DNA of 64,000 bases from Hormiphora californensis. Its lineage: Eukaryota > Animalia > Ctenophora. The translations under genes were made by a program, and so were the position numbers. The notes under the pieces were generated by a model. That model saw only the letters and a list, made by a program, of their open reading frames with translations. It was not told the DNA's origin and ran no database searches. The DNA lies in the NCBI GenBank assembly GCA_020137815.1, contig CM035357.1, positions 7,502,001 to 7,566,000 on the forward strand. Reading direction: 5' to 3'. This document shows positions 1 to 64,000 of this stretch, in pieces (position 1 is the stretch's first letter; each line of letters opens with the position of its first letter).

Positions 1-645
1 ATTCTGGGATCCCAGCAGGCTATTTTCTCTACCCCACTCCTGTTGCCGCTGCATATGAAAAATTGCGATTTTCGAGTTTTAGCACCAAAACTGCTTTACT
101 TCTTAAAAATGGTACCTGAGTGATGTTTTGTTGCATCAAGCTTGATCATTGGACAATTATCTATCGTTTAAGATGTAAAATAATAATAAAATATCCTATC
201 TTTATTTTTTCACTGAGCAATGGGCCTCCAAAAAGTTTTGGTAAAAATTAGAAACTTTCACTTCCGGGTCTCATCAGGATTGGCTTATAATCAAAAACTT
301 TGCAGTAAAAGATAGTTATAAGTAAGTTCTAAGACCTAGTGAAGCCAATTATGTGATTGGTTGACTTTTAAATTAACTAATTGACGTTTTCCAAAACGGG
401 CCAGTTTTTGTGTGCACTTTTTCGCTTTTTCATGTTAGATTTACTGTTCTAGAGGTTACAAGTGAACATGTAGAGACCCAAATCGCATACATATCTCATC
501 CTTAGACGATTGTCTATCAATTGAGCACTACGGGAGCTGAAGAAACCGTAACAGTTTTCTTCCAGCAGCGTTTAAAAACATTGGTAACCCTGTGCAGCAG
601 CAACAAGAGTGGGGTAGAGAAAATAGCCTGCTGGGGACCAAGAAC
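1..645. mobile_element. Non-autonomous DNA element (MITE) with inverted repeats; left end probably lies before the window
   Basis: 2-53 (ttctgggatcccagcaggctattttctctaccccactcctgttgccgctgca) is the near-exact reverse complement of ~593-644. Confidence 0.6.
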
Positions 646-1178
646 AACCACATACCGATACCGGGCATCTTATTCCGATCTAAAATCGCGTGAGAAAAAT
701 GGTGGTGAAGTCCATTTTGCCCTATCTCAAACCATTTTTCGATAAAAGCCCAACGACAATCAATACTGGACAGCCTAGTATAACTGCCGGTCTCAGCTCT
801 GCATCAGTTCAAGATCTACCACATCCTTCAGTGTTTTTCTGCGGCAGAAGTTCTGTCTGGTTTTTATAGTGCGCCTGTTTTTTACATTTAGCTCTCTCTT
901 TCTCTTTTTCTGCATTGTGATTGTACTGTCAGAGAGGGTAGACTCTGCTGTATTCTCTCTCTTCTATAATAGTCTGGCTTGTTGTTTTGAAATATGTTCA
1001 ATAAGTAGGTAGCAGCTGCCTTTCTTATTAGTTTCTTATTAGTTAAGTGAGAGACATGCTGCTTGTGTGTCTACTTTCTGTGATTGCTATTCTCTCTCTC
1101 GTTACTTGATCTTGTAGTATCTGATCTCTCTACTTAGCTCTCGAGAGATATACCTGAGAGATCTCTGAATGTGTCATC

Positions 1179-8920
<7,742 letters not shown>

Positions 8921-9050
8921 GAGAGTGAACTGTATTTTTTGTTCGAGTTGTTGTGTGAGAGTTTATTTTTTAACGACACCACCCAATTGCGGTAAATGTT
9001 ATTTATATTTATCTTACTTTGCTTCAGTAGGTAATAAAGAGATGTTATTA

Positions 9051-9222
9051 CAGTCGGACCCCGATTTACCGGGCCCCAATTTACCGGAACCCCGATTTAC
9101 CGGGAGGATAAATTTCCCCCGATCTAGGAAATTAACGGTATTTGACCCCGATATACCGGACACCCCGATTTACCGGACAAAACCCTTTCCCCCGAGCATC
9201 CCGGTAAATCGGGGTCCGACTG
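9051..9222. mobile_element. Tc1/pogo-type MITE (CAGTCGGACC family)
   Basis: TA|cagtcggaccccgattt...aaatcggggtccgactg|TA; same family at 43512 and 62028. Confidence 0.85.
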
Positions 9223-10328
9223 TAGTTCACGTATGGCGTGTTGAAACGTGAAGCGAAGTATATTGTGTGACATGTTGCGTTTTTCATTTCAGTTTCAGAA
9301 ATTATTCGCAGACAAAGCGTTTCCTTTTTTCTCATAGTCAGGCCAATGCTCTGAGTCTGACCACAGTTCTCGCGCGAAATGAGAATAGGGTCAGGCCATT
9401 GCTCTGACAGAGGCAGACCGATGTTTGGTTCCAAATATGAATGTACTGGTAGTGGTCAACCATTTGATGTGGTATGACCATTTTTTTATAATGCATGTGA
9501 TGTCTGACTGGCGGCGCCAGATGCTGTATGGCGGCGCCATACCCCATTTGATTCTCAAAGCGACAGTGCGCTCAGATGGGTCGCGGCGCCAGACCCCAAT
9601 TTGATTCTCAATCTGAGCGCGCGACAGTGCGCTCAGATGGGTCGCGGCGCCAGACAGGTCTTCGCTGGAAGTGGAGACAACCTTGACCGTTCACGCGCAT
9701 TCATGCCGCGCCGCGCAAACAAAAACCACGCGCACAGTTAAATAGTTTTGCGCGCACCACAATTCCCCTAAATTGATCGTAAATCACGCAATTCCGCACT
9801 GGATGACTGCTATTTACGCCTCTTCCTCCCAGTCACGCTGTGCTACCACCACACTATTCCTAGTCATGTGGTAGAGGCGCTCACGCTACTGCGTGCTGTG
9901 GCCTCACTCTGCCATTCACAATGTAATGTAACTTCCTTTCCTCCACGATCCATATACGTGTGATATATATTAATAGCAGCAACCAACCGATTTGTGCCAC
10001 ACAGAGAGCACCACCAATGTGCCAACTTGAGAAATATTATACCTAGATCGATATTGTGATATTATAATTCTAAAAGCACAATCCTCGTGGTCTTGTGCAA
10101 TCTAGACCACGCAGATAGATAGGAGGGGCGATGGGCGTGTTTTATCTTCTCGCTCCGTGTGGCGTGTATGAGAAATGCCCATGATAGATGGGTGTATGTG
10201 TAAATAAAGCACTTTACTGTCGGGGGTACAATTGTAGGGTCTGGATAGTTCTAATATCTCTCCGATAAGTGGGACGTGTTTTTGTATTCCTTGCCCCTCC
10301 TTACCCCGCGTTCTGTGTAATAGAATCA

Positions 10329-10883
10329 ATGGCTGAATTGTCAGAAGGAGAGATTCCATCTGAAGGCTCAGATGAGGGGGAGCTCCCTGATTCTGAACCA
10401 GAGGAAACACCAATGGCGACTGATGAGAAGGAGGTTAAAAAACCTGAAGCAGATAAATTTGAGAGGTTTAAAGTCTGGCAAAGTGCCATGACCAACAATC
10501 TACGGAGCGCAATGGCCAAGGTGGGACCCCCGGGGGCGGTCGGTGGTCAGAGTTCAGATGAATCCAGCGGTTCTGATTATGAGGATCGAATGGTAATAAC
10601 TAAATCTTTGATAGCTTGTAGCAAGATTCGGGCACATATTTGTTTGCTCTGTTTCCGATTTTCTCATCTGTTTCTTGGTGTCTGCTATCACTGCTGTTTC
10701 TCAACTGTCCAATCTGAATCTTTTGTTCCTTCCTCTGTGTGTGTGTGTGTGCGTGTGTGTGTGAGGATATTGCTCTCTCTTTCTCTCTCATGGGTAATTA
10801 TGTGTATTGGTCCCTCCTGCCACCATCCTTTCTCTTTGCTATTCTCACTACATCAGCTGCTCTGCAAATGTTATATTCTCTCT

Positions 10884-10949
<66 letters not shown>

Positions 10950-13900
10950 TTATTTCCTTCTATCTTTCCCTCTCTCTCTCTCTCTCTCTGCCTCCCTGTA
11001 TGATTAGTCCACGGCAATGTACACGCGTGCTCTCCTCACACAGACGCACCAACGTAGTGCTGCAATATAACTAGGAGAAGAGTGCCGTGACTTTCTTAAA
11101 AAGAAGTGGTGAAATGAAAAAACCGGAAAAGTTGAATGGAATTAGAACATGAAAATTTATGAGAGAAAGAGCGAAAACAGAAAAGCTTACTTTAGGTCCT
11201 AAAATTTAGGAGGTAAATAATGGTCTGGGTAGTTTTGACCCAACTTGATATTATGTTCCTGCCCACAGATTGATAACGGTATACCACCTAATCTGCGGAT
11301 GGACCAGGGCGCCCCAATGGGTTCTAATAACCTGCTTGGAGCCCTTGGTGTGTCGAGAGATGGGCCTGCAGACCAGGATATAGCGAGAAAGAAGAAGAAA
11401 AGCAGCAAAAGAAAGGTACTGCATTCAGAAGGGCACATTCATAGAATCTCCCCCATCTTTCTCCTTCCCTTTCAAATCACAAAGTGATTCCTATCCTAGT
11501 CCACCACTTTCAATCGAAAACAAACTTTTTAATTCGACAGTTCGCATAGATCGGGTCGGCCCCGCCAGACAGCTTCCCCAAAAATATCACATTGTCCCAC
11601 AACCCACTTGCTGTTGGTAACAGACGTTGCCTTGCCTAGCTCGACCCAGTTTGAACAAAACAACTCCCCCCCCCCCCTGGCTCGACCGTGTTTGAAACAG
11701 ACCCCCCTCCCCAGAACGGTGGTACACAGGAGTGGTGGGAGAGGCACAAGGAAGTGTACGAGAAGATCAAAGAGAGACAGTTGGAAATATCAGCCCAAAG
11801 AGCCAGGACACACTGTAAATTCTTTCAGAAAGGCTACTGTAAAGAGGTACTACAGGCTTTATTATTTGGGGAACTACGGGCTTTATTTTGTTGCTTGGGT
11901 GTGTCCGGGTTGTCTTATTTACCAATCTCTCATCTGGGAAGTCCCTAATTTACCCCTCCCCAGGGAAGTGACTGTCCCTACATGCACGAGATAAAGAAGA
12001 AGTTGGATGTGTGCAAATATTTCATGAAGAATGTACCGTGTCACAAGGGGGACCTCTGCGCCTACATGCACAGTATGTTTTAATTTGACTATCCATCTCA
12101 AACATCATGAGCCATGTATAACAAATCATGAAACACGGGTAACTGTCCCCCTCCCAAACTGTTACACCCTTCCTCTAGGTGAATTCCCCTGCAAGTATTT
12201 CCATCTCCAATGTAACACCCTCCCCCTTCCTCCAGGTGAATTCCCCTGCAAGTATTTCCATCTCCGGGGTTTTTGTTACAATGACCAGGAGTGCAGGTTC
12301 AGTCATGAGGCCCTAAACGAGGATAGCAGACAAATAATAGACTTCGTAAGTTGTACACATTTTAACCCCTTGGGGCTTAAAATCTTCCTCTTGGGTTCAA
12401 TAGCCTGCCAGATTTGTAGCCTCTAATTATATTTGTAGGTCCCCCTCTACTAATAACTAATTGTAACCTCTACTAATCTAACTCCTCTTCATCAGATGAA
12501 AGGAGACAGGGCATTTGACCGGGGGGAGAGGAACTTTGACCGTGGGTTTGACAGGCCCCCTCCTGGAGGGGACAGGAACTTTGACAGAGGACCTCGACAC
12601 AGGGGACCCCCAGATGGACCTCCAAGATATAGGAGTCGGAGCAGGTCACCAATACAGAGGAGGTCTGAGGAGAAGGCACCCTTCCAGGAGGCAGACTCTC
12701 CCGGCAAAAAGGTATTGTCCTACATCCTTTCCCAATTTTTCTCTTCCTTGTTGTACCCCCTAGGGGGCCCTCTCTCTTTCCTGTTGTTACCACCCAGATT
12801 ATATAGTTATTATATTATTAGGGCCCTAGCGGGGGGGTTCCCATGGTATACTTTGGTATACTTTGGCACTTTCCACAACTTTTTCAGCGATTTTCCATAT
12901 ACCAAAGTATACCAAAGTATACCAAAATATACCAAGGTATACCAAAGTATACCATAAAAATTTTGAAAAATGTAAAATTTAAGCGATAAGATAAAATAAT
13001 TGACTAAATTTGTAAAACTTCATCCTTATTTCGTTCTAAATTGGTAATATAAAGCTTATTAAACTGATTTTTACGTATGTTACATCACCCGGCTAGTGCT
13101 CAAGGCTGGCCACTCAGTGGCCAGGGGTTCAATTCCCGGTTGAGGCAATTTTTGAAAAATATTTACAGACTTTACCAAATAGGGTAGGCGGGGGTAATTC
13201 GGGTCACCTTTTTGATTAAAGTGGTATTCCCTTGGTTGTGGCAGAATGTCTGCACATAAAATCTATTCAATTTATCCAATGTGACACTTGTTAAGATATT
13301 TGGACTGTTGAAGTTTTCAAATCCAACCTTTTTCACACATAAAAAAGCCCACGAAATCGTTAATTTGCGTATTGTTGGTAATTCGGGTCAGTGGCTAAAT
13401 CGGGCCACGCGCGTATTCAGCCAATCACAGCCCTCGCAAACAAACACGTGACCAAATGACCCGAATTACCAACACAGCGTGTTGCCGCTGAAATCATGCG
13501 GTTAATTCGGGTCAAGTGTTTGTAATTCGGGCCAGCTATTGGTTGGCTGATGGTTGGCTGTTTTAGGGGCCTCTAGGGGGCCTCTAGGGGCCTCTAGGGG
13601 CCCTAGAAGCCCCTAGAGGACCCTAGAGGCCCCCTAGAGGCCCCTAGAGGCCCCCTAGAGACCCCTAAAGGCCCCCTAGAGACCCCTAAAGGCCCCCTAG
13701 AGGCCCCTAGAAGCCCCTAGAGGCCCCTAGAGGCCCCTAGAGGCCCCTAAAAGCCCCCTAGAGACCCCTAAAGGCCCCCTAGAGACCCCTAAAGGCCCCT
13801 AGAGGCCCCTAGAGGCCCCTATAGGCCCCCTAGAGGCCCCTAGAGGCCCCTAGAGGCCCCCTAGAGACCCCTAAAGGCCCCCTAGAGGCCCCTAGAAGCC

Positions 13901-16703
13901 CCTAGAGGCCCCTAGAGGCCCCTTAAGGCCCCCTAGAAACCCCTAAAGGCCCCTAAAAGCCCCCTAGCGACCACTAAAGGCCCCCAGAGGCCCCTAGAGG
14001 CCCCCTAGAGACCCCTAAAGGCCCCTAGAGGCCCCTAGAGGACCCTAGAGGCCCCTAGAGGACCCTAAAAGCCCCCTAGAGACCCCTAAAGGCCCCTTAA
14101 GGCCCCCTAGAGGCCCCTAGAAGCCCCTAGAGGACCCTAGAGGCCCCTAAAGGCCCCCTAGAGGCCCCTAAAAGCCCCTAGAGGCCCCTAAAAGCCCTTA
14201 ACCCTTTGGGGACGATAAGCCCCCTGTCGACAGAATTCTCTAAAACTTTCTGGAGACACTCACTTTGAATCTACTTGAACGCAGGAAAAGGAATTTTGGT
14301 TCTACCACCTGTATTTCTATTGGGTCGCCTGTGACCCAATCGTCCCCTAACGCTAAAATAGGAATTGAGATTTTGCCGCTATTTTGCCCGATAACTCGAA
14401 AACCACTCTCTTTAGACCCTATGTTTGTTCACAACACTTATATAAACCCGGCCATTCTGCACAGTTTGCACACCCTATGGGCCTCTCTATCTCATCTGTA
14501 GCCGATTTGAGAATTTCAAAATTGGCCGAGATGAAAAATTTTCTGAAGGAGCACGGATCTCAAAATTTTTTTCATCGACTCCCTAAGATGTTGAGATAAC
14601 AATTATGGAGTCGGCTAGTCGCTAGCACCTATTTGAAAAATGCCGTTTTAGACTTTTATCGGGGGCCATTCCTTTAGAAATGCTCGTAAAATGCAAATTC
14701 CTGTTTTAGCGTTAGGGGACGATTGGGTCACAGGTGACCCAGCACTTTGAAGGCCTCTGAGAGGCACAAAATTTGGAATATCACCCTGAAACTTTACCCC
14801 GGGGTAAAATACACACTTTTCTTGCATTTTCCAAGTCCATTTTAAGTATACTCGTACCAATTTTGAGATATGGCCATTAAACTACCCATTTTGCCTACCA
14901 AATGCACTGTTTTAGCCCTGTTTTCCAAAGTCGACAACTTCAGAGGCTCAAAACGACCTCAAAATGCTAGAAAAATGTATGGTTCAACCCTGGAAACGAT
15001 TTAAAACTTTCAAATATGGTCTAGAAAGACGCTATATGGGTTCAAAGATGTGGGTCACCTGTGACCCAATCGTCTCCAAAGGGCTAAAGGCCCCCTAGAG
15101 GCCCCTAAAAGCCCCTAGAGGCCCCAAGAGGCCCCTAAAGGCCCCCAGAGGCCCAAATCAAGAAGAAAACATAAAATATGGGGCCAGAAATCACTCAAAC
15201 TTGCTGATTTATCGCAAAAATAAGGTGACCCGAATTAGCCGCTTTGCCTGTGACCCGAATTACAAACATGACCCGAATTAGACACACTGTTTTATGACGT
15301 CATTTTGGTAAATCAATAATGACGTAATTCCTTCAAAAACTTAGCCAATAAGTGCTGAATTATCCCATTGGATAAAATCATATGTTTTCTTCTCGAAAAA
15401 ATTCCGCAAATTCACGGGAATACCAATTGAATCCAAAATCGGGAAATGAACGATATTCCGTATTTCAAATTTTCCCGCCAAATCTTGTTACATTAGAATG
15501 GCCCGAATTACAAACAAGTGACCCGAATTACCAACTGACCCGAATTACCCCCTCCTACCCTACTGTTTGAACTTTTTTTTGACTTTTTAAAAAGTTTTTT
15601 ATCGCACTCAAATGAGTCCCAATGTGTCAAACCCCAGTTTTGTGACTCATCATTTCATAGGCAAAATAAGTTTCCTCGATTCTATGAAATTAGCCAATTT
15701 AGCCTAGTTAACCTTAAGTTTATGAGTTAAGAAAGTTTATACAAACTGTTTTAAAGCCTTAATTATTGTAAATTAACACTTTAAAGTACGTAAAGCTATT
15801 AAAAAGATATGGTATACTTTGGTATACTTTGGTACCTTCCACATATTTTTTTGGAATTTTCCATATGCCAAAGTATACCAAAGTATACCAAAGTATACCA
15901 TGGGAACCCCCCCGCCCTAGCCCTCTCTCTTCCTTGTTGTAACCCCCTAATAACCACCACCCATCTTCCTGTAACCCACTCTCTCTACCTGCAGGTACTG
16001 TTACGTTGTTGTAACCCCCATCTCTGCACAGGTGCTGTTACCCACCCCAGAGGATGACGACAGGAGAAACTTCTACAGAGAAGGACCTGGTCCCCGTGGT
16101 GGCCCTGAAAACAACCATCATCATCATCAGCACCATGGAGGCCACCGTGGGAACAACAGAGGTGGAAACGTGGGCTTCTTCCGTGGTCGAGGGAGAGGCG
16201 GACCCAGGGGAGGGAGAGGAGGAGGAGGGCTTGGACGGTATAACAATAACAACAATGACAGAAGGGGCAGTCCTCCTCCAAGGAGGGAACCACCCCAACC
16301 ACTCCTACAACCGGGTTGGAACCTACCTAAACCACCCCTGCAGGCACCACCCCCTGATGGTACTATTCCAGCTGGTATTCCCTTCCAACAAGACGACTTT
16401 GTACCACTAGGAGGAGGAGGGGGAGGTAGTCCATACCTCCAGAGACCACCACCTCCCCCACCCCCACCTAGGGTGATGGAACAACCGGAGGCAATAGTCC
16501 ATGCAGCCCGGGATCCACGGTTAAAGATGGTCCAACAGAGTACCCCTGACCAAGTTGGAGGTAGTGGGTCTGCTGATTCATCTCCAGCCTCAACACCTCC
16601 CCCACCACCACCACCCCCTCCACAACAACCCCCAGCAGCCAGTAACCCATCACTTGCCGACATGTTCAAGAGTCTGGACCCCACTGCCAGCCCCTTCGGT
16701 TGA
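10329..16703 (+). CDS. ZC3H4: ZC3H4/ZC3H6-family triple CCCH zinc-finger protein. Approximate exons: 10329-10592, 11269-11415, 11715-11846, 11964-12072, 12236-12345, 12496-12711, 16032-16703
   Basis: N-terminal ELSEGEI/DEGEL motif; three CCCH fingers (CKFFQKGYCKEGSDCPYMH, CKYFMKNVPCHKGDLCAYMH, FPCKYFHLRGFCYNDQECRFSH); RGG tract; RDPRL motif; C-terminal LADMFKSLDPTASPFG resembling the ZC3H4/6 FDPTASPF terminus. Confidence 0.88.
13182..15560. mobile_element. Middle nested element: pogo/Tc1-like MITE with an internal GGCCCCTAGA satellite
   Basis: TA|gggtaggcgggggtaattcgggtca ... tgacccgaattaccccctcctaccc|TA; repeated aattcgggtca motifs; 10-11-bp repeats at 13563-14200 and 15085-15152. Confidence 0.85.
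14202..15083. mobile_element. Inner nested element: piggyBac-like MITE
   Basis: TTAA|ccctttggggacgat ... atcgtctccaaaggg|CTAA; internal inverted repeats 14322-14362 / 14700-14740. Confidence 0.75.
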
Positions 16704-17174
16704 AGAGAGAACTGAAAGTGATATGTGATCCAACTGTGTGATGTGATCCAACTGTGATATCTCTGTAGCTGTTTCTGTTGCTGCCAATTGGATCGGGACA
16801 TTGAGAAAGGGAAAGACTGACAAAAAGGAGAGCGACAAATTTAACAATTTGAATTTTTTATTAGCTTGTCAGTGTGTTTCATAGGTGTTTTATACTATAA
16901 AATGATAACCCCATGTGTGCGTGTATTGAAGGTCACAGTGTGTGCTGTATAATAAATACATGTCAAACATTGATCAAGAAACTGCTTTTATGGTAACGAA
17001 AACCACGCCTTTTTTACTTTAATAATTACCACTCCAACTGGCAATTAGTAATTGCCTCTCCAATTAACCCTTCCAGCCGGATTGTACTCCCAATATAAGG
17101 AGCCCCCCCCCCCCCCTAATAAATGAGTCCCCCTCTTACATCTAATCTATAACCACTCATTCTCTTAATAGGGT

Positions 17175-19397
17175 ATGATTTCCCTTACCGAATCTCTCCT
17201 CAATGAGATATGGGATATGTCTTCCCTTCAAGAATCTCCCACCCCAAAGAAAAGAGGGTCCCCGGCAGAGAAAATAGGATCCCCTCCGCCATCTCTAGTC
17301 CGGCACCAGGCCACACCTCGGACACCCCTCAACCGCTCTCATCTCACCTCACCCATAAGTGCCAGTCGATCTAACAAATTAGGGTGCAAACGGAGGTTGC
17401 TGGATAACCCCCTCTCCACTTCTTCACCCCTGCGAATGGAGAAGAAATCTCTTTCTGAGCTGTTTCAAAACCGTCTCACTGATACACCCGTGACTGCCAG
17501 TGCCGTCCCACTTCCGGTCATCTGTGAGAGGGAAAAGGAAAATCAAACTCCTGCTATTATATCCTCCCCTCCTCGGAGCAAGATCTTGCTTCCGTATAAT
17601 CCTGACCAATATCCAGGTATACTTGAAGGCAGTTTAGTAGTTGATAGACATAGCGTCATATTTCTGGGGCAGTGCCAGAAAATTGTAGAGCTAAATCAAT
17701 TTAGTGTGTTGGTAACCTTCAATTCTTCCCCAATCTCTCTCACCCCTATCTCTACCCCCTCTAGGTTCCCTGTTTGGTCTGGATCCCGTTCACTGGGCTA
17801 CATTTCCTCTAACCACCGAGACTCTGGCCAGGATGAGAAGATCAGACACAGATCCTGACACATTTGTTATATCAAATCATCCTCTGAGAATAGTGGAATT
17901 GTGTGGTTTTGTTACCGGTGGGTTGTTTGTTTGTTTGTCTGTTTGGTTGTTTGTTTGTTTATTTGTTTCTTTGGTTGTGTGTGTGTGTGTATGTGTTTCT
18001 TTGTTTTTTATTTGTTTGTTTGAGTGTCTGTAATTCCTTTGTTTGACTGTCTGGCTTCTACATCCCTATCTGTTAACCCCTCTCTCTATCCCCATGTAGA
18101 GGTACAGAAATGGAGTGGGAGAGTTAGGGTGACGCTAGATGACACAAAGGGAGCAGTTAACTGTGTTCGGTGGGGTGATGATTGGGAAGTGTACAGTTGG
18201 TGATATTATCTCAGTACGGGGTGTTATAAAGACGTTTAGAGAGGAAATAGAGATAAGAGTGTACAGGGTTGTTAACCAGGTATGTTATGTTAACACACAT
18301 CACCCTAGTTACCACTACTGTTACCGTTTTGTTATCTTTTTATCATTTTCTCTTTATTTCCAGACAGATCTAAACAAGCTCACCTGTACACTTCCTACGA
18401 GCCAAGCAGTTGCTAAGTTTCATGCTTAGCACACCGTTCGTTATTGAATGAAAAAGAGCAGATAGTGAAAGATATGGAGGGGAAAATTGAGCGATCAATT
18501 ATTGCCAATATCATGGCTCAAGGTACGTTGATTAACTAATTGATCAGTTTCTTGAATCCAATTAAATATCATGTTTCCTAATCATTCTCCCCCTCCTTTC
18601 AGGATCAATTAAAGACCCTGAAAAGTTGAATAGACCTTCCTAACATGAAGTTTTGGACATCCTCGATTGAGGCGCTGACAAGTATCCGCCCCTCCCTCAT
18701 CCTATCTCGAGTGTATTCCCGTGTCAGCGGACAGGTAAACATCACCACGCAACTAGCATAGCATCACGCGCACCTTTTACAATGCGCACAGTTGCCAGCA
18801 CTGTGCGCGCACGATGTATCATGTGCTCAGAAATGGCAGATTTAAGGCTGTCACATGGGTTGGTTTGTCTGCTGAAGGCCTTGTCTCATATAAGACCGTC
18901 CTCTCCGCACCGGGCCGAAGGCCCGGTGCGGCTACGTGAGGCCGCGTAGCATCGAGGTTGCGCGATGTACAGTCAGTGTCTGACAATGAAGGCCCGTTTC
19001 GCGTCGGAGTCTTTGGTGAGACCTATTCTCTGACTAGCCTACACAATTCATGCTCCGACCCTATCTGAAATCTGTTTTTTACAGGAGGGAAGTTTGGCTA
19101 AAAGACAAGGGGACATCCGGAAAGTGATCATGGAACATCTGAAATCATACGGGGTGGTAAGTGAACTATTAATTTCCCGGCTCTAGTTCAATTTATCAAT
19201 ATCACAATCGTTTAGAATGACAGTCTAAATAGGTACGTTTATTTTAACGAATGTTCCCCACACAGTTATATTCGGGTGATCTGCTTGCTAGTGGACGGTA
19301 CTCAGAATCAGATGTGGCGATGATTATCGATTCTCTTCTATCCTCTGGAGATATATACGAGTGTGATAGCAGCGTATACGCCCTGTTTCAACCCTGA
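17175..19397 (+). CDS. STN1: STN1 (CST complex, OB fold plus winged helix), with apparent frameshifts. Approximate exons: 17175-17615, 17765-17917, 18100-18279, 18364-18522, 18603-18734, 19086-19156, 19266-19397
   Basis: SLFGLDPVHWA...FVISNHPLRIVELCGFVT, LDDTKGAVNCVRW and VGDIISVRGVIKTFREEIEI align with the STN1 OB fold as recalled (WGLDPV, GHPI, DDSTGVINC, GDTIRVRG...REEREI). C-terminal LLSSGDIYE is winged-helix-like. The frame breaks about four times between 18170 and 18630. Confidence 0.8.
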
Positions 19398-19824
19398 TAA
19401 CCCTCCTGCATGTGAAATGAATATGCAATCATTCTACAACACCAATCGTTGAAAAAGGAACTGTATTTGACCTGTATTTGAACACTTATTAACTGAGGAC
19501 AGACTTCTATGTTTTATACTTTTTTGTTCATGTTTAATAGTTGGTGTTTGTGTAAATTATGTATAGAAAGTTTGGTATATTGAGAGACACTGGGTGTGTT
19601 ATTATTCTAGGACATTCCGGAATAAAAACAGGTATTTACGATAGAGAGAAGTTCCGTGTTTATTTTAAATTCCAATCCCAGATGAATTGGTGAAACTGAG
19701 TGGTACCTCTACTTTTTGTATGGGACTTTTTATATTTATTGAAGCATTTTAGAAGTGTGTTTATATTATTGTTTGCTCCCAAAGCTTGCAGAAGATACGT
19801 TTCATGATTTCTTCAACAATCCCA

Positions 19825-20083
19825 AGTTTATGTAGATCACGTGACATACACACGTGACAAATGAAGGGGGCAGTTCCAAACATGAACAAAAAGGCCAACG
19901 GTGAACGGACAAGGATGTCAGATATAGGAACGATGAAGTCATGAAAAAAGGGACAGGGATCCAATTGGGGGTTTGGATTCCCAACCACCAATTGGATCCC
20001 TGTCCCTTCACCCTTGGCCTTTTTGTTTATGTTTGGAGCTGCCCCCTTCATTTGTCACGTGGGTCACGTGATCTACATAAACT
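19825..20083. mobile_element. Palindromic (foldback) MITE
   Basis: agtttatgtagatcacgtgac...tgacaaatgaagggggcagttccaaacat mirrored at ~20005-20083; inner palindrome aagggacagggatccaattgg / ccaattggatccctgtccctt. Confidence 0.75.
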
Positions 20084-20880
20084 AATTCCACTTGAAAACA
20101 GGATGGGAAGGGGAGGGGACGAGAATCCAATTGTTTGTCTTTCTCTCGGTCGTTTGTAGTACTGAATTTGTGATTCCTATTGTTGTAGAAAAAGTTGTTG
20201 AGAGTTCTTGCTTGTAGATAGAGGGGGAGTAGAGAGAGGGAACAGTAAACAGAACTAGATACAATGGGGTCCTGCAATGGGGGTTTGTAGGAACAACTTA
20301 TATTGTTGACTATATATACCTACTTCTGGGCGTTTATCTTCAGCCTATTCCCATATTCAGGCTATCGGATATAACATATATTACGAATGACATGCGAATT
20401 GGCAAATTAAACCCTGGAGTAGGTATCTATATCTAGGCTTGTTATAATGAGGGTGGGAACTGGGAAGTAGACCGAGTGTTGAGAAGAGCTACTCCATCTA
20501 GTCCGTCTGTTGCTGTATGTACAAACTCCCAATTCGAACCCCCCTAAAAAGGCATGAACAATGAACTGAAAATGGAGGAGCTGCAACCTTCAACCTCAAT
20601 TGGGACGCCAGGCCAGTCAGGCATGTTGCCAAGCACTCACATTCAGAATCTCGGTTAGTGCGCGCAGCCCACACACCGCGCAGCAGTATTCCTCTTTCTG
20701 TTCCACTCAATGTGACACTGCTGTACTTTAAACACATCGACCCCCGCGCGCGAGCAGATTCGTAGCTGTACCCAAGTTACCATGTCAACCAAAAGTCAAA
20801 AGTGCCAGTTTTTCGAAAGTGCTGTCCCAACAGTTTAAATGGGGAATCTCACACATACACGGGCAGAACTCGGTTAAGGA

Positions 20881-21077
20881 GAGATTAATTAGTATTCTGA
20901 ATAATGAGTTCAGAGCAAGAATTAAATAGGGAAGAAAATCGAAAAATACTGGGTTTGACCGGGAATTGAACCAGGGACCTCCAGAGAGACATGCTCGGAG
21001 CTATAAACCACTCAGCTACCAAACCCTATAATAGGGTTCTTGCTCTGAACTCATTATTCAGAATACTAATTAATCTC
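20881..21077. mobile_element. Small element with perfect 41-bp inverted repeats enclosing a tRNA-like sequence
   Basis: 20881-20921 is the exact reverse complement of 21037-21077. Confidence 0.75.
20951..21026 (-). pseudogene. tRNA-like sequence (pseudo-tRNA or SINE head)
   Basis: Minus strand: GGGTTTG/CAAACCC acceptor stem, A box TAGCTGAGTGG, B box GGTTCAATTCC; anticodon and T stems are imperfect. Confidence 0.6.
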
Positions 21078-21290
21078 CAACTAAAGCCACATATTTTCAG
21101 ATGGTACAGCGATGTCACCTTACCACCATCACCAAAGACATTCGATAGTAGCATATCACTTTCCCGATCCTCTCACCCCTTCCCCAGAGTAAGCAAGATT
21201 TTTTCTTATTGAACACATCTTGGCAAAACAAGACTTTATCAAACTTTCTTTGACAGTGGAAGGTTCGCTAAGCCGATCGGTAGTGACGTG

Positions 21291-22253
21291 ATGGATCAGT
21301 TTGTGTTTCCAAGCGACTACAACACAGCTTTTGCAAACTACGACAACCACAACCAAGGGTACTATCATGGCCCTCAACCAACCGTGCCATTCCCATCGCC
21401 CGCTCCCTCGCAGAGTGCTTTCACATACGAGCCAGGTACAAAACCATATTGGGGCTCAACATTATACCCAACATTGGACTGGTAGGGTGGGAGAATTATC
21501 ACCATTCTGTAACTCCCGGTCAGTTTCAGATATAACCATGCCGGCTCAACAGACACAACAACATCCCACACAACAACAAGGGTACGAGCCTCCCATCAAG
21601 AAACCAAGATCTAAAAGCAGTACTAAGAAGTCGGGGCGAAGTTGGAAGAAGGATGATGAACAGAAAAGGGTTACAGACATCAAAACATGCTTATTAGAAC
21701 ATCACAAAGGTATTTTGTGAGTCAGTTAGTGTTTGTGTGTAGTGATGTGCCTGGTAGACTCTCCCAGGCATAGGACCTACCTTGATGGGCATTGTTCGTG
21801 TTTTCTAGTAACGTTGACTGTTAACTGTCAGTATCGGTCAGTACCTAGTTGAGCAACATAACAGTGTTATGACAACTATTCCCTCTACAGCGGGAAGTGA
21901 GGAGATATGGAGGAAGGGTGGTGAACCTAAAAAGAAGCACAAAGCCAGTCAAACAACCTATAAATATCCAATTCAGTTGTCTTCTGAGGAGGAGTTTACC
22001 TCTCTTGCAATTCTACTACACATCTTCAGGTAGGGAGTTGCTTGCATTGTTCTATCCTTTCGCTGCACAAAACATGGCCGCCTGCCTTTTTCGAGTTTCG
22101 ACCCTCTCACTCCGCGACCCTGAGACCATATCTCTGTGCCTCGGGTTAGAACATAACAAGTGCACACTGTATGGTGATTATAACGACATCTCCCTCTCTC
22201 TCAGTAATGAAGCCACGGTGAACTCAGGGAAGTGGTATAGGAGCGGGGGATAG
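21291..22253 (+). CDS. Small uncharacterised protein with a Q/P/Y-rich N-terminus and a basic NLS-like middle. Approximate exons: 21291-21435, 21530-21709, 21891-22029, 22205-22253
   Basis: Phase-consistent GT-AG splicing gives MDQFVF...EPPIKKPRSK...EEIWRKGGEPKKKHK...FTSLAILLHIF...GKWYRSGG*; no family recognised. Confidence 0.55.
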
Positions 22254-22609
22254 CGGGGGATCTAAATAATTTATTGAGTTATCGTTGTGTAAAGATTTCC
22301 TTTTTAACAGTTTTTAGAAATGTTTGTTTTACTTGTTCGACAATCTAAGGATGAGCAAGTTTTAACTGCTATTACTAGTTTGATTTGGGGAAGAGAACTA
22401 ATATAATATTGTACAATGAACACCAACCAAAAGTTTCTCTACTGATTGTTCATGATCGTCGTCAATTGAAAAACCCTCCTGCCCGTTTCCTCAAAAGAAC
22501 GATATATTTGACAATCCATCGGCCTTTCTTGTTTCCCTGGCAGAGTTGATAGTCCTGAAATAACGAGATGTTAAGGGTACTACCCGCATCCTCCATATCC
22601 TTAAATCGA

Positions 22610-22926
22610 TAGTGTTTACGCAGTGTTTACGCAGTGAATACATAGTGAATACGCAGTGAATACAGAGCGAATACGCAGTGAATGCAGAGCGAATGCAGAG
22701 CGAATACGCAAGTAATACGCAGTGAATACGCCGTGGTTCCAGAGTGAATACGCAGTGAATGCAGAGTGAATACGCAATCATTGGGGATATCCTACCAGAA
22801 CTGTTTACGCAGTGAATACAGAGTGAATACGCAGTGAATACAGAGCGAATACGCAGTGAATGCAGAGCGAATACGCAATCATTGGTAATATCCTACCAGA
22901 ACTAGAATGCCGTAAATACGCAGTGA
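22610..22926. repeat. 10-bp satellite-like array (gcagtgaata / gagcgaatac)
   Basis: Direct tandem repeats visible, with a duplicated spacer aatcattgg...atatcctaccagaact. Confidence 0.85.
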
Positions 22927-23305
22927 TAGAAAAATTGGACATTGTTGCTACAACCCGAAAAAAAGTGGTTTAAGATCTAAAATGCTACAATCAATATCAA
23001 ACCATCTCTATATATTGTGCCACAGCAGCACCTCCCATTCTTACCCTCTAAATTGCTGTTTCTGTTCCAATATATGATCCAGCATGTCGAGGGGGGGGGG
23101 GGCAGTATGTCGTCTTAAAACAACCTGAAACACAACTTGCCAAGCAAACATAGTTTACAAAAGGTTAGCATGGGTGTACTTAGATGGGGGTGTGCGTGTG
23201 TGACGTTTGAAACTCTGTGATTACGTGAAATGGAAAAAATGAACACAAAATGATATCTCTCATATAAAATCTCCTTCGGCGGTCTTGGGCGGTCTGACGC
23301 TCAGA

Positions 23306-26300
23306 TTAACAGAATCCGCATGTTTTTGGGCAGTATAGTTTCATGTATCCGTAGAACTGGCTCTCCAAGGTACAGTGGGCTGACCAATCGGGCTGGCAGG
23401 AAGCATCGTCCTTACAAACTGTAAGAAGAGTTGTCAGGAACTGACTATAATATCGTACACGCTGCCTTTGGCCCGGTTTGGAGAGTGCAGTGAGACAATA
23501 ATCATAATAATAAGGGTTGTTATAATACGGGGACTTGGGAAACGGTTTAAACAAAAAAGATTAAAGGTAATTGGGTCATTTCGGAGTTGTTTTACCTGAA
23601 CCTGCTGCCGCCACTTCTTTTCCTTTCTTTCCTTTCTTTCCCTTCTTTCCCTTTTTCTTATTTTTTCGTTCTTTCCTTCGTCCTTTTCGTTCCTTTCGTT
23701 GCTGTTTTCGTTCCTTTCTTTGCTGTTTCTTCCTTTCTTTTTCGTCTGAAAACTCTTTGTCATCGGGCATGTCTTCGGGTGGGAAACTATCATCTTCCAT
23801 GTCTTCAGGTGGGAAACTATCGTCCTCCATGTCCTCAGGTGGGAAACTATCGTCTTCCATGTCCTCAGGTGGGAAACTATCGTCTTCCATGTCCTCAGGT
23901 TGGAAACTATCATCCTCGGGTGGTACTGGGACGTCTTTTCTATCGTCTTTGAACTCATAATTTTCCTTGTCTTCGGGTGGTACTGGGTAATCTTCTCTGA
24001 GATTTCTACTTTCAACGATATCTTTCTTTCCTTCCCTTTCCTTCCTCTTTTCTTGTCGTTCCTTCCTCTTTGCTTGTCGTGCCTTCTTCTTTTCTTGTCT
24101 TTCCTTCTTTCGCTGTTTTCTCTTCTCCTGTCGTTCCCTCCTTTTGTCTTTCTTAGACTTCTTCTCGTCAGGCGTGTCCTCTGGCTTCGCATCCTTCTTG
24201 TCTGGAATATCGTCTGATTCATCTTCTGGGATATCATTAGGCGTTTCCCAATCATCCGGCATTTCATCTTCTTCTTCATCTTCTACTGGGATATCTTTAG
24301 GCGTTTCCCACTCATCTGGCATTTCATCTTCTTCTTCTTCTTCAAAGAAATCAAAGGGAAGATCTTTCGTTTCGCCCTTAGAATCATCAAAGGGAAGATC
24401 TTTTGTGTCGCCCTTAGAATCATCATCGACCGATACCTCTCCTGGATTACCGCCGGACCGAACTTCGTTGTTCCAGTTTTTCTGTCTTTTTCGATCTGAA
24501 AGAGTCATAAACCTTTTTAAATCGTTTTTAATGCAAATAATGCCAATAACGGTAAAGGGAACAAAAACTGGTAAACTACATCCTCTATTGCTTACTTCGT
24601 TCGTTTCTGTTGTATCTTTTACAGGTTGCAGGGCACGTCTTCATCATCCGTACGTGGTTAGGGTGTCGTTTATCACAGGCCGCGGTGTGGTATTGACAAT
24701 CCGAACTGATATCTATGAGAAAAAACAGGTTCAAGGCGGGCAGTATAAGGTAGTCACACGGATTCCCGCACAGATTCTAAACTGAACTGAAGCGGTAATT
24801 GGGTGTTCCGATTGGGGTTCGACAACAATCAAATATATAATCTCAAGAGGTGAGATCTCACCTTGTCCTTCGTTCATGTCCTGATTCCTTTTCTTGCAGT
24901 AAATAGGACATTCTCTCATCATCCACCAGTAGTGTTCGTGTTGTTTATCGCACATTGCACGATACGTTGCACAATCCGCACGCTTGTCTGAGATGGGGGG
25001 GGGGGGGTGCAGTGTCATTAAAAATGCAGTACTGTCCAGTGACACTACCAGTACTGCCCAGTGACACTACCAGTACTGCCCAGTGACACTACCAGTACTG
25101 TCCAGTGACACTACCAGTACTGTCCAGTGACACTACCAGTACTGCCCAGTGACACTACCAGTACTGTCCAGTGACACTACCAGTACTGTCCAGTGACACT
25201 ACCAGTACCTAAGACAAAGAATAATAACATCATGTTTCATCACGTTTTAAATTCTACCTTTTTCTTCAATTATCCCATTTTCCTTATTGTACTTTTTACA
25301 GGTTGCAGGACATTTTTTCACCATCAACCGGTAATTAGCTTCCAGTGGATCACATAATTTAATGTACAGAGGACATTTTTCACTAGTATCCACGCACTCT
25401 TCTAGGGAAATATTATTAATTGGAATGAAAAATAAACAAGAATATTTGCACTATCTATCCATAGCGCTGTATTTTCCGGTAGGCGGCAAATGTTAACCAG
25501 ATCTGTGAGAATTTCGCACGTTTTTGCCCATAACTCAGCCATTTCTTGACCAATTTGCAAAATTTTTGGCTCATTGAGATCTCTCAAATGAGCTCAAGAA
25601 AATTAAAATTGGCGCAAACTGTGCGGCGTGGTGGCAAAAACGTGCATTTTGCACCATGACGCCGCACATTTTTATTGGGCTCATTTGAAAGAGCTCAATG
25701 TCCTCTTTCCAACGCGCTCAAGATTTTGCAAATTGGTCAAGAAATGACTGAGTTATGGACAAAAGCGTGGTTTTGCACGTACGTATACTACAGGTGACGA
25801 GAAAAACTCTCATAATATGTTAGGCAGTACCTTCATCTTTGTCCATCCCACCGTCTTTATTGTACTTTTTGCAGGTTGCAGGGCAATCTTTTATCACCAA
25901 CTGGTAGTTTTGGTGTAGTGGATCACATTCGTTTATCCATTTTGGACAATCCTGAAGTTTGTCCACACACTCTTCTAGGGAAACCGGAGGAACAACATTA
26001 AAAGTTGGCGGTTCACTGAATTTTAAAGAATAGCAATGTTGGCAAATCCCCCCAAACTTTGCCCATTTCCCCCCTGGGTGAATGCCGATGGTCGATCCTA
26101 CCTTCATCCTTTTGGTACTTTTTACAGGTAGCAGGACAATTTTTTATCATCCACGGGTATTTAGCTTTCAGTGGATCACAGAGGTGGATGTAGCGAGGAC
26201 ATCTCTCATCAGTGTCCACACACTCTTCTAGGAAAACATTTAATTGGAATGAAAATTGAACAAAAATGTTTGCACTATCTATCCATAGCGCTGTATTTTC

Positions 26301-27615
26301 CTGCCGTTATATTGGTCATGTGAGATTCTGAAATGTGCAACAGTACAGCGTGACGAGAAAAACTCTTATAATATATGTTAGGCAGTACTCAGTAGGCAGT
26401 ACCTTCATCTTTGTCCATCCCACCGTCTTTATTATATCTTTTGCAGGTTGCAGCGCATTCTTTTATCACCAACTGGTAGTTTTGGTGTAGTGGATCACAT
26501 TCGTTTATCCATTTTGAACAATCCTGACGTTTGTCCACACACTCTTCTAGAGAGGAACAACAAGTTGGCGGTTCACTGAATTTTTAAGGATGGCAATGTT
26601 AAAAAGTTTGCCCATTTCTCCCCTGGGTGAATGCCGGTGGTCTTACCTTCACCCTTAGCCTCTCGGTACTTTTTACAGGTTGCAGGACACTTTTTAACCA
26701 TCAACTGGTATTTAGCTTCCAGTGGATCACAGTATTCAATGTACAGAGGACATTTCTCACTACTATCCACACACTCTTCTAGGGAAACAACATTAACTGG
26801 AATCATCTAATAATATGTAATAAGAATAATAATAAATAGTTTGGCCATACGGCCAACTCGACTTGTACCGTACAAAAATTATGTCTAAACTCACTTCCAT
26901 TTTCCACTATTGTAGAATCATCTGTATCGTCTTCAGAGAGGAAGGGGTCTTCAGTTTCGTCTTGAGAGGGGGAAAGGTCTTCAGTTTCGTCTTCAGACTC
27001 TTCTTTCTCTGAAATTTGATGATTCAACTTTGTAACTTGCTACATGACAAAATTTTCACGGGCAAGTAAGAAATCTGAATAGTTAGGATAGAGGGTTAAT
27101 ATTATTTAACATTATAATGCGAACTGGGATGATGTAATAATACACAGCCACGGATACCTTCTTTTTCGCAGCCCGCCACATTGCAAGTAGAAGGACAACT
27201 TGTCTTCATCCAGTCCACGTTTTTACCCTCTGTACATTGGTCAACCCATTCAGGACACCCTGGAAATTCATCTTTACACCTTTCTTCCATTAGCAGATTC
27301 GATTGTCCAAAGGCCGGCACTTCACTAATGCGTCCATCAGGGGCACCTGTGGCAAGTAGAGTCAGTACGGGTCCAGTGACAAGGTCAGAGTAGTTAGATC
27401 TCAATTGCAATATTACCTTGAATACAGTTTTTACACATTTTAGGGCAGTTGGTAAGCATGTACATGGAGTACTCTGAACCAATGCAGTATTCCTTCCACT
27501 CAGAACGACAGTTGTCGGCATCTTTACACTCATTTATTGTGCTCACACTACTGCCTAGCACCTCTGCAGCAGCTGCTGTGCTGACTAGCAGCACCAGCGG
27601 AAAAGCTAAATTCAT
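23306..27615 (-). CDS. Secreted multi-ShK-domain protein with alternating acidic and Lys/Arg-rich blocks
   Basis: Signal peptide MNLAFPLVLLVSTAAAA; about 10 ShK-type modules on phase-1 exons (C..D...C..W...C......M...CP.TC); FPPEDMEDDS repeats; C-terminal CKDDASC...YCPKTCGFC*. Confidence 0.85.
25033..25208. repeat. 22-bp intronic minisatellite, about 8 copies
   Basis: ccagtgacactaccagtactg(t/c) in tandem. Confidence 0.9.
25480..25793. mobile_element. Palindromic MITE in an intron of the ShK gene
   Basis: tttgcccataactcagccatttcttgaccaatttgcaaaa mirrored by ttttgcaaattggtcaagaaatgactgagttatggacaaa; absent from the paralogous intron at ~26300-26348. Confidence 0.7.
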
Positions 27616-28254
27616 CCGTGGTGTTCTAAAAAGTACAAATCTCATGTAAAGACTCTAACTTTGAAGGAGACAATTCGAGGAGAGCAATGAAGTAATGAAG
27701 GAGAGCAATAGAGTAATGCTGAAGGAAGTCGTGAGGACACGTCTGTCAGAGCATTGACCTGACAGGGACACGTCCTGGGACCTGGGTGTGGGAGGTCATT
27801 TGAGTCTGAATTGTGAGCACTGAGAATTTAACTTTTTAATTTTGAATAGATTATTTTTATTATTAAATCTGAGTTTACCCTCTTACTTGGGAGGAAAATT
27901 GGTATTTGGTACCCAGAATCACCCTCGGATAGTGTACCAACTACCATAAAAAAGTTCAAGAGCGTATTAGACCCAAGAGCGCACCACATTTAGAAGAGAC
28001 TACTCCAAGAGAGCTCCCCATCAAAAAGATACCTCTCTTGGAGCTGAGTGGTCTCTACCACTAGTATTAAACATCGGTCTATTATGTAGTCAAACTGTGA
28101 AAGTGAAGTGAGGGGCGCCGTTACAATCTGGGTGTCTGGTGGCCTCTTTACAGGTGCACGATTCCAAAAAAGTATCATGCGCATTGCGCTAAAATGGCTC
28201 TAACCACTAAACCGCTCAACCGTTTTGGCTAATCCAAAGTTTATAGTCGAATTT

Positions 28255-28434
28255 GGGACAGGGAGGGTCTTTTTGACCTTGTTTCAAACACGCATATCTC
28301 CTGTTCTGGATGAGATAAAAACTTGAAATTTCAACTTAGCATGATCTTCCTAACCTCCAAATTTCAAGTCTCTATCTCATCAGGAACCGGAGATATGCGC
28401 GTTTGAAATAAAGTAAAAAAAGACCCCCTGTCCC
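28255..28434. mobile_element. Palindromic MITE fragment truncating the retroelement ORF (second copy at 31248-31427)
   Basis: gggacagggagggtctttttgacc...gatgagat mirrored by atctcatc...aaaaaagaccccctgtccc. Confidence 0.65.
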
Positions 28435-29512
28435 TATAATATCTGATTGAAAATTTCAAGCCCTTACCCCAATCCAAACCTCGGGGCTCGAATGAATTAC
28501 CCTTGGTAGGGGCTACTTCACTTCTCCGAGTGTTCTTTAAATGTGTGTCTTTACATTCTTTGTCGGTACAGACTCGGGAGATCTCAGACTTATGGCAGAG
28601 AGGTGGGTGAAAATCCTGGCACTGGTCACCATAGTTACACCCAGAACGAGTTGCCGTTCCGAACTGACAATAACGGAGGCATCTCTGGGGATGTTCCTTG
28701 CTGCAAGGCTTACCACTGATCAACTTGTCACCATTTGGGCCATGGGGACAGTCTCTCAGTAGATAACGTTCACAAACATTGCTGAATTTAGGAACACCTT
28801 GGGGTTTCACCTCTCCATCAGAAGATATGTCTCCAAGATCCACATCTTTTAGAACTGTCACTCCACCAACAGGAGTTACCAGATCATCAGGATCTTTCTT
28901 GACAGGAGCTTGTTTCTTCTTCCTCTTCTTCTTACCGCTACGGCCTGCCTTTGGACTGATTTTGAACTCGTATTCCTCATCAGATAACACTGATTCTGGA
29001 TCTTCAGCACTTCGGTTGCACATGAAGGTTTCAATTTTGTTGTTTTTGTCCTTGCACGGCAGACACAACCAGACCGACCCCGTCAATGACCCAAGGGTGC
29101 CATCCATAGCCTCGCAATCATGAGACCCCTGCTGGCAAAGAAAACAGCGGACACGAGGAGATTCACCTGGTTTAACTGCATACCCTTCGCCACAGCCCTC
29201 ACAGTCACAAGGAAAATGACTTTCCAGCTGAATGATGATGTAATCGGCTAGTGTAGTGCGGTTCTGGTACCGCTTAGTTTTATCTGCATGTGAGCCGGGG
29301 GATGCACCGAAAAACGATGCAGCGGCTTCCAGGTGAGCACAGTTGAATGTGCGGATGATGTCTAGATTCTTGGTGTAATCCACATCATGGCGGTAGGCAG
29401 ACAGGATCTTTTTGGTAAGGGGATCTGCTGCGTTTACAAGATTTCCAACGGCAAGGGCATTGCCATCACTTTTGTCATCAGTAGGTGTAGCCATATTTGT
29501 CATATCTGGCAT
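28364..29512 (-). CDS. Non-LTR retrotransposon ORF1-like protein (PHD finger plus three CCCH-type knuckles), 3'-truncated; copy 1
   Basis: Intronless 382 aa. CEGC...CFLCQQGSHDC...WLCLPC is PHD-like; basic KKKRKKK; CCCH repeats CERYLLRDCPHG...CSKEHP..C...CNYGDQCQDFHPPLC...CTDKECKDTH. The last ~40 aa read through a MITE; no ORF2. Confidence 0.7.
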   Translation of the reverse strand: MPDMTNMATPTDDKSDGNALAVGNLVNAADPLTKKILSAYRHDVDYTKNLDIIRTFNCAHLEAAASFFGASPGSHADKTKRYQNRTTLADYIIIQLESHFPCDCEGCGEGYAVKPGESPRVRCFLCQQGSHDCEAMDGTLGSLTGSVWLCLPCKDKNNKIETFMCNRSAEDPESVLSDEEYEFKISPKAGRSGKKKRKKKQAPVKKDPDDLVTPVGGVTVLKDVDLGDISSDGEVKPQGVPKFSNVCERYLLRDCPHGPNGDKLISGKPCSKEHPQRCLRYCQFGTATRSGCNYGDQCQDFHPPLCHKSEISRVCTDKECKDTHLKNTRRSEVAPTKGNSFEPRGLDWGKGLKFSIRYYRDRGSFFTLFQTRISPVPDEIET

Positions 29513-29557
29513 GGCTAGAGCCTACAGAGGGATATTCGAAAACGCACGGGCGCGCGC

Positions 29558-29597
29558 CTCAAATTAATTTGTTTAAAGTAGTGTTGAAAAGTTTGAA
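29558..29597 (-). other. Genomic copy of the ctenophore spliced-leader exon, not followed by a GT donor; copy 1
   Basis: Minus strand TTCAAACTTTTCAACACTACTTTAAACAAATTAATTTGAG matches the ctenophore SL as I recall it; followed by GCGCGC. Confidence 0.8.
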
Positions 29598-30264
29598 GCC
29601 CTAACCCTTAAAAAACCGTGAGTGCTGACACTCCAAACACCCAGATTTTAACGCTGGCTTGGCAAAACGCTGCTGGCCCCCGCGGGATAAGGCAGCGCTT
29701 TTCAAGCTGGCCAGTGGCCTGAAGTGAGCAAAATAAAAAAGGGCGTCACTTTTGTTTTTTTGGGATTCTTTTTTTAAAGCTCAGCTCGCCGCGCGCGCGT
29801 TCGAATACGCTGCATTTGCGTGCCGCGCACTGAATACCCAAAAAAGCTCATCAAAAAGATCACTGCACCTTTTCGCTCACTGGTCTGTTTTGGTCTGTTG
29901 GTCCATCCAAACGCCCCATCCTATCTGAAGGTGCCCATCTCCAACCTGTATAAACAGCACCAAAATCAAAAGAAACTGGCATACATGCGAAGGGTACAAG
30001 AAGTGGAGCAGGGTTCATTCACCCCTCTTGTATTCTCCAGCCATTATCTTAGCATAGCTTTTTATTCTATTATTCCAAGACGACCGCTTTAGTCGCGGTG
30101 GAGAGATGTTCATACAACACTAGCCATTAGGTTTTTAGTTGTTTCCTCCATTTATAACGCATAAAAGCGGTATATCAAATGTATATATTATTATTAAAAA
30201 AAACTATTTATTGAGCAGGAAGATGTACGTTATGTGACCGCCCCAAAGGGCAGATAAACACGAA

Positions 30265-31233
30265 ATGACTGAATTTGATTATGAAGATCCACGATTTTTC
30301 CTGGGGGGTAGAGGTCGCGAAAAAGATTTTGTCACCTACGCCAAGAACTAACGGTCGAGTGGGTGAGGGGGGGAGGGTCCGACGAAAAGGAGGGGTTTTG
30401 GGGAAAGGGGAAAACCCCAATAAGTAATCTATGACCCGGATAATGTAGAGAATCGGTACGGACTTCGCTGATGATTGGAACAATCTGGAGTTTCGCGGGG
30501 GATAAACGAATAACTCGCTGAAAAGCCCAGAATCGTAGGTTTTTTGAAGTGCGTTTAAAATACTGAGGGTCGCTTTTCCCATTGTCCGGAGCTGTTTTAA
30601 GGGGGGGGATGATACACTAAAAAGGGGGAAGAAGTTCGGAAGGAGTCAAAAAAACGCGAAGGAAGAGCTAATCAAAACCCCAGAGGATTTTGGTTGCTGC
30701 CAAAGGAGGAGTGTAAAAAAGCAGAGGGCGAAATTTTCGAAAAAAGAGGGGGGGAAAAAGAAACTGAAAAACACCCTGTTCGGGGAAAAGGCCACGCGGG
30801 GAAATAAAAAGCTTTGCATCTGTTCTGGAGAAAGAGTGTTTTCTACTGCCCTGGCCCCAAAAAAATACAGTCGGCTCTTCGCGCAAAGGGTTTATCGTGG
30901 ATTGTAACTCATTCCCTGGTGGGAACGAATGAATGACAAGAGTGATAGCTTGAAAATCAAGGGAAGTCCATTTTTTTCTGAGGGGGAAGGGCTCCGGTTT
31001 TTTTGGGCTCCTTTGTGCATTGGAAAGCAGTCCAAACGCCAGACCATGAAAATAAAATGCTTCGAAACAGGGAGGGTCAGAATCGATTCGTCGAAAAAAA
31101 AGCATGAGAGGGACTGAAAAAATGATTTTAAAAAGGTATTTCCCCCGGGTTTAAAACCCGGAGGGGAAAAAGAAAGTTAGGGGAAAAAATGTTTTTAGAC
31201 GAATTTTAAAAAAAAGGTAAGAGGTATTTCCAG
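30265..31233 (+). pseudogene. Garbled copy of ORF 33257-34255; probable low-quality assembly segment
   Basis: Collinear with 33257-34210, but differences are mostly homopolymer smearing. Confidence 0.75.
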
Positions 31234-31356
31234 TTATAGTCGAATTTGGGACAGGGAGGGTCTTTTTGACCTTGTTTCAAACACGCATATCTCCTGTTCT
31301 GGATGAGATAAAAACTTGAAATTTCAACTTAGCATGATCTTCCTAACCTCCAAATT

Positions 31357-32505
31357 TCAAGTCTCTATCTCATCAGGAACCGGAGATATGCGCGTTTGAA
31401 ATAAAGTAAAAAAAGACCCCCTGTCCCTATAATATCTGATTGAAAATTTCAAGCCCTTACCCCAATCCAAACCTCGGGGCTCGAATGAATTACCCTTGGT
31501 AGGGGCTACTTCACTTCTCCGAGTGTTCTTTAAATGTGTGTCTTTACATTCTTTGTCGGTACAGACTCGGGAGATCTCAGACTTATGGCAGAGAGGTGGG
31601 TGAAAATCCTGGCACTGGTCACCATAGTTACACCCAGAACGAGTTGCCGTTCCGAACTGACAATAACGGAGGCATCTCTGGGGATGTTCCTTGCTGCAAG
31701 GCTTACCACTGATCAACTTGTCACCATTTGGGCCATGGGGACAGTCTCTCAGTAGATAACGTTCACAAACATTGCTGAATTTAGGAACACCTTGGGGTTT
31801 CACCTCTCCATCAGAAGATATGTCTCCAAGATCCACATCTTTTAGAACTGTCACTCCACCAACAGGAGTTACCAGATCATCAGGATCTTTCTTGACAGGA
31901 GCTTGTTTCTTCTTCCTCTTCTTCTTACCGCTACGGCCTGCCTTTGGACTGATTTTGAACTCGTATTCCTCATCAGATAACACTGATTCTGGATCTTCAG
32001 CACTTCGGTTGCACATGAAGGTTTCAATTTTGTTGTTTTTGTCCTTGCACGGCAGACACAACCAGACCGACCCCGTCAATGACCCAAGGGTGCCATCCAT
32101 AGCCTCGCAATCATGAGACCCCTGCTGGCAAAGAAAACAGCGGACACGAGGAGATTCACCTGGTTTAACTGCATACCCTTCGCCACAGCCCTCACAGTCA
32201 CAAGGAAAATGACTTTCCAGCTGAATGATGATGTAATCGGCTAGTGTAGTGCGGTTCTGGTACCGCTTAGTTTTATCTGCATGTGAGCCGGGGGATGCAC
32301 CGAAAAACGATGCAGCGGCTTCCAGGTGAGCACAGTTGAATGTGCGGATGATGTCTAGATTCTTGGTGTAATCCACATCATGGCGGTAGGCAGACAGGAT
32401 CTTTTTGGTAAGGGGATCTGCTGCGTTTACAAGATTTCCAACGGCAAGGGCATTGCCATCACTTTTGTCATCAGTAGGTGTAGCCATATTTGTCATATCT
32501 GGCAT
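31357..32505 (-). CDS. Non-LTR retrotransposon ORF1-like protein (PHD plus CCCH); copy 2
   Basis: Identical translation to 28364-29512. Confidence 0.7.
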   Translation of the reverse strand: MPDMTNMATPTDDKSDGNALAVGNLVNAADPLTKKILSAYRHDVDYTKNLDIIRTFNCAHLEAAASFFGASPGSHADKTKRYQNRTTLADYIIIQLESHFPCDCEGCGEGYAVKPGESPRVRCFLCQQGSHDCEAMDGTLGSLTGSVWLCLPCKDKNNKIETFMCNRSAEDPESVLSDEEYEFKISPKAGRSGKKKRKKKQAPVKKDPDDLVTPVGGVTVLKDVDLGDISSDGEVKPQGVPKFSNVCERYLLRDCPHGPNGDKLISGKPCSKEHPQRCLRYCQFGTATRSGCNYGDQCQDFHPPLCHKSEISRVCTDKECKDTHLKNTRRSEVAPTKGNSFEPRGLDWGKGLKFSIRYYRDRGSFFTLFQTRISPVPDEIET

Positions 32506-32550
32506 GGCTAGAGCCTACAGAGGGATATTCGAAAACGCACGGGCGCGCGC

Positions 32551-32590
32551 CTCAAATTAATTTGTTTAAAGTAGTGTTGAAAAGTTTGAA
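32551..32590 (-). other. Genomic spliced-leader exon copy 2
   Basis: Identical to 29558-29597. Confidence 0.8.
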
Positions 32591-33031
32591 GCCCTAACCC
32601 TTAAAAAACCGTGAGTGCTGACACTCCAAACACCCAGATTTTAACGCTGGCTTGGCAAAACGCTGCTGGCCCCCGCGGGATAAGGCAGCGCTTTTCAAGC
32701 TGGCCAGTGGCCTGAAGTGAGCAAAATAAAAAAGGGCGTCACTTTTGTTTTTTGGGATTCTTTTTTTAAAGCTCAGCTCGCCGCGCGCGCGTTCGAATAC
32801 GCTGCATTTGCGTGCCGCGCACTGAATACCCAAAAAAGCTCATCAAAAAGATCACTGCACCTTTTCGCTCACTGGTCTGTTTTGGTCTGTTGGTCCATCC
32901 AAACGCCCCATCCTATCTGAAGGTGCCCATCTCCAACCTGTATAAACAGCACCAAAATCAAAAGAAACTGGCATACATGCGAAGGGTACAAGAAGTGGAG
33001 CAGGGTTCATTCACCCCTCTTGTATTCTCCA

Positions 33032-34488
33032 GCCATTATCTTAGCATAGCTTTTTATTCTATTATTCCAAGACGACCGCTTTAGTCGCGGTGGAGAGATG
33101 TTCATACAACACTAGCCATTAGGTTTTTAGTTGTTTCCTCCATTTATAACGCATAAAAGCGGTATATCAAATGTATATATTATTATTAAAAAAAACTATT
33201 TATTGAGCAGGAAGATGTACGTTATGTGACCGCCCCAAAGGGCAGATAAACACGAAATGACTGAATCTGATTATGAAGATCCACGATTTTACCTGGGAGT
33301 AGAGGTCGCTGAACAAGATGATGTCACCTACTGCCAAGAACTAACGGTCGAGTGGGTGAGAGAGGTCCTGACGAAAACTGGAGGTTTTGGGAAGGTAGAC
33401 CCGAATAAGATAATCTATGACCCGGATAATGTAGAGAATCGGTACGGACTATCTGCTGATGATTGGAACAATCTGGAGTTTCCGACGTGGGATAAACTGA
33501 ATAACTCGCTGAAAAAGCCAGAACTCGTAGGTCTTGTTGAGAGTGCGTTCAAAATACTGATGGGTCAGACTTTTCCTATTGTCGCGGAGCTGTTTTCAAT
33601 GGGTGATGATACACTACGGGTGAAGAAGTTCGAGAAGGAGCTCAAAACGCGAAGCGAAGAGCTAATCAAAACCCAGAGAGATTTGGTAGCTGCACAGGAG
33701 GAGCTGCTAAAAATGCAGAGACGATTACTCGAAAAGAGAGAAACTGAAATCACCGCTGTTCAGACAACGGCACAGCTGGAAATAAAAAGCTTTGCATCTG
33801 TTCTGGAGAAAGAGTGTGCTACTGCCCTGGCCCCAAAAAAGATACAGTCGGCTCTTGCTGCAGCATCTGATGATCGTGGATGTAACATCATCATCCATGG
33901 CTTGGACGAACTGAATGACAAGAGTGATGAGCTTGAAACTCAAGTGAAGTCCATTTTTGCTGAGCTGGAAGAGGCTCCGGTTGTGACATCATTAGTGCGA
34001 TTGGGAAAGCAGTCTCAAACTGCCAGACCAGTGAAAGTAGTGCTTCGAAACAGGGATGCTCAGAAGTCGATTCTGTCGAAAAAATCGCAGCTGAGAGGGA
34101 CTGAAAAATATGATAAAGTGTATATTTCCCCGGATCGAACACCGGAGGAGAGAAATGTTAGGAAACTGTTGGTAGATCGACTAAAACAAATGGCTAAGAG
34201 GTATCCTGACAAACACTACATAATCCGTGGGAATGAGGTGGTTGAGGGTACCTGATTTGAATACTGTGTGAGTGTCGATGGGATATATGATAGAGTATTA
34301 AATAGTGAGCACGAACTCTTATCTATAGTCCTAGACTATTAACCCAATCTCGATCTAAGGAAGCCGCTTTAGAAAGTTCTAAACTATCCATTAAGGTTTA
34401 TCTTTATGTTAGTGCTAGTTTGTAATATGTGCTAAAAAGCGGGATATTAAATGTTTATTTGATGATGATGATGATGATATTATTATTA
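33032..34488 (+). mobile_element. ORF1-only non-autonomous non-LTR retroelement with a microsatellite tail
   Basis: Boundaries defined by the interrupted host ORF; no TSD; ends aaaagcgggatattaaatgtttattt(gat)n(att)n; no reverse transcriptase. Confidence 0.7.
33257..34255 (+). CDS. LINE ORF1-type protein (coiled coil, RRM, C-terminal domain; L2/CR1-like)
   Basis: Intact 332 aa; heptad-rich coil followed by NIIIHGLDE...VRLGK...RPVKVVL...ILSKKSQLR...VYISPDRTPEERNVRKLL. Confidence 0.8.
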   Translation: MTESDYEDPRFYLGVEVAEQDDVTYCQELTVEWVREVLTKTGGFGKVDPNKIIYDPDNVENRYGLSADDWNNLEFPTWDKLNNSLKKPELVGLVESAFKILMGQTFPIVAELFSMGDDTLRVKKFEKELKTRSEELIKTQRDLVAAQEELLKMQRRLLEKRETEITAVQTTAQLEIKSFASVLEKECATALAPKKIQSALAAASDDRGCNIIIHGLDELNDKSDELETQVKSIFAELEEAPVVTSLVRLGKQSQTARPVKVVLRNRDAQKSILSKKSQLRGTEKYDKVYISPDRTPEERNVRKLLVDRLKQMAKRYPDKHYIIRGNEVVEGT

Positions 34489-34787
34489 CATCGGGAGGTT
34501 TTGCTGCAGAGGTAGGGAAGGTTTTGGACAAAGCGGCCAGGAAGATTTGTCAGAAACACAAGGAGTGTTACGCTGAAACAGTGTCCTTCATCCGAGAAAA
34601 GACACGATTCAGTTTGCTAAGATCAACACTTGTTGCGCTTCGGGGAACCAAGAGAAGGGTTGTCCCAGTCAGTGTAGAAGATGTAGATTTTCGAGATAAG
34701 TGAGCAGAGAGAGGGAGTATGAGAGTATGAAGGTGTGTGGGTAATTTATTATAATTCTTTCATCACGTTTTTTGGAGTTTTGGTCTG

Positions 34788-35047
34788 TTGAGGTCAGAGC
34801 ACAACAGCTATCTTGCAACCATAGGCCCTCGTCAGGTGACAGTATCACACTGTCAGGCCAATACACTGACCGCGGTTCTTATCTTGCACTTGAAAGAAAT
34901 AAGGTCAGACCAGTGACAGGTGTCAGTGACACCGTGTCACATTGCCACCCTGATATCACACGAAAAACACCAAGAGCTGGGGACACCCTGTCCGAGCATT
35001 GGCCTGGCCCTATTCTCAGAACTGCGGTCAGAGCATTGAGCTGACAG
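34788..35047. repeat. Dispersed short palindromic repeat family (gtcagagcattggcctgac)
   Basis: Related motifs also at ~9337-9410, 27743-27763, 39655-39733, 57942-57962 and 59455-59530. Confidence 0.65.
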
Positions 35048-35490
35048 GGAACACCCCAGTACCACGTATGAAGATCATGCTTGATTTCGGAGTGTATAAT
35101 ACTGGATCCTGCTACTATGGGTGCCTCATGCATGATCATTGCTATGGTCAAAGGTGGGCCTCATGTGTGTCTCAGCTGGGTTGTTGAGTAAGGGGGTAGA
35201 GACTAGAGGTCCATATATATCACTAAATCTTTGTTGTTACTCAAAAACTAAACCTGGTAGCAATGACATATGCAGAAGTCCCCAATTTGCAAACTGTAAG
35301 TGTTTGTCAACAGACCCTCCGAAATTCCACATTAAATCCACCACATGTCTGATGTCGTGCAAGTAGTTGAATTGTAATCCATTGTGTGTGTGAGATCTAT
35401 GTCACGTGATTCTTGCTTGTTAAGCCACTCTCCACACTCTCTCTCGTTGCCATTGCAAGAAACTCCACAAAGTCTCTGTAATTACACACC

Positions 35491-38400
35491 ATGTCCTCTT
35501 CTTCCTCTTCAAGGTATATTATCAATTTGTATCTAAAATACCGGATTCCCTGATTTTTGTTTTAGTTTAACCAATATTGTACTTAAGTTTATTTTCTGTG
35601 CGTTGTTTCTTGTCCTCATCTGTCAACGTCTTTTCAGAGTTTGCGGGCTGGTATTGCTATTCGTTGGTCTTGTTACGGGAGAATTAACTCAGATTCCCGA
35701 ACTGACAGTCACTGAGGGACCTTCTGGTGGTTCTGTTGTTAAAGGTGAGCTAATTAACTAATAATTAACTAATAATAATTATAATTAACATATAATTAAC
35801 CTATAGTTAACTGCAAAAGCTATCAAATACGTACTGTAAAGTCTGAATTTGTTTAAATTTGGCATTATTCCCATATATTCCCAGGTAACAGGTTTGATTT
35901 CACCTGCAAGGCAGAGACAAGTGCGGATCTGTCAGTGACCTACAGCTGGAGGCGGATCACCAACCTCAACTCTTTAAATCCTACCTACGAGACACTGTCT
36001 ACTGTCAACACGGGATCTGAGGGAGTGTACATTGAGTATAATGCACAGGTGAGTGTGATTTGGCTGACTTATTTCCTGTGGCATCATATGTACCTGTTTT
36101 TACGACTCATGTGTAACCATGTAACCATGGTAATAACAGGGGTAATAACAGACCCACGGTAATAAAAGAATGTGTGACCATGAATGTGTAACCATGGTAA
36201 TAACAGAATTCACCTCCAGGACTCAGCATTCTACTTTTGCGTTGTTACATCTGGTGACTTTGTAACTTCAAGCGACGGAGCCTACCTGGAGGTGGGTTAC
36301 CTTGATGATTTTGAGGATGGTGCAGGACCCTCAGCGGTCACCTACTCAGAGGCCCGCCTGACAGTGGAGTTACAATGCAGTATTCCCGATAGTAATCCTT
36401 ACCCCACTGTGACTTGGTACAAGCAGGGTGTTCCCTTCACTGCTGAGAACGCTATCATGGCCAGGTGAACAATCAAAATATAGTAGCAGAGTAACTAGAG
36501 TTGATTAGAGCATTTCAAAGAGGGAGAACTAGCAGATATAGATGTAGCGAAAACATAAACAGAAAAACTAGCTGTTAAATAATCTCCCCCAGAGACCCGA
36601 AGGGCCATTAACCCCATCCCCCCAGAGACTCCAAGGGACGTCCCTCCAACTTGGTGATATTCGACATCACTGTCTCTGATTCTGGAGAGTACTATTGTGG
36701 TGTCTCTAACAGCATTACCCAAACATTCTACGGGACTGATAGTGCTTATGTGAGGATTGAGGTTGGCGCTACAACTACGGGAAGCTGGGATCCAGTCCGG
36801 GTTGTACCTAACTATGATGTAAGATATACTTCGATATCGGATATAATAATTGCAAGAATATCGGGGTACCATCCCTTTCCATCACCCTCTATTTCTAATT
36901 ACCTAAATGCACACTTCATCACTCGATTAATAACCCCTCTTTTTGCAGTACCAAGGAACAGAGGGAACGACCATCACGTTGTATGCAGGTGTTGCTAGTC
37001 GTCCCAAGGCCGACTACATCTGGAGTATCGATGGTGTCACAATTACCACAGGAGACAGGTTAGTTGCCAGGATATATTCGTTACCATAGTGATACAGTTT
37101 AGTTGCCACGGTGTTCGTTATCATGGCGATACAATAATTCTAATTTCACTTGTCACATCAACCACCCTTGTTACCCCACAGGTTTTCCTTTGATGATTAC
37201 GACCGGTCCCTGATCATCTCGGATCTCCAGACGACCGATCAGGGAACCTATGTGGTGACATACGAGCAGGATGGTGTGAGTGAGGGTACTATTAATGTTG
37301 TCTTGGATGTCATTGAGAAGGTGGAAGCTGAGGGAGATGTATACGACTATGCTACTGTTGAGGGTTCGTTCTAACCACCATATATGGGAGATGACAAAAT
37401 TTGGCCATCCTTTGTGTCTCTTCACATACAGCCACCACTATAGCAGTTCCGCGTTACTGCAATCCCTTCTAAACCTCCCTATCTCCAGGCGAGGATCTGG
37501 ATCTGGATTGTGGCTGCTCTGGCTCACCCCCTGATTGGGTTCAATACAGTACAGACTCACCTGCTACTCAGTGGCTCAAAAACGGCAATCTCCTCACTAA
37601 CGGTAATCTGTACTTCCCCCGCCATCTCTATTCTTGTTCAGTGTTGTTGAGTAACAATGATGTACCATATTAATCGCAGTCCTGTAACCTCTTTCTCTCG
37701 CCCACAGACAGTAAAACTGAGGTATATGTGACAGTGAATAATAAGAACACTGGTAAAGCGCTGGTAAAAAGTGTCTCGGATGGGGATTCTGGCACATACG
37801 CCTGTACATGTTTTAACCAGGTATATTTGAGTCGCATGACTCGGTTACGAAGTCACCCCTTTTATTGCATACAGTGAGCTATACTAACGCGGAGGGGTAA
37901 TTTCATTACCAATCGCTTGACATTGTTTAAACAATTTTACCGTTGCTGACAGTTGAAACTCAACATTTCAGGCGGAGTTCCTGTCCTTTACAAAGAATGT
38001 GTTTGTAGCTGATGAGATGGTAGCATTGAGTATCGCATCACAGAGGGAGGGATGGGGTCTGGTGGGGTCCACTGTTTCCATATCTTGTGTGGCTGAGGGG
38101 GTACCCCGGCCAAACATTGATTGGTATACTGGAGGTAGTAAAGTGGTAGAGGGGGTCTTTCCACGATCAAAAGCTGGATTTACAATCAAGTAAGTGGGGG
38201 TCTACTGTTTCCATATCTTGTGTGGCTGAGGGGGTACCCCGGCCAAACATTGATTGGTATACTGGAGGTAGTAAAGTGGTAGAAGGGGTATTTCCACGAT
38301 CAAAAGCTGGATTTACAATCAAGTAAGTGATGTGAACACTCTGTAGTACCGGCCCACACCCAATTCATTCACACAGTATAGAAAGTAGTTCCTCAAGGCT

Positions 38401-39349
38401 CAATCCGTGAGAGTAAAACAGATCCCTTTCTTATCCACCTTTGCTAATTGCTGTTGACTAACCACCCTCTTCCCTCGCTAGATACGTCCGAAGTATGTTC
38501 AAGACCATCAGCTATCTAGTGTTGGATGACTCAGAAAACCAGGATAGTGGGCAGTTTACGTGTATGGCCCACCACAGTGTGAAGGGAACCCAATACAACG
38601 CAACGTCCACCTCCACCCTCACCATCGCATACCCTACCTCCTCCCGGATCCAATGCCTCAACACCACAGTCGAGGAAGGATCTGCAGCTACCATTGTTTG
38701 CGGAGTAAGTGGTGTTCCCATGCCAACCGTGACATACACCAAGATAAATGAGACTGATGGGAGTCTCATTACCCTGGATGAGAGTTTCGGGTATGTCACC
38801 AACACCAGTTACTTTGTAATCCACAATGTGCAACTCTCCGATATGGGCCAGTACCGGGGATACGCAACTAACAAAGATACAGGAGGGTTCCTTGCGAGGT
38901 TCGATGTCATTACACTAACAGTCACCGCCAAATCCTCCCAGATGTCCATGAATGCTATCATTGGGTTGTCTGTTCTAGTTGCCTTCCTGCTCCTGGGAGG
39001 TCTGGTGTGTCTCATTCTATTGGGACGGTGGAAGAGGGAGAAGGAATTTAACGAAGAGGTAGCCAGGTTGGTTGCAGAGAGGGAAGATACTGTTGCAGAG
39101 ATGCAGCAGCGATTACAACTGAGGAGCATGGAGAATGTAGCACCTGTTCTTGGTAACCCCCTGCACCAGCTCACCGAGGCTAGGAGGCAGATGCCATCCT
39201 TCTATGCAGCCAACATTGCTGCCATGGCAACTGCCCCCGCTACCAAGGCCCTTCCTCCCTCGATGAGGGTGAAGAAGAGGAGGGGTGGCAGTGTTATCTC
39301 CAGTTCAATGAGCGAGGTGGAGGAGACTGGACGTGCAGGGGACATGTGA
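35491..39349 (+). CDS. Immunoglobulin-superfamily type I membrane protein (about six Ig domains), multi-exon
   Basis: Signal-like VCGLVLLFVGLVTG; repeated Ig motifs (FTCKA..YSW, DSAFYFC, DSGEYYC, DQGTYV, CVAEGVPRPNIDW, DSGQFTC, CGVSGVPMPTV, DMGQY); transmembrane IIGLSVLVAFLLLGGLVCLILL; short coiled-coil tail. Confidence 0.85.
38062..38328 (+). repeat. 133-bp tandem duplication of an exon 3' half plus its donor
   Basis: ...ggatttacaatcaa|gtaagtg at 38190 and again at 38323. Confidence 0.9.
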
Positions 39350-39855
39350 TGTGTTCGTGCTGGCAAGGAGGTGGTGATCCCGTGGGTGATGAGAGGTGAG
39401 GAGATGATGTCACCTGGTGGGGTGGATCTATCGGACAGAAACAACAAACTATCCCTCCCTGCCTACTGTGTTATCTGAGTTTCGGACTGTCGTCAGAGTT
39501 ACATGGTGGGTGGGGAGGGAAAGAGAAACTTCTTGTCAGCAGTGTTTATATGTAAATCGCAAGTGTAAATGTATCTGTACAGAATCATTGTAAATATCCT
39601 TTCCAATCAGTTGATCAGCAAATTAAAATCAGTCTTTTTGATTCGTTAATCTGCTCTGTCAGAGCATTGGCCTGACCCATTCTCGTTTCTCTGCAGAGCG
39701 CGCGAGAACTGTGGTCAGAGCATTGGCCTGACAGTAACTGCTTCATATTTTGAATGACTGCTTGAAAATATCGAAGTTTGGTAGAGGTCTTCAACGCAAA
39801 AAGAAGTTGGTTAATGGTTATTTCATTTGCAGAGAATGTATACTTCGTGGGGTGT

Positions 39856-40431
39856 TCAACAGGCGTTTATGTAGATTGCCACCGCTTCTTTCCCTTTTGA
39901 ACCCAAGCCACCTTTCTGGCACTTTTTAGAGTCTTTTGGAATGGGTTTCTTGAGATGTAACGCTGAACCACAGTATTTCCCTCCCTCACCCAATGCTATC
40001 CAAATTTGCCCTGAAACATGTTGATTTTGACTATGAACCAAACAACAAAGTGTGTGTCGCTCACCATAGGGGCGCGACGTGCCCAAACCACGGGTTAATT
40101 CGAAGGGTATTTAAAAAAAAGTATGTCGCCAAGCAGGAGTCTTACGTCTTTGTTTCATGGCAAGTTCTCTACACCTCAACAGCATGTCACCATGGTTACC
40201 ATCACTAGCTGCCTTGTTACCATGGTTACCAGCCGCCTTGTTACCAGCCGCCTTGTTACCATGGTTACCAGCCGCCTTGTTACCATGGTTACCAGCTGCC
40301 TTGTACCCTGCCACGGGTCTAAACCTTCCTTCATCTCTCTTGTAGCAGCCTGCATACACCAAACAACGGTGACCACGGGCTACTGCAGACTCTGGAACTA
40401 GGCAGAGTAGAGCAAGGAGAACTAGTAACAT
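39856..40431 (-). CDS. Small secreted WSC-like protein with a KAAGNHGN repeat insert (exons 40431-40146 and 40010-39856)
   Basis: Signal MLLVLLALLCLVPESAVA; YAGCYKRD...CRELA...IALGEGGKYCGS...CQKGGLG...AVAIY resembles a WSC domain; phase-1 GT-AG intron. Confidence 0.6.
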
Positions 40432-40666
40432 ATGTGTGTGCTGTATAAGTAGGTCTGGCATAGAACATTATATGCTGGTATTTTGTATTGAGGTAGGGAT
40501 AAAAAGTCTTCAGGGGAATATCTAACAGGGGTTATCTAGATCCAATCACTTTCTGAGAAATCATTGGCCCAGGCATATTTTATCATTCTTGCGGAATCGA
40601 GTGATAATTTATGGATTAAAAGTTAGTGATGCAGCTGTAGGTTCTGGAAGGTGTTGTGCACCTTAA

Positions 40667-42058
40667 GGGTACGCTAACCAAAAATTTTTTTCGAGTGCAG
40701 GGAAATCTCTCACCGTAGGGTTGTAGGCCATGCCAAGGAGACCTCAAATATGCAATTTGAGCTCTCAAGTCGAATTCATATTTTTGCTACAGCTGTTTAA
40801 AAAATGTCCTGAAAATACGTTTTTGGCATATCAAAAAATTTTTTTTAAAGATAGGAGCATGAAAATTTGGGGATTTGAAGAGGACATGAAGGTGAATAAC
40901 CACAAAAATTTTTTTTGCAATCCGAGCTGATTTCCGGTCCTGAGAAGGATTTCTTTTTTTCCACTTTAACGCCCTATTTGGCAAAGTTCCGAAAACATGT
41001 GAAAGCTGTAAATTGGTGAAAAGTTGCGTCTAACGATTATCTAAGTGGCCATAAATTTTAGGCGCGTCCTTATTTGAGATAAGCTGTACAGAATTTTTTT
41101 TTGTGAAAGCCGTCATTTCAGAAATAAATAAATTCCCTGTATCTCAAAAACGGCTGATCGTAGAGACCTGAGACTATGCTTAAACGATTCAGAAGGTCCG
41201 ATTTTGGGGGGGTCTTCTGAGAGACATTTTGCTCCTACTTCAACCGTTTTTGCTGTAATTGCGAAAAACAAATTCTATGAAAAGGGCAAAAGCTAAACTC
41301 CAATATCCTGTATTTAGGGAATTTTGGCTAAGAAAGGACCGAAACTATGGAAAAATATGTAACAAGCTAATTCCTTCACTATTTGGTCCATATGGGTCCC
41401 TATAATCACCAAAAACAAAATCACAAAAAATCCACGATGGCGAAGATGGGTTTTTGTTTTTCGCAATTACAGCAAAAACGGTTGAAGTAGGAGCAAAATG
41501 TCTCTCAGAAGACCCCCCCAAAATCGGACCTTCTGAATCGTTTAAGCATAGTCTCAGGTCTCTACGATCAGCCGTTTTTGAGATACAGGGAATTTATTTA
41601 TTTCTGAAATGACGGCTTTCACAAAAAAAAATTCTGTACAGCTTATCTCAAATAAGGACGCGCCTAAAATTTATGGCCACTTAGATAATCGTTAGACGCA
41701 ACTTTTCACCAATTTACAGCTTTCACATGTTTTCGGAACTTTGCCAAATAGGGCGTTAAAGTGGAAAAAAAGAAATCCTTCTCAGGACCGGAAATCAGCT
41801 CGGATTGCAAAAAAAATTTTTGTGGTTATTCACCTTCATGTCCTCTTCAAATCCCCAAATTTTCATGCTCCTATCTTTAAAAAAATTTTTTTGATATGCC
41901 AAAAACGTATTTTCAGGACATTTTTTAAACAGCTGTAGCAAAAATATGAATTCGACTTGAGAGCTCAAATTGCATATTTGAGGTCTCCTTGGCATGGCCT
42001 ACAACCCTACGGTGAGAGATTTCCCTGCACTCGAAAAAAATTTTTGGTTAGCGTACCC
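40667..42058. mobile_element. Foldback non-autonomous DNA transposon with ~600-bp TIRs and TTAA TSD (Kolobok-like termini)
   Basis: TTAA|gggtacgctaacc...ggttagcgtaccc|TTAA; arms ~40667-41272 and ~41453-42058 nearly identical in inversion. Confidence 0.9.
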
Positions 42059-42614
42059 TTAATCTAGATGAGATTAAACTTTAGGTACCGAATTTATTTT
42101 GTTATCAATCGGATAATTTATCAGCATTTTTAAGGAAACACCGCTCACCGTGCCTGTTATCATCGCTCCTATTTCGGAATTCCTAAACATTATTGTCTCC
42201 TCTGGAAATTGAATAATGGCCGCGGCTTCCTCAGATTTCAAAACGACCGCCCGGTATAATTCCTACTGCAATGTCTACTGCAATTCTGACAACAATACTC
42301 CCGTGAAACTGAATTCTTTCCACGCACGTGTAAAAACACAAAACAGTTAACCGGATTTAGCAACACTGTTTGATAATGATATTACACATGCACATATATA
42401 ACACTGCGTATTCAGCTGCAGTCTTGTTTGTCTCTCGAAGGATCTCCATTCTCTGAATTCTGGGCAGCATCTCCCCTTATCGATCCAGAAGACCGGAGAG
42501 AGGGGTAATTTTGAAAATATAATAAATTAAATTTACTCCGTTATCAGCTCTTATCAGCTCGCTCCCCCATCTCGTATAATAATGGGTCACCATCGCTCCG
42601 GCTTCATTTCCAAA

Positions 42615-47432
<4,818 letters not shown>

Positions 47433-48469
47433 ATGAAGGCGAGCTAGAGACTTGTAGCGCCTTGAAATGAAAGGTATCATACTCTGGACTTATCTGTCAG
47501 TGCGATGCCTGACCACTCTCATACTCTGTATTGAACTTCTGATTTCTGTGGCAGAACGAATGAAATTTTTATGATTTTACACCTTTATCACATTATATTT
47601 CTTAAAAACCCTTTATGAACTGAGTTTTAGGTCTCATGTGGTCACCCATATGGCCACTAAAATGCAATTAAACCGAACATACATAGTTATATTTCTCAGC
47701 TAATATTTCTTTCTCTTCCCATTCTCGGCTAGCACTGCAGCTGTGGTTAATTTTGACCGGGAAGTAAAGGTATCCCTCACATATTGTGATTTGATCCTCA
47801 TTTGGAATTTGAGGGATGGAATTTTCGTACATATCATACATAGTCCTTTGTATTATGTAAACCCGCTTGATTACACTATATTAGCCTTGGTAAATAGGTA
47901 CACGCAATGCTCTCAAATCTCACAGGAGCTGAAGTCTCGTCTCTATTATAAGTTGGAGATGAACTTCAAGAAGTGGCCGACAGACTGCTGTAAAGCTGTT
48001 GCTCACACTTTTGGAACTTCCAGTGGAAGTTTTTTTTTTTTTTTTTTCGTATCTTCTCCGCATCCATAGTTTTGCAAGGAGTTAACCTTTGTTTCTGTAT
48101 CTCAAGGGCTGCCTTACAAAACATGAATTCACCGCGCCCCATCTTGCCCTCTGTCTTTTCGACACGAACGCTGCACAGCCCTGCTCTCTCCGTCACATGA
48201 GTATAGACTGCTAATTGAATATCAACATTGATGGTTGCTCTTCAATCAAGAGTCGCACGAGAGAGCAGCGTGGTTGTACAGCTAGACAACATGGTTTGGG
48301 ATGGCATTAGTTCCGACGGCACAACCTTATACAGCGCTTGGCCAGCGCGGGGTGAACCTGCCAGGGCCGTCCCGACCACTCTCTTTTTTCAGAAAGAGCC
48401 TAAAATTTACGAGCTACAATTGGTAATTTGGGTCGGGACTGCACCCTAGCAAGTGTAGTTGATAGAAGT

Positions 48470-48528
<59 letters not shown>

Positions 48529-48705
48529 GAGAGAGAGAGAGAGAAAGAGGGAGAACGGATAAAATCAGTGGAAGTTTGTTAATATTTTCGAATGACGTTT
48601 AACATGCCAGTCCCCAAAATTACCACTCCAGTTGCCATGACAACCCAATGGGTGCGCTAGTCATATATGTAGCAATAAAATTTGTATGGGGTGCAGCTGT
48701 ATAGT

Positions 48706-50109
48706 CGGGGGGGGGGGGGATCAACATTTAACTGCGTGACACTCATGCCAGTTAGGGTGGGTGGGTGTACGAGGGGTCCGGCAGTTATTATTATAAGTTG
48801 TACACTTAACTGGCTAAAAATAGGGGGTCTAGGGGTGTTTAAATTTAAATTTAAATAACTGCTCTAAATGGCCGATTTTTTGAAGTTTTCAACCCCCTTT
48901 TTCACGCGCTCGTTATTTTTTGCGCGCCTATCACATGTGTGTGGCGAATATTTTTTACGCATGCCACTCTAAGTGTCTCATACTAACCAATTCGGAATTC
49001 GGATCCGTTACCTAAACTGGTCTGTATTGTTCTTAGTTGATGGCAGTTGATTTTAGACACAATATATATGACTGGTATCGCCCTGCTGCTGTGCGCGGGC
49101 ATATCAACTAACTACTATTAGATAGTAGTGGTGCTAAAGCTGAAGTCTAAAGGATTGTTTCTATTCGGTTTGAGTACTATATAAGTGATTGTGAAACAGT
49201 AGTATTGAGTACTTATGTGCCTCGCCCGGCTAATCTAGTGAATCTCCTTGCTGTACAGCTTGTTAAACAAGGAAGTGAAACTAGAGGGTTCTGTACAGAG
49301 TTTCTCTTTACTATTCACATCATTTACATTCTAAAAATATGATGACTGGTATCGCCCTGCTGCTGTGCGCGGGCATATCAACTAACTACTATTAGATAGT
49401 AGTGGTACTAAAGCTGAAGTCTAAAGGATTGTTTCTATTCGGTTTGAGTACTATATAAGTGATTGTGAAACAGTAGTATTGAGTACTTATGTGCCTCGCC
49501 CGGCTAATCTAGTGAATCTCCTTGCTGTACAGCTTGTTAAACAAGGAAGTGAAACTAGAGGGTTCTGTACAGAGTTTCTCTTTACTATTCACATCATTTA
49601 CATTCTAAAAATATGATGACTGGTATCGCCCTGCTGCTGTGCGCGGGCATATCAACTAACTACTATTAGATAGTAGTGGTACTAAAGCTGAAGTCTAAAG
49701 GATTGTTTCTATTCGGTTTGAGTACTATATAAGTGATTGTGAAACAGTAGTATTGAGTACTTATGTGCCTCGCCCGGCTAATCTAGTGAATCTCCTTGCT
49801 GTACAGCTTGTTAAACAAGGAAGTGAAACTAGAGGGTTCTGTACAGAGTTTCTCTTTACTATTCACATCATTTACATTCTAAAAATATAAGTCTCTCCGT
49901 GTCTTTCGTGCTATTTTTAGCTCCCTTTTAGCTAGATTTGGGGGGTGGGTCTACATTTTCAGATGTGCAGTGGCGGCAGTTAAATGTGGGACTTAAGTGC
50001 AAAATATGTGGGGGGTGGTGGGTGTCAAAAATTTTTTGAAAATTTGGCAGTTATCGGCATGAGTGTCATGCAGTTAAGTGTTGATCCCCCCCCCCCCCCC
50101 CCCCCCCCG
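48706..50109. mobile_element. Inverted-repeat element with poly-G/poly-C ends
   Basis: c(g)n-atcaacatttaactgcgtgacactcatgcc mirrored by ggcatgagtgtcatgcagttaagtgttgat-(c)n g. Confidence 0.7.
49068..49888. repeat. 274-bp tandem repeat, 3 copies
   Basis: Units start at 49068, 49342 and 49616 and are near-identical. Confidence 0.95.
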
Positions 50110-50533
50110 GTATAGTCACTATACCGTGTACTATCATCGTGTCGTCATAACATGATGATCTCTCTACAATATAGTGAAGGAAGAGAGAATTAAAAAAGTG
50201 AGGATGTTAGGTGCAGTGATCTCTGCAGTAGTATGACCTCACAACTTGCTGCAACAGATTCAATTGCTGCATGTCTACTGACAGATCACAGTGGAAAATG
50301 TGGGCGAGGGTGTTGCCTCTAAGATACCCCTCATTTTAGGATCCTCTATAACAATGATCCTCTGCAATGATTTTTTGATCGCATGGGGTTCTGATCCTCG
50401 AGGTAGGTTCAATTGAGCGTACGCCGCATCCATTTTGAAACAGTTTTCAAAACATTGCACGGTCACGTGATCATCACGTGACAAGTGACGTCATCTTCAG
50501 CATGCACTTGCGAGTAGCCGCCGGTGAGAGAGA

Positions 50534-50570
<37 letters not shown>

Positions 50571-50702
50571 GGGACATGATTCTAACATGAGTGCAATTAC
50601 CTCAAACAGATGCCGCTCAAGGGACTGGCCACGTGATGTTTAGGAGACTATCTGGTTGGACGATGTTTCAGATGACAAGCTTCACGATTGGATCCCATCC
50701 GC

Positions 50703-50795
<93 letters not shown>

Positions 50796-51029
50796 TCTCT
50801 CCCTCCCTCTACATCTTTCTCCATCCGTCTCTCCCTCTTTTTCTATCTCTCCCCCTCTTTCTCCATCCATATCTTTCTATCTCTTTCTCTCCTCCTCTCT
50901 CTCTCTCTCACTCTTTCTCCATCTATCTCTCTCTATTTCTCTCTGCTTGCACCTCTATTCATAGCAAGCTCCAACAGCTGAAAGACAGAGAGAAGAGAAA
51001 AGAGGAATGAAAGACTTAGTAAGAAAGAT

Positions 51030-51083
<54 letters not shown>

Positions 51084-51267
51084 CTCTCCCCCTCTCTCTC
51101 CCTCAGCGTGCTTGTCGTGTATGTTTTGTGTACAAGTAGTAGTGGTGTACCCCCGAGGAGACAGTGATCATGCTAAGCCTGCTTCCTCCCACTTTTGACC
51201 GCAAAAACCGCCCTGCTGCTGCTGCTGCTACGCTCCATTGATCATATAACAAGGTATATATGCTAGA

Positions 51268-51329
<62 letters not shown>

Positions 51330-51993
51330 CATTCCTAAATAGTGAGCATATCTTTGTATGACTAAGATCCGCCGCCCAGTGGCTTTTTATAGCGAATGGG
51401 CGAATCCCATTCGCAGCGAGAAATTTGACTGACAGCAGAAAAATAGAGAGAAAAATCCCTGTTTTGCTTGCTAATGCTGCTCTCACACCTCATTAGTGCT
51501 CTTATGTGATCGTTACATGTTTAGAGAGCCACAATTGCTAGAAACGGGCGCAGATTTCGATTAGAGATCCCAATTGTTAGCAGTTATTCCCGCCGCGCCA
51601 GCGGAATTACAGCGGAATGGGAGAAGAACGAGAGCAGAACGACTGCTGCCACAGCAGCAGCGACAGCGGAATGGGATCTAATCGAGTTCTGTGACATGCG
51701 ATTCGCAGCGAGATTTTTCTAAAAAGCCACTGGGATCCGCCGACTCACAATTTAACATTTTGTCTTATGTCGCCCATGCTGAGTAAAAAAGCGGAAGATG
51801 GTCAAGGCTCATTGGGTCCGCGTTGATGGCGCTGATGTTGAGTGTTATAGTGTTTCTGTTTAAAGTGTTCTGTTGAATAGTTTCTTCAGTCAAGCAGACT
51901 GTAGATCAGTTGTGCTTATGTATATTCCGGTTGATGTTTTAGAAACTATTCATTGTATTGCTCTGACAACCTCAAACTTCCCAGTTTGGTATA

Positions 51994-52766
51994 ATGACGT
52001 TCAAAAGCCAGGCCCGACCGGGACTTCTCGGGCGGCGTCCCTCGACCCAAAATAATCTTCTCCGCACCCTGATACCTCCCCCAGTTCCCCATCCCGCTGA
52101 TCGGGGAGGGGGAGGATTCTGCGGGATGGTCATCACTCAACTCCAAACTCCATCCCTCAAACCGATAACCAAGCCACGAACTGCACCCATTCGGTATCCA
52201 AAACTGAAACCAAAGAGCAAACCAAGGGCAGTTCGACAGCTGAAGAGACCCCCGACTCCCCCAGTAGGTGCAGGAGATGTTTTAACTTCCAAGGAGTTAG
52301 TTTTTTAAGTTGTTTCTTTCAGTATTTGTCTAGTAATCTTCCAGCTTGGCAATGAAATTACCCTCCATTGCGAGCTCCCGGAGCGTAATAAGAGTGACTT
52401 CGTTACCAATCTTCCAGCCTTATGCCCCTTTTTCACCCCTCTGAACCCACCCCTCTGAACCCTCCTTCCGTCCCTTTGACCCCTCATCTTCCCCCTGCCC
52501 CTCTTCCCCCTGCCCCTCGTCCCCCACCCCTACCACAGGTTCTGTTACCGTGTCAGCTTGTTACCAGGAACCAGAATCAGAAGTGCCTGATGAAGCGTGT
52601 CGGGCATGCCTCATGATCCTCGAGTATGGGCTGTCCGAGAGCGATGCTGATAGCTTGCAGCCCTGTTTCGATGGGCACAGTGATCAGAAGGATGAGGAGG
52701 ATGATTATAGGGACGAGCTGGTCATGGAGACTGTTACACCCATGATGAATCTAGACGGGTATGAAG
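51994..52766 (+). pseudogene. Two-exon fragment of an unidentified gene (Pro/Lys-rich exon, then Cys/acidic exon)
   Basis: ORF from 51994 with a possible phase-1 donor at ~52267; pyrimidine-rich acceptor at 52538; donor GAAG|gtaaga at 52766; no downstream exon found. Confidence 0.35.
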
Positions 52767-53131
52767 GTAAGACTGTTACACCCATGATGAATCTAGACGG
52801 GTATGAAGGTAAGACTGTTACACCCATGATGAATCTAGACGGGTATGAAGGTAAGACTGTTACACCCATGATGAATCTAGACGGGGATGAAGGTAAGACT
52901 GTTACACCCATGATGAATCTAGACGGGTATGAAGGTAAGACTGTTACACCCATGATGAATCTAGACGGGTATGACGGTAAGACTGTTACACCCATGATGA
53001 ATCTAGACGGGGATGAAGGTAAGACTGTTACACCCATGATGAATCTAGACGGGTATGAAGGTAAGACTGTTACACCCATGATGAATCTAGACAGGTATGA
53101 AGGTAAGACTGTTACACCCATGATGAATCTA
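52729..53131 (+). repeat. 42-bp minisatellite, about 9.5 copies, containing a consensus splice donor
   Basis: agactgttacacccatgatgaatctagacgggtatgaag|gta repeated. Confidence 0.95.
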
Positions 53132-53161
53132 CTTCTAGTTCCCGTCCTTCTATCTGACCTA

Positions 53162-55564
<2,403 letters not shown>

Positions 55565-55566
55565 TA

Positions 55567-56165
55567 TATTTTCAACTTTATTATTATAAATGATAAAATC
55601 ATCTCCTGTTTCTACCTCTACCTTTCTTTTCTTGTCTTCTCGAATATGGTTTGCATGGTCTGCAATTGCAATGAATTCTTCTTTAAAACTTCTTGTCTGG
55701 CTCTTCCGGTCTTTCAATTGATCTAGGTGATTTAGCAGGTGTATTACCAAGTTGGTACACCTGGATGCGAATGTTGGTAATACCAACATTCGCATCCATT
55801 AACTGCAAGCTTTCCATATTCTCCTCCATCGTTTTTTGACGTGTGCTACTATTATCACTCCTTATTATTTTGAGTTGTTCCGCAGATAGTTCTTTGTATA
55901 ACTGCGACAGAAGTTTGTATTTGTCAGTCATATATTTGTACTGCTTATTTAGATGGTTCATATTATGCTCAATCAACTTTTCACACTGATGACACACCTT
56001 ACTTTTTGATGGCACAAAGTTACACGTAACTCTCAGATTTTCCACTTGATATTGGTTGTATTCCATTTCCGGTTGATATAGATCTTTTTCCATTTTCGTA
56101 ACATGATCCCCTGAACTACGTCTCTTCTCCTTTCCTCTTGAATCAGGTTGCCTTTTATAATCCAT
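55567..56165 (-). pseudogene. Intronless coiled-coil/CxxC ORF, frameshifted and cut by the TIR element
   Basis: Overlapping ORFs 55683-56165 and 55535-55795 in different frames; CHQC followed by a heptad-rich region. Confidence 0.35.
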
Positions 56166-56325
56166 CGCTTTTAAAAGGTTTTTGTGTTAGTATTTACAAC
56201 TTTTAGGCACGTTTCTGCTTCAGAGTTCTACTTATAATTTTGTAATCATATCATTCTCCCTTTTTCTAGAATAATTTACATGTCCTATTAGACTTATCTG
56301 CTTTCTTTATTCAGCTCTCTCTCTG

Positions 56326-56424
<99 letters not shown>

Positions 56425-56646
56425 TGAAATAATACCATCTCTATGCTTAATATTTACACCACAATTACCGTCATCTCTCATCATACTCGCCCTTAATGAG
56501 CAGCTTCAATTAGTTTACAATTACAATACCCAAGCCACGTGAGCATTTCCTGCCTAACTATGCCTTTCATTCGCCAACACATCTCATTTAGCTCACTAAA
56601 TGCTGGGAAAATGAACATATATGAGAGCAATCGTGCCTTGAGGTAA

Positions 56647-57421
56647 CACAGTTGCCACTACACGTTATCCCTTCCGCTTGAAATTATTGAGATGATCCTC
56701 CTATTTTTAAACGGGGGTTCGCTATTGGTTGTCAGCCAAGTCAATCATCGTCTGAGGGAGTTTATTCTTGGAGACAGGACTTGTCTGGCAAAAAGATGCG
56801 GCCTAAGGATTTCACGGACAGCATGGTTACAGTTAAAGGGGGTTTCTACCATCGATGACTTTCGTTCTCTTGAGGCCCTACTTCAGTACTTCAGGGTGAC
56901 GCTGCTGCTGATACCATGGATGGTGGCCCCTTGAGTGTGACGAATCACACTTCCTTGCAGATTGTATATGAAGGATCGCACACATCGAAAAATGGGACTG
57001 CCAGGAGTGTGGCCAGTTTAAAGACTGCGTGGGGATGATTTGCCGGGATTGTCAAAGAGAAAGAACTACAGCCCTGACGCCAGTAATAACATCGAGGCGC
57101 TGGGGGATGTATCTCACTGGACTCTGGGCGATGTTCACGAATAAAATAAATAGGAAACTGCTAATAAGATTAGGAGTCTCACTAGGTTTAAACCATCAAG
57201 AGGTGACCAAGTGGAGTCACCATACTAGGTATTACATGAAGAGAGAGAAATATGAGGAGAACCCTGAGCAGATACAATTGCACCAGGAATACATAAAATT
57301 ACATAATAAAGAAAAATTAAAACGCATTGTTCGACCTAAGAAATGTAGACAATGTATATATATGAGCATTAATTCTACCACGTGTGAAACGGAAAGAGTT
57401 GTGTGTAACTTGAATGAGTGA
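56647..57421 (+). pseudogene. Degenerate intronless F-box-like gene
   Basis: TLSLPLEIIEMILLFLNGGSLLVVSQVNHRLREFI is F-box-like; downstream CxxC pairs (CQEC, CRDC, CRQC) lie in another frame; no in-frame start. Confidence 0.45.
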
Positions 57422-59774
57422 ATGACCAATTTCTTGTATTTGATGTTTCAAATATGTTGGAGAATCCGAAAATATTAAATTTTCAACTATAGCTCAAAAC
57501 GATTTTGTGTGTGTTATTTAAGTAAATTGACTATAAAATGTTATTCAACCTATTGATTTATTTTAAGCTTTGCATTTCCATAAATTGAACCACTTGTCAT
57601 TTGTTTACTACTATAAAAGGGCCAATATTGCTTTCACTGCTGCCTATGTGATGAGATCTCTAATTTCAACTTCTACCCTTTCAGGAACACACAGTCTTTC
57701 TCGGGATTTGCATCATCCTCTGGTCCTCTCTTAAAGATCTGTATCATTCTCTAACCAATGCTTGGGAATTTCGAATTGACTGGATATAAGGTGTTGTCGC
57801 CCAGAATCAAGTCCATCTTTCCGTGGCTCGCAGCCAGAAAGTCTTTGTGCCAAAATCAACACCCTTTACCGTACCTCCTGTGCCCTGATGAGGATCAATG
57901 ATTGAGAAGGTGACAACCAGATCTCGTTCTATGCATACTTTGTCAGGCTAATGCTCTGACAGTGTCTATACTGCAAACTGTATTGACTCTCTTCATGTGT
58001 TATTAACCAGAACCGGATCTCCTTCATCTTGAACCTCATACTTCCTGGTACTGGGTTTACTATCGCTATCCATAAATTGCCTTGAGCCTCCCCTTCTATA
58101 GAAGATTTGCCAGGGGCAGTCGTCGGAAGAATGCAATGGGACTCTTCAGTAGCGAAGGCTGTAGAGGCCAGGTAATGCTAGTTTCTTTCCCACAAAACAG
58201 TCTTTGATCGATATCACGGCCATAATAGTAAATAGATGAACTCCATCCTTGCACTTGAAGAAGTTGTCAAAGTCACATGCGTTGCCCATCTCCGTTCTTC
58301 ACCTCTTCTCGAAAACCTTCGACTTAGCGCCACCAAGATTCTAAATGCAAGCGTTGTTATTCTGGCTTTGAAATTATGCTGAAGGATGAAACTTCCTGGA
58401 CCAGCTTTTAAGAATTCAGAGTGGCCCTGTAGTAATGAGTGGGTGCCGATGTACATAGATTTAAGTATACCCAAGGGGTGAATTTCTAAAAAATATCCTA
58501 AACACTAAACTATCCTATCAAATTTACTGAAAGTATCCTGTGCATATTGAATTTTCTCACACTGTAAAGATATTATATGCCCTTTTATTTATTACTAACT
58601 GGTACTCTATCAATGTCAACAATCAACATATCTGTTTTTGGCACAACCTTTATTAGGATATTTAAAATCAATTTTTCAGTGATTTACTGTAAGCCACAAT
58701 TTTTTGTTATTCAAGAATTTTCAGACTCAAAGTTTATTACTATTCCAGATTCCAGACTCAAAGTTCATTACTATGACAAATTTCAAATCCAAATGTCATT
58801 ACTATTTCAACTTTCGATCGAGCAAATAAGCACTGATTTTGACTGATTACTAATTATGTGGTAAAGAAAAGTTCCAACACCGAAGCCACCATGTTGCAAT
58901 GCTAGGTTTTACGGGGTTAAGCGGGGTTTTAACGGTTAGCATTGGCTCACTACAGTCACAAAGACAATAGCGGTGTTTCCAGTTTCGTGCATGGGGAGAG
59001 GGGAGGGTATCTACTATCTAGACACACATATCTCTAGGCTACTTCGGTTTCAACATATAGGTACTGTGAGACCCATCATGCACATATTCAAACTGCGTAC
59101 ATATTATATGTTTTTGTAGGAGCTTTCAACTCTACTTTTTTAGATCACATATGGTGACAGCGGTTTCTGGGGGGGGGGGGGATGGGGGTCAATGAAGATG
59201 AAGATTAAATTGTGATTGACAGAAGATGTGCATTACCACTTTTACAGCTCAAGAAATGAACCAAATTGAGAGCAAGGTGTTTCTATTAATCTTGTCATTT
59301 TCTTATGCTGAACAGATTTGATATAGTGTATAGGAGAAGGTGGGTTCAATCTACCTAACGACACTAGATTAGATTTAGTTCCATGTAGCTGTCTCCATCT
59401 TGTAGGATTCTAAAGAACACTGTTCAGAATCATATATGCTTTGAGTTTGTCCAAAAGGCCAATGCTCTGACCGCGGTTCTTGCACGCTTGAAAAAAATGA
59501 GAATAGGGTCACCTGCCAATGCTCTAACAGTCCTGAACTTAACGGGTCGATGGTAGAGCTGCAAATTCGAGTTGTTCATAGTGGCACTACATGCCAGGCG
59601 GCTCAACTGCCAATGACTGGAAAGGTCTTTTGTGATCTAGTATGATGACGTAACTCGCAGCTGTAAAAGCGATAGTGTGTTACGGAATCTTCTGCTGCCA
59701 AAGCTGAGGGAAGATCATGAAATACCCCCTGGGAGGGAGTATAGAGAGACACAAAAAGATAGAGAGAGATAGTG

Positions 59775-59812
<38 letters not shown>

Positions 59813-61003
59813 ATAGTGAGAGAGATAGTGAGAGAGAATCGGTTGTTCGTTGCAGTGTGTCTGATGGTTCAAAATGAGCAGCACTGTGCAGCTTGTCCGA
59901 TTTGTAGCCATACTGACAAGCTCTGTTATACTTATCCTCCTCGAGCAACTCCACATTTCTGATCTTTAATATTGATTTTTAGCAGAATTTTTACATGTCC
60001 CTTGTTGAAAATAACTCATGGGGGTCAGTGATCCGGGCATTTCTACCGTCTACAGCTGCACTCAGGTTGCTGCCTTCTATCACCCTACTTCCTAATATCT
60101 CAGGTTAGCAATTAAAATGACAAATTTAGACTCTGTATTACTATAGATCTGGTCTGTTCAGTGTTCACCATGTCCCCCAAAACAGAAATTAAGTTTCCGC
60201 GTGACAACTGGAAATGTTCCTAATATTTTTCATAGTTTTCTGATGATGAAACGATGGCAGCTTATCATTTATATTCATAGTTTTCATATCTTTGCATATT
60301 ATGCCCGATACAAATGTGGGATGGCAAGCTGTGAGATTTTTCACTGATTAAAGTATAGTCTGCTGCAGCAGTAGAGCCATTTCATATCTTTCTCTGCCTC
60401 TCTCTATCTCTCTCTTTCTCTCTCCATCCGTCTTCAACCGTTCCTCTCTCACCATCCTTCTCTCCCTGCACAATGTACAGCTTCTCTTTTTGCTTTTGTG
60501 TGTTGTATAATATATGTCTCGTCGTGGTATGTCATGCATATATAATGTGACACACACTTTGGAAGCAATTTGTTGAAATTGAAAACGCGTAAAAAACTGT
60601 TGGAGTGAGGCTTTGGTTTTCTGCACTAACTCGGTTTCCGGAGCGGACAAGATGGTGACTTTCACAGTCAGTAAGTAGAGTTCAGTTAGTAGATGCTTCT
60701 GACAAAGTTTTATATTGAAAAGTAACAGTTAAATGTACATGACGCCGCAAAGTTACCGACGGTAAGATGAAAGCTGGTGGTTCTGCGGACCCTAATTCAC
60801 ATAGGTCTCAGTAACCGAATCACAGCTACTGCTCACTGTTCAGTAATTGGAGCGTGCTCCCTTTTGGGTGATACGTCACGCTTCTAGAGAGAGAGAGGGA
60901 GAGAGAGCATACAGATAGAATTTGGGAGGACATTTGGGAGGGGTTTCTGATCTGTTCCCAGTACCCCTCTTCTGTTTATTTTTGTGTTACTACAGCTCCC
61001 AGT

Positions 61004-61928
61004 TAGGAACCGGCGATAATATCGAATCGAATCGAAAGATCGAGAGATCGGATCGGATCGAATCGAATCGAGCCCAAAGATCGAATCGAGATCGAATCGA
61101 GATTTTTTGAGCGCCCAAAGATCGAATCGAGATCGAATCGAGATTTTTGAACCCTTTAAGATCGAATCGAGATCGAATCGAAATTTTTTGAACACTCAAA
61201 GATCGAATCGAAATCGAATCGAAAGTTTTTGAACCCCAAAAGATCGAATCGAGATCGAATCGAAAGTTTTTTATCACCCAAAGATCGAATCGAGATCGAA
61301 TCGATATTTTTTGAACCCCGAAAAATCGAATCGAGATCGAATCGATATTTTTTGATCCCCCAAAGATCGAATCGAGATCGAATCGAAAAATTTTGATCGG
61401 TCACCCAAAGATCGAATTGGGATCGAGAAGAAAATATCAAGAATCTTCTGTTCCTAGCCAGTAGAAACCGGTGATATTATAGGATCGAATCGAAGGATCG
61501 AAAGATCGAATCGAATCGAGATCGAATCGAAAGTTTTTGAACGCAGAAAGATCGAATCGAGATCGAATCGATATTTTTTGATCCCCCAAAGATCGAATCG
61601 AGATCGAATCGAAATTTTTTGAAAACCGAAAGATCGAATCGAGATCGAATCGAGATTTTTCGAACCCTCAAAGATCGAATCGAGATCGAATCGAGATTTT
61701 TTGAAAACCGAAAGATCGAATCGAGATCGAATCGAAAGTTTTTGAACCCTCAAAGATCGAATCGAGATCGAATCGAAATTTTTTGAACGCTCAAAGATCG
61801 AATCGAGATCGAATCGAAAGTTTTTGAACCCCAAAAGATCGAATCGAGATCGAATCGAAAAATTTTGGTCGTCCAAAAAAAGATCGAGATCGAATCGAGA
61901 AAAAAATATCCGGTATCGCCGGTTCCTA
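61004..61928. mobile_element. hAT-like non-autonomous element filled with ~39-bp ATCGA-rich repeats
   Basis: 8-bp TSD ctcccagt (60996-61003 and 61929-61936); TIRs taggaaccggcgata / tatcgccggttccta; an internal second end at ~61460. Confidence 0.88.
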
Positions 61929-62027
61929 CTCCCAGTGCAGTTTGTGTGTCTGATGGTAGTGTATTCGGAGTGGCGAAAACGCCAAACCTTTCACGGTAAG
62001 TACCTCAGCATGGCAAAGCGTGTGATA

Positions 62028-62177
62028 CAGTCGGACCTCGATTTACCAGCCCCTCGATTTCCCAGAGCCTCGATTTACCGGGAGCATAAACTTCCTCTGG
62101 TATAGAGATCGGTATTCACCTCGATTTACTGGGCAAAACTCTACCCCCGAGCATCCCGGTAAATCGGAGTCCGACTG
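62028..62177. mobile_element. Tc1/pogo-type MITE (CAGTCGGACC family)
   Basis: TA-flanked TIRs as at 9051. Confidence 0.85.
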
Positions 62178-63087
62178 TATCTTATCTGATAATATAACTG
62201 TATCATGTGCAGATCGACTTTTTATTTGCATCACGTGATCAGAAAACAAATCGAGGCAGTCTATTTTTTGAAAGATATAACCGCCGATTGAACTTCACCG
62301 TGTCTGAGAATGTGTGGGTGTGTTTCAGAACAATGCTTGCTAGTAGGAGGGGGCTTGTTACGTATCTATTCTGGATCCTCTCCAAGAATCAGCAGTACCA
62401 GGTCCCTGTTAGTAACAGTACAGTGTTAGTACAGTGTAACAGGGACCTAGGACACCTTTAACAGTGTAACAGTAACACTACCTGTTCCTGTGTGATTCTT
62501 GTACTTTGTCAAGACTCAAGCTTTACATTCAGATATAAAATATGAGATCACCACTCACGCTCTTTATATAGGGGTAATATGTGTTACCATGGTGAATAAA
62601 TGTCTCTAGGAACTCATATTTTCAACCCTAATTCTTATCGACCTCGCACTCTCACGCTGGTTTGTTGTGTCAAGCAGATTTATCTGTCTCCATTCCTTTG
62701 ACCTATTATAATAGGACTGTATAATAGTAGCTGGATTGCTAGGTGCAAGAGTGTCCAGCAACAAGCGAGTTTCCACTTCCCTTAATCACACGTTCCGTCA
62801 ATTGCTAACTAAGAAGAGAGAATGAGAGTGTGTGAGAGAGAGAGGATGAGAAAAGAGTGAGTGAGAGAGAATGGATCAACTGCAAGCTTTTTACTGTCCA
62901 GCATGCAGCCCATTCTAGCTGTCAGATTGTCAGAACTTGGAAAAGAGAGAGGAAGAGGAAGATAACAGAGTAATGAGAGGAGAGAAAGAGAGAGTCGACA
63001 ATAATTCCGCCCTTGGCCCTTCAAGTACGCTTGTCCAGTGATTCACTCCATTTATCCGTTCCTTTTCTCTCTCTTTCTCGGCCTCTT

Positions 63088-63142
<55 letters not shown>

Positions 63143-64000
63143 TCACTACTAGATCACGTGATAAACTTACCACAACATACAAGCGTTACAAGCACTGAGT
63201 TGAGAGAAAGAAAGATAGAGAGCGGGAGAGAGATAAGGAGATAGAGAACGAGAGAGATTGCTGAGAAAATGAGTCGAGAGAAAGAAAAGATAGAGAGAGG
63301 GGAATAGAAAGGGAGAGAGAGAGAGAGAGTTGAAAAATGAGTAAGAAAGAGAAGGTCCTGCTTGATGATTGTGCACTTGTTATTTAGCTACTACTCTCAT
63401 TATTTCTCACAGTCTCATGTTGCTTCCAATTTGTTGGTGAGAAACACGTGTGTGTGGAGATTTGAACCTCGTTTGTATCTAAATTGGGTCCAGGTTTGGG
63501 TTAGGTATTCATGAGAAGGAACATTCGGGAACCTAATAGGGTCTCTGAACCGAGTAAGTTGATTTCTTGGCCTCAGATTGAACAGTTTTGGTTTTATTTA
63601 GATTAGAAAGTTTTGAATCAAACTGAACTATTTATTCAACTTGCACTTGTTTATTTCCGATCAGGGTTTTGCTTATTATTCTCAAGGTAATATATGGTGC
63701 CTTTTTTCAGAAAAGTTTGCTCGTGGTTCTGGCAAGTCTCTCTACTACACTCTCGCATCATCAACTGTCCTTGAAAAGACATCGAACAAGTGAGTGCAGT
63801 ACCACAATTGATCAGCCACACCCTCTCATGTTCTCTTCTACCCCCTTCCCAAAAGAGAGGGGACCTCGTACCGAAACAGAGCAGCATGTGATCCACACAA
63901 ATTTTGCTGATTCGTGTACGAACTTGTAGTGTATACTGGGCCTTGGGTCGTCCTTTGCTAGAACTACATCTTCTCCCATCATGTTTGGAACTCGAATTGT

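Follow-up and report, generated by a model that had tools for sequence, protein, structure and literature searches.

A genomic spliced-leader copy as the probable 5′ end of a retro-inserted element in the ctenophore Hormiphora californensis

Background

Elements of the CRE/SLACS type are RLE-type non-LTR retroelements that insert site-specifically into spliced leader (SL) genes. NeSL is likewise a non-LTR element of the RLE type, and its site-specific insertions are found in SL exons (PMC4640811). In dinoflagellates, relict SLs mark retrogenes that arose from trans-spliced RNA; an AG within the relic can act as a new acceptor, and the relics stack because this acceptor AG is internal (PMC5585692, PMC12014239, PMC3942190). 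About 30% of transposable element (TE) Iso-Seq reads in Hydra carry an SL (PMC12220107). A PHD finger, a domain that will be met again below, occurs in ORF1 of CR1/L2 LINEs (PMC4120745).

The ctenophore leader was found 718 times in the genome of Hormiphora californensis and on 56% of its Iso-Seq reads, while 491 genomic leader copies were counted in Mnemiopsis (PMC8527503). In the available part of that paper the dispersed copies of this same leader are treated as leader loci, without a link to retroelements. A search of literature listings and abstract openings showed no paper that describes LINEs headed by a genomic SL, be it in ctenophores or in any other animal; the available parts of PMC7986045 and PMC12460157 likewise hold nothing on such elements.

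Here we describe a locus within a 64,000-nt stretch of H. californensis DNA (contig CM035357.1, positions 7,502,001 to 7,566,000), referred to as the window. As in dinoflagellate retrogenes, retroposition is probably marked by a DNA copy of the SL directly upstream of an intronless coding sequence; the cargo, however, consists of host genes in dinoflagellates and of retroelements themselves in the ctenophore case. The likeness to Hydra would lie in TE RNAs that use host trans-splicing in an animal, but the Hydra report, as far as its text was available, concerns RNA only (PMC12220107), whereas the ctenophore feature is an SL with which elements begin in genomic DNA.

Results and discussion

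A truncated copy of the leader exon on the minus strand

An earlier note on this DNA had placed a 40-mer at 29597–29558 on the minus strand, 45 nt upstream of an ATG at 29512, with an acceptor-like AG 9 nt before that ATG; position and gap were borne out, and the AG lies at 29523–29522. The 40-mer is identical (40/40 nt) to the 3′ part of the 44-nt leader printed for H. californensis, from its fifth nucleotide to its end (PMC8527503). We annotate 29558–29597 (minus strand) as a genomic copy of the ctenophore SL exon with the first 4 of 44 nt missing, standing at the 5′ end of an inserted element. The single AG in the 40-mer is formed by its final two bases. The window holds two copies of the 24-nt core of the 40-mer, where 0.00 are expected (100 shuffles), and a search of viral contigs with the core gave 0 matches.

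Scanning of seawater metagenome contigs for the SL pattern yielded at least 121 loci. Among the matches listed, the SL was flush with the contig end (fewer than 5 extra letters upstream) in 107 of 121, and 83 ORFs taken from 82 loci and scanned against Pfam, the remaining 39 loci being short and outside the scan, proved to be diverse host proteins. The note had taken the 40-mer for the leader trans-spliced onto ctenophore mRNAs, and it does head host mRNAs in these contigs; given its 5′-end position on many unrelated mRNAs, we regard it as a ctenophore SL exon.

Two of the loci (L087 and L088) are true SL RNA genes, arranged in tandem 778 bp apart and identical over 410 nt. They possess a GT donor and form three stems or stem-loops (folding z −3.9); no Rfam family matched them. 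The window SL copy is not part of an SL RNA gene. It lacks the GT donor, with GC coming directly 3′ of the 40-mer, exactly as had been read from the sequence. The L087 intron and the sequence 3′ of the window SL showed no similarity, and comparison of the window flank with SL-gene upstream sequence gave a score of 30 against a shuffle mean of 29.9 (99 of 200 shuffles scored as high), both results to be read with the proviso that L087 may come from another, related species.

An ORF1-like gene with PHD and CCCH fingers

What had been described downstream of the SL was an intronless ORF1-type gene. It is indeed intronless, but the 382-aa ORF is not intact, being a 3′-truncated copy with a read-through tail. 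Its closest relatives are 469–492 aa long and cease to align with it at 28478–28499; the copy therefore extends to about codon 344, beyond which the ORF is read-through. The genuine ORF1-like part, with a helical N-terminus, occupies 28479–29512 (minus strand, codons 1 to ~344), and the last ~39 codons form a spurious tail (28364–28478, minus strand) that runs into the right half of a DNA repeat, here called R, and a palindromic element. The 3′ simple-repeat tail is absent from this truncated copy.

The PHD/CCCH label proposed for the ORF holds, albeit weakly by library search. The PHD finger lies at about 29054–29203 and three CCCH-type fingers at about 28540–28775, both on the minus strand. 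The window protein alone matched no Pfam family, and a 9-sequence profile found no meaningful match in the PDB. A 103-sequence profile of the ORF family matched MLL1 PHD3 at E = 0.0011, zf-CCCH families matched 6–11 of the 103 members, and both the PHD-type and the CCCH-type Cys/His patterns are invariant in the family. The AlphaFold model of the ORF was poor (pLDDT 47.5), and a fold search led to middling helical matches (best Z 6.4). As a separate observation on the family proteins (P0023–P0169), an MBT domain was matched by 5 of 103 members and a Tudor-knot by 2 of 103.

This PHD plus triple-CCCH family is widespread and unnamed (2083 clusters at 50% identity). Nucleic-acid- or chromatin-binding fingers in ORF1 are a trait of APE-type LINEs of the CR1/L2 group, and the PHD/CCCH ORF possesses them. 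It shares with CR1/L2 ORF1s the PHD finger and a match to PDB chain 3lqh_A, the top match reported for one CR1/L2 subgroup; the CCCH type, in contrast, has 0 occurrences in the available text of the paper concerned (PMC4120745) and is present in the ctenophore family, which is known here from ORF1 without ORF2.

Full-length copies with an APE/RT ORF2 were found in other SL-headed families (three LINEs, described below) and not for the PHD/CCCH ORF: neither ORF2 nor RT was present within the window or linked to any PHD/CCCH ORF homolog found. Searches for longer fused forms of the ORF, which weigh little as evidence, and for its context in viral and prokaryote genome contigs found nothing. In both RNA-type runs (X20 and X22) no RNA contig lay over the ORF, depth there being confined to the SL. 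We regard the PHD/CCCH element as multi-copy and probably a non-LTR retroelement, with putative membership of an autonomous LINE.

Insertion into a high-copy repeat and size of the family

Sequencing depth was evaluated in X2 and X3, two DNA runs from the same organism as the window, while runs X13–X19, with small word shares, were left out. Family contig depth reached 4178.6 in X2, where haplotype-level contigs had 108.5–124.2, and 8093.8 in X3, where they had 229–320. With a depth ratio of about 25–35, a rough estimate, and a locus-specific flank, the element has the traits of a dispersed multi-copy family; it comprises roughly 25–35 near-identical copies, with subfamilies, bearing in mind that contig depth is not equal to copy number. 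The locus-specific upstream flank (29680–29880) is covered by difference-free contigs at depths of 259.7 (X2) and 194.5 (X3), which amounts to 1–2 times the haplotype level.

The left half of repeat R, a high-copy DNA repeat with telomere-like GGGTTA motifs and the target of the insertion, lies at 29598–29660 (minus strand). Depth was 21,000–67,000 at 29618–29657, with loose ends at 29609 and 29658. A joint 31471→32602, present in both DNA runs (depth 197 and 235.5), represents repeat R without the 1.1-kb insert, with about 4 letters standing where the insert would be. No SL intron was found after the insert, where repeat R resumes. We infer that a 3′-truncated SL+ORF fragment was inserted into repeat R without target duplication.

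As a candidate target-site duplication, the GGGT(T/A)AGGGCTT motifs on both sides were rejected, since they are two repeat-R motifs. No target-site duplication was seen in two further SL-headed loci, L042 and L064, whose flanks are short. The GGGTTA motifs of repeat R at 29598–29612 adjoin the SL. On the other side, a very high-copy palindromic, MITE-like element (28245–28440, arms 80% alike) is nested in repeat R, within its right half. The segment 28445–28478 of that half resembles the SL 5′ end, a likeness by which the junction may have been guided.

The loose ends at the two borders of the SL were heterogeneous (21–25 contigs each, agreement 0.41–0.45). The SL exceeds the assembly word in length, so that family copies cannot be phased with their flanks in contig data. 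Summed depth at 29664 was 7480 in X3, near the family depth, versus 636 in X2; given the X3 value, a short shared repeat-R flank is possible.

SL-headed LINEs in seawater contigs

Flank-bearing loci, defined as having 35 nt or more of SL and an upstream flank of 8 letters or more, numbered 10 among the matches listed: six retroelement-like, two SL genes, one without class and one host-mRNA-like. Retroelement-like heads were present in 6 of these 10 and in 1 of the 111 other loci (Fisher p = 3.7e-7, among the matches listed), a contrast that mixes DNA-type and RNA-type sets, takes its retroelement-like class from homology and Pfam queries alone and includes L042 and L064 with a flank of 8 letters each.

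Three loci hold complete SL-headed LINEs with APE and RT domains (L039:242–3280, L042:1395–4730 and L064:507–3530), in which ORF1, zinc-knuckle-like, and ORF2 are both uninterrupted. Their ORF2s are 54–57% identical, L042 and L064 have TTA tails at the 3′ end, and ORF layout and tail suggest CR1/L2 affinity for all three. L028 is a partial relative, and L071 is an SL-headed relative of a plus-strand ORF in the window (see below). L081, which has an SL and a flank to itself, is distantly homologous to the PHD/CCCH ORF (E = 4.5e-17, local search). Judged by eye, all six carry the identical 40-mer behind unrelated flanks and lack the first 1–4 leader bases, as expected where cDNA stops near the cap. 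Stacked SL relics were not found (best second match ≤9/12 in 7 loci and 7/12 in the window); dinoflagellate relics, with an internal acceptor AG, do stack, whereas the AG of the ctenophore 40-mer is terminal.

Several minor features of these loci were recorded. The first 6 nt after the SL contain 2–4 T in the six retroelement-like loci versus a mean of 1.25 in the other 111 (p = 1.6e-4). In L071 and L081 the SL is followed at once by an acceptor-like motif of pyrimidine+AG, as though an acceptor were kept in reserve; the ORF2 of L042 holds a glycine-rich tandem repeat; and in L085 a 35-nt SL copy with a 151-nt flank is followed by T-rich sequence. In run X22, three of the eight contigs listed over 29556–29597 have 48–70 letters upstream of an SL copy that itself shows 3–4 mismatches; they possibly represent read-through across genomic SL copies, the RNA status of X22 being a guess.

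A non-LTR-type element adjoining an SL exon is reminiscent of NeSL and CRE/SLACS, and one option raised earlier was that the element had landed precisely after the SL exon of such a gene, 29598–29900 being a hijacked promoter. Elements targeting SL exons do exist (PMC4640811). Nevertheless, we reject this option as highly improbable: the flank is unlike SL-gene upstream sequence, and 29598–29900 consists of a DNA repeat plus locus-specific sequence, not of an SL-gene promoter. The insert lies within repeat R with no SL intron after it, the window SL is 5′-truncated, and the flanks of eight loci and the window are unrelated by eye. Furthermore, NeSL and CRE/SLACS are RLE-type elements residing in SL genes, whereas the complete ctenophore SL-headed LINEs are APE-type and have unrelated flanks.

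The family could alternatively consist of processed pseudogenes that bear an SL, stem from a PHD/CCCH gene of the host and owe their mobilisation to LINEs acting in trans, a reading favoured by the lack of an ORF2 linked to the ORF and by a Pleurobrachia predicted protein (P0023) that is homologous to it at 39%. We consider this improbable in view of tens of near-identical copies with subfamilies, the number of clusters given above, the LINE-like size of the longest contig in 7 of 16 family representatives (4.3–5.1 kb, indirect evidence) and the commonness of PHD fingers in CR1/L2 ORF1s (PMC4120745). In addition, a clear host-gene head was seen in just one of the 10 flank-bearing loci, L089, where the 10 extra letters upstream are possibly the SL 5′ end plus adaptor.

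A spacer-less subfamily and the origin of the SL copy

The 40-mer is followed by a 36-nt spacer (29522–29557, minus strand; GC...AG) that ends in the second acceptor and is common to many family copies but missing in a subfamily. Depth over 29518–29537 was like that of the ORF start, which puts the spacer at family level. A joint 29519→29556, in which the spacer is gone and the SL is joined at 29522, had a depth of 643.2 in X2 and 50.9 in X12, in each run as one contig whose short side measures 24–26 letters and in which 4 letters are ambiguous; it was not seen in X3 and X7. Its depth in X2 matches that of divergent ORF contigs (620–660). These contigs show a genomic subfamily with the SL joined at the downstream acceptor. 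The spacer-less form is most simply read as the retro-insertion of RNA spliced at the alternative acceptor; the 4 shared letters would also permit a deletion by microhomology.

Among the options considered earlier, that of a retro-inserted, SL-trans-spliced RNA has in its favour the locus-specific flanks, the genomic subfamily spliced at 29522 and unrelated SL-headed LINEs. We estimate at roughly three in four the probability that the window SL is the 5′ end of such a retro-inserted RNA of a multi-copy element. In this scenario, element RNA would have been trans-spliced with the host SL and reverse transcribed to within 1–4 nt of the cap, and at the window locus only the first 1.1 kb would have been integrated. 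The window locus is itself a dead fragment.

SL mimicry fixed in the element, also proposed earlier, is unlikely, the 40-mer being unchanged across families whose ORF2s have diverged to the extent given above. Much the same low probability attaches to the SL as a fixed DNA part of the element that serves as internal promoter or initiator without trans-splicing, for which the SL-derived basal promoter proposed for dinoflagellate retrogenes (PMC5585692, PMC12014239, PMC3942190) offers a precedent. Against this reading, one and the same 40-mer stands in the window and in six other elements, the divergent LINEs among them; the copies lack 1–4 bases at the 5′ end without progressive erosion; and the spacer-less subfamily requires a splice event.

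Renewal of the 5′ end

On the preferred reading, that of retro-inserted trans-spliced RNA, the SL-headed elements likely copy themselves from leader-capped RNA, and the unchanged leader on divergent families points to renewal from SL RNA rather than inheritance. SL-headed copies could be active without a promoter of their own if read-through RNA were re-trans-spliced at the terminal AG of the 40-mer. This would restore an identical 5′ end at each cycle with no stacking, and occasional use of the downstream AG would give rise to the shorter subfamily. We advance such self-renewal tentatively, as falling somewhat short of even odds. Slightly more doubtful still is its extension to several unrelated ctenophore LINE and ORF1-only families, which would have given up their own promoter for the host SL as a self-renewing 5′ end, with most of the hundreds of genomic SL copies being retroelement heads rather than SL genes.

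The main rival accepts the same origin of the SL copy, but takes SL-headed copies to be dead ends, the masters having their own promoter and outron and being copied from unspliced RNA. This is the standard fate of retrocopies; it agrees with the lack of a transcript of the PHD/CCCH ORF in X20 and X22, and non-SL heads could hide beyond the best rows of loose ends. On the other hand, the three complete LINEs are SL-headed with uninterrupted ORF1 and ORF2, in a sample that is biased by having been found through the SL pattern, and no loose end at 29557 was present among the matches listed. On balance we hold the dead-end reading to be unlikely, if less so than the other alternatives.

LINEs need a promoter that is preserved through the RNA intermediate. 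Loss of the natural 5′ end by trans-splicing ought to be fatal to them, and the complete SL-headed LINEs suggest that they survive this step or exploit it. If so, the several hundred leader copies scattered over ctenophore genomes would be explained, such copies should not be scored as SL genes without caution, and an SL head would be a precise marker of full-length insertions. SL-headed elements also offer a chance to test whether the leader serves as its own acceptor, and the window locus points to a genome-wide tie between trans-splicing and LINE propagation.

A second unit and neighbouring elements

The window contains a second near-identical unit at 31234–33243 (minus strand; SL 32551–32590, ORF 31357–32505), at a period of 2993 and with one difference between the two units over 28241–30250. 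The sequence at 30250–31233 is an error-rich copy of 33250–34204, with 198 differences and almost no short-read support; depth was 0–10 at 30261–31013 in all four runs. The 2993-nt tandem duplicate may be an assembly artefact.

A separate ORF1-only retroelement-like sequence with a TGA/TTA tail lies at 33187–34484 on the plus strand. Its ORF (33257–34255) had no significant Pfam or PDB match, and its motifs suggest an L1-type ORF1. The 22 nt before 33209 (33187–33208) are possibly a decayed SL relic. Among 8722 AG-ending sites, 11 score as high, counting the two true SLs and the two copies of that site, and the likeness may be exaggerated by AT-richness. A relative, L015, has a perfect SL at the same place. 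A similar 3′ tail is present once more directly in front of this element (33032–33187, plus strand), and five X2 contigs pass from 33031 into sequence like that from 34485 onward, which suggests stacked insertions.

Elsewhere in the window, 40663–42062 holds a 610-bp inverted repeat whose arms are 99.8% identical and 180 bp apart. Host-gene exons on the minus strand at 23400–27650 encode Cys-rich repeats, presumably ShK-like, and an acidic/basic low-complexity tail.
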